Source of the DNA: Ylistrum balloti
Taxonomy: Eukaryota
Assembly: GCF_031769215.1 (NCBI RefSeq)
Contig: NW_026782022.1
Coordinates: forward strand, 62,001 to 126,000
Length of the DNA: 64,000 nucleotides
Direction of reading: 5' to 3'
Part shown: piece by piece, positions 1-64,000 of the stretch
Position numbering within the stretch: position 1 is the stretch's first letter
Layout: each line of letters starts with the position of its first letter
Notes under the pieces: generated by a model
What the model was told of the DNA's origin: nothing
What the model saw: the letters and a program-made list of their open reading frames with translations, nothing else
The model's database searches: none
Translations under genes and position numbers: made by a program

Positions 1-330
1 ACAACACGGTAATGTCAACAACACAGTAATGTCAACAACATGGTAATGTCAACAACATGGTAATGTCAACAACACAGTAATGTCAACAACATGGTAATGT
101 CATGGTAATGTCAACAACATGATAATGTCAACAACATAACAACATGGTAATGTCAACAACATGGTAATGTCAACAGTAATGTCAACAACATTGTAATGTC
201 AACAACATGGTAATGTCAACAACACGGTAATGTCAACAACACAGTAATGTCAACAACATGGTAATGTCAACAACATAACAACATTGTAATATCAACAACA
301 TGGTAATGTCAACAACACGTTAATGTCAAG
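1..330. repeat. 17-bp minisatellite (GTAATGTCAACAACATG) in an UNC80 intron, truncated by the window edge
   Basis: Direct reading, about 19 copies with variants. Confidence 0.95.
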
Positions 331-500
331 ATTGACAATAAGAAGGAAAGAAGTCCTTAAAAACGAGAGAAAGTTTAATGAAGTTCATTTGCTTTCATAT
401 AAAGGATGTAACAAGTACAAATCTTTAACCCTTCCCACATGTCCTCTCAAAATTTCTTATAGACACCAATGACACAGTGGTGATGATAAGCAGGGGTTAC

Positions 501-3500
501 CTGCAGCAGCAGCCAGTTCCTGGTCTGTCTCCAGCATCAGCTCCCAGGCCACAGGAAGGATGTCTATCAAATTGTCCTCCGTCAAAATAGGAGCTGCCTT
601 GGCCAGAATTCCCATAGGGCATTGTGTCAACTTCTGGACCTGGTCAAAAAGTGAAAATACACGTTTATAAAAATATATGTTAATACTGTTTAACTTGACT
701 TCATTATGTTTTTCCCTTTCATTAATCACATACATTGTTATCTTTGGTGGTTTTCTGTTGAGACTAACCTGAGAAGTGATGTACTTCATGATAGCAGTGT
801 CCTCCTTTACTTCCTTTGGTTTTTCTTCCTTCTTCACTGTGGTAGAGTTCATCTTCAGTTTGCTCATAGACACATCAGTTTTGATTTTTTCCAAGAGTGG
901 TGTACTCTCCCGACGTTTTGTTGGAGAGCTTTGCTGGAAAATGGACTCCTGAAATAAAACAAAATGTACACAACCAAGTTCAACGAATGTAAGTAAATAC
1001 AAATTCTATCTAACATTCATGCACTTGACTATTTTCATAACTTCAAATGATATGAAAACAAAGTGAGTAGAGGCTCACATAGATGTATTCCTCAGCCCCT
1101 CATCTTTCTCTTCTGATCTGAATCTATTGTGGGATTAAGGGGTTCGTGAGATATCTTGTACTTAACCTTTTTATTTTAAAACTGGCCAAGGGCAGTTGAT
1201 CTTTGACTGAGGACTGCCAAAATCCAATCAGGTGTAGATCTTGGTGGGCTGATAATATGGTGTGAATAACTAAATCTGTCCATGGACTCATAAACGCAAG
1301 CTTTTTTTTTTTTTTTTTACAAAAAGTGGTCACTACAATTTAATCAGGAAATTTCTTGTACATAAGTTTATCACAGATAGACACACATACACAAATGGAA
1401 GCATGAATGCACAAATGCACACACAGACAATTATTGCTACCATACTACTACTATTCCCCTCTTACCTAAGAAGGGGTAATAACTACTGCCAAGTCCCTAA
1501 CATTTTAATTGCAAGAAAACATCCTAATAAACTCTCTATAATTTACAAAACACTGAAATATATAAACAGTTACCCACTCAAACTTCAATGTAATGTCCCT
1601 CTTTCAGTTGCCCCTGTCTTAACTACCACCTAATATCAATGTAAACATTTACCTTGTTTTTTAAGTCTCTATATATTACCAATTTCCTTTTGCTTGCTTG
1701 GCAGATGATGCCAAGATATCCTAATTTATTCTACAGTAAAACATAATAAAACATCTGCTGAAATCTCTTCCTTATTTCATTCCTAACTATTAAACTCTAA
1801 GCTCTGGTTTACATGATGTTTCAGTTTACAGACTACTCACTCTTCGCTTGAGCCTCTCCTTCAAAAAGTCTGTATGAAGACCTTGTTTACTTTTGTCAAG
1901 AGTTTCCGGGTCATGCTCTGTAGATAGGTAGACTTTTCGCATTGCAGTCACAAGACGAGAACAGGAGCGTCGTTGTCGTTCATAGCAATTGGGATGACAG
2001 TAGTGTTGATGGGGGCAAATGAAGTTTGACAAATTTGCCAACTGTACCACTACCTGTAAACAAAACACAAATCAATCTGTCATTACATGCAGACATTTCA
2101 ATCAAGAAATTGAAACATATACCAGGTATATGTAAAAGTATTGAATCAGTGTGGTTTATTTATAGTGTTTAGTACTGTCTCTGCCATTCATTTGATAGAA
2201 CATGATTCTTGGAATTGTTTGGCAATTTTGTATACAACAATTGTGTGATCCATAACTAGCCCAAGTATGAGTTGTTCAAATCTCCAGAATCAAAACTTTC
2301 ATTGGAACAAAATGGATGTAGACAATATGATTAATGTATCAAGACACTACTAGGTAAGTGTTATTCCTATAACAAGGTGCCTTTTTTCCATAAATCCTAT
2401 TGTAATTATACCTTTATCCAAGGCATATTCTGACAGAGACTGTAGTCATCTGTCTCCTGGTATTCCGCTCCACTTTCTGCTTCATCACTCAGAACAGATT
2501 CCATGTCATCCACTCCGTCCTCTTCTTGGAATCGTTCACCTCCAGATTGTAGGGACTGGCTGCTGACCTTTCTTCCTTTCACACTGCCAATACGTTTTAA
2601 ACCTAGAAAAGAAAATTATCCTTATTTCTTTTGTCACCAGTGTCATGAAATAATCGATACTTGTGTGACTAAATAAAATTGGTATTAAAATAATCGCAAC
2701 ACCAAATATTTATTCCCAGAATTTTTTAAAAACAGCTTGTAGATGATTCTAGGTACTTACTTCCTTCTGTTTGTCTCATCAGTCGGAAGCTTCGGTTATG
2801 ACGAAAACTGGTGTTATGTGTAGAACCTCGTCTATTGTACCTCAACAACTTTTGTCTCCCCTGAGCAAGTCTTCGACCTACAGTAAACAGCATCAAGACA
2901 CTTTTTCAAAATCAAATATCAGTAATGCCAAATTGGAAACAACATGAAATGGCCATTCATAGAGAGTTTTTGGAACTAGAAAAAATATTGATGTTCAAAT
3001 GGATTTACAAGCCAAGAAAAAATCTGCTTACCCTTGCGTTCGTCCGCTGGTATGTGGGGTGACATGGTTGGGTCCAGTACAGATATTGATGTTGTACTAC
3101 TGTGCAAGGAGTCTGATCGATCAGCATGGCCGAGGACAGCAAAACTTATCTTCCTTTCTCCAACCCCTGGACTCCCTACAGCAACACCTAAAAATCAAAT
3201 AAATGATAAACTATAGAGATTGATCCTTAATCAAAATGTTTTCTTGGAAACTATGTTACACTAACAAACCAGATATAAAATTGTTTGAATTGAACAATTT
3301 ACAAAATACTGGGATGACAAGCTACACTCTCACATGAGTTGAAATGCAGAACAAAATCTACAGGGACTTATTCAAAAAGATGCTTCTTTTCAAAAGTTTA
3401 AATATTGTGAATAATTGTGTAGAAAACACTGTAGTCCACACAGATCTGTTTACCAGATGAAGAATGTGGAATATCAGCCATGTTGGACTCAGAACTTGGG

Positions 3501-6500
3501 GAATGCCCTGGACTGCTGACTATGCTGCTCCATCTCCGTGTTGTCAGATTACGTTCCCAGCATCCTCCTTCTCTTCTAGGACTCCTATTCTTTGGTAAAT
3601 CTCGGAAAGTTTCACGAAGAAATGTCGTTATTTCTTGAAGTACCAAACAGGCTATCATTTTGAGAGCATATGGACAGCTACTGCCAGACTCATTCACTGT
3701 TGCTGTAAAGGAGAAATATTGAATGTTATCATCTGAAATCTCATATCAAAGCAGGTCTACATACCGTCCCTACAGTTACATAAGCTACTTCTCAGTCAGG
3801 GTTTTTCATTAAAGCAAAAATAGAATTACAAACAGTTTGGAAACCAATGTTCTCTACCTTCATCTAAAAAGTCCTCCTCATCATCCATGGTTCTGAGTTC
3901 CCGCTTCCTTGCCTCTGATCTCACATCTCCAATGACATCAAGCTTACTTGCATATTCTTTAGCCAGGATGTACTGCAGCATGGTACCAAGATTCTAAAAC
4001 AGATAACAGAAATAAAGTGTCTGTATCTTCAGTCATCCACCTGAAAGTTCCTTAGCTAAAATCATTGTAAAAAACACAGTATTAAAATGGGTGCTACCTG
4101 TATATCTGTGAAGTTGATAACTTACTTCTGCCCATGCATAGAACATACGTCCAGCTGCTTTCTGTAAAGTCAATGTTCGTCGGTAGCCAGAGGGCTGGCC
4201 TCTGTTTTGTAAAGCAGAAGCTGAGTGACGAAAGCTTGGAAGATTCAGATGCATCCAGTTTGGCCAGTCACCATGGTTGCAGCGATGGATAAAGTGAGCA
4301 CATTCTAACAACAAGGATGCTCTGGCAATCACAGGGGCCTCCTAAAACATCACAGGACAGAGAGAAATATACTAGGAACTTTCTTGTTATCACAGAAGGA
4401 CATGTACTTGAGCTTAGGAACTGATCTGGATAAATATTATCTCAGCATGAATACACCTTGCTGATTACTGTTGTTTTATATCTTCAACACTCATATCTAT
4501 ATTATATACTGGACTTACACTTCACACAATTTGGTTAAACCCTTGTTAACTGAATGTTTACTGACCAGTTCAAGCATGGCAGAGACCAGCGTTGGGTCTG
4601 GTATGGAACCTGGATGACAGCACTCCAACAAGAATGAGAACCTTAGCATTCCTGATTTCACCAGGAAACGATCAACCAGCTTTTTCTCCTTGGTCAGTAT
4701 GGACTCAGATTCTGCATCATCTGCTGCCGTTGATTGATTGGACTTCCAGTCTAGGATAGAGGGAGACAAAGAAAATTTAGATCACAAATTCATAATCGAC
4801 TGTCTACCACTATTCCACTAAATATTAAAAAAAGACCCTCAAATGTGTTATACTGAAATCTAAACCTTTTCTTCTTGCATTTTTTGTATACTTTTCATAA
4901 TTTCACCACATTATGATTCGTCAAAAGTAATCTGTAAGTATGGTAGTAAATGTACAAACTGTTAAATTCACCAAGGTATTTTTGAAGCATTAAAGCAAAA
5001 ATACAAAAAAAAAGACAATATCACCAACCGTACGATCATACAGATGAACATACATATCAGGAAAATTGTGGCAAATGTAATCATACATTTAAAAAGAGCA
5101 CATTAACTCCTTCTGTACTTGTGATGTCAGAGAAAAGTACTTGCATGTGCATGATCTTTTGATTGTCTTGAGATGACCCAATTGTTGACAGTAGCCATTG
5201 TGAAATTTCAATTAAGTACAGAAAGGATTCATCAATTCCATGATAAAGGCAATTAGAGAGCTTCATAAGAAATCACATTGACATTGAACAAATGCTCAAC
5301 ATGGATTTGTGATAATCAAAGTCCAATACAAACACACTGTCTATGGGGAAACTTTGCTTCAGTTTTAAACTTTTGTTTGATTCCCCTCTTTGCCAATATG
5401 GCAAAAATAAAGGTTTTCGCAAAATTTTCATGTTAACACAAATGCATCTCTGTGTAATGAAATCTGTTTAATGTTCAGGTGAAAAAAACCTTTAGTATTT
5501 CCCCATACACAGTATCTAGTACATGTACACAGAATACTAAATTCATACATGTACATGCCAATGCCAAACAGACATCTGCTGCAGTCTGCGACTTGAGAAA
5601 CAGTTGTCATTGTTATATATATATATAAAGACATCTGCAGCAGTCTAGGACTTGACAAATGTCCCCTGTTATACAAACACATCTGTAGCAGTCTTACAAT
5701 TGAGCCACAGATGTCATTTGTTATTATTATATATATAAAGACATCTGCAGCAGTCTTAGAATCGAGCAACAGATGTCATTTAGGTAGTTTGTAAATGCAA
5801 TGCTAAATTAACTTTTCAAATAAATGACATTTTTGTGTTCAGCAAGGCTGTACAATTCCACTAGCCTGCCATTCAGGTCTAGCCAATTTTAGGTTATGAC
5901 TATTGGTAATTTTGAACATTTTTTGGTAGTCTGTACATAGAGTTTAAGCTAGAAGGATTATTCAAACATGATAGAGTGCTAGATTTTCGAAAATGAAATT
6001 GTACATCTCTGCTGGTGATGAAAAAAGTAATACAGAACCTTCAGTCGCCAGGGGAATACCAGTCTCTTAATTAACACTAGGAATCACTAGCTTGAAACGC
6101 TTGAACAAATCTCGTCGGCATACAGAATGCAAATAACCTGAGCACACATATAGGCTTTTGATTATATATAGATACATATAAAAGCAAATCAAATGTTGCA
6201 AAGTTAAAACCTGTTATAGATTTTTATATATGGCAATTTAAATTTAAATATATCCATTTCTTTATGCCAAACAGGCCATACCACCACCTTCAACACTAGT
6301 CTTAATTTCCAAAAAGATAACAAGAGTATAACATCCAATAATGACATGCAATGACCTTTGGCATTTAACTTTAAAAATTACAATAAAACAATACCTGCTA
6401 TTTCAGTAATATTTTTCTTTGTTTTTTGTTTTGTTTTTGTTTTAAATCAGTATTAAATTACAAACACACAATAAAGAAGACAGAAGTACCTGGTAAGCAT

Positions 6501-9500
6501 CCTAGACAAGAGCATGCCAAGTTTAGAGTGTACTCTAGGAGAAGTTGTAAAACATGCCTTTCCTCCATGCTAAATGTATGACATAAATAACTTGGAATCA
6601 ATAGATACAAATAGAATGAGTAACACATGTTTCAGACATAACACCACCTGAAGTTACACCTAAAAGACTGTAATATAGACTTAACACTCAGAACATCACA
6701 TTAGAACTCTGATTGCTCAAGCCAATATCCTGTATATTTTCATGCATATGAAACTGGTACAACACAGTTACTCCTACGTACTATCCACACTGCCTCGTTT
6801 ACTCATCCGTTTGCCAAGACTTTTCAAACCGCCTTCAATCCGTTTCCTGGCACTTAAGAATGTGACTGTAGCATGACTGGCAGTCTTGAAGGACATTTTC
6901 CCTTTACCAGCGACTCGGTTGAACTGTAACTCACTGCGACTTTCCCGGCGGTCAAGAGGTGGTGGGTCACTGAGGGCCTCCTCTTCATGGTCAGACTTGG
7001 TGGCTCGTCTCCAGCCTGTCAACATAGCAACACAAATGATCAATTCTGTAATAATACCAACATAAATGAGGAACTCTGTAAACATTGTAACAGAAATGAT
7101 GAATTATGTTAAATCAGCAACACAAATGATGACTTTAATATAATGAAACATGTATATAACATTTGATAACTTGCTAAGGTTTTTAAAATGCAGTTCTATA
7201 TAGGAATAATGACTGAAAGCTCCATCATGTGCATTTATATCTATAAAAAATAAATTCCTTTTTTTTGAAATCTCCTAAGAACCAGTATTTCATTATTGTG
7301 TCTCTAATTCTTTACCCTGTATTATACTGTGATTTATATAAGAATATTCCATACCAAGGTGGAATTTACTGAAGCGCCGTCTCCCGGTACTGTTGCTGGC
7401 TATGGAGTCATCCTCTGTAGAAGTTGGTGTTGGTGAGTTATGCTTAGCATTGTGGGTTTCATCCAGCAGTTCCGAGTCACTGGCTGCTGCATATTGTTGT
7501 AGAGCAAGGGACTGGAAACAGGCAATATGACAACATTGTTCTTAACGAACATTTCACAATCATAGAAGGAATTCCTTCCTGTTGTTATTCATACCATCAT
7601 GTTTAAGCGGACGACATATCAGTAGTGAAAGGAGATGAAGTTATGAAACAATGCTCTATGAATGACAACTGACAATGCAGAAAAAGATTAGCAAGCTTGA
7701 CCATTGATATCTGTGAAGTAAGATGGCCTACATAGCAACTCGGGCTATGAGCTATAAACCTATCAAGGTATTTCATCACAATCTAAAGAGACTGTGATAT
7801 TTGGCAATATTAATAATTATGATCATTCACTAATGGAGTTATTTATTTAAATGATGATGAAGGTCAATGCTTTTCAAAACACTCTATCAATGTTTTTTTA
7901 TTTTCCCTCTAATGTCCAATACTAAACTTACAAAAGGTTTATTATGTAAAAGATATTAAAAGAAATACAAAAGAAATTGTATGCATGTGATTTCCTGTTA
8001 ATAAATGCAACAGCAAATTTTCATCTCATTTGTGTACTTACTGAAGTAACTTTTTTCAGCTTCTTCTTGAAAAGGGATTTGCGAGTTTTTCCATGATAGT
8101 TCCCAGACTCCTCAGATGCAGCTGATACAGAGCGCCGAGTCTCACGTTCATCACCACTCTCGGATGTCTGTGACGTAGTACGCCTGATCATAATTTTAAC
8201 AAATTATTTATTAGCTTCTGCTTAATACATATTATATTCCTATATATCATGTTAACTATTCATAAAATCTCACTGTGATATAAGAAAAGAGGCACTGTTA
8301 TGTAGTCTGTGCTCTGCCCAGAACTGTGCACACAACGAAGACCAATGATAACTGGTAACTTACATCCCATAAGTGATAGCTATATCGCCTTTTCAGGTAC
8401 TTCAAATCAGTAAGTCATCCAAAATTACTTTTTTGATGATTATCAGAATAATTTAACCTTTGACCCCCCATGACCTTTAAGCTGACAATGCAAGATAAAA
8501 AGAACTAATTATGATATAAAAAAGAAAAGTTTCTGTTTCCCAATTGCTTTGGAGATGTCCTATATGATAATGATATCTTCCGGTAAGTTATCTAAGGAAG
8601 TGGCAGATATTTTAATCCAAGCTTTGCCTGGAAACGATTATAGATATCCCAAGGTATAAAAGGCTTACAACCTGTCAAACTAGTTATCATTTCAACATTG
8701 ACCGCCCAAAGTGAAACTCACCTGTATATTATGTGATTACAGGTATGAATGATCCAAAAAGACTCACCTGAGGACCTTAAAGATGTGTGAAGCTGATCAG
8801 TACTTCTCAGTTATCCAAAGATATATTAAAAAATATAATAAAACTGAATACACAGCAAACTCCCTGCAATCCATCTCATATATCCCGAAACAGATGCACT
8901 AATTCTACATGACCAATTTTACTATGTCACTGAAGCACCTGAAAATGCTGTATAACATATGACTATTATATGTTTATGCTTTCCCAATCATTGTTGTGTA
9001 AATGCATGACCAGTAAAGCACTATCAAAGTGGTGAACTGTAATAGATTGTGTAAAATTTGATTGGTGAACTCTATTTCTGAAGGGAAATAACTGGAAATT
9101 GTAAAGCTTATTATGCAAGAATTTATGTCTGCACTCTGGAAAAACAAGGAAGGGTTTGCTGTAGTTATTCAATTGTAGATATTTTGTGTTTTTTCCTCCA
9201 AAACGCACAGCTCAAGGTGTGTAAATTGTAATGTAAATAAATGTGTATTTCTGTTATTTGCTTAAAGTTGCATCTGTTTACTACAGATGTGTTCAATGTC
9301 CATCTCCAGGTTCTTCAGTTGCTCAGAAGAGCAAAATGGAAACCAGTAAATGTTCTTATGCAATATACCTATTAGTGGGGTTGTGCCATCATCGAAATAG
9401 TTATAACCAATTTGATAGGTAACAGGCCTTTTATACCTTAGAATGCCGGTACATGTTTCCAAGGCTTGGATTAAAATGCCTCCTACTTCCATTGACACAA

Positions 9501-12500
9501 TGACCAGAAGATATTGCTAAGGGAAGCATTTTAGAAAATATATATTTATCTATCTCAACATGGAAATTTTTTTAACTTGCATTGTCAGCCTTAAGAACAT
9601 AAACCTCAGTCACAGATGACACGTCTAAAATAAAATGTTTTACATATCAAAAATCTGTCTAATTTTCACACGGAAACAATCAGAACACTTTGTTACTCAT
9701 TCTGATATCATTATCATAGTTCTTACACCTACATATATGTTAAATGTCAACAACAAATCCTACTATTTATAAAGAAAGTTAACAGCTAAACACTGATATA
9801 ACCTGATTGGTAAAGACTGCTTGAGTTTCTCTTGTTGTTCCTTTTCCTTCTGCTTAAGAGCTTGGTGTGAATCAAGAAGTCCTCCCAGACCAACACGACG
9901 AAATGTTCCACCATGTATCTCCTTTACATAGGCCATAAACTGTCGCACATCGCAAAACAGACCCTGTCAACAGATAATGGATTGTCAGTGAAGTTAAGGA
10001 GGTATGTATGCATGTTGATGAGTGTAGTTTACAGTTTCAGTACCAAACAAATTTTTGTAACTTTATACAACATTATAACATGTTATAAAATATTTAAAAG
10101 CATTTTGACTCTTCAATATGATGACCAGTGATCTCTGAAGGAGTTATTATCTGATATGAGAAATACACTTACAATGTTGTCACTACCATAAAGGTCCCGA
10201 CTGTTCTCTACACAGCGGGATACAAATGACTTGAAGATGGATGCTATGAGGACCCCTTCTACACCGCGGTACCCCACTCCACCTATAGCATGACCAAAGT
10301 TGTTCTGGAAACCATTCTGTTGTGAATCCTGACAGCTATTCTTCTTACTGCCTGCTACAATGAATGAACGAATGAAATAAATGAATGAATTTAATTGATT
10401 GTTTCAACTCAGCTTGCTTAAATTACAGTCAAGCATTCTGTCTATAAGTACTAAGTCTTGGTTAAAAAAAAATTATTTTGTTTGTTTATCTACATAATTA
10501 AATCATACCAGGGACTAGTATAATCCTTCTTTAATATCTTCCAAGTTTACATTTTACAGATGTTAGATAATTTTGATTATAAAAAAAAAAAAACAGAAAA
10601 ATTTGCTGCTTCTTTTCAAATTTAATCATTCAGTTGAAAAGTGTTATCAATTTCATCATTATTCACTGAGAAAACTAGTTAAAACTAGTTCAGAAATTGT
10701 GTAATGAGTAGATATCTTTCAGACTGGACTGTAGTAATTCACCACCAAATCACAACTCACAAATAACCTCCAGATTAATAACAATTATTTACCTTGTGAA
10801 CCAGATCCAGATCTCTCTGCACGCTCACTCTGCTGTAGAATCAAACAGGGCTCAACACAAAACCCAAGAAAGGCATGCAGGAAGTCAACACTGTCTTGTA
10901 ATGGTGACTTTTTAATATTGTCTTTCAAATATGTTTTAAACAATGCTGGATTGACCCTCTGTAATCTCTGCAAGCAGTTTTGACCTTTTAACCTTAGAAG
11001 GTCGCCATGTGACCCCCGAACACCATCGCCACAACCATGGGGGCATCCCAGGGCTTTGAAAATGCTGAAGAAGTCAAAGATACAGCTCTTTCAATGTCAG
11101 AGAATTTGACAAAAATACATGTACATGTATTTCAAACTCTTTCTTCATTTTCTTTTACTTACAATTTAGACTTCTGGATTCAAACATGTTATCATGATTT
11201 ACCAATTATTTCAAATGAAAAATACATAGAAGTGCTGAATAATCATACATGCATGTCTGATTCAAAGTCATTGCATTGTCATTAATATTTCATGTTATGA
11301 TAATTCACAGCAACTAGACTAGGCACTGTAGGCATATACAAAGACATATCTCTCTTCTTGTACTGAATTTTTCTATAAACTATTTTTTTTTTCGTTCTAA
11401 ATGTTCTTTCAATGTCATACAACTGTAAAATACATAAAATACTACTTCTGACCTGAGTATTGTATCCATAGCCAGACTGTGTGCAGTGGAATCTCCCTGT
11501 CCCTCAGCCTCTGTACCTGTACTGGTCTGAGAGGGACTTCCCTCCTTCTCCTCAGCCTCCTGGGGCCGGTCACCCTCAGAGGCTGGAGTGGTGGGTGTCT
11601 TTGGTTGGTTATCCTTTGGTCGCTCTATGATGTCCAGGTCGAGCAGCCAGTTCATGATGTTAAGAAGGACCTCACAAATTCGGTCACTGGTCTGAGTATT
11701 ACTGATAAAGTGGACAGCTTGGAGGATGATCTTGTAGTTGATATGACCATTGTCCTTTATGCAAAATCATTCTCATATCAGATATCTACCATGACTTTTA
11801 GAAAAACTCAGAATTTGAAAATCTTAAAACTATCTACTGGTACAAAGTCCAATAAACAAAAAAAGAATCAGGACAACACTGATATTTACTTTATACCGTT
11901 AAAAGTGTAAAATGGATATTTTCAGTATTATTTTCATTTTAACAAAATATATATATTCAGCATTAAGAGGTGCAAAAATCAAACTAGCACTTTGTACAGA
12001 TTTATGAAGCAATAATCACTGCTTATTATAAATATTAGAAAAAGTTAAAAAGACAACCCATATTGTTATGTAAAATTTTCATATTACCTGGATATAGTGG
12101 ACAGATCCAGGCACTTCATGCACTTCATCTCCTTGATGATAGCTTATATCAGAGTCTGTCATGCTACGAGAGATACCAGATTTCTTTTGTCCATCATCAC
12201 CCATTTCTGTATGGCCTCTGCCATTAGGACTTTTGGGAGAAATTGACTCATAGCTATGCTCTGTAACTGTGATTATAGGTTTAGGCATTGTGTCAAATTT
12301 TTTCTGGCTCATTTCATTGGCAGCTGATTCACCCTGCTGGGAAGAAGCTGAGGATTCATGACTGCTACTGTCGGTTGCAGAATCTTTGTCAAAGCCTTGG
12401 GGATGAAGTTTGGTTTTAGTGTATGTACTACGGTTGCTTTTGTTTCTGTCACTATCAAATGAAGTAATTCCACTGAGTGACAATGGGAATTTCACAGTCT

Positions 12501-15500
12501 TGCCACTGGATGAAGAGTGTTGACTCTTCGAGCCTCGATCTGTGTCTCCGTCTCCTTCTCCAGTGGACATTGTACCACCACTGGATGAATCATCTTTTGT
12601 TCCATGAGGGAAAGGTGAAGTGTGGGCAGAGACTCCAGGAGATTTTGATGTGGCAAACTGCACTCCATGTTTGACAGGTGGAACACCCACTGGGGACAAT
12701 CTAGTATGTTTTGTTCCACTTATCTGTGCAGTTCCAGTATCAATGTGTCTCCGAACACCTCCAAGTCTAAGTCTTTTTGTCTCCCTGTTTCGGAGCTCTT
12801 CAAATGCAGACAGATATGTAGGCCTGTCTGGAGAGAGCTTATCTATTTCTGTTCCACTACGAATTGTTGTCAGTTTGGAGGTGAGTTTGCTGAAACCTTT
12901 GGCAGATGATCCTCTTCTGTCTGCTGACCTGTGTGTTTCAAATGGATTGAAAGGAAACCCACCACTTTTCAGGATCTTAATGTCAGAGAAAGGAAGTGAA
13001 TGGCTCCTTGCTCGATCAACGTTTGTTCTTCGGAACACCTCATCACAAACCTCCATTAATCGCTGCTGTATGTACTTGAGTGCCCAATAAATGCCATCCT
13101 CAGACCAGTACTGACAGAACAGACATCGCAAAACAGCCACATCAAAGTAGCTTGCACTTAGGATATCTGGAGTAGTTGGTCCTTTCACGCCGCTGTTTAC
13201 AGCACTCACTAACCTCTGCTTCACAAAGTCATGGTCTATCAGAGATGGAAGTCTGTGACGAGGATTCATTTTGTCATAAGAAGAAGAACTTTCTCGCCGT
13301 CCACAACTACAACGCCGACTACCATCACCAGCACCACGCACAGACATGACAGTATTACAGTGTTCACAGATTACCTCTATGTTGGCTGATTGAGATTCTC
13401 CTGTGGAGGATGGACAGATGTTTGACATAGTAACTATTGGTGCTCGTGGAGATTGGTATTCTCCAGTACTTGTCTTACGACTTGAATTGTTTTCATCTTC
13501 ACATTCTATACTTCTCTCCATGCATCCAACATTAAGATTCTCTCGGGAAGTCCCTTTCCCCATGTACACTAAACCTGCATTTGTATTAATCTTCAGCAGA
13601 CTTCGCTGTGCCTTTAATACATTCCTCTGTGGTTTGACAGGCGTCGCAAAACAGGGTATATCAGGCTGTCTATAGTCCCAAAGTGGCTGCCACAGTCTCA
13701 GACCATTCTCCAACTTCAAGGTCTGAAAATCTGAGTCCTCCATATAGTCCAGAAGTGGTGCAAATAGGTAAACAAATAGTTGTATCGTGCTGAGAGAGTG
13801 CATTTGTTCAGAAGAACCACTATTTCCAATGGTACGACCTCCATTACGGAGGGGGTCAGACTCTTGATCCTCACATTCTGAAGCAGCATCCAAGATAATC
13901 CAATGAAGAATGTATAGCAGCTTTGTCTCATTAGAACCAAACCTGGCATCTGTGAAAATAAAATTATTTGAAATAGTTGTAACAATTGTTTCACAAACTA
14001 TTTTGGAACCGATTATCATATAATATTATACGTTTAACATTTGTAATTAAACTTGGCAGGGAAAGTGAAAATATTGTGTACAGTTCCTACCTAAATTGGG
14101 AAAGTTTGAAGTCCACACTAACAATGATCTGTATATTGTACTGAAGTATATGAGTTTCCTGAACTGTGTATCCTATCACAAGCTTGGTAGTATTGTATCA
14201 GTCTTACAAATGAGGAGTAATATAACAGTGGTGAACCAAATTCATGATAACTTGTTAACAATTTAGCAACAGGTGATTTTCCTAAGGCCCTGCACTTATT
14301 ATTTCTAAGTCACTTGAAGAAGTTTTTCTCTATACCCCAATATATATTTCATTCTACATTGTAACATGTTGTTTACATTCCATGAAAAATGAAAGATGAA
14401 CTTTTCTTCAGCCAGTAAATATAGAAACAAAACTGAAAATTTACATATTTTTAGTAGTCATTTGGTTGCGAATGATTTTACTTCACTTGAAGATTTGTGC
14501 TAAAAGCAATCACATGACAAGTGCACACATGGATTCATTTATTGACTGACACAAACACACATGTTCACATACTGTATTCCTGGTGATGTGTTTTACTTAA
14601 CATGTGCATATATCTATAATATATACTGTACTGTTGGAAATGTGTTTAACTTAACACATACATGTATCTACATGTATATGGCTAGATACAATTCAAGCAG
14701 ACAGAACTGGAGATATTAAGATAACAGATACTATAACTAAAATAATGAAGTATTTTTACATTTGAGAGAGTTCTGTTCATTGATTGCTGAAATATGTTCA
14801 GCAGAAACAATTCTTTTGTGGATGTAAGGACTTTAATTAAATCAATGTAAATTAACATATACAAATAAGTGTATATTATAGTCACTTCCTTCATTCTTCC
14901 TAACTCTGCTATGGAAAATTTCTCTTTAGTTTACTCTGTATAGCAATTGTACTTGTATATTGCTATTATATGAATTAAAAACTCTGTGCATTGATCTCAG
15001 AGCACGGCTCTTACTCTAAAAATATGCCATAAGTAAAATATTACAGCTAGATATTTCCTACCATTTTAATTTACTATGGAAAATTTCCCATACATTCAAC
15101 TGAATGCTGAATTTATCAGTAAATCAAAAGGACTACAGAGTTCAACCCTCACTGTTCTTAATTAAAACAATGAAAAATTTATTAATTTTAGTAATGAAAA
15201 AATAATATTTCCGTTTCATGTAATTGTTACAGGTACATAATGATTATGAAACAGATAAGAAAAATGCATTAGAACCATTAGATCCATGGATACCTTAAAG
15301 AAGTTTATAACCTTACCTATATTTATGCGCTTACAAGATGTCAGGAGTGTGGAACAGGCATGCATGACATGAGGGAAGGCAGCTTGAATAACCTTCCACC
15401 GTGGGACACTCTGTATTGCAGCACATAGACTTGGGGAACATCCATGTAAAATGTTTTGGACCACCACACGTTCGAATGACTGCAAGGACAGCAAATTAAT

Positions 15501-16484
15501 GTCAGTGTATAAATCATTTATTTAACATTGAAAAGCACAAAAATACTGCATATAATCATAATAATGTAGACTGTAAGATTTGAAGAAAAGCATTGTTATA
15601 AGATCAGTCATTTACTGTATTCTGTTCCAATTAATATAGTTATAATAATTTTATTATTTCAAGTATTCTATTTCAAGACATGATACCTTTCGATATACTT
15701 TTGTTTTGAATAAATCTGACTGCATTAATTACAAGTAATTATGATCTGTCAAAAATAATCAAACACGAATATTACAATAACAAATACACATCCTCACCAC
15801 ACAGGATGCTTCACAGAGCTTTTCCAGTTTTGGTCGAATGAAAGGTCTGAAAATAGAAGAAAATTAAATTATAATTATTAAAGAATACCCTGTAAAAACA
15901 CACATACTTGTACTTTGATCCATTTAATGAAAAAGAAAGAAAAATTCCACAATTGAAAAAATTATGATGGAGTTAATTTAATAATGTCAAAGGAAACAAT
16001 CACAGAAAAAAATCCAGATCTCTGAATTCACAACTAGTCCAAAAAGTGAAAAAGTCTAATTATCGAAGTCATATATACTTCATGAACACAGTGTATATAC
16101 TATGTACATTAACAGTTTTTGTTTGTTTTTTTTTAAATGTCAAGCAATTTTTTTCGTCTCAATAGCACAAACATGTCCAATGTTTATAAACGTCGTTAAA
16201 ATGCTATGTAAACGTTTCCACCTTGCTGACTGTATTATATCAATGGTGTTAGACCAGCGCAGACACATTCACGCGTCTAATTCTCTCCCACGATAGTATT
16301 CACCATGTCTGTTTATTGTGGTTGCACCACCATTTACAAACTAATGCATAACGAAATCATCGACATATGTCAACAAGTCGAGTATTAATTACCTCGTCTG
16401 CCGCCAGAAGAACGTCTGGATAGGCAGGGGGATCGTCTGATCTCCATCCAAATCATCGCCAGATATAGTTTTACGTTTGACCAT
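501..16484 (-). CDS. UNC80: UNC-80 (NALCN channel complex subunit); N-terminal ~1838 aa, gene continues beyond the left edge
   Basis: N-terminus MVKRKTISGDDLDGDQTIPLPIQTFFWRQT..RPKL..CEASCV.SFERV resembles human UNC80 (MVKRK..IPLPIQTFLWRQT). Further matching motifs: ALGCPHGCGDG, DFLHAFLGFCVEP, GLFCDVRQF, ARASLLLECAHFIHRCN, PVAWELMLE. Phase-consistent GT-AG exons (transcript order): 16393-16484, 15798-15846, 15317-15479, 12088-13949, 11453-11754, 10793-11064, 10173-10354, 9803-9963, 8042-8183, 7355-7511, 6782-7015, 4566-4750, 4126-4341, 3858-3993, 3454-3702, 3032-3175, 2761-2877, 2412-2602, 1841-2053, 501-948. Confidence 0.95.
5569..5782. repeat. Degenerate ~55-60-bp tandem repeat (4 copies) with internal inverted repeat GACATCTG..CAGATGTC
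   Basis: AGACATCTGC(A/T)GCAGTCT-like heads recur four times, separated by TA-rich spacers. Confidence 0.7.
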
Positions 16485-17048
16485 ATTTCTGTTTTAACTA
16501 TTTTTGAGATGATAAAATACTAGTTTCCATGTTCAGGTCGGTGATCAAACCTTCTTTGATCCCTTCAAGATGGCCGCAGACCGGATACATTATCGAAGAG
16601 AGGAGAGAGGATGTTGATGAGCTGCTGCTGCTGCTGCGATTGAACTTTTGACCTTTCCGAGACAGGGAGATAACTCAATAACAGTGCGCGAAAATAGACA
16701 TCACAAAACAAATTTATATAACTTTAAAATAGCCGTTTAAATCTCTGTAAGAAAACAGATTTTTAAAAATTTGATTTTGAATAGTCTATTTATGTTATTG
16801 TGTGTTCTCCCTTCTCCTAAATTTTGATTTATATTAATTGTTGCAAATTTCCGTATTTCTGTCTTCCGCGATTGATTTATTTATTGCTTTTTCCTTAGTA
16901 TTTCCTGTGATGAGTCCAATAATTTTTTTATAACACGTATTTTTTTGTCTGAGCTCAAGGGACTGATGTGAGAAATAACCATCTATATAACAATTTTGTG
17001 AAATGGAGCTGTAACAGACGAACATCTTTAATTTGATCGAGGCACAGA
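16485..17048. promoter_or_regulatory. Shared bidirectional promoter and 5' UTR region of UNC80 and STX6
   Basis: The two ATGs are only ~565 bp apart, head-to-head. A YY1-like AAGATGGCCGC lies at 16567-16577 and a short (CTG)n at ~16620-16638. Confidence 0.7.
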
Positions 17049-20000
17049 ATGTCTCTGGAAGACCCATTTTTCGTTGTCAGAGAGTAAGTCACTTGACAAA
17101 CAAATACACGACAGTCAGAGATTTTGGTCAACACTGTTCGTTGGTGGAAGATTATAGAAATACAAATCAAGCTAAAGGCTTACTATATACAGAACTATAC
17201 CAACGTTTAAAGATAATTTAATTCTCAAACCAATACAAATTTTATAAGTATATGTGTAATCTCAACTGTACACGGTCGCTGGCCCGGCGTTTCTTTTTAA
17301 TACAGAAACACATTTTACGTTGTGTTTATTTACACACTTTCCAAGAAATTTAGAATTTCTTCTTCCAGGATGGTCATTTACTGTGATTAGTTGTCATTAC
17401 TGTTATGATCAATTACTTCTTTGATACTGATATCTACTTGAAAAGAAGGCTGAAGAAACATTGATATATATTGATCTCTTTCCGGTCCTGGCAGAGGACA
17501 CTATAGTTTAAACTACAGTCAGTCTGTCGGATTTCCTTGTGATTACAACTCTTACGTTATGTTCCACAGTGATAAAGCTTTTCAGAAATGACATCATTTG
17601 TATTGTTGATTCTATATAAATCATTATTTCTTTTATATATATATATATATTATCAATGCCTCCGCTACATGCTCCCCCTCCAGGAAATAACTTGTTCTTG
17701 AGTTTCCAGGGGTTACAGCGATGCTGGTGGGACATGGCTAAGTACTGTTCCCGGGTCCCTACCTGGGCGCCAGTGTAACAGAGGACATTATTTATTTCAA
17801 TGCCTCTGCTAGGAATCGAACCCGTGACCCCTGGCTACTAGTCTGATACTCAACCATTTGAGCTAAAGAGAAGTTCTCTCTAGTCTAGTGGTATATTGCG
17901 ACTAGTATTTTACCAGGGTTACATATATATATACATAAATTGTGTTGGTTTTGTTTTTAGTTTTAGCCCCTTTTTCAACTTAAAATTTTTTTATCAGATA
18001 TTTAGCAAAAAGACATTGGATTAAACTAGTTTTGTTGTGTTTGTATATAATTTTTCATAAAAAAATAATAGCAAAACATTTTAAAATGTAAAAATTAAAT
18101 ACAATGTATGCTAACTTTTGTGAAAATGTTGCTAATGAATTTTCATGTTTTAACAAATCCATTCTTTTTATTAATTTTTAAAGATGGTCAATGCTGAAGA
18201 AAATGTCCATTTTCTGATAGAATGGGACAAAGAACAAATATAATTGTGCATCCCTAAGCCTGTATCCCAGATTGAATCTATATATCACTGATTTCCAAAA
18301 ACTAAATAACTAATGAAGAAAATCCTTATCCGATCAAACTTGTCAGACTGACTAGATGATAAATATAAATTAGGCATCTATATTTGGCCCCCAATCCCAA
18401 TAATGCTTTGTGCATATCACATGTAATGATGTAAATAGCATGCCGAAAGAAAAATACATGTGAAAGAAGACTACCACAGAATCTGCCACAGAGAAGAGAA
18501 AACTAGGTCAATTTTACATGATGTAATCTACAATATTTCATAAATGATTGTTACCTGATTATGACAGAAGTATGCTTAAAGAGTGTCCAGATTCAATGTC
18601 ACACATGATGATTTAAGAGTTGTCTGTCAGAGCTCAGCACCTCTTGCACATGGTAATGCTGAATTGTATTTATAAATGTAATAATACCTAGATCCATAAC
18701 CCTGATATAATAAATTCCCAGCCTGTCACCTCATTCAGAATACTTGCATATTAAGGGATTCTGTAGGATCAATCATTTTATGTATTTTCAAATGAAATAT
18801 TTTCAAATTTACAGTGAAGTACAAAAGGCTGTTCAATCATCTCGTAATTTGTATGACCGATGGTGTGAACTCCTGGAAAATCCAAAGTCAGTATCTAAGG
18901 AAGAATATGATTGGACAACCAATGAGTTGAGAAATAGCTTGCGGAGTATAGAATGGGACTTGGAGGATTTGGAGGAGACCGTAGATATCCTTTATAAAAC
19001 AAGATATATGTATAATTTTGTAAAGGTATATACTTCAGCAGTCATATTATTTTAGCCCTATCCACACTGAAATATTGTCCTAATATCAGTTTCTGTATGC
19101 TGTTCAAATTTCAGTCTCTGTATATTGTTTACATAACAACTATTATCGATGCACAATGAAGTTTTATAATCCATACAGGTTCATTGAAAAAAAAAGGGCC
19201 TGATGTGTTTCTTTTTCACTGCATGTCAAAGATCACTGAACAAATTTGGGGAAGAGGCATGCAGAATGTGATGGTGTTTTTCTACATGCATGTGTTATTA
19301 AAATTGAAAAATTTAAGGATTTTATAAAAGACCCACAATTATAAAAATAATATCTTTCAATACAAATCATATATTTCTACGTATCGAATAATGAACACTA
19401 CTGCATCCTTAGAGCTCATTCATCTGACGAGGATTCTTGATTGGCCCTTGGGTCAGAAGTGTAGGATCGAGTTCAGAAGGTGAATTAGGGAAATCAAAGT
19501 CACCTTTAAGGAATGTCAAAATATAAAAGGATTCAATACAATATTTTCATTATTTCTACTAGATTTTTCTCCTCTATATTCTTCTACGATACATTAGATT
19601 TATTACATTTCAGAATTTAACATACCTGGTACATGTATATTCTCCTTTCATATTTAATTGACATCAAATGAGATTTTATGGATGTTAATGTTTGTAATAT
19701 TGTTATTATAGTAATTGTAGTCTTACATCAAATGACTTTGTAGTACATTCATACATGGTTTTCTTTAACATTAAAACGTATTGTGGAAAAAAATCCAAAG
19801 AAGTTTAGAATTGATACCTCAGAGTTGCTTGACAGAAGAGCTTTCATTGATCGAACCAAGTCAGCTGTCCTGGTAAGTGATTGTTTTTCTGATCATTTTA
19901 TATTTTTTTTTTATTCTTAAGACCCGTGTGTAGTCTTTAGTAATAGATATGTTTCATCTTATGAATATTTCAAATGAAGCATATTCAGTATATCTTTGCT

Positions 20001-23000
20001 AGTCATCTAATTATAGACTAGGTTTCAGCAAGGACTTTAAGTTACCCAACTCTTATGTATGCACACATATATACATTATAAATCATTTGTTAACAAAATC
20101 AGATCATTGTTACCTTCCAATACCCCCTCTAACACAGAAATAAAGGAAAGAGTCCAATAGTATTTAAGACACAGGAATAGGAATGCATTACAGTTACTCC
20201 AACTAGCAATGATAAAATGTATAGTCTTCATCATGTCTTTAAAATCAATTGTGAATGAGTGTCTTTAAAGGTCTTGGTTTAAATTTGAATGAGACAAATC
20301 AAATTTCATGAAGATTTTTGTTTCTCTCCAGCAAATGAAATCTCACTTAACCAGTCCAAAAGCTAAGCCAAAGGAAGATATGGGACCTCGGCAGGTAATA
20401 TTGAATGTCTGAAGATGTGAAATCAAAATTTGGGATGTGCAGAATGGATGTAGTTTGAAAGGTTCCATTATGAAATGTTATCACATTGTCCTATATAGAT
20501 CAAAAATGAAAAAAAGTAGGCTAGGCAAATGTCATCAGTATCTAAAATGATTACTTATAGTATACAATTATGATCCTTTGTTGCAATCAAATCACTGGAG
20601 GTCAAGGTTGATATTTGTGATCTGAGCTCCACAAATCCTCATATCAATTGAAACAAAGTTCCATAACTGTCTTATTATATTTAGGATTCAAAACAAGAGC
20701 ACAGGTTGCTCAAAGTAGGATTCCATGCAATTTAAGTTGCATCTAATTCCATAATATTTACAATTTCATGAATTTTGCATCTTTGATGAAATATTGTATT
20801 GCACTCTCGCACAACTTGCCAGACATGTCAGACACTCTTACTGACTGAAATTACATGTCACAGAACAATTGCGTAAATGTGTGATGTGATGTTTTATTGC
20901 TGTTGCAGAGTGCAGGTTGATGTGAAATGAAATAATATGTGATAGCTTAACCTTTACTAAGACATTTTCATGATGGAAAATTATTACAATTTTGTAAAAT
21001 ATTGAACAATAAGGCTGTACTTTATGGTTTTACATTTATTGTTAACAATAATTCCTGTCACTGTGATTTATACTACTCAGGCATTAATATCTAATGGAGC
21101 TGGTAAACAATATGATCGTTACACCAAACTGGACCAAGATATGGAGCGTGCAAACCAGAGGTTTATAGATGACACTACCCAACAGCAACAGGTAGTATAC
21201 TATTAAACAAGTCTGGCAATAGGCAATTCACACCAATCCAGAAATAAGATAATACAATATCACACACTCCCAGAGACAAGGTAGCACAATATCACACACT
21301 CCCAGAGACAAGGTAGCACAATATCACACACTCCCAGAGACAAGGTAACACAATATCACACACTCCCAGATACAAGGTAGCACAATATCACACACTCCCA
21401 GAGACAAGGTAGCACAATATCACACACTCCCAGAGACAAGGTAGCACAATATCACACACTCCCAGAGACAAGGTAGCACAATATCACACACCCAAACATT
21501 GGGTAGCACAATAGCACACAACAAGAAATTAGGTTGCACAATATCACACACCCAAACATAGGGTAGCACAATAGCACACACCCAGAAATATAGTAGCATG
21601 ATAGCACTAAATCAGTCAAAAGTAGCACATACAAACATAGAAATAAGATATATCATATGAACGTAGAAACAATGAAGCACAATATACACTACAGATAAAA
21701 AATGGCAGCAAAATATCAATTAAATCAATAAATCAGAAATTTAAATCAAATGCCATTTTTCATAATTACTTAAATGAAACTTTGGTGCTTGTTGTACTTC
21801 TGACAGTAAGAGATGAAGTAGTTCACTTTGAAGCATAATTATGATACGTTATTGGAATCTTAAACTGTTTCTGTTTTAGCTCCTGATAGAATCTCAGGAC
21901 GACCAGTTAGAGAAGATAGGGACCAGTGTTGGGGTTCTGAAAAACATGAGTCACCAAATAGGCAACGAACTAGAGGAACAGAATATGTAAGTGTATTACA
22001 TTCAAATGAAAAAAAAGTATGCTAGAGAATTTTGTTTCTCCCTCTGTGTTTGCATGGGTTCTCAAGGTATTCCCTCAAAATGTAGACCCTAATAAATTGA
22101 AGAGATTCACAGTTGCTGTCACATATAGTTAGTTAATATTCAGATGTTTTTATGACTAAAGGATTAGTTTAAAGGTTTTGATTTCTTTCTAGTATAAGTT
22201 TTGGAAATTTCTGTTTCACACAGAAAATATGTGTATGAAATATATTTTTCTAAAAATACCTGAAAAATGTTATAAAATTAAATGCATAAATTATTTCAGG
22301 ATTGATTTGAATGGATTTTACATTATTATAGATACATAGAATTTAATTAAACATGTACTTTATATAAGGCATAAGCTAAGCTTTTATGTGTTGAAGAGGC
22401 CCCTTTATGGTACCAAACTGTAAACATGCTGAAGTAAATACTTTAATTTGATTTTTATTAACATGACAAAAGATTTATGATCTTCTTTAAACCACTGCTT
22501 CCATTCAAAATTATTACTTACTGTACTTCTTTTCTAGTAAATCAGAAGAAACGTTACAAACTCTGATGATATTTTCTTACCGTGTGACAAACATATTTTC
22601 CAAAGCCAAAGTTTATGCTAGTCTCAAGCATATAATATGTTCAATATTTTTCCACAGCATGCTGGATGACTTTGGCCACCAGATGGATACAACAGAATCC
22701 AAGATGGATGCAACTATGAAAAAGATGGCAAAAGTTTTACACATGTCTAATGGTAGGTACAACTCATCCCATGTCTAGTGGTAGGTACAACTCATCCCAT
22801 GTCTAGTGGTAGGTACAACTCATCACATGTCTAATGGTAGGTACAACTCATCACATGTCTAGTGGTCAGTACAACTTATCACATGTCTAGTGGTAGGTAC
22901 AACTCATCACATGTCTAGTGATCAGTACATCTTCTCAAATGTCTAGTGGTAGGTACAACTCATCACATGTCTAGTGGTAGGTACAACTCATCATATGTCT

Positions 23001-25015
23001 AATGGTAGGTACAACTCATCACATGTCTAATGGTAGGTACAACTCATCACATGTCTAGTGGTAGGCACAGCTCATCATATGTCTAATGGTAGGTACAACT
23101 CATCACATGTCTAATGATAGGTACAACTCATCACATGTCTAATGGTAGGTACAACTCATCACATGTCTAATGGTAGGTACAACTCATCACATGTCTAGTG
23201 GTAGGTACAACTCAGCACATGTCTAATGGTAGGTACAACTCATCACATGTCTAATGGTAGGTACAACTCATCACATGTCTAATGGTAGGTACAACTCATC
23301 ACATGTAATGGTAGGTACAACTCATCACATGTCTAATGGTAGGTACAACTCATCACATGCCTAATGACAGGTACAACTTATCACATGTCTAATGGTAGGT
23401 ACAGCTCATCACATGTCTAGTGGTAGGTACAACTTATCACATGTCTAGTGGTAGGTACAACTTATCACATGTCTAATGGTAGGTACAACTTATCACATGT
23501 CTAGTGGTAGGTACAACTCATCACATGTCTAATGGTAGGTACAACTCATCACATGTAATGGTAGGTACAACTCATCACATGTCTAATGGTAGGTACAACT
23601 CAGCACATGTCTAATGGTAGGTACAACTCATCACATGTCTAATGGTAGGTACAACTCATCACATGTCTAATGGTAGGTACAACTTATCACATGTCTAGTG
23701 GTAGGTACAACTTATCACATGTCTAGTGGTAGGTACAACTTATCACATGTCTAATGGTAGGTACAGCTCATCACATGTCTAGTGGTAGGTACAACTTATC
23801 ACATGTCTAGTGGTAGGTACAACTCATCACATGTCTAATGATTGGTACAACTCATCACATGTAATGGTAGGTACAACTCATCACATGTAATGGTAGGTAC
23901 AACTTATCACATGTCTAGTGGTAGGTACAACTCATCACATGTCTAGTGGTAGGTACAACTCATCACATGTGTAATGGTAGGTACAACTCATCACATGTGT
24001 AATGGTAGGTACAACTTATCACATACCTAGTAGTAGTTACAACTTATCACAAATCTAATGATGAAACATAAAAAAAGGTGAAGAGCCAACACCATACTTT
24101 TAGTAAAGTTTGAGTAGGTTCCGTGGTCCATTGCTTGGATACCTCCAGGTATGCAGGACGATTGAAGAGTAGAAGGAACTAAAGGGTTAGAGGCAATCGC
24201 AACAAGCTCAGGATTCTAAAATATTATTTATTACTGTTTGTCTACCGGTTTCGCCCAAAACATATGGGCTTCTTCAGAAATATTTCAGAACCCTGGGCTT
24301 GTTGCCATTACCTCTTACCCTTAAGTCTAATGGTAGTTACAATGTATCACATATCTAATGGTAGTTACAATGTATCACATATCTAATTGTAGTTACAATA
24401 GATCACATGTCTAATGGTAGTTACAATGTATCACATGTCTAATGGTAGTTACAATATATCACATGTCTATTGGTAAGTACAACTTACAATGTGTCTGATA
24501 GCAGGTACACCTCATCACATAATTAACAGTTGATATAACTTACCTGTGTCATTGAATATGGAAAGTTGGAAAGCATTTTGTGCTATTTAAGGCTCAATAT
24601 TTACCTTGGATATCCTTGTGTCTTGACCATCCACCTTACAAGATATTTGTTGTATTGCAATATAACAGGAACATATTGTTTTATTAATTTATTTTAAATT
24701 TATAATCTAAAAGTATGCAGCATAGATCTCAACAAGTATCGGAGGACATACTGGAGGGTCCCATTAGATAATATTCAATTTCAACATCTTATGCTTTCAT
24801 ATGTTGATTAACGATGTACATGGAATCACATTTACCTTGGTTCAAATGTTATTTATACCTAAAGACCATTTCATGTAGTACTTGGCACTGTAAGTGTTGT
24901 GACATTAAGTGTGTTGTTTTTTTCTTCTTCTTCTTCAGATAAACGACAGTGGTGTGCAATATTTGTTCTTCTAGGTGTATTACTTATTGTTGTAATACTT
25001 TTCATGGTGTTGTGA
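17049..25015 (+). CDS. STX6: Syntaxin-6 (Qc-SNARE), 250 aa, complete
   Basis: [43 protein letters not shown], a SNARE motif ([33 protein letters not shown]), and a C-terminal TM ([22 protein letters not shown]). Exons: 17049-17083, 18815-18984, 19778-19872, 20332-20394, 21081-21191, 21880-21986, 22658-22752, 24939-25015 (753 nt). The frame is open only if intron 2 is spliced as AT-AC. Confidence 0.96.
17653..17923 (-). mobile_element. tRNA-derived non-autonomous element with split direct repeats, embedded in (TA)n
   Basis: Minus-strand A-box AGCTCAAATGGTTGAG (17849-17864) and B-box GGTTCGATTCC (17812-17822). Repeat pairs at 17653-17667/17797-17811 and 17706-17717/17913-17923. (TA)n on both flanks. 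Confidence 0.65.
18985..19777 (+). other. U12-type (minor spliceosome) AT-AC intron, STX6 intron 2
   Basis: The 5' end is ATATCCTTT (18985), the branch point TTCTTTAAC is at 19761-19769, and the intron ends in AC at 19776-19777. Removing it joins ETV-G-IVEKNP in frame. Confidence 0.92.
21255..21640 (+). repeat. 30-bp minisatellite (CACACTCCCAGAGACAAGGTAGCACAATAT) in STX6 intron 5, decaying rightward
   Basis: About 8 near-perfect copies, then divergent copies. Confidence 0.93.
22739..24060 (+). repeat. 28-bp minisatellite (~47 copies), unit CACATGTCTAATG|GTAGGTACAACTCAT, spanning the STX6 exon 7 donor; degenerate copies continue at 24326-24520
   Basis: Direct reading. The first copy overlaps the last 13 nt of exon 7 plus the donor. 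Confidence 0.97.
24061..24325 (-). mobile_element. ~265-bp insertion interrupting the 28-bp minisatellite; carries the hammerhead motif (retrozyme or Penelope-like fragment)
   Basis: Non-repeat sequence bounded on both sides by TCTAATG of the satellite unit. A TSD cannot be distinguished from the unit sequence. Confidence 0.6.
24182..24322 (-). ncRNA. Type I hammerhead ribozyme-like motif closed by a long stem (possibly degenerate)
   Basis: The minus strand reads CUGAAGA-A-GCCCA-uauguuu-UGGGC-GAAA-CCGG-UA (24277 to 24243). It is flanked by 44-nt inverted arms at 24182-24225 and 24279-24322. Confidence 0.75.
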
Positions 25016-27289
25016 TCTAAATGGATAACTATCATTGCAATGCAAAGCCATTATTCAGTCTTGACCACTGATATGAACTTCATCAAGCAGAGGATGCCTT
25101 TCAAACACAACATTCACCTTGCCCATTCCTGGAATATTGTTTGGGTAAAATGTAAGTTCAGTTCTCTAGTCAGAGTTAAACTTGCATGTATGGGACCTTA
25201 GCTTGAGACTGCCAAGGTGATATCTGAATTTGAAGATGTTCATCTCATTCATCTGAGAAAGACTGCCGTTAGTAAGTGACCTATGACTGAGGAGACCTTC
25301 AGCCTTTTCAGGATCACAGAAGATGTCATCCGCTGGATTGGCTGTCGTGATGCAGTTGTAAGGAGGTCAATGTTCCAGCAGTGCAAGAGTCAATATCCCA
25401 CTGATGTTTTCAATATTAAATTTGTTTTATTGTAGGTGAATGTTAAATTTGAGTTACTGATGGTGAAAAAATTTTAAGTTCATGATATACCCTACATGTG
25501 AAAGTGATTGTTATTAGGTTCAATATGATTTGAAGAATTATAAGCAAGAAAATTACTGTATATCGTGAATTTCTGCGTGTATCAAATTTTTGAGAGTCTA
25601 GCAATCTGTTAAAATTCACAAAAAAAAAATGAAATTGCAAAATTTACATGTTTTCTTCTTTTTATGGTAAACACAAGTGTAAAACATTGATAGAGTTCAT
25701 GTGCCCATGTGCACCTGAACACATGAGTAATACATCTAAAGTGGTGCCGTACCTACATGCACCTGAAAACTTTCTAGACATGAATACTTTCATAACAAAT
25801 AAATACTAGTTGGTATTTAGATCTCTTATCTAAAATGACTGGTCAGTTAGATCTTCAGTTGATGTTTGAACCTACACTGGTATATATGTAACCTATGTTT
25901 ATTCTAAAGTATTCAAAGTCTTCAAAAGATGCCTTTCAAATTTCTGAGATGATGAAATTGCAAAAAATTTAATAAACAAACATTACAAAAGTACTTATCT
26001 AGGATTTTCATTAAAGTTGCACTGCTCAAAAACATTCCGATATATAGTATTTAGTGTCAATCTCGACATTCAGCCCAGTATGAAATCTGTTTATCTCATC
26101 TCTAATCAAGAACAGAACATTACTTAGAATTCAAATAATACATCATAAAGCATTATATATGTCAGGATTATCAATATAAATATTTTTCACCAAAGACCAG
26201 TCGACATGAAATTTAAAATAGAACAAAAATTTATGTGATGCTTTTGCCTTAGTAAAGTATAAATAACGATGTCATAGAGAAGTCATATTTATTACCCAAT
26301 GTAAACAGTGCACTTGTACCAAGGCAAAATGTGTTGTAAAATAATAAGCTTTCTATGTACCTAAATTCTGCTGACATAGTCAGCATTATGTGACAATAAT
26401 TGATTATTTATTCTGTGTTGTTGATGAGAGAAATTTTACCCATTGTTTCTGGAAGGTTGTTACTGATTGGGATGTGAGCTGGTATGTTTTGAGAAAATGA
26501 ACTCGGTTATAAACTGAAAGTTAATGACATTTTAAAATGTATGTTATTTATTTTCATGTATTTTTAACTGTGGATATGTATGATATATGAAAATGTATTT
26601 TGTGTGCAGTAAAAAGATCTAGTGACTGGATATTTTTAGGATTTTCTTACAAAGCTTGGTATAGATATCAGTCAGCAGTGCATTTTTTACATCATAAACA
26701 TTGTTTAAGTTTTACTTTGTATATATCAATGATTTATAGATAGATGGTCGCTATATACATGTGTTCACTGAAGAAACATGCCTTTATCAGCATAAAGGAA
26801 GACCTTTACAGAAGAACTGTTTGATGAAAGAAGATTAAATCTTAAAGACTTTGTCAAAGACAGAATGTTTTTCAGAGAATGTCTTTCAAGTTAGGAGCTG
26901 AATATCTTTTTAATTCTTTCAAGAACTGATGAATACACATTACATTGTAAGATTTTGGGAAAAATGCTTCAGATATTGGGAAGGCAAATTTAGATATTGG
27001 GAGAATCTTATCAATATTGAGATGATAAACTGACATTGTAGGTATTGGGACCGTAAACTCATATTTTCAGTACTTGAAAGGTAAACTTATACTTAGGTAC
27101 TATTAAGAGAATGAACTCATTTTGTCAGTATTGGAAGGGTAAACTAACGGTTAACTTAGGTACGTTGTAGATATTGGGAAAATAAATTATATTGTGAAGG
27201 TAAACTTAGGTACATGGTGGATATTAGGAAGGTGACCTCATCTTGTCAGTATTGAGAAGAGGAACTAAGGGTAAACTGAGGTACGTTTT

Positions 27290-27615
27290 AGATACATGTA
27301 TTGGGAGGACCAACCAATGAGATGGTAAACTTACGTACATTGTAGATACTTGTATTGGGAGGACCAACCAATGAAATGGTAGACTTGCATACATTGTAGA
27401 TACTTGTATTGGGAGGACCAACCAATGAGATGGTAAACTTACATACATTGTAGATACTTGTATTGGGAGGACCAACCAATGAGATGGTAAACTTACATAC
27501 ATTGTAGATACTTGTATTGGGAGGACCAACCAATGAGATGGTAAACTTACGTACATTGTAGATACTTGTATTGGGAGGACCAACCAATGAGATGGTAAAC
27601 TTACGTACATTGTAG
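27290..27615. repeat. 54-bp minisatellite (~6 copies) downstream of the STX6 stop (probable 3' UTR), preceded by degenerate copies from ~26970
   Basis: 18-codon periodicity in ORFs 27224..27610 and 27288..27701. Confidence 0.93.
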
Positions 27616-29189
27616 ATATTGTGAAGGTAAATGGATAGTGCCAACTGGAGTATTACCTTGCACTTGTGTAATATATAGGAAGAATGAGATGTTTCCATCA
27701 TTTGGTTATCTTCATATTAAAGCATTTTACATGTATCACAGTGTGGATGTTTGAAGTAGACCTATCTGGATGAGATAGCATTCCATTTTGGCATCTTCTT
27801 TTAAAAACAAGCATTTCAATTTCAATGCCATATCCAAGACTTCATCAAACAAATTAATAAAGTTTGTGTCTTGATGTAAAGTAATTACTAAATAAGTTCA
27901 GATATACACTCAATATGTTTAAAATGGACATATTTCCAGTATTTGCTGTTCTTTTATATATCAATAGAGGGAGGTTACTACATGGTGTTACCTAGTATGT
28001 GAACAACTATACACAGAAAATGTTAATAGTTAAAATTAAGGGTGGTATTTGGAGTTGATATCATTCAATGGCTGGACCATTGTATCATTGGGAATGAATA
28101 AAAATAATAGAACTAGTATGTATTCCATGTGGTCTTCTTTTGTCAATCAGCAGGACACCAGAAGAATACTGAGTTGTAGAAAGGAAAAACTTTACTTATT
28201 AGTATTTAATACATTGTTTGATGTAGAAAAATGGGGCTTATTTTTCATCGTTCTCAGTAAATTTTTTTAGAGTATTTAATCATTCCACAAAATGCAGGAT
28301 TAGACAACAGATTTTTACACTTATTTTGCATTAAAAAAATCATGAACATGCCATTTTTTACTCCTTCATGTATCATATATTATTTTCCTAGTGTTTTATT
28401 GATATACTGATTTGTGTGTAACAACATTTACTAGTTGTGATACCTGCTAGAAATACTGTTCAAACATGAATCAGAAATAAAACTATCAACAAAAGAGTCC
28501 TACACCATTAGTTTACTTTGCCAGGTTGTTTAATGTATTGGAGTTATCTGATCAGCCAATGTCTTTGTCTGTAGAATTGATTACAAGTCTCAGAGCAGCA
28601 AGGAATAACAATATCTTTTGTATATATTCTAGAACATAGGTTTGAAGCTCTTAGATTTAAAGATTTTCTTAAAATTTTTACATAGTGCTAGTATGCAGAG
28701 GTTCATTGAGTATGTCACCATGGTTTTTATTCTATTTCAATCTTGTGGTAGTTTTGAAGTGATTGTTTAAACATTGACCTTGCAAATTTCAGATATTTGA
28801 GGAGTGGTATTATTTATGAAGAATTTCCTGAAAATGTGATGATTTTGTTTTTAATGAAAATTACAACTTAAAAATTGGGGGGAAATGGTAAATCTTAGAA
28901 GGGGAGTGTGCATGATTTTAAAATCAGGAAAAAAATATCAAGAGAATGTACAGAGCATAGCTCCTATTCCTGTAGTTGCCATTTTTTTTCACAGTTCTTT
29001 CAGTCTGAAATGGTAGTTTAAAAGTGATTTGGATTTTAATGCTACCCAGTCTTATTTAATATATAATGCACCTTAACTGTTTTAACACATACATAACATA
29101 ATCTGTTTTTCATCACTTCTCTGAGTTTTGTGATAGAGAAATGGCAGTTTTTTACCATAAAAGGAAAATACAATTATCTGATGTCTTAA

Positions 29190-29680
29190 TCATTAAGCTA
29201 TATTTTTAGCCTGCCATCATGAGGTAGTTGAATTATCAAATCACTTTTCATTCGTGGGCTATCCATCAGTCCTATGCCATTAACTTTATACTGCACTTCG
29301 TATTCCGAAGAACTGCTGGAGGGATCTCTATTTGAACCCCTGATAACATCATAAAAATTGACCTAGTTATACATGACACATGAGTAAGATCCAGTATTCT
29401 ATATGTTTGCTGGTGGCCATTTTGGATTTTGACATTTTATGGAAGTTGTTATTACTATTTCCTTACAAGTAATGTGAAACAATGTCAGTGAAAGTCCAAA
29501 TTGAGTTTGTTTTGATATTCCATATAGCTGCAAGTTTTGCAAATATATTTGACCAATTCTGCTTCAAATTGGTTTGAATGATTAGTTAATACTTACTCTT
29601 CAAATTTAAGTTCAGGATGGCCATTTCATCTTAGCAACATATTTAGGATTTGAATTGCCATTTAAAAATTGGGTTCTGAT
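29190..29680 (+). mobile_element. Degenerate interspersed repeat, possibly HINE/Helentron-associated type
   Basis: Begins TATTTTTAGCC and contains GGCCATTTTGGATT and GGATGGCCATTT motifs that I associate with common mollusc non-autonomous repeats. Boundaries are uncertain. Confidence 0.4.
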
Positions 29681-31048
29681 GAAATTTAGTAGAAAATAGT
29701 ACATTGCATGAATGATCAGGGATTAACGATTAACATGATCTATCCTGACACAAGTAACTTTATTTCACATATAGCCGAGTAAATTATCACTCTACGGTCA
29801 AATTTTGTCAATTTCTTTCGGCCATTACTCTGGCAAGACATTTCACAAGCCATTCCCCTTGTAATTACTTTTGAATCAATGTTGAAAAATAATTATTTGA
29901 ATTACCGATTTAATGTGTAACTGGAATTTGTTAATTAGAAATGCATTAGTACTTTGCTGATTAGTACAGCCATTTGGGCTTCTCCTGCCTTTTCCTTTTA
30001 TTTTTTTCTTGTAATCTCATTTAGAACAAAGTTCACATGACTTGATAATTTACAACCTTTGTGAAATGAAAGACCTGCTGCACAATATCCCACACACTGG
30101 TGACATATTACAACAACACTTTGTAAATGTTAAAGGATTTTTAAAGCTAAAACAGTATGTAAAAATCACCAGCCACCATGTACTTCTGTAACATGCACAA
30201 TGTGCCTGACTGTAAATTTGTATAAAGTGTATAGCATATGTGCCGTGTAGAGATGAAAATAAACGTCTTCTTATGGCATAATGTGTCATTTTTCCATTCT
30301 TATATGCAGATTCTCCAGCTAGTTTGTTGATGCATCATATTTAAATTGATTTTTAATTAATTTGTTTGGTTTGTGTATGAAATCCATACTAGCAGGTATA
30401 TTAAAGAGTGTGCACAAGGCATGTAATTCAATGTTGGATCTGAAAAGCATATTCAAATATTGATAAGACAACACCACTTTGTCATTCATCTTATTTTTAT
30501 TGTTTCATGTCACCACAATGTTTATACATTTCAATAGACATGTATTTGAGGAAATCATAGCTTGATTTGCTTTGACACATATTGGAGAATATTTTGTTCA
30601 GTTTGCTATCCTTGGACTAATTACAGAGGTGTTTCTTATAGTATAGTTTAATCAACATTAACTAGGTAAATTAAGGGGCCCGTCAGCTCTTTAATTTTTC
30701 ACATGTCAAGTTCCTGAAACACTTAATTGAAAATTTCATATAAACCCTAATTGAAGAAGTACTAGGTATGAACATAACAGGAAGTACCTCCTGGTCCAGC
30801 TGTTAGTATTATTATTGGTTTGTCCACTATACCAGCAACAATAATCAACTGTGCACTGCACCAACGCCACATGACTTGAGAAATAATTATAATGAATTTT
30901 CGCAATATTAAAGCTCATATTTAATGCACCCAATTACTATTCACCTGATTAATCCTTAGTGAAATCACATTGAAAGGAAATATAATTTGTCGGTTGGTTA
31001 TTTCCGTAGTCGAGATTATAATTATTCTGCTTATCCAAACAGTAATCA

Positions 31049-33403
31049 CTAACCTAATAAGGTACTAGTTTCATCACTTCTGTACACTCCTCGATGTTTG
31101 TACATCATCAACAGAATGATCACACAGACACACAGCAAGGTGGAAATCACAGACAATGCTACCACAACCCCAGATGGTAATGGCTGATGTTCTCTTGGAT
31201 CTGACAAATGTTTCATTTCTTGGTCAGAGACAACGTTAGAGTCAGTTTGAAGTCTGTGGGATGCCACAGATCCACGTAATGTGGTTTCTACATCCTTGAT
31301 ATTGACTTTTGGTGATGAAGTAGAAATGTTTGAGTACACAGTGTGTGTACTAGTGTTTCCATATGTCAGCTGTGGCGTTGGAATATCAATTAATTGCATT
31401 TGTTCCTCAAACTGGGGATTATTTCTGAAGACAAGTTTAGCTTTCTCCAAATCTAAATTGGCTTCCTGTGTATTAAGCATGTCCGAAGGTAGTTTAGTCC
31501 ATGTGTTGGAATGAGTGTCAATAAAAACTTCCGTCTTTTCAACATTTCTATAATTTGGATATGCCATAAATGGAGGCTTCCTTACAGAAGGCAAGCCCTT
31601 ATCAGATACAATTTTTGTTTGTGCACAATACTCTATTTCGCATTCATTCGACACTAACGCCAGATGACTGCTAAAACCTTTTGGGCATGATTTCGGCCAT
31701 TGAGACTGATCAGAGTGCATAGTTGTTGCAAGCGGATTACCTGTACGACACGTGAAGAAGCCTCCAAAAGGAAATCCGGCATCAAAGTCTTGTGTTACAC
31801 AAATTGTCATACCGTCCTGGAGTGGAAGGTGTTTGAAATTCTGGGGGCAAGAGCTTCCTCCTGTCAAGAGATTTGTGATGTGTGGTGTGAAAAGTCCCCC
31901 AAACATATAACCCGAAGATTGAGGCACATCTCCGTTAGCTACACACCAATATGAACTAACAGTCACACTCCCAGGGACTGGGACATCTGTACACTTTTTG
32001 CCTATCCAAAGTTTGTACCATACTCTATGACATTCCCGTGTGGTTTCAGTTTTGATGACTTCAGATTTGTCTAAAAGAACTGGGAAGAAGTCGGAAGGGC
32101 AAGTCTGGCTTCCTGTAAGGGGATTCTCTGTAATGTAATCCGAGCAGTGGTCGTGCTGGAAAACAGCATCTTGCGTACACGTTTGATATACACCACCAAA
32201 CGTAAAGTTGGTGGAAGGAGGTGTACATGTTCCATCTTCAACATTCGCAATCCGATTAAAGTTTTGTTTATTAACATCTGTACATCCGCGGTATGTGTTA
32301 AACTTATAGTAAAGATATACTGCATGTCGGATTTGATTGAACAGGTCGGGAATTATGTAGTTTGGAAGATCAGGGAATGCAGAAGCAGTTATGAAATAAT
32401 ACAGAGGAGTTCCTTCTTTATCAACAGCAACCATGTTTTCGTCCATCCGCTTAGCCCAGTCGTCAAGCTGGAAATTTTGTGGTAGATACGAAGGTCCTCC
32501 GTATGTTTTAATAGTAGCATGTGCCACATTGTTTGAGAATTCCTGCAACTCCTGTTCATGACTTGAGCCTTCGCCTTCAGTGCTTACACCTCCTTTACCA
32601 AATAGACCTAAGGAAAATGAAGTACTGAGAGAAGCAAGTAGTCTCAAATTTTTTTCATTTCTGTTTGAAACATAGTTTTGGGTGATATGTTGAATCTTTG
32701 CTATCACTGCCCCTGCATCCATTCCAGTCAAAACATGAGTACCAAAGTCCCGTACTAACTGCTGGCTCTCATAACGAGCAACAGCTGTTTCATCCATTTG
32801 AATTAGTTTTGCTATTTCCATAACATGTGCTCTAAATGCTGGATGGAGGGTTGTATCAGGCTGGAGTTTGACTGTGTATTTCACGTATCTCGCCTGTGTG
32901 CGTGCAATTGAAGTTTTTTCCTCGATTTGATTCTCTTTGGCGGATTGTGATTCCGCTGAAAACATCCCATCGATGCTGAAGAATCCCATGTGATATTTTG
33001 CAGCAATGTTGATAGATTTTGAGGTTGTTTCCTTATAATCCATCCAGGAAGAGTAGATTTCCGAGAAGACGTCTAGTTTACTCGACTTGACGGGAATTGT
33101 GATGACACCATCAGGAAGGAGAAATTTACCATCATCCGTTGTCCGACATTCATAAAAGGAATGCTGTACAACCCGTCCGCGCTCCTTGTTTTCCAGATTA
33201 TCCCATCCATTGCCCGGAAGTACCTCAAAGTGTGTCAGATTGAATGATCTTAGCTTATCCAAACACCAGCTAGGACTGCCGATCTGCAACTTGTCTTCAT
33301 GGCGCACATGCCGGCCATGAAGCAATGAAGCATCTGCCATATGAGTCCATAGAGCTACCCCGAATACTGCCAACATACATATGATGTTTACTGACTTCTC
33401 CAT
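31049..33403 (-). CDS. MPEG1: Macrophage-expressed gene 1 / perforin-2-like MACPF protein, 784 aa, intronless CDS
   Basis: Signal peptide; EVLPGNGWDNL (MPEG1 N-terminal motif); MACPF signature FGTHVLTGMDAGA; Cys-rich P2 region (NFTFGGVYQTC, NPLTGSQTCP, FGGLFT, FGGFFTC, CPKGFSSHLA); C-terminal TM and short tail. Confidence 0.96.
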   Translation of the reverse strand: MEKSVNIICMLAVFGVALWTHMADASLLHGRHVRHEDKLQIGSPSWCLDKLRSFNLTHFEVLPGNGWDNLENKERGRVVQHSFYECRTTDDGKFLLPDGVITIPVKSSKLDVFSEIYSSWMDYKETTSKSINIAAKYHMGFFSIDGMFSAESQSAKENQIEEKTSIARTQARYVKYTVKLQPDTTLHPAFRAHVMEIAKLIQMDETAVARYESQQLVRDFGTHVLTGMDAGAVIAKIQHITQNYVSNRNEKNLRLLASLSTSFSLGLFGKGGVSTEGEGSSHEQELQEFSNNVAHATIKTYGGPSYLPQNFQLDDWAKRMDENMVAVDKEGTPLYYFITASAFPDLPNYIIPDLFNQIRHAVYLYYKFNTYRGCTDVNKQNFNRIANVEDGTCTPPSTNFTFGGVYQTCTQDAVFQHDHCSDYITENPLTGSQTCPSDFFPVLLDKSEVIKTETTRECHRVWYKLWIGKKCTDVPVPGSVTVSSYWCVANGDVPQSSGYMFGGLFTPHITNLLTGGSSCPQNFKHLPLQDGMTICVTQDFDAGFPFGGFFTCRTGNPLATTMHSDQSQWPKSCPKGFSSHLALVSNECEIEYCAQTKIVSDKGLPSVRKPPFMAYPNYRNVEKTEVFIDTHSNTWTKLPSDMLNTQEANLDLEKAKLVFRNNPQFEEQMQLIDIPTPQLTYGNTSTHTVYSNISTSSPKVNIKDVETTLRGSVASHRLQTDSNVVSDQEMKHLSDPREHQPLPSGVVVALSVISTLLCVCVIILLMMYKHRGVYRSDETSTLLG

Positions 33404-33439
33404 CCTGAGGTATTGCAGGTTTTCTCATGGAGGATGCTG

Positions 33440-33565
33440 TATATATAGGCTGTTATCTACAGGCTGAAGTCACCACTTTGTTTTTACTGGTATCGTGATG
33501 TAATGTTTGTGACGTTGTAGCAATGTGACTTATTATCTGCAATTGTCTATGATCACTTCCTCGTT
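33440..33565 (-). promoter_or_regulatory. MPEG1 proximal promoter candidate
   Basis: TATATATA at 33440-33447, about 40 nt upstream of the ATG; TGATGTAAT (C/EBP-ATF-like) at 33496; TGACGT at 33510; ETS/PU.1-like GAGGAAGTG (minus) at 33554-33562. Confidence 0.45.
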
Positions 33566-33699
33566 GATAAGGTTATTCAATTGGACTAATGTTATCGTGA
33601 CATAACTGATTGTTGATATAATTTGAATGGAGTTATTGCGTTTCTCTTGTTTGTCAAGTTGTAAATTTATGAATTTATAAATAAAGTTCCGTCATAAAG

Positions 33700-33970
33700 T
33701 AGCGAATCATATAGGTGTCCTGGGTTCGATTCCCGGAGCGGACGTGAAAAGAATGGGGCTCACTTGCCCGACCACGTGGGTTTTCTTCGGGAGCTCCGAT
33801 TTCCTTCCACAGTAGGACCCCTCGCGCTCTTCCATCCGGGCCAACAAGAGTATTTAATATTAGTAAGGTGATAGAAGACGCGGGTCTCTGCCCTCAAGAC
33901 GACGTTAACATAAGCGATGAATGTCTGCAATGGGTTGGTCGAGTTATTGGCAACGGTTAATGAAAACATA
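33700..33970 (+). mobile_element. tRNA-derived SINE (5' part eroded) with a conserved central core
   Basis: B-box GGTTCGATTCC at 33723-33733, followed by GTGGGTTTTCTTCGGGAGCTCCGATTTCCTTCCACAG (33776-33812). This resembles the recalled V-SINE-type core GGGTTTCCTCCGGGTGCTCCGGTTTCCTCCCAC. Confidence 0.7.
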
Positions 33971-36900
33971 TCAGATGCCAGTCAAATTTACACATATCTT
34001 ACAGTTGATAGACTTGTTTCGAAGAAAAAAACTATCATTGAAAAACATTTCATATTTCACTTTTTAGTGATATAGTTGAATGGTTTACTATGAATTATAC
34101 CCGTAAGATGTGTTATTCGACGGAAGTTTCGCGGTTTTAGAAGGTGGGGCTTAAAATGTTCAAGGCGGAAACCTTTACGATTCATGTGTTGGATGGAATA
34201 CTGAGGGCGTGATTTTCAATGATATCTGAATCCGGATGATTCAGCAATGAATTTTGTTGTCTCAGACTGAAACTGTCTAGAAGGTTCGGACATTGCCAAA
34301 ACACTTTAAAACATGGAAACCAGAATTATATTGGAAATGATAAATGATGTCGCCTTCACAGCGAACTCAGTAAATCAGACATATGAAAATATGTTTTGAT
34401 TAGAAGAAAACGAATTCTAAAAATCGCTCGATGGCCTGGAATACAGTCTTCAGTGTGATGTATGTTTGATAGAAAGACATGAAGATGTTATTGCATCTAA
34501 AGAGCTCAAAGATAGTGATGATATCATGGGGGCACCGAAGGGTATAAAAGAGAAATTTGTTTCTTATGGTTTAATCGTCATTTCGAAACTGCTTGAGAGA
34601 AATGAAGGTTTGCCCTATTAACGAACTATTCCTTTGCCTTAAGCGCCATAAAAGACCGATCGAGGCCATCGATTTCAAATGATTCATCCTTTTCTATGAA
34701 TTAAAAATTTAAAAAAAATCAGAAATTATTCAAAGTGTATTCATGGAACGATAGTACTTCTGAGATGTTTTCTACTTGTAAAGCAATTAAAGAGACGATT
34801 ATTACTGAACATGTCCTGTGATGTTAACAAGCGACTATACATTGTCCTCATGAAGTAGTATACATAGCCATTCTCAAAATAATATGATTTAGCAATGATA
34901 ATCATGAAGTACTGTCAGGATATAGGGAGTACTTTTGAATCATCAACGATGCCCTTGTCGTACGTTTAAAGTTGATTATTTGCTCAAAATCCTTTTCTGA
35001 AACGACACGTTCTCTTAAAAGGAAAAGCTTCGATCTATACCTTCGGTTTAAAGACAGTGTATATTGGGAGGTTTTCTTGTCATCGTCATTATATTCGAAA
35101 ATTCAATATGTAGATTAACTTTGGGTATCGTTCTAGATTGACAAGAAGCCTTAAGAGGCATGTTTTTATTTTATCTTTTCGTATGTACCTCATTCAACCT
35201 TCGTTCCATATGAATATGTGATTATCCTATGTCTTACCACCACAAACCATATATATTCCAAAGTAAAGGCATGCACTTTTATTCTGTGGTTATGGGCACT
35301 TTCCTTATAGCGCAAGTTAACGACGGTACAATACCATATGGCTGTGAACTATGCTGGGGCCTGTTTTGTGAAAAATATAGACGTCTAAAATGTATATGTG
35401 AATTTAATGGTCATTGCAACTGAATACCAGCTTAGTAACAAGAGTATATAATTTATCACTCTGTGTGCATAATCACACCATAGAAACACATCATGGTTGT
35501 CATCTGTCAAGGTTAAAAGTCAAAAGGTCATGCCTTACTAATACTTCTGATAAAAAAAAAATCTTGTACATAGGATATCTCATGGACCCGTCAACAGAAA
35601 AATTCGGAATCTATAGCACTAGTGGTAGGGGTAGTGGCTGTATAGGAATATAATTTCCAGCTCATTGGTTATATACCTAGTAGTCGTAAGGTAATGCTCA
35701 CCCCAGTCTCTCGGTATCGGCGTCTACGTAAAGTTTCTAACGTTAAGTACTAAGTATACCCCGTCGTCCCTTGTTGTTCAGCACATACAATCATTTCAGT
35801 GGTATTGTACTATACGCTGATTGTTTATGTATTTATTAAAACATTGTCAATGGTGTTTTGGACTTGACCTCTCCGGTCCCCCCCCCCCCCTTTTTTTTTT
35901 ATCAAAACTCACTTGAACGTTTTTGAAGTTCGTAAGTATGTATACATCCCACAAATCTTTTTTTAATTTCCAATATATATATATAAAGACTGTGTTGATG
36001 GTTGCATACATGTAGCCATGATAAGAAATACAGTCTCCGCGTCCAAATACATGGTATGTTTAATATCTGTATAGGCAACTTCGCTAACGATGATATTGGT
36101 CCAAATATAGCGGACTCTGATTTGTTTGTCTTACAATGTTGATAAAGTTATTGATTTATGTTGCTAGATCAATAAATCAATAAAAAAAACCCTGATTATT
36201 ATTAATATTAAATGCATATGTATCACAATCCTGTAACTTCATGATTTGATCATGAACTACTTTCAAAGCCGTGCAGTACTGGGTTTTTTTTCGCTTTTAC
36301 TTTCAAATTGTCGCCCTTTACAAATACCTATATTTCGTCTCAGGTTTCCTTTCTTTTTATAAGCTGTATTATACAACAGTATCAATCAAGTTTCATTTTC
36401 TAGAAGGATAGTCGAACATCCTATCAAAACAAATGGCGAGAGGTGATGGAACGTTCATTCATGATTACGGTCCCATACAGTGTGATCGATTAATTTGAAG
36501 CTCCAAAGGAAAATTTGAAAATTTTTTAGTATTTGTCTTGTCGGGAACAAAGGGGTATGGTGGCGTGTAATGAATATATATATATATATATAACAAGTTT
36601 ATATTTACAAATTAATTCGTTTTGTTTCTCGTCCAGCATCCTTTAGAGGTCGAAGTACAAGGATTTGACCTTCTGTTATCAGTTTATACTGGGAAGTGAA
36701 AAGTGACAGCATCTAGGACGGGTGATCTACCATTACTGGTGATGATTGTAGCCGACCTGATACACTAAGCAGTAATCCGATAAAGATATTACTGTTATTA
36801 TATAATCACTTGGTATTACTAGCTTTAAAAAACATGGTCTGTTTAAAAATAACCCTGTGTGACTGCACAGAGATTGTCTCTTGTTTTGTCTCTTCTCCAT

Positions 36901-37472
36901 TGGACAGAATTTTAATAAGTAAACACATATTGTACAAAAAAGAGAATGGAACCTTTTGTAGCATACTATTTGTGTTATTTGCTTTAATGGAATATGTCTT
37001 AAGACATCCTTACATGTTTTCGTTGCCCTTGAACTGGATTTTTATATTTCAATGTTCAACGGTCGTGACATTGTCTTGATGCATGAGTGATTTTTGGCCT
37101 TCACAGTTCCCTGTAACTCTATACGCAAATATATATATACTGCACTGATATATGCAGCTTTGTATATGTCTCTGTATATTGTTAAGATTTTTATCTTTTT
37201 GAACTTTGGACCACAAGGTACCCATTTAGACAAGTTGTTAAAGTTTGTTTTAAAGTTTGTATGTATATATGGTTTTATACACTGTGGTTTTCGAATAATT
37301 GGAATCTTTCTAAAAAGAGGGTATTTTTCTAATACATAATTTATAAACTGTTAGCACACATGGAATTGATATTTATACAATAACTTGTTGTGATGGAACG
37401 CTTGATATCCAGTTTTATGATACAAAACATAGTCGAGCAGACGTTTACGGAACTCTCCAATTGGAGGTAGTA

Positions 37473-40400
37473 ATGGCGTCACTTTTTGGACAGGTAGGTG
37501 CCGGGGTTGCTGCAGAAGCAAATGACTTATTTTGGAGTGAGGACACTCTAACTACTCTTAAAATAGACTGATATTTTCGCTTGTTCAGATATTTAGATTT
37601 ACCACATGGAAAAATAAAACTACCGCTACGTTAATACTTTAAATTCGGGTTTGGGACAGTACGTCCTCAACTATTCGATAGTTACACAAGCGTAGTGTCA
37701 CTTGCTGACGTGCATGACGCGTATATTACTTGTCACTTACCTGACAGCAACGTCACTTATACCGTCAAGGACTGGTGTTTGATAATTAACTGTAATACAA
37801 AGGAATAAATGGTTGTCATTCAATCATTTATATGAATAAATTACAAGTGGTAGCAACGCGCATTTGACCGACAACAAATCGAGTTGTTTTTTCCAACGTA
37901 CTGCAATGAAAGTGCATCGGTTTATCAATAACATTATGAAGACAGGTAGCATGTAGGCCTAGACATGTAATGATGTATCAATTTTCTTGTCTTGGTATGA
38001 AGTCGTTGAACGTCAATTTTTCGATGTATTGCACATAAATTACTTGTATGATAAAGTGCACGTTGGGGAAATAGACGATCCACGACTGGGTGGCATTGGT
38101 ATTCAAACGGTAATTGAAGTAACAAATTTCGTATGCTTGCATTTCCCTCATTTTATATAGTGCAACAGTTCAGACATTCATTGACTCCAGAGAGATATAA
38201 GAAAGTTGAAAGAAAATCAGATTGATTTGGTCCAATAATAATGTATCTGTGGCCTAACTAGATTTGAAGTAAGGTGCAGATGTTTGTTTGTGGGTAAAAT
38301 TGCTCCATAAGATATACTTATGAACACATCTCTCTGTATTGGTTTGAACTTGTATGAGTACCATGTTAACCAAAAGATCATATTTTTATGTGCCCAGTCA
38401 TTTTGCGGATGATTTATATCAATTTACCATTATAGATTACCTAATAAAGTAGGTAATGATTAATTGATAGTGTTTTGTCATAAGTGATATAAAAGTAGTT
38501 CTCATAGAAGACTGACACAGTCCCTGGTGCATTTTGATATTTAGTGTGAATCATTTAGGTTGCCATGGAGTCAATATCATCAACTTGAGATCAATTTAGG
38601 AAAGTTGACAGAATGTCAGAATAATTTGGACTACCATTAAATGATTTAATACTGTGTTAGTACGGTACATCAAAATGTGAGAAAATGAAAATGAAAAAAT
38701 AACATTTTCAAAGATGAGTGGTAAAGACATGCATAGATTATTTTGTTTGTGATGAAGAAAATATGTTGATAGCATGAGAGCATGGTCTGTTCAAGCAGAC
38801 AGAAACTCCTTTCATCCTTAAAAAAATCATGTAATTGATATATTTCTGAATTTCTTAATTTGCCAATACTCCCAAGAACTAGCAGCCTCAGATTTTGTCA
38901 TTTGAAGATTACCATTGCTCTTTCTATTTTGTAGGCATTTTTATTAGTCCATATTTTACATATTTATCTTAAAAACTCATCAGAAAAATAAGATTGCAGC
39001 TAGCTATAGGTTACGAGAATATGGTAACACATTTACATGTGAAGAAATTTTTGATCAATAGTTCACATGAAAATAAGCTGTCAACAGTCACAAGTTCACA
39101 GCATCATTATTTTTTAATATATTATCCCTTGATTTATTTACTATTGATAGGATTTCCAATAAACAGCACATAAAGAAAGAACAGGAAATTAAGATGAAAA
39201 TTTTGATTGGTAAAATGATGATAATGATGATCATAAAATGGTGGGTCTCCATGCCAAAATCACTTCTGAATCTCTTATATTAGCAATACAATCTATATGT
39301 TGCATTTCAACTAATTTAGGTTGCCCGTCACTGTCGGGGTCTGACCCGAAGAGGACTTGCAGCACCACTGCGGACAGTCACATCAGAAGCAGATACAGGC
39401 AATCAGCAACCTGGAATAAGCTTTGGTATGATAGCTATGGAGAGTTTAAGATCTATCTAATTAACATGACTTTGTAACACATTTTGAGTTATTCATTGCT
39501 GATAAATCTAGCATTCAATAAAGAAAATTTACCATAAAACGGAGACATATTTTCTCAAATTAGATATACCAGTACTGCAGATTAGATGATCAACATTTCA
39601 AGTTTAATTCAAGCATGTTTATAATATTGTTTGAATGTGCACTTGTATTTTTGAGGATTGACTGATGAACAGAAAGAGTATCAAGACACTGCCAGAAAGT
39701 TTGCTAGAGAGGAAATTATCCCTGTTGCTCCACACCATGACAAAACTGGAGAGGTAAGAGTAATTTCATAAGGAATATTCTGAAAAGCTTCCATTGGTGA
39801 AAAACGGTATATGTTTTATCTTTTCTGATTACACCATATATGTATTGTTTTACTTATTGGAATATGTTATTCAGTAATTTTGGGACCCGGATACCATGTT
39901 TGAGATTATCCCATAGGGCTTGCTTACATTTTGAGGCCTCCTCAATATCTCGTAGTAGTACAAAATTTTGGAAAGGATGTTCTGGACTTGTCTGAAAAAA
40001 TCTTGAAAAAATAACTGGTTATCTTAGTCTTCTTATTAACATTTGAGTACTGATGGTTATTAGTACCTTATTACATATACACATATTTTTAGATACTGCA
40101 TTGTACCAGCTATAGATATTGAATTTGATATTATATGTAGCTTCAAGACTGGCAGATAGGTATTGATTTGCCATAGTTTACCAAATATTTTCTTATGAGT
40201 CCATTTCTGTCTCGTGCAGAATTATAGAATTGTCAGTATTTCTTTTGGAAAGCTTCAAAATATTTTATACATTTTTTAACTCACCATCATCAGATGTAGT
40301 CTTTTCCAATTGTTCTTTGTCGATGGTCCATTTGTCCATCCATTCTTAAACAATCCTTGTTATTGCTATTTTTGAAAAAGGACTAGATTGATGACTTTGA

Positions 40401-43400
40401 ATTTTTAAGGTGTAGTTGGTTATCACTATTTCCAGAGAAGATAAGGATGGACTTATCTTCTTAGTCCCAAGTTCTTTGTAAGATCAGAAAATCAGCATCT
40501 TTGATTTTTTTCTTTTTTAGTTTATAGACATAGAACCAATAAGGATAGCACCATGATCCCTTTTAGATATAATGTACATGCTATATGAAAATTGTATGTG
40601 TTGCAATAATGATTTTTCAGTACCCTTGGGATGTGATAACAAAAGCATGGGGTCTTGGACTCATGAACTCACACATACCAGAAAAGTATGGTAAGTGGTT
40701 TTGAAGATTCAAAGTACACAGAGAAGGTATGCCTATCAGAAATGCAGTGATCAGTGCCTTTTCACCTCTTACACTTGTTTGGTGATGACTTATAAAAGTC
40801 CTAGGTTATAAACAAACATGAAGAGGATCAGAAATCATTTTTGAAGAGATATTTTATTCCAGAAAATAGCATTATTGACAGGAAGATTTCTTCCTTGCTA
40901 GGATGCTTTTATACATTGTAATTATGGGCAATGTTGACACTGATAGTTTGAACTGTAATTTATTTTCTCAAGCATAATTCCATATAATTCGAACAGGTTC
41001 AACAATCTTTAATTGATTTTATTCAAAATGACTGAAGATTTATCATATATAAAGTTTCTTCTTGTCACTTATGAATAAAATGATATATAACTATTTACCC
41101 TTGCAGTTTTCCTATTGTCTTGTACAGTAACTTATAATAGAAGCTGAGACTTTTGATGTCATGTAGGTTGACTGGTAGGTGAACTGTGATTGATTTTCGA
41201 ATTATGATGACCTTTAAAAATGATTAGAATATGATCATTAAAGGAGATAATATAACATACTTTTTGGAATAAATATTGCAATATTTTAGTTCAGTGGTTA
41301 AAATTATAGAGTGATGCAGGGCAAACTGATGTATCCTTGCAAAGGTAAATTGCTTTACAAACTGTATACATTTTGTATTGAAAATTGTAGGTGGCCTTGG
41401 ACTGGGGATTCTGGACACTTGTGTAATAACAGAAGAACTGGCATATGGATGTACTGGTGTACAAACAGCAATAGAAGCAAATTCCCTTGGGGTAAGTTCT
41501 TTTAACATGCCATGGACTGTATGTTCATTCAAACCTGGTGCATAGACAGCCAAACAGGAGACTTTGGATTGAGTGAGACAGCAAACTGAGAGGCAGTCAC
41601 TGATACATTGTACAAATTACCAGAGATGCAAATGTTATTGTTGTCAATCTGCCTCAAGCAGGTATACAGACATTGTACTGACACCAAAAGAACTCAGGTT
41701 GTGTCTGTGTACAAACAACCTAAAAGGTAAACCCAGGGTGTGTATGTGTACAGACAACCTTAAAGGTAAACCCAGGTTGTGTATGTGTACAGACAACCTT
41801 AAAGGTAAACCCAGGTTGTGTATGTGTACAGACAACCTTAAAGGTAAACCCAGGTTGTGTATGTGTACAGACAACCTTAAAGGTAAACCCAGGTTGTGTA
41901 TGTGTACAGGCAACCTTAAACGTAAACCCAGGTTGTGTATGTGTACAGACAACCTTAAACGTAAACCCAGGTTGTGTATGTGTACAGGCAACCTTAAAGG
42001 TAAACCCAGGTTGTGTATGTGTACAGGCAACCTTAAACGTAAACCCAGGTTGTGTATGTGTACAAACAACCTAAAAGGTAAACCCAGGTTGTGTATGTGT
42101 ACAGACAACCTAAAAGGTAAACTCAAGGTTGAATAAAGTTGAACAACTACAACAAGCTGAAAATAAAAACTTCATAATAATAGCATAGCTATATATATAT
42201 ATGTGCCCCAAAAATAATTTGTTCAAAACTACTGGTAAAAAAATTTACAGATGGCTCAAGAGAGAAATGTATACTGACTAAATGATTTGTTGATTTCTTG
42301 AGACAAGAGCTCAGTGTGGTCTGTTTATTTTCTAAACTTCATTACTGGGAACTTTTTCTTTCTGATGAGGAAAAGAAGACTGCTAATGTTCAGTAATTAA
42401 TGAAAATGCAGTTAACGTATTTGCTTCATTTGAATGACTTAATCCATTTACTGAATTAATCGGAGTATATTTCATCAGTCATTCAGAATTTTTTCACTCA
42501 ATTGATTGGAAACAAATATGGTACATGTAAATGAAATGTTTAACAGTGTTACATTACGGAATTAACGTATAGCAAATGAAACCCAACAGCTAGGTTTAAA
42601 ATTCAACAATTTAATAACAACAAATAAATTCTACAGTAAAGTTACAAATATTGTGATGGTGTACAGAGCTAGCCACAAATTAATCAGAAGTCAGAGGATG
42701 GAAGTCCTCCAAATCCAGCAGAATTCATAAAAGATTGTCCCGAAAACAGGGTATCCGAAGACTGATTCAAGAATTGTTTCCTCGTTGGGTATATATAAGT
42801 GCAAGTCCACAAGGCACTATCATTGAATCACCATAAAAGTCCACACTTCACAGACTGAAGTCTCAAAGTAAACTCACTCAAGGCATTAATACTTCAAAAA
42901 GGCTGCTCAGGCTCAGTTCCATCATGTTTATATACACTAAAGGTTTCTAGAAAGTTCATTTCTAGATGATTCTAGATTAGCAGGTACCTAGCTTGTTTAC
43001 ATGTGTCTCTAGAAACTTCCAGAAACACCCAGGTAATTCTAATAACCAAGCTTTCTAGATTTAGAAACTTCCGGAAACATACAGGTCAAATAGTAACCGA
43101 GATTTCAGGAAAAATCTGCCTAGCACTATCTACACATATTGTGACAAATAATTATAAACAGGTTTTTATGTAAACAATCAATATGATACAATGCATGTAA
43201 ACACAGCACATCTGAATTTAGATTAATACACAACATTTATACATAACAACAGACACATTCATATTGATCTTTAACATGTCCTGACACTATTTCACTTATT
43301 ATAAATTTCTGTCTTTTTTTTTTTTTTAGCAAATGCCAGTGATTCTGGCTGGTAATGATGCACAACAGAAGAAATACCTTGGTCGAATGATGGAGGAGCC

Positions 43401-46400
43401 TCTGATGTGTGTAAGTGTAGGATGGTATATATAGTGTGATGTTAAGTAGAGCACCATCAAATGTGTAAATAATATATTTTAAATCATTGAATATCACTGT
43501 CGAGAATCTGTCACGACATCCCCTTTCTTTTATATTAATCAAATAAATTATGAAAACCTCCTTTTTGCGAGCAACTATCAGGCATGAGTGAAGCATTCAA
43601 AATGATTATGTATGTAGTACAGAGATAACTTAGTGGAAGATTGTTGTTTATATATGAGTAATTTACTATCATTGATTTGCCTCTTTATTTTTATTTATTG
43701 TGTAATTAATGTCACTAGATATACTGATTGGAGAACCAGTATCAAATAACATGGTCATTTATCTGTTTTTTACCTGTTTTCTTGGTTGAAATTTGACTTA
43801 ACTTGACATTATCAAAACACATTAAATTCAACATTTATGGCAATAGTTTGTAAAACAGTTTACTAATCTTCAATGATTTAAATTTTAATCAGGCCTACTG
43901 CGTGACAGAACCTGGAGCAGGTTCTGATGTGGCTGGTCTGAAGACAAAAGCTGTGAAGAAAGGAAATGATTATGTCCTAAATGGCAATAAGATGTGGATC
44001 ACCAATGGTGGTGTTGCTAATTGGTACTTTGTACTTGCCCGTACTGGAGATTCCAGTATGTCGGCTGGGAAGGCCTTCACTGGGTTCATAGTGGATGCTG
44101 ACACACCTGGGATTACTGTTGGCAGGAAGGTAGGGAAACATCTTGGTGTTAATGTAGAATGTTCTTGATGATTGTATGACCTTTGTGTATTAAATAATTA
44201 TTGCTTTTACAAGCTGAAGGACACAGTTCTGTTTTCTGCGCTCTCTGACTGAACACCAGGTGTATATTGCTTGGTTGACTACTGTAACAGTGCTCTCACA
44301 AACTCCTATATTTTGAAGTTTTGCTATAAATAATTTGCTCTTCCAAAACACATGGTATATGATTGCTCTAGTAGCAAGCTCAGGATAGCCTGTGATTTAC
44401 AGATGTTTTTCTATGAAATAGTATAAGACCTTATTTTACTGCATTAGAGAAATGCTGTATTTGATAAAAAAGATGAATTATGAAGTAAAATTTTTTTTCT
44501 TGTTTTATGTTTCTCACTCTAGGAATGGAACATGGGACAAAAGGCTTCAGATACCAGGGGAATCACATTTGAGGATGTTGTGGTGCCAGCAGAGGTAGGG
44601 ATAGACTGTATACTCAATTTGAGGCTTCATCTATACAATATCTCAAGATAGATATTGGTAAAGTTTTTGGCAATACCTCTGAAAATGTTTTCCCATTGTT
44701 TACATGTAAGTTGTATTAAAATAAGAAAATATGGAAAAATTTGAAGAAAATGAAAACGACATTATGTCATTTTAAGGAGGAAATGAATTCATGAAAGCAT
44801 GCAATTTTTGTTGTACATTTGTATAAAACAATAAACAATGAAATTGAAATATTTGAAACTTGCATTGCGTATTAAGATAAAAATGTCATAGACACAAAAC
44901 TAACAATAGTAAAACATGTGTTATTGAGTATCTATTCTGGCATGTGTGTACTATGTTGCAGAATGTCCTTACTGGAGAGGGATTTGGCTTCAAGGTTGCC
45001 ATGGGAGCCTTTGACAAGACAAGACCACCAGTGAGTACTCAACAGACTTACGTTTGTGTTAATTTCCTGCTTTAAGACTTCACCATTTAACACCTCGTTT
45101 GAAGTCTACCAAACAGTATGTGCAATTGAAACAAATCTTTATCGTGAATATTAAACTGCAAAATCTGAAATTAATAATATGTTTATTGTACGTTTTCCAT
45201 CAGGTAGCTGCAGGAGCTGTAGGTCTGGCACAGAGGGCACTTGATGAAGCAACAAAATACTCCATGGAGAGAAAAACTTTTGGAAAGCACATTTGTGAGG
45301 TAACTCTCGTTAAATAATTTGAATATTTGGTAAATTATAAATGCTTTGTAAAAATGATAGATTGATAAACAAATATAATGACATTGGTTGCTGATAGCTT
45401 GTTTGGTTTCATTGTCAGCATCAAGCTGTGGCCTTCATCTTGGCTGACATGGTGATAGGTGTGGAGACTGCTCGCCTGGCCACATATCGGTCAGCTTGGG
45501 AGATTGACCAGGGTAGACGCAACACATATTATGCCTCCATAGCAAAGGCCCTAGCTGGAGATGTAGCAAATAAAGCTGCTGCAGATGCTGTACAGGTAAG
45601 TGACATTGTCTAAAGAAGTGTGGCAAGCTATATACATGTGAGTGGAAAGTTGTCTATACGTGAATGGAAAGTTGTCTACAGGTGAGTGGAAAGTTGTCTA
45701 CATGTGAATGCAAGGTGTCAACAGGTGAATGCAAGGTGTCTACAGGTGAATGCAAGGTGTCAACAGGTGAATGCAAGGTGTCTACAGGTGAATGCAAGGT
45801 GTCTATAGGTGAGTGGAAAGTTGTCTGCAGTTGAATGCAAGGTGTCTACAGGTGAATGCAAGGTGTCTACATGTGAATGCAAGGTGTCTACAGGTGAATG
45901 CAAGGTGTCTACAGGTGAATGCAAGGTGTCTATAGGTGAGTGGAAAGTTGTCTACAGGTGAGTGGAAAGTTGTCTACATGTGAATGCAAGGTGTCAACAG
46001 GTGAATGCAAGGTGTCTACAGGTGAATGCAAGGTGTCTATAGGTGAGTGGAAAGTTGTCTGCAGTTGAATGCAAGGTGTCTACAGGTGAATGCAAGGTGT
46101 CTACATGTGAATGCAAGGTGTCTACAGGTGAATGCAAGGTGTCTATAGGTGAGTGGAAAGTTGTCTATAGGTGAGTGGAAAGTTGTCTACAGTTGAATGC
46201 AAGGTGTCTACATGCATGTGTCAAGTTGTCTGCAAATAAGTGGCAGCATATAAACAGCAGAGTAACAAGTGTGCAGGTGATCAGCATGTTGTGTACAGGT
46301 TTAGAAGTGGTCGGCTGTGTATAGATGAGTGGCAGGTTGTGTACAGATGAGTGACTAGCCGTGTTAAGGTGAGTAAGTGATGGGCTGTATTAGGGTGAGT

Positions 46401-47152
46401 GAGTGAGTTGCTCTGTACAGGTGAGTTTCTGGCTTTGTACTGACGAGTGCCTGGATGTGTACAAGTGAGATGGAGACCATAGAATTGAATAAATGGCAGA
46501 ATGTGAAAAGTTGAGTTGTAAATTGTGTATCTGTGAGGAGACTGCACAAGTGAGTGGCAGACAAGTTGTAAGTTGTGTACAGGAATGAAAATAATCAGTT
46601 CATGTTGTCAATGGAAATAGTTATGAAAGGCAATATTTACAATTGAATGTTTTTATTTCCTTACCACAGATATTTGGTGGAAATGGTTTCAACTCAGAAT
46701 ACCCTGTTGAAAAATTAATGAGGGATGCAAAAATTTATCAGGTAGGTATCTTCAAATCACAGACTTGTTAAAATGATGAACCTAAAACATGTATTACTTG
46801 TGAGTCTGTGTATATTGTACAAAGTTTGAATAAGACTTTTTCTGACAGCATTTGGACTTAGGGGTCAGCGACAATTTGTAGTTGGGTTTGCTGGAAATGA
46901 AAAGAGATTTATTTCCAGACAAATATTACAGAGTTTCAAATGGTATCAAATTACAAGTACCCGGTATGCAAGTATTTAAAAGGTTAATCTAGATTAAACT
47001 AAGAATAGGTATTGACTTGCTTGTTACACTCAATAAAACATGAACTAAAAACCAGATTACTTGTGCTTTTTCAGATCTACGAGGGGACTGCTCAGATCCA
47101 GAGGGTGATAATATCAAGGGAACATCTCACGACAGCTAAACAGTCAATGTAA
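37473..47152 (+). CDS. ACADM: Medium-chain acyl-CoA dehydrogenase, mitochondrial, 425 aa, complete
   Basis: Motifs [43 protein letters not shown], and catalytic [14 protein letters not shown]. Exons: 37473-37493, 39320-39425, 39656-39753, 40621-40690, 41391-41491, 43330-43410, 43893-44129, 44523-44594, 44962-45030, 45204-45299, 45419-45595, 46670-46741, 47075-47152 (1278 nt, open frame). AATAAA at 47413. Confidence 0.96.
41690..42128. repeat. 39-bp minisatellite (~11 copies) in ACADM intron 5
   Basis: Unit AAAGGTAAACCCAGGTTGTGTATGTGTACAGACAACCTT; 13-codon periodicity in ORFs 41573..42136 and 41644..42126. Confidence 0.95.
42652..43146 (-). mobile_element. Solo LTR (~495 bp), antisense in ACADM intron 5
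   Basis: TGT...ACA termini; flanks AATAT / AATAA (near-perfect 5-bp TSD); minus-strand GTATATAAA TATA box at 42927-42935 with a GAAnnTTC cluster upstream; no internal coding sequence. Confidence 0.7.
45587..46585 (+). repeat. 21-bp minisatellite (TGTCTACAG|GTGAGTGGAAAGT and TGTCTACAG|GTGAATGCAAGG variants) starting at the ACADM exon 11 donor; core 45640-46210, degenerate tail to ~46585
   Basis: Direct reading. The unit matches the real junction CTGTACAG|GTAAGTG. Confidence 0.9.
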
Positions 47153-48864
47153 AAACTTTATACAGAGTACAAGGCTTTTGTGAAGTGATTTGATTAATTT
47201 CATTTACATATGATTTGATTAAGAAATTTCATTTTGAGAAGTCCAAGAACAAAGTATAAACTTTTGTATATGCAGCAGTAGTTACCTTTTACCATATAGG
47301 CAATACTCAGGTTTGGACATTTCAGTCGTATATACTCAAGGAAGAAGTTTCTGAACATGTTGATGTATAGAAATTCTTTTAATTACCTGTATTCATTGGT
47401 GATTTACCTTACAATAAAACAATCAATTGGCCTTTAAGCTCCCCCGTCACAGTTTTTCCCTTAAGTGAAAATCGGTTTGAGGGTGTGTGATGCTGAGAGT
47501 GTAGCTGATACAAGGAGACTTGACGTATTCTTAGAAATGTTACAAATGAAAATCTTATACGGGTATTGTCTTCCTGCTGATTTCATAGAGGTGAGAAGCA
47601 CCAGCTGAGGATAATAGTATTTCTATAAATTTGTGGGTTGTGTTTGTGATGAGAAGAATATTCTTGAAAGATACTCAGCATCTGTACAATCAGTCATACA
47701 AATAAAAAAAATCAAAATTTCCTTTTCTAGGCAAGCAAAAATTGTTACTATGAAGCAAAATGTGCCATAGTATATTAGCACTAAATGAATACAGACCCAG
47801 TATTTCTGTAAAATGCAATATGTAATTTATTTAATGTTTGATTTAAAGACAAAGTTTGCTCAATCAGGAATTTTCTGTGTTTAATAAAAAAAAATCAAAG
47901 AATTTGGCTTTTGTACACAAGATTGACTTGGACTAGTTTTTGAGAATGGTATAGGTATACTTATCATAACTGTTTTATGTCATAATCGATATCAGTTTTG
48001 TGAAATAAATTGATTAATATACTTGATTTTTGCTTTTTTAAATTTGTTTTGGCAACAAAGTCGACAAGGGATGTTGAAATTGGCTCCATGTATCCATTAT
48101 TGATAACTGTGATTTGTATCTGAGAGACTATAAGCAGCACAGAGGTCATACTTGCATCGTACTTAAGACAAACTATGTAGCTATATAAAACTTCACCATG
48201 GAAAGTTAATGATAAAGCCTGCAACCATGTTATATTTGGATGTTTATCTGTGAAGGATGTTTGTTCAGCTTACTCGCAAAAGCTGTTCTGTAGAAACATG
48301 GTGCACAGGATCTTATTTCAATAAGTTGTGTCCATTCGATTTATTTTTCATTTTGATCCATTTCTTACAAGTTATGACCCTTCTATGATATCCTACGTAA
48401 TTCTATAGGCTCCTTAATCAATCAACACTAGAAATCAAGATCTTATCACCTAAAAATTGTCTTAAAGTAGAAAATATCTTAATACTTGCTCACAGGCTTT
48501 ACTTATTATTACACAAATGTAAACAAGCATACAATCTGAAAGTCAGCCTATTTTTAAGATATCGTAAGTGCTTTAAAAGTTCAACAAAATTCCCTCAAGA
48601 AGTGAGGCTGCCAGTGTGCTGAAAAAATTATGTACAGGTATCTACAGGAAATCTATAGAGCTATCCCCCCACCCCTCACCCATTTGTACTATTAGGGGAC
48701 TAATAAATACCCCAACTTCAAATGGTAATGGTGTCCTTGCCCTTTGCACCCTTTGATCTAAACTTACTAATTCTCAGATATTGCCATTACTCAAAGCATA
48801 GTTGTTTTTGTCAAAATTATCAGACAAGAAGATAGGATGCAACAGGATGGGAAGGATTACTTTA

Positions 48865-49050
48865 CACTGAATGTAAACTTTACCTACTTTACAACAACTG
48901 CCAAGTGTGAAGTAAACTTTACCTACTTTACAACAACTGCCAAGTGTGAAGTAAGTTTTACCTACTTTACAATAACTGCCAAGTGTGAAGTAAACTTTAC
49001 CTACTTTACAACAACTGCCAAGTGTGAAGTAAACTTTACCTACTTTACAA
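48865..49050. repeat. 39-bp minisatellite (~4.5 copies), intergenic
   Basis: 13-codon periodicity in ORFs 48774..49064 and 48837..49106. Confidence 0.92.
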
Positions 49051-49084
49051 CAACTACCAAACAAATTATTCCAACTGTATATGT

Positions 49085-49262
49085 ATCACTCATGGCCAAG
49101 ATCTAAGTGTATGAGGGGTTTTATTGTGGGAGGAAACCAGAATACATGTGTAAAACCCATGAGGTGCGGCAGGTAACCCCTTACATTTTCACATCCGTTA
49201 CTGGAATAAAAAACGGGTAGGTGATGGGCAAACATGTTACCACTGCACAAACCAACCATCCA
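49085..49262 (-). mobile_element. Older, degenerate copy of a SINE with the same core
   Basis: GTGGGAGGAAACCAGAATACATGTGTAAAACCCA (~49125-49159) is the reverse complement of the core. A tRNA-like head (GGTTTGTGCAGTGGTAA) lies near 49250 on the minus strand. Confidence 0.6.
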
Positions 49263-52200
49263 GTAAGTACACCTGCCCACACATAAAATGGCAGAGAAAT
49301 GAAAAACAAATTTAAAGTTCCTTAACACAGATTTATTCATGAAGTTAAGAAATCACAATGCTTCCTGGTCATATAAATGCTGAATTACCACTTTCCACAA
49401 ATGATAAACATCTTTCTTTGCTGACTGAAATGTGCCATTGTTTAACAATCTACAGTTAAAGCATTAAAATCACATTACAACATACCAACACTCTTCCTTT
49501 CCTACCAAATCAGAATACTTTATGAAAGTCATGCTTTTTCAACAAATAATGATAATAATTGATTTACAGTGTAGAATTATACGAGGATATTTCCATGGCT
49601 ATTTGGATCACATATCACATATAGATGACTGGGCTTTCTGACTTCCTTTATATAAGCACACACTCCAGTAAAAAAACACAGCAGGGTCATACTAATACAT
49701 AGTAGGCTTTTATATACAAAATAAGGTTGTTTAAGTTCTATATCATCCAACATCTATTCAGTAATGTGTCGGAAACTGCTTCTATATTTTCCTTCATTAT
49801 ATGACAGATTTCTAATATCTAATGATGATTGTAAATTTGAAATTTAAAAACTGCTGTTTACCTTGTGAAAATGGTCTGCTTATCACCAAGTACTACAATT
49901 ACAGAGGCTATGTCTATGAAAAAAGATAAATGAAATTTGGAAGAAAATGTCAAAATCTGAAAATGTCATATATATATTAAACAGAAATTAATTTACGGTA
50001 CAAAAAGTATTGCAGAGAAAAGTAAGAAATTTCTTCTCTCTGAGGAATGTTTTATATCATGAAACCATCAACACATGTAGATATAGAATATAATGCTCTT
50101 TTGATATTTATTTTCAAATCAGAAAGCTGAAAAACATTGTGTTCTTGATTATAAATCACTTTTTTGAAATATTTTGTAATGTGGCATTGTGCTCTGCTAA
50201 AAGTATGAAGTCAAGACTCATTTTAAGAAATGTTCCTGATTTGGGAGTGTCACAACTGATAAGCATTTATTTACAAATGAAGCAGCAAACAATAAAATGA
50301 GATGTAATAACTGAACCAGCAGTTAAAAAACAAAGATTCAACAAAAAATCCCACTGGACAAACAAACAAAAAAGAAAAAAACCCAGAGAAAATTGAAATA
50401 TATTACATACCTAGAATACTTACAAAATCCACACAGCCACATATATGGAGTTTACGGTGAATATGACATCCAGAAAATGCCATAATGTACCAAGTAATAC
50501 ACCAACATTAATATGGCTATATGAAATATAAGTAAATGTAATATTATGTACAACAACATTAAACAATAACAAGACAAGGCCAGCATATTGACATATAAAC
50601 ATGTATTCTATTATATTGATAATATTTCATCTTTGATAAATAAATTTGTCTAGATTTAACATTTTCATACCAGGAACAGCTTGCATCACTGACTTCCAGC
50701 CAAGGAATATATGATGTCAATTCAGCTTGTTGGCAAAATCAAAAGGCATAATGTGACAATGTTTGAATGCATTGCATAAAAAATTATACTGTCCATTCCA
50801 CTTTTAGTTGTCTGATGTAATTAGATCATCTAGGACACATTGTATGAGTGACAGGCACTGAGGTAGAAACAAAACTAATCCTACTGTAGTATGGTAAAAT
50901 TAAGGAATACAACCAATAAAGATGATCATTATGCCCAGTGGAGATAAGTCACCATGCTGGTTAACTTATAATTTTACCGATAATCAACAAATGCTTCCAA
51001 AATATGGTGAATCTAGCACAAATTTGAAATTACAAATCATTATAAATTCCACTACAATACACACAAATGTAATTATTATGTTTGAAATATGGCATAAAAC
51101 TTTTATTTTCGCTGAAAAATAAACTCAATATCTGTGTGCAGTGTCTATATAATTTCAACTAAATTTCGCTATTTAAAGCATTATTATCACTATAAAAAAT
51201 ACACTTATGCAAGCCAACTAATTACTTAAAGGAAACTTAATGAAAATTAAAAAATAAATGACATCTTAGTAGTCCAGATTTTCTTTGGCAACTATCGATG
51301 TCAATTCTTGTACTAATTTACTGTATTCACCTTTAACCAATAGTTGAAGGTAAAAGTGATATTATTACAAAGTAGTGTTCTTTTTGTGTGGGTGATGCTG
51401 CATCTTTGATATACTAAAGTTAAAGACTAGACAAGATTGAAAACTTGACCTTATTATTTGACCTTTAACTTGGAGGTAAAGAACAAGCACCAACATGTCA
51501 ATAGGTCATAGTTACACTGCAGTGCAATTCTGTGGGCGACACAAATGTAAGAAATTTGTGCAGGGATACAGAGAAAGCTAGAGAGTTGATGTTATATCTG
51601 GTTCTACACAGTTTATGTTCATACATTATACCTGATTTTTTTTCATGGAAGACAGTTTACCTGAAAACTATAGATACAACATCTGTGTCAAACTTAATGC
51701 AATTTAAATGAAGTCTGCTTCGGAACAATTTGACATTTTTTTGTTTTATACTTTATTCAGATATTTATTCAAGAGAAAGAAAAATAACCTAAAAATTACC
51801 TGCATTTCTTACTGATATGTCTTAAAAATTCAAATAACAATCCTTTTTTCCTCAATTTTCCCAAAATTTGCCATAGAGTTGAAATATCTTTGATTTGGTT
51901 TTATACATACGTAAGTGATATCTGATTCAGATACATTTTGTCATGTGTATAAAATATCATATTCTTCTTTTTTATATACACCTGGACATAAATTAGGGAC
52001 TTTCAATTTGAGAATGAATGTTTAAATTTGAACCTTTTTTTTCCTTCCATGCAAATAAACCATGTCAAGACTTCTTGCAGTGCCTGCTTTTTTTGTTTCG
52101 TTCCATATGCCACAAAGCAATACACTCAACTTAAAGATTAAACTGGGGTACCCCATAATCTAACAAAATGCATTTGCTTTTCCCTCTAAAGCAGTGTTTG

Positions 52201-54734
52201 TTAATTTAATAATGATTAATCATACACATGCTCCTTGTATTTGAAAATGTCACATTGAAATTTGACATATGCTGAAAGATGACGAGCTTCTGGAAATGTT
52301 CAAGGCAGTATGACATACAAGCAATTAGCTGCACATTTAAATGTCAGCCATACTGTTTCTCTATTTCTCAATTAATGCAGCTCTGAACCAAACCGGCATG
52401 TTGGTGAGCATCCCAGGTCTGTTAAACCTCATCAGTCTTCAGATAGGGAAGATAGAATTCTTTGTAGACAGGCAAGGCAAGCCCCAATCATCAATGTCAA
52501 TAGGTTCAGAGGACAGTGAGATGTCACTGCTGGTGTAAGCATGCATTCCATCAATAGTCATTTGAACATTAGACAATTTCACTCCTGCCAACCAGTAAAA
52601 CATCCCCTATTGATTGAAAGCACAAACAAGCAAGAATGTAATTGGCATGTGAACACTAGACACGGAATATAAGGTCTTGGTGAAGAGTCCACTGGTCTGA
52701 TGAAGTTACTTTTCATTTTTTCTGACAGACGACAAGGTTCATGTTTGAGACCAAGAAATACAGCATACCATCAGGATCACATTCTGCGTACAACAGCATC
52801 TGGTGGGTGCGATATTAATGTTTTGGGATGCTTTTTTCCAAACTATATGATTTGTTACATGTCCTTCATGGAACATTAAATGGCAGAAGTACCATGTGAG
52901 ATCCTTAGTTCTGCATTTTGATGCATATCCATTGGCAGATCGAATGATCCTTATAGATGACAATACAAATACAGCAATATTAAGCCCAATCTAAGTTATG
53001 GGTAGTCCCTAATTTATGACCAGGCATATATTATTTACAGTAGTGAATTCAAAGCTCTAGAAATATTTTCAATCAATTCATTTAAATATATTGTGGATCA
53101 TCTTTCTATCATCAAAAATGTTTATGTTGCAATATCACTATTTTATTAGCATCTAAGTATATAAAAATATCTATTACTGGTAATGAATCTTACTGGTAAC
53201 CGTGTCCACACAATAACAGTAATTACTGTGTATGATATAACTGACAGAAACATAGTAGTTCCTAAACATTTCAGTGCCATACATTATTCAGTTGCTAATT
53301 GATGTTGTTATTTCCTCTTTCAAGATTCTATCAAACAGTTGTATATGCCATTGGAAAGATCTAAAAAAAGTACTGTTTCCATAAAGCATTCTGACCTCTT
53401 ATACTGGGTCACATTCGAAAGGATACTAGATTTGTCAGTAAAAACTGCAAAAAAACTAATCATATTCAGAAAAATAAATAACATGTAAACAGTTTAAACC
53501 TTCAATTTATCCTATTGCATAACATATCTGTTAGGGTGATAGTTTCACATTCTGGGATTACCTTAAGATAATTTTAACTTCTAGTCATATATTGATTACT
53601 AATTGGTTATTTACTTAAAAATTATTCTAACAATAAAATGATAAGGAAATACAAATAATTTTCATTTTGAGTATTGTAAACATTAATATAGTATATTTTG
53701 TACCTACATCACAAGTAAAAAATGTTCCCAATATAAATTTATAATATTTATTTATATTTACATACAATATTGAAGATACTATACTAAGAGCAAGAGACCA
53801 TGAGTCATGTCAGTAACATTTGAGATCCCCCATTTAAATTCTTTTCATGTCAAATGTCAGTAAAAATATGAAATAAATGATTGACATATAAGTAAAAGTT
53901 TCTGTAAACTCTATTTCCCCAAATAGCTGTAAATCATTAGTGACCCATAAAATATTTCAATGTGATAAGATATCATCAGCAAAAGTAATGTTTTATGTTT
54001 AAATATCAGGATCATTATCATAACAATATTGTCTTTTTGACGATACTATAGAAGTTTGTTAAGAATGAATGTAGGTAAATGGCCCCGTTAATCAAAGTTT
54101 TAATAGCTGTACACTTAAGAATGAAATAACAGAAGAAAGTTGATATAAAAAAATATCTGTCAGCAGTTTACTTGTCATATATTTTCCAATGAATTTCAAA
54201 ATGCTGTCACTTTATTTAATTTCTATCCATTACTATACTTGTGAAACAACTCAGGTTTCTCAAGAAATCTGATTTTTTTCCTGTGATGCTCATCACACAC
54301 TAAATGGTAACCATATTCACTTCATTCTTTTCTAGTTTAAAGTGAAAAAAACACAATGTCATGGCTTCATATAGCTTGTCTTAATCCTGACTTCAAGATA
54401 ACTTCAGTATATCCACAGTCACTTGATAAAGCAATTTGTTGTCATATACAGAATTACAATGATATATCCAGTGACACTAGAGATAACTACCAGTAACTAC
54501 CATGATATTTACTGTTGATATCACAGACAAAAGTGATCCCTTCAATGGCACACTTTATCAACATATTCTCTATACTCCTCTATTGAAATAATTTTCAAAT
54601 TTCCTTAAGACAAACAATATTTGTTCACTAAATATAAAAATGTTTACATTTTTACGATCATATTACAACAAACATTCATATCATTGTATGCAAATGAAAA
54701 AAAAAAAGAGAGAGAGATACATGTAAAATAATCA

Positions 54735-57700
54735 TTAAACAATATTACTGTTCTTTTTACGCATCTCTGTCTTCTTTTCATAAAGAACCTCCCACCTTCT
54801 GCTCTTGGCCCGACACAGAAAACAGTAAATATTATGGAAACATCCCTGATCAAAGGGGTTATAATCTTCATCGAGATATTTCAGGTAGGTTATTTTTTCC
54901 CTGGCTGCACATTCCCAGGTGGTCATATTCTTCACCATCAGATAGGAATGGAAGCCCAGTAATCCAATCACTGTGAAGCCCCCGGAGATCAGAACCATGG
55001 TGTCAATAAAGAGTAGGGCATTGTTGTTGAACCAGCCCTCCCAACCATCTGCATGATCAAATGCTTTCCTGCAATATAAATCAGAAATAGAGGTCTTCCT
55101 ATTGTTTCCCAGTATTGTGTTCATCCTTCAGTAAGTTCAGGGGGTTAACATATTGCCTCTTGATCAGAGTAAGGGAATGGCTATTTACAAGATAATGAAA
55201 TAGCATTGGTTTGTATTGTAACAACAATGTATGATGAAACAACATAGAAATTAAAATTCAAAGAATTTAATAATACTGTGGTTCTGCAACGTTGTGTGGT
55301 TAGAGCTTAACCAAACACTCTGCTCTAACTGGAGTGTAGTGAATATCGGATAAAAGATTAGAAGACCTGTGTACATCTTTGTTGTTTCATTTCACAAACC
55401 ATACTTTAAACAACTTAAATTTCAATATATACAGGCTAGTTTATTTACAAGCAAAGGCTTATTGTTGAATAAATTTATCTAATACTCTATATACTTTCCC
55501 AGCATGGCAGAATATGAAGGTGTACCAATATTTTTTCAGGAATGCAGAGCATACAAAGAAATATCAGTATATTAGATGAATGAAATTTGTTTGGAATTCA
55601 ACAGTAAAACAAATGTTTTTATTATTACAGCAATGTCTACAAGAACCAAAGTACTACTGTACCATGCATTTACCATGGCATAATACCAATAGACTGAAAA
55701 CAAAGCTAGGTATCATTTCAAATTGGCTACTTCGTGTAATTTTTCTACTGTTCTCTGGTAAATACTATGTTGTATCATACTACAATGATGTAACTAAACA
55801 ACCTCTTCTTTTAATTTTATCTACACCTAAACAGAAAGAATGTGGAATTTGAGTAATAGCTAGTAATGAAAGTGATATCTTCATATTGTAAAAGTCATCA
55901 GTTTTCTCATCTGTAATAGTATGGGAGGTATGTGTATTAGTTTTTTGCAAACTGGTAACAGTGTAAATACATGAACATGTGTTATAAGTGGTCTTACAAT
56001 ATTATCAGTGTAAAAGGATAGGAGGACTAAAGATCCAATATACTGAAGGGCATGTACACCAGTGTAAGGACACTGATCATAATAAGACAAGTACGGCCTA
56101 CTGACCAGGTGATGATAAACGTCCAGATGATCAGGACTGAGGTGGAGAGAAGAAAGAGCCAGAAGAAACGATGGTTCCTCTCCCCAACACACGTTTCCAG
56201 CCAGGGACAATGGTGGTCATACTTTCTCACACACTTGTTACAATCCTCACAGTGTTTGCTTCTCATTGGTTGCTACAAATACAATCACAACAATCAACAC
56301 AATCAACTCTGGTGCTTTTGGTGTAATAGTAGTATTATTCAGTTAGAAAAATGTATCAGTTCTACCAAATATGAAAACTGGGATTTTGTAAATCCCATAA
56401 GAAAAAGATTCAAAGCTGTTTATTTTCCTTTTGACAAAGTGAAGACAATGAAATTGAAGGTGACTTTTTTTCATTCCTTTTTTTTTTTACCTCAATTTCA
56501 CAATAATCACAGTATCTGTACAGCTTTTCAGTGTCAATCTCTCCTGTAGCTGTCCGTAACATAGGAGTATGATCTTCGGTCTCTGGGTCAACGTCCTCAT
56601 CGCTGTCATCTTTAGGGGGACGTGTCACACCTGATTTCTACAAGTCATCCAGGCAATTATGAAAATAATATTAATCAGAAACATTTTTTTAACCCTGTAT
56701 GTTATAGTAAACCATTTATATACTACCAAACAGCAGAAAGTTAAAGTCAGTATCTTCATATCAATAACTGTACATTGTGTTGATTGCTTTCATAAGTAAA
56801 ACTCTTTCACCTAACGATTTTCATGTACATCAATATACATTTCTAATGTAATTCTAATAATCTAAGATTCTCTTTGATATATATACTTTTATTCATGTTG
56901 CATGTGTCAATTTATCCTTAAAAATTCAAATTGGATTTAGCACTTCAGATTTCAAATCAATTCATGTACAATGCATATCAGGTTTTCACAATAGGTGATC
57001 AGTTCGAATCCCTGCTGTCTTCCAGGCCCCAGTTTCTCAAAGATTAGTTAGAGTAATTGGTTAGTGAAAAAATCAAATTGTTGCAACTGAAAATACAAGA
57101 ATGTTGAAGGCAAAACTAACACTCAGAGTAGATCAATCAGACCTGTCTCAACCAATCTGTCAAGTCATAGATACTGCTCCCGGTTTTGTTTTAATTCATG
57201 TTTGAAAAAAAAATAATCACTATCCATTGTTTATCTCCTACCAGCCTTTGATAACTGGGGCCAGAGTGCCACTCCACTAAATGTTAATGCACAGACACTG
57301 TAGCTTCCACCCAAGACCATTTTGATTAAACCTGTGATATTGAGAGTTTTGTAGGCAGAACACATTCTCAGAAATGTCAAGTTACAATGACCTTGAATTG
57401 AAAACCTTTTGCCATTTACTATGCAATTTCCAAGGAGTTAGATCAAACTTAAGACTTATCAAACTTATTTTCTTTCATCCATACCAACTTTTTGTTTTGA
57501 AATGTATATTATCTGGCACATTATGATAATGTTAAGATCAAGGTTTTTTCAAGCTTCCTTCTTTTTTGATATTTTTCACATTATGTACACATAGAACAAA
57601 ATTCAAATGAACATATAACTTCATCAAAGTCTTCAGCATGTGAGTGCTACTTAGGCATTGAACTGCTTTCAGTTTGTATTCATGGGCCTATGAATGCCAA

Positions 57701-58627
57701 CTGAATGAAGGCAAATTCCATGATGTGCTTTGTTGCTTATATTTACTTATTTCTTATATTATCGGACTTCTGATACTTCTCATCTATTTCTTTATTTTCT
57801 TGTTGTCCTATGGGCAGTTATAAAATAATAACCAACAATTTCTTTACAACAGATATAATGTGACACCGTCAGTAGCTGATAAATATCTAGATACAATGCT
57901 TGAGAAAATGTTTCATAAAATGTTATCTAAGAATTTAGACTTACTTAGACTCCTATCTTCAACATTGCTTTGGAGCTATATAACTAACTGTTGACAAGGA
58001 CTATTATTACCTTGTATATTGTGACAGGAACATATCCTGGGTCCATGAGACAGGCAGTGAAGTACATGATGAGAGAGAACACCAGCAGTACCACATAACT
58101 TATACCATACAGGGGGTCAGCAAACTCCAGCAGTGCATGTTGTAGAGCTGAACAGAAAACACAAGGTCAGAAAGACCAGGTAAGCATAACTATATATCTT
58201 ATACCATATAGTGGGTCAGCAAAATCCCTCCCCAGACTGAATCACTGTATTTTTCAATATTTGGATTACTTATTAGTCTTGAGCATCTACATTACTAGCA
58301 CTTTGAAGGAGGGAAATTCTATTTAATTGAGAAACATTTGATGTTGTTTGTTTCTTTGTAACATACTAAATTGTTATGGCTCTAGATCTTTATCCCATTT
58401 TCATGTGACCTTGATAGGATTTTCATAGGACTGTATCCAGTTATCTAAAGACCTATTATCAAATATATGACAGATAGCAATTTAAAAAAGTGTCATTGAC
58501 ATACAATATATACAGTACTGGTACCTGTTTTCTTGAAAAGCAGAGTTGCAGGTACAGCAAGACAAATCAATGTGTGAAATGTCCTAACAAAAAGACCAAC
58601 TCCACATGAACACTTCCGGCAGGTCAT
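54735..58627 (-). CDS. ZDHHC12: DHHC palmitoyltransferase, ZDHHC12-like, 295 aa, complete
   Basis: FVRTFHTL N-terminus, [62 protein letters not shown]. Exons: 58525-58627, 58011-58147, 56491-56637, 56106-56272, 54735-55068 (888 nt). A possible acceptor AG just upstream of the ATG suggests an upstream non-coding exon. The subfamily call rests on recalled similarity. Confidence 0.88.
57026..57261. mobile_element. MITE, PIF/Harbinger-like, 236 bp, in ZDHHC intron 2
   Basis: TIRs GCCCCAGTTTCTCAAAG / CTTTGATAACTGGGGC; 3-bp TSD CAG at 57023-57025 and 57262-57264. Confidence 0.75.
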
Positions 58628-60797
58628 ATTGATCCCTTTACAACTCCAACTAATCATTCCCTTTGACACTTGGTTCTAAACCAATCCATTGACCCAAGAT
58701 GTATCCATCCGATCACTGTTCAAACAAACAAAAGTTTTCAATCTGTTTTAGTTTATACTGCTTGGACATCAGACAAATGTTTTATTGTGAAACAAAGTGG
58801 TTAAATTACTGTTCTCTAATCTGTACGTGAAAATTTTGTGGCAGTTTTAATACTTTCACCACTTTGCCCATTTTTCAATTGGTTGGGTAAAATAAAAGCC
58901 CTTGATTAATATTTCTCTGTATATTAATAGTAATTTTCCCAGCATAAAAACTTGGATAAACGGTGTGTATATCAAACAGAGATGCATTGTATAACTAACC
59001 ATATACTATCAGAACATCAGGCAAAGTTGAAGGGGATATAACATTAATAAGTGTCTAACACAAAATGTGGTGTTGAAGGACACAGGAAACTAGGTCTACT
59101 ATACTCAGGTGACTGAGATGACTAAGGCATGTTACAGAGTCTCCAGAATTTCTTCATGACAGTAAATCAATGTGTAAAGTGTTAACAGGGATGTTTTGAT
59201 ACGGTATATCATAGAATACGGTATGCATTGTTGTGTATGATTTTGAACAAGGTTGTTATTCCCATGTCTTTTCTTCTGTTTTCAAGATATCGCCAGTTCA
59301 GATGCTGGATCACCTATTCTAGATGTGTTTCACCTTGTGACAAACATGCCTGCTCCAAATTGCATAATTTCCATCTTGTTGGTGTCAAATTTATGTGCGG
59401 GTCCCAAAAAGAGCAAGCATATTATAAATATGGTCTAACAAGAATTCTATAGGCCTCCATTTTTTCTCTATAGGCCTATGTTGAGCTGAACAGTTCGGGA
59501 ACATTATATTCTTTTACATGTCATTTAACACTGGAACTTCAATGCATCCTTCCATAACAGAGTATTTTAGCTCCTCTGAACTTTGTACACATTTGTATAC
59601 CAGTAAGTCATAACATCTGTGTGTTTATTTAAGCAACTAATGTAAAATTCATATTCCCAATAACTAACCAAATCATGTAGGTTATAAACTGTGATTTAAA
59701 AAAAAAAAACCAAAAAACAGCGATTTATGTACGGTATGAGGAAAGAATAAATAAGAAAAATACTTTATGACACAATACACATATATTTTTCTTACAGAGT
59801 ACTTTTACTCACAGGTATTTGTGGACTCAATTTCAATATCACTAAAAAAAACAGCAAACCATACAAAAGCCTTACAAAACTAATGATGTTGTGTTGTTTG
59901 TTATTTTTAAGTGCTATTGAAATTAAGGCCACAAGTACCCGTGTTCTCATTGTTATCCCTTACTTACATTGTTTCACTCCCATGTGTTTGGAGTAACCAT
60001 ATAGATAGGATAGTTTACATGTGTAGTAACAGTTATAATCCTGCAAATATTGCAGGAAGAAGCAAAACAAATGTCATATATCAAGACACCTATAAGATAT
60101 ATCCGACATTGATATTTTGTGTAGAAAAATAACACACATAATCTACAGACTATACTGTATATTCGATTCTGCCTGCCAACTATATCATTTGCCTTCCTTT
60201 GATTGATATGTTGGCCTTATCTGAGAAGAAATTAGAAGTATAAACTATATATATTACCTGATGTAAATAAACATCTGATTTCTTCAATTCAACAACCCTC
60301 TATCTGTGCCAAAATACTGCAGAAGTGCTAAGTCAGAAAACGTAAGAGGTGTTCCGAAAAGAAAAAAACAAGTTAAGGATGCGTCAACTGAAATGAATCA
60401 TGTTATGAAAAACAAATGGTCAGCATAAAAAACTAACAGAATTAAAAAAAATAAAAAACGGATTTCTAAATAATACTCAGATGTTTGTTTTATTAGAAAC
60501 TGAACTCCGAATAAGTCCAAGAACCTTAACCAACTTTTTACTGAAAGATTTTATGCCTGTCAAATCAGCTATACGTTCCAGATTAGTTGTATAAAGAATA
60601 CAAATTGAGGTTACTTATCCTATTAACTTTCATTGTGAAGTTTAATAGATATTTCAAATATGGCCATGTTGTTATGTTATAAAGATTTTTTTTACATGGA
60701 CACGTAGCCTTAACTTATTAATTTAACTTTTATTCGGAATACACTTGTTATCAGAATTGTACTGTCGTGCCCCTTCTGCACCCCTTCGAGTCGCACG

Positions 60798-63181
<2,384 letters not shown>

Positions 63182-63724
63182 GTAAGTTATAAACTAAAAT
63201 CACTTTATCCTGAAATTGCATGTAGCTTCATGGGTTTCTTGGTATAAATGTTACTTATTCCCAAATGTTAATATCAAAGACATCTGTCAAATGTCAAGAT
63301 CCTTGCAATTTATTACTCTAACATCCACTTTGGATGAAAGTTTTGCAATTTTGTCTTTAAATATACTATCTCAAGAATATTTTTTTCTGGTATTCTTAAT
63401 TTTGTTGAAACTGACAATCTATAAGTTTGTGTGAAAATTTCTGATTGGTGAGCATATTTTCATCAGTTTAAAATAGTTATTGTCTTAAAATGTATATCTT
63501 AATTGAAAAAAAAAATGTATAATCATTTTGGCAGGTCTCATGCTGTGTATGTATTGTGGATTACAGGTGTAAACTGTCTTTATGAATGTGTGAGAAGTAA
63601 TTCTCCATCTGTTTTAGTAGTCATTCCAAATCCTACAACATGCTACATGTAGTATAAACTCATGTCCTCCTTATCAGCTGAAGACATTATTATGACAGTC
63701 AGAGTTGCTAAATTAATAGCGGGT

Positions 63725-64000
63725 CTCTGGACTGAACCTTCAAGTCTTTGCTTCACCTGGCGCAATATAAATTTGACTAATCCTATATATCTTGGGTTCA
63801 TCTTGCCCACTATAAATCTGATTTACCCTCTAATGTCTGTTCTTTGCCTCACCCACTATATATCTAACTGACCCTTCAGGTCTTGGCTTTACCTGGCCCA
63901 ATATAAATTTTAATAACCCTGTATGTCTTGGGTTCATCTCGCCCACTATAAACTTGACTGACCCTCTATGTCTCTGGTTCATCTCACCCACTATGCATCT
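63725..64000. repeat. Degenerate tandem repeat (~136-bp period built from shorter subunits) in a PHYHD1 intron, truncated by the window edge
   Basis: TCTTGGGTTCATCT recurs at 63790 and 63926, and GCCCACTATA-like submotifs recur. Confidence 0.7.

What the first reader, a model, noticed from the sequence alone, without database searches (positions are those of the whole stretch)
24182..24322. Hammerhead ribozyme core at the tip of a 44-bp hairpin, antisense inside a STX6 intron
Seen in sequence: the minus strand reads ...gaaauauuu-CUGAAGA-A-GCCCA(uauguuu)UGGGC-GAAA-CCGG-UA-gacaaac... This gives both conserved catalytic boxes (CUGANGA and GAAA), a perfect 5-bp stem II, a minimal stem III whose sequence ACCGGU is palindromic, and a GUA cleavage triplet. 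The core is enclosed by two 44-nt arms that pair at 38/44 positions by Watson-Crick rules. Three of the six differences are G-U pairs on this strand versus one on the plus strand, which favours selection at RNA level in this orientation. Established knowledge: minimal type I hammerheads with palindromic stem III work as dimers and occur in Penelope-like elements and in non-autonomous retrozymes, which give rise to small circular RNAs in metazoans including mussels. Inference: this is a copy of a ribozyme-bearing retroelement family in this genome. Caveats: there is an extra A between CUGAAGA and stem II, and the core-proximal stem I pairs poorly (U-G, U-A, then mismatches), so this copy may be inactive.
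Basis: partly seen in the sequence, partly recalled or inferred. Interest (0 to 1): 0.85.

Follow-up and report, generated by a model that had tools for sequence, protein, structure and literature searches.

The report
Dead Penelope retroelement tail with hammerhead
The hairpin with a hammerhead ribozyme motif is real, but it is an old, very short copy of a Penelope-like jumping gene, a kind long known to scatter such minimal ribozymes through animal genomes, so it is ordinary and probably inactive.

Summary
On the minus strand, two 48-nt arms (41/48 Watson-Crick pairs) enclose an intact hammerhead core with a GUA cut site at 24243/24242. It lies antisense in the last intron of an STX6-like gene.

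It is a 264-bp insertion (24061-24324) with an 8-bp target-site duplication, inside a 28-bp minisatellite. Its 214-nt body (24277->24064) aligns along its whole length with the 3' end of an autonomous Penelope-like element (PLE) elsewhere in this genome. That element encodes RT and GIY-YIG, has 567-bp pseudo-LTRs and carries the same ribozyme core in each pseudo-LTR. The 5' arm is the inverted, truncated partial copy that PLE insertions typically carry. 19 of 46 family copies I examined have one, so the arm is not an evolved stem I.

The "extra A" after CUGAAGA and the palindromic CCGG loop are published hallmarks of PLE minimal hammerheads, which act weakly and only as dimers.

This copy is a lone motif with a decayed helix I and 15% arm divergence, so it is most likely a dead relic. 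Rfam's hammerhead models miss it, I found no covariation within the family, and no usable RNA data exist.

Earlier notes of this scan describe the same kind of relic on other pieces of this genome. Interest is low.

The parts
24061..24324 (-). Whole insertion (264 bp): a short PLE-derived unit plus its inverted partial copy
   Evidence: Tandem Repeats Finder shows the 28-bp minisatellite ending at 24060 and resuming at 24325. The boundaries agree with the ends of homology to other copies.
24279..24324 (-). 5' arm: an inverted, truncated partial duplicate of the unit's own region 24225-24178
   Evidence: Inverted repeat I1, 85% complementary. The same architecture is seen in 19 of 46 family copies and upstream of the autonomous element in L053.
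24240..24280 (-). Minimal type I hammerhead motif. Helix I 5' strand 24280-24278 (UUU, degenerate), CUGAAGA 24277-24271, bulged A 24270, helix II and loop 2 24269-24253, GAAA 24252-24249, palindromic loop CCGG 24248-24245, U-A 24244-24243, cut site 24243/24242, helix I 3' strand GAC 24242-24240
   Evidence: Sequence. Scores 64.8 bits against family model R1. No Rfam hammerhead hit.
24178..24225 (-). 3' arm: the part of the unit's body that the 5' arm copies
   Evidence: It aligns with all family copies.
24061..24177 (-). Remaining 3' tail of the unit, down to the element's 3' terminus. It includes the best-conserved 40-nt block, 24164-24125, which holds a small AUACC/GGUAU hairpin.
   Evidence: Homology to the PLE 3' end at L053 2994->2782. 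Block conservation is 0-6 mismatches in 20 copies.
24053..24060 (.). Target-site duplication, copy 1 (plus strand ATCTAATG)
   Evidence: The duplication breaks the 28-bp register of the minisatellite, so it is not a product of the periodicity.
24325..24332 (.). Target-site duplication, copy 2 (plus strand GTCTAATG)
22740..24482 (.). 28-bp minisatellite into which the element inserted (22740-24060, 47.5 copies; 24325-24482, 5.6 copies)
22656..22752 (+). STX6-like exon upstream of the intron (approximate bounds; it encodes ..[31 protein letters not shown])
   Evidence: Frame translation. The N-terminal domain of the same gene is at 18798-19016.
24938..25015 (+). Last STX6-like exon (approximate start; it encodes DKRQW followed by the membrane anchor and the stop)
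   Evidence: Frame translation.

Best explanation
Window 24061-24324 (minus orientation) is a fossil insertion of a Penelope-like retroelement (PLE) family. It consists of the last ~214 nt of the element and an inverted partial duplicate of 46-48 nt joined to its 5' end. The 214 nt begin at the family's minimal type I hammerhead motif and run to the 3' terminus. The hammerhead is there by descent: in autonomous relatives it lies in each pseudo-LTR, 213 nt before the element's end. In such elements the motif is thought to process multimeric transcripts. It does so only as a dimer formed through the palindromic loop ACCGGU, and weakly or with protein help. The hairpin is a by-product of integration. 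[quoted passage not shown] That places the ribozyme in the loop. Shown here: homology to the PLE tail, the pseudo-LTR/RT/GIY-YIG context of the same core, the recurrent inverted arm, the target-site duplication and the minisatellite target. Inferred: target-primed reverse transcription, the snap-back origin of the arm and dimer-dependent cleavage. This particular copy is alone, old (arms 15% diverged) and has lost the GUC/GAC helix I of its relatives. It most likely does nothing, and being antisense it cannot cut the STX6 pre-mRNA.
For: The strict core pattern gives 21 hits against 0 in the reversed control. Among them are same-strand pairs 3.9 kb apart. Between such a pair in L053 lies a 931-aa ORF with Pfam RVT_1 and GIY-YIG and a CX3CxxC linker. 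It is flanked by 567-bp direct repeats at 98.4% identity, an upstream inverted partial copy at 100% identity, and a 10-bp target-site duplication. Window 24277->24065 aligns to the PLE tail L053 2994->2782 at 73.5% over 219 columns, E 1e-26. There are at least 150 family copies. Of the 46 examined, 19 have an abutting inverted arm, 14 start at the hammerhead edge next to unrelated DNA, and 13 continue into pseudo-LTR sequence. The insertion is delimited to the base by the minisatellite and carries an 8-bp duplication. The bulged nucleotide between A9 and G10.1, the G10.1-C11.1 pair, the palindromic loop 3 and a short helix I are the published signature of PLE min-HHRs. Opposite-strand motif pairs are also described there (PMC4209133). 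Inverted 5'-truncated copies and a microsatellite insertion bias are described for PLEs (PMC8557442). RNAcofold predicts the 6-bp intermolecular ACCGGU helix with helix II kept.
Against: Rfam's hammerhead models give no hit on the window copy or on the young PLE copy, even at E<=10. There are no compensatory changes in 28 aligned copies. The hammerhead block is not better conserved than the rest of the unit: mean pairwise identity 0.77 against 0.71, 0.82 and 0.67. There is no RNA evidence: all runs found are contigs of uncertain RNA status and show no ends. The sharp 5' boundary of many copies lies at the 5' edge of the hammerhead, not at its cleavage site, and neither ribozyme cutting nor random 5' truncation explains this.
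Confidence: 0.88

Rival explanations
1. An active retrozyme-type unit. The minus strand is transcribed, the hammerhead cuts (perhaps helped by the long hairpin acting as an extended helix I, or by pairing in trans with transcripts of other copies), and small linear or circular RNAs result.
For: The catalytic core, helix II, GUA triplet and dimerisation loop are intact. The D. virilis PLE hammerhead has only a 2-bp helix I (PMC4209133). The hairpin-with-ribozyme architecture recurs in 19 of 46 copies. Mussels and other invertebrates express HHR circRNAs (PMC7229834).
Against: There is a single unit and a single motif in 64 kb, so no cis dimer and no second cut site for a circle. Single min-HHRs showed no detectable cleavage in vitro (PMC4209133). 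Proximal helix I is reduced to G-U plus A-U. The position of the arm's inner end varies from 0 to 72 nt among copies, so no fixed geometry is maintained. There is no RNA evidence.
Confidence: 0.04
2. A MITE or foldback DNA transposon whose terminal inverted repeats form the hairpin, with the hammerhead boxes being a chance match.
For: A long inverted repeat is flanked by a short direct duplication. Rfam sees only generic long-hairpin similarity, on both strands.
Against: The inverted repeat is not terminal: 117 nt of conserved tail follow the 3' arm inside the duplication. Many copies lack the 5' arm altogether. The unit is homologous to the 3' end of an RT/GIY-YIG element. The core pattern is 21 against 0 in the control.
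Confidence: 0.03
3. A domesticated hairpin RNA: the 48-bp stem in the STX6 intron, on either strand, serves as a small-RNA precursor or a double-stranded RNA signal.
For: The fold is very stable (z = -11). There are weak matches to long-hairpin miRNA families (best 32.9 bits).
Against: These scores are far below the gathering thresholds (100 bits) and equal on both strands. The arms have decayed to 85% complementarity with mismatches spread along the stem. The architecture is a generic by-product seen in many copies.
Confidence: 0.04

Closest known systems
Minimal hammerhead ribozymes (min-HHRs) in the pseudo-LTRs of metazoan Penelope-like elements (Cervera & de la Pena 2014, PMC4209133)
   Same: The conserved core; an unpaired nucleotide between A9 and G10.1; the G10.1-C11.1 pair; helix III reduced to A15.1-U16.1 with a palindromic loop for dimerisation; a short, poorly defined helix I; thousands of mostly solitary copies from truncated PLEs; and motif pairs on opposite strands 100-700 bp apart.
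   Different: Helix II is 4-5 bp here, against 6-8 bp in the Schistosoma and Drosophila families described. In this family the inverted partner is often so truncated that it lacks its own ribozyme, which leaves one motif in a hairpin loop.
Complex PLE insertions: partial tandem (pseudo-LTR) plus an inverted 5'-truncated copy at the 5' end, with a microsatellite target bias (Craig et al. 2021, PMC8557442; Neptune/Nematis clades with the CX2-5CxxC linker)
   Same: The autonomous relative in L053 has direct 567-bp pseudo-LTRs, an upstream inverted partial copy, a target-site duplication and the CX3CxxC linker. The window copy has the inverted partial copy and sits in a minisatellite.
   Different: The window copy is only the last ~214 nt. 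The family shows a strikingly sharp preferred 5' end at the edge of the hammerhead (33 of 46 copies). I did not find this described in the papers I read.
Poseidon PLE of Anolis (PAc): internal initiation of reverse transcription and a protein-assisted hammerhead (Frangieh et al. 2024, PMC11167929)
   Same: The hammerhead lies a short distance upstream of the site that becomes the element's 3' end, so even extremely 5'-truncated copies keep it. The ribozyme is inactive alone.
   Different: The distance from the cut site to the 3' end is about 175 nt here, against about 90 nt in PAc. Nothing was tested biochemically here.
Metazoan non-LTR retrozymes giving small circRNAs (Cervera & de la Pena 2020, PMC7229834; Li et al. 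2026 preprint, 10.64898/2026.07.22.740005)
   Same: Short non-coding units with a type I hammerhead, related to PLE pseudo-LTRs and probably mobilised by PLE enzymes.
   Different: Retrozymes are head-to-tail tandem repeats with canonical hammerheads, bounded by cleavage sites. This is a single unit with a minimal motif, and its boundary is not at the cleavage site.

Membership tests
Hammerhead ribozyme, PLE-type minimal type I (min-HHR) | Catalytic boxes C3-U4-G5-A6-N7-G8-A9 and G12-A13-A14 | tested here: met
   CUGAAGA at 24277-24271 and GAA(A) at 24252-24249. Nearly invariant in 28 copies.
Hammerhead ribozyme, PLE-type minimal type I (min-HHR) | Helix II closed by G10.1-C11.1, at least 4 bp | tested here: met
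   GCCCA/UGGGC, 5 bp, in the window. The four helix II pairs form in 91% of cells across copies.
Hammerhead ribozyme, PLE-type minimal type I (min-HHR) | Unpaired nucleotide between A9 and G10.1 | tested here: met
   A at 24270, present in 28/28 aligned copies. Listed as a conserved min-HHR trait in PMC4209133.
Hammerhead ribozyme, PLE-type minimal type I (min-HHR) | A15.1-U16.1 with palindromic 15.2-16.2 / loop 3 that allows a dimeric helix III | tested here: met
   ACCGGU. RNAcofold predicts the 6-bp intermolecular helix with helix II retained.
Hammerhead ribozyme, PLE-type minimal type I (min-HHR) | NUH cleavage triplet | tested here: met
   GUA at 24245-24243.
Hammerhead ribozyme, PLE-type minimal type I (min-HHR) | Helix I of about 4-5 bp flanking the core | tested here: not met
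   The window copy has UUU opposite GAC, which gives G-U and A-U and then mismatches. Most relatives have GUC/GAC, 3-4 bp.
Hammerhead ribozyme, PLE-type minimal type I (min-HHR) | Match to a curated hammerhead covariance model (Rfam RF00163 and related families) | tested here: not met
   No hit at E<=10 on 201 nt of the window or 91 nt of the young PLE copy. RF00163 does find another, bulge-less min-HHR family in this genome.
Hammerhead ribozyme, PLE-type minimal type I (min-HHR) | Covariation supporting the helices | tested here: inconclusive
   0 compensatory pairs in 28 copies, where variation is one-sided decay. Between the two hammerhead families of this genome, helix I and pair 10.2-11.2 differ on both sides, but their homology is not established.
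Hammerhead ribozyme, PLE-type minimal type I (min-HHR) | Self-cleavage at the predicted site | not testable with these tools
   Only assembled contigs of uncertain RNA status were available, and these show no molecule ends.
Penelope-like element (EN+, Neptune/Nematis-type) insertion | [quoted passage not shown] | tested here: met
   L053 3845-6640(-): RVT_1 E 1.7e-7 and GIY-YIG E 4.6e-5, both over Pfam cut-offs. CGKNCRIC linker. There is no ORF in the window copy itself.
Penelope-like element (EN+, Neptune/Nematis-type) insertion | Pseudo-LTRs carrying the hammerhead | tested here: met
   567-bp direct repeats at 98.4% identity, with the core 353 nt in and 213 nt before the end.
Penelope-like element (EN+, Neptune/Nematis-type) insertion | Sequence homology of the window unit to the element's 3' end | tested here: met
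   73.5% over 219 columns, E 1e-26, co-linear from the hammerhead to the terminus.
Penelope-like element (EN+, Neptune/Nematis-type) insertion | Inverted 5'-truncated copy adjoining the 5' end; target-site duplication; repeat-rich target | tested here: met
   Features as described in PMC8557442.
Metazoan non-LTR retrozyme | Head-to-tail tandem units, each with a type I hammerhead, yielding circRNA | tested here: not met
   One unit and one motif in the 64-kb window. circRNA could not be tested.
MITE / foldback DNA transposon | Inverted repeats at both termini of the inserted unit | tested here: not met
   The 3' arm ends 117 nt before the 3' boundary of the insertion.

The most novel reading that the evidence does not exclude
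The 5' edge of the hammerhead is a defined 5' end of this family's RNA template, either a promoter start inside the pseudo-LTR or an unknown processing site. Short 'ribozyme plus tail' RNAs would then be copied in full. The cDNA would often fold back on itself, repeatedly creating hairpins with the ribozyme in the loop. In that case the ribozyme-at-the-5'-end transcript, not the tandem precursor, would be the unit that PLE enzymes mobilise here, and the hairpin might even supply a surrogate helix I.
Probability: 0.15. Interest if true: 0.45.

Novelty: new member of a known kind. Interest (0 to 1): 0.18.

Why it matters
It matters little in itself. It adds one more bivalve family to the well-documented spread of minimal hammerheads carried by Penelope-like elements, and it shows that the eye-catching hairpin is an integration scar rather than a ribozyme adaptation.

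Two practical points follow. First, curated hammerhead models (Rfam) miss this bulge-containing variant entirely, even though at least 150 copies exist in this genome. Genome annotations will therefore under-count such motifs. Second, the family's unusually sharp 5' boundary at the ribozyme edge could bear on how PLE templates are made, which is still an open question for this retroelement class.

Tried and rejected
1. Rfam scans at E<=10 on 9 kb and 201 nt, and at gathering thresholds on the whole window, gave no hammerhead hit. They gave only sub-threshold long-hairpin miRNA matches on both strands, which I rejected as generic.

2. The same scan on the young PLE copy was also blank, so the miss is a limitation of the model, not a sign of decay.

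3. The covariation test on 28 copies found no compensatory pairs.

4. I tried to fetch 60 more, lower-scoring copies to look for diverged subfamilies, tandem pairs (for example two same-strand hits 118 nt apart on C370) and a wider census of 5' boundaries. The census therefore rests on 46 distinct copies in 93 held loci.

5. The search for sequencing runs found no run on record as RNA and only assembled contigs. Laying four runs on the autonomous element showed presence, head-to-head joints and copy boundaries, but no molecule ends. This says nothing either way about expression or cleavage.

6. Testing whether the hammerhead block is better conserved than the rest of the unit showed that it is not. 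The perfect core identity between the window lineage and the young PLE is biased, because I found the young PLE by searching for that exact core.

7. The histone-H3-like N-terminus of the PLE's second ORF is not conserved in the only homologue found.

8. I considered and dropped reading the G-U asymmetry as a sign of strand-specific selection (3 against 1).
Full report
**Observation**

- A 5' arm is followed by CUGAAGA (24277-24271) and an extra A (24270).
- A 5-bp helix II (GCCCA/UGGGC) has a 7-nt loop.
- GAAA (24252-24249), CCGG and U-A follow, giving a GUA triplet with the predicted cut between 24243 and 24242.
- GAC and, a little further on, the 3' arm come next.

The repeat finder gives arms 24279-24326 and 24178-24225, 48 nt and 85% complementary. 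The 152-nt RNA folds at -74.2 kcal/mol, z = -11 against shuffles. Of the seven non-Watson-Crick positions, three are G-U on the minus-strand RNA and one on the plus-strand RNA. The count is right, but a 3:1 split among four transition-type mismatches carries no weight.

**Gene context**

The gene context is also right.
- A STX6_10_61_N domain is encoded at 18798-19016 on the plus strand.
- SNARE-type exon segments lie at 21880-21987 and about 22656-22752.
- The last exon, with the membrane anchor, lies at about 24938-25012.

The feature therefore lies antisense in the last intron.

**Curated models**

Rfam gives no hammerhead hit at E<=10 on 9 kb or on a 201-nt slice, and nothing at gathering thresholds in the whole window. 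The only matches are far-sub-threshold long-hairpin miRNA families, equally on both strands. The same blank result holds for a young, perfect copy of the motif elsewhere. The miss therefore reflects the model, not decay.

**The family**

The region has at least 55 BLAST matches in its own genome, which is 648.5 Mb in 1372 contigs. Aligning 30 of them shows a unit of about 214 nt that begins at (G)GUC-CUGAAGA and runs to window 24064. There are at least four subfamilies, which differ mainly just downstream of the ribozyme. A strict core pattern hits 21 times, against 0 for the reversed control. A covariance model built from 28 copies finds 150 copies, which is the scoring cap.

**Link to an autonomous element**

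Thirteen or more copies share an identical core with a 7-nt loop 2, and some form same-strand pairs 3.9 kb apart. In L053 such a pair flanks a 931-aa ORF with Pfam RVT_1 and GIY-YIG and a CX3CxxC linker. This is the architecture of an endonuclease-positive Penelope-like element of the Neptune/Nematis type, as summarised in PMC8557442.

Further features of L053:
- The pair lies in 567-bp direct repeats (pseudo-LTRs, 98.4% identical).
- The core starts 353 nt into each repeat and 213 nt before the element's 3' end.
- An inverted partial copy (207 bp, 100% identical) with its own reverse-complement ribozyme adjoins the upstream pseudo-LTR.
- The whole is flanked by a 10-bp target-site duplication.

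Window 24277->24065 aligns co-linearly with the tail of this element (L053 2994->2782) at 73.5% identity over 219 columns, E 1e-26.

**What the window feature is**

Tandem Repeats Finder shows a 28-bp minisatellite running 22740-24060 and resuming at 24325. The insertion is thus exactly 24061-24324 (264 bp). It is flanked by (A/G)TCTAATG on both sides, a duplication that breaks the 28-bp register and is therefore a true target-site duplication.

The insertion consists of the 46-48-nt inverted partial copy, the hammerhead, and the tail to the element's 3' terminus. [quoted passage not shown]

Among 46 distinct family copies in the loci I hold:
- 19 have such an abutting inverted arm, whose inner end maps 0-72 nt into the unit.
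- 14 begin at the ribozyme edge next to unrelated DNA.
- 13 continue into pseudo-LTR sequence.

The variable geometry argues against selection for a particular stem I extension.

**Is it a hammerhead?**

By descent and by design, yes. The catalytic boxes, the G10.1-C11.1 pair, the GUA triplet, the unpaired base between A9 and G10.1, and the one-pair helix III with a palindromic loop are the four "unsearched-for" traits. Cervera and de la Pena list these as marks of genuine PLE min-HHRs (PMC4209133).

RNAcofold predicts the 6-bp intermolecular ACCGGU helix with helix II preserved, whereas the monomer prefers an inactive fold.

The same genome also holds a second min-HHR family, which Rfam does detect. 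It has no bulge, a CAGCUG loop 3 and ACAUCA/UGAUGU as helix I, and it often occurs as 45-nt tandem arrays. The same architecture is thus kept with different helices.

The evidence has clear limits:
- No compensatory change occurs within the family.
- The ribozyme block is not better conserved than the rest of the unit: 0.77 against 0.71, 0.82 and 0.67 mean pairwise identity.

**Activity of this copy**

Published single min-HHRs showed no detectable cleavage, dimers only a little (PMC4209133), and the Anolis PLE hammerhead needed its protein (PMC11167929). The window holds one motif only. Its helix I has decayed from GUC/GAC to UUU/GAC, and its arms have diverged by 15%. It is most likely inert, and being antisense it cannot cut the STX6 pre-mRNA.

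RNA data could not settle this. The run search returned only assembled contigs, none on record as RNA. Laying four of them on the autonomous element showed presence, head-to-head joints, and copies ending at the same ribozyme edge in other organisms' runs, but no molecule ends.

**Open point**

Thirty-three of 46 copies have their 5' boundary within a few bases of the hammerhead's 5' edge, often preceded by an extra G. The ribozyme's cut site lies 38 nt further downstream. Neither ribozyme cutting nor random 5' truncation explains this. A transcription start or a processing site at that edge, with occasional fold-back of the cDNA, would explain it.

**Comparison and verdict**

This is a new member of a known kind: a solitary, decayed PLE-tail copy with the PLE-type minimal hammerhead. 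It is not a tandem retrozyme (PMC7229834), not a MITE, because the inverted repeat is not terminal, and not a miRNA gene.

Earlier notes of this scan on other pieces of the same genome reached the same reading for sister copies. My tests were made independently of them. Interest is low.

Noticed in passing
G000:C874:485752-486065 (L061/L062); also C348:515462-516041, C645:1052305-1052520, C36:1273684-1274456: Tandem arrays with a 45-nt period in which every unit is a complete minimal type I hammerhead: ACAUCA-CUGACGA-GUCC..GGAC-GAAA-CAGCUG-UA-UGAUGU. Many units score over the Rfam RF00163 cut-off. This is a second hammerhead family, without the bulge, in the same genome.
   Followed up: partly
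L053:3267-3848 (-) and L052:5713-6294 (+): The autonomous PLE has a second ORF of 192 aa with two C2H2 zinc fingers. Its ATG overlaps the stop of the RT/EN ORF (TGATG). Its N-terminus reads MARTKQTPRKQ, identical to the first six residues of the histone H3 tail. The only homologue found (P0001, Ylistrum balloti, 50% identity) keeps the fingers but not this N-terminus, so the resemblance may be a lineage-specific accident.
   Followed up: partly
46 family copies in L001-L093, e.g. L003:1495, L012:1594, L020:1495, L030:1495: The family has a sharp preferred 5' end at the 5' edge of the hammerhead (33 of 46 copies), often preceded by an extra G that is absent from the pseudo-LTR context. The boundary is 38 nt upstream of the ribozyme's cut site, so cleavage does not explain it.
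   Followed up: partly
window 24125-24164 (-); L053 about 6805-6766 (-): The best-conserved block of the unit is not the ribozyme but a 40-nt stretch in the tail (0-6 mismatches in 20 copies). It contains a small hairpin, AUACC-NNNN-GGUAU, whose loop differs between lineages (UGGA against GGGU). It is a candidate recognition element for the PLE reverse transcriptase.
   Followed up: partly
window 22740-24060 and 24325-24482: A 28-bp minisatellite (47.5 + 5.6 copies) starts at the donor end of the STX6-like exon that ends at about 22752. Its unit contains the exon's last codons plus GTAGGT, so the array repeats the exon/intron junction. The PLE copy landed inside it.
   Followed up: partly
window 21253-21558 (+): A 32-bp tandem array in the preceding intron stays open in one reading frame and gives weak sub-threshold matches to the mir-3689 hairpin model on the minus strand (26 bits against a cut-off of 58).
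   Followed up: no
L053:2997 and 6710 (loose ends in runs X2, X5, X19): Contigs from public runs labelled as two other organisms (B and C) hold relatives of this PLE at 90-99% identity. Their copies break off at the same hammerhead edge and the same 3' terminus, so the family and its boundary habit are shared beyond this genome.
   Followed up: no
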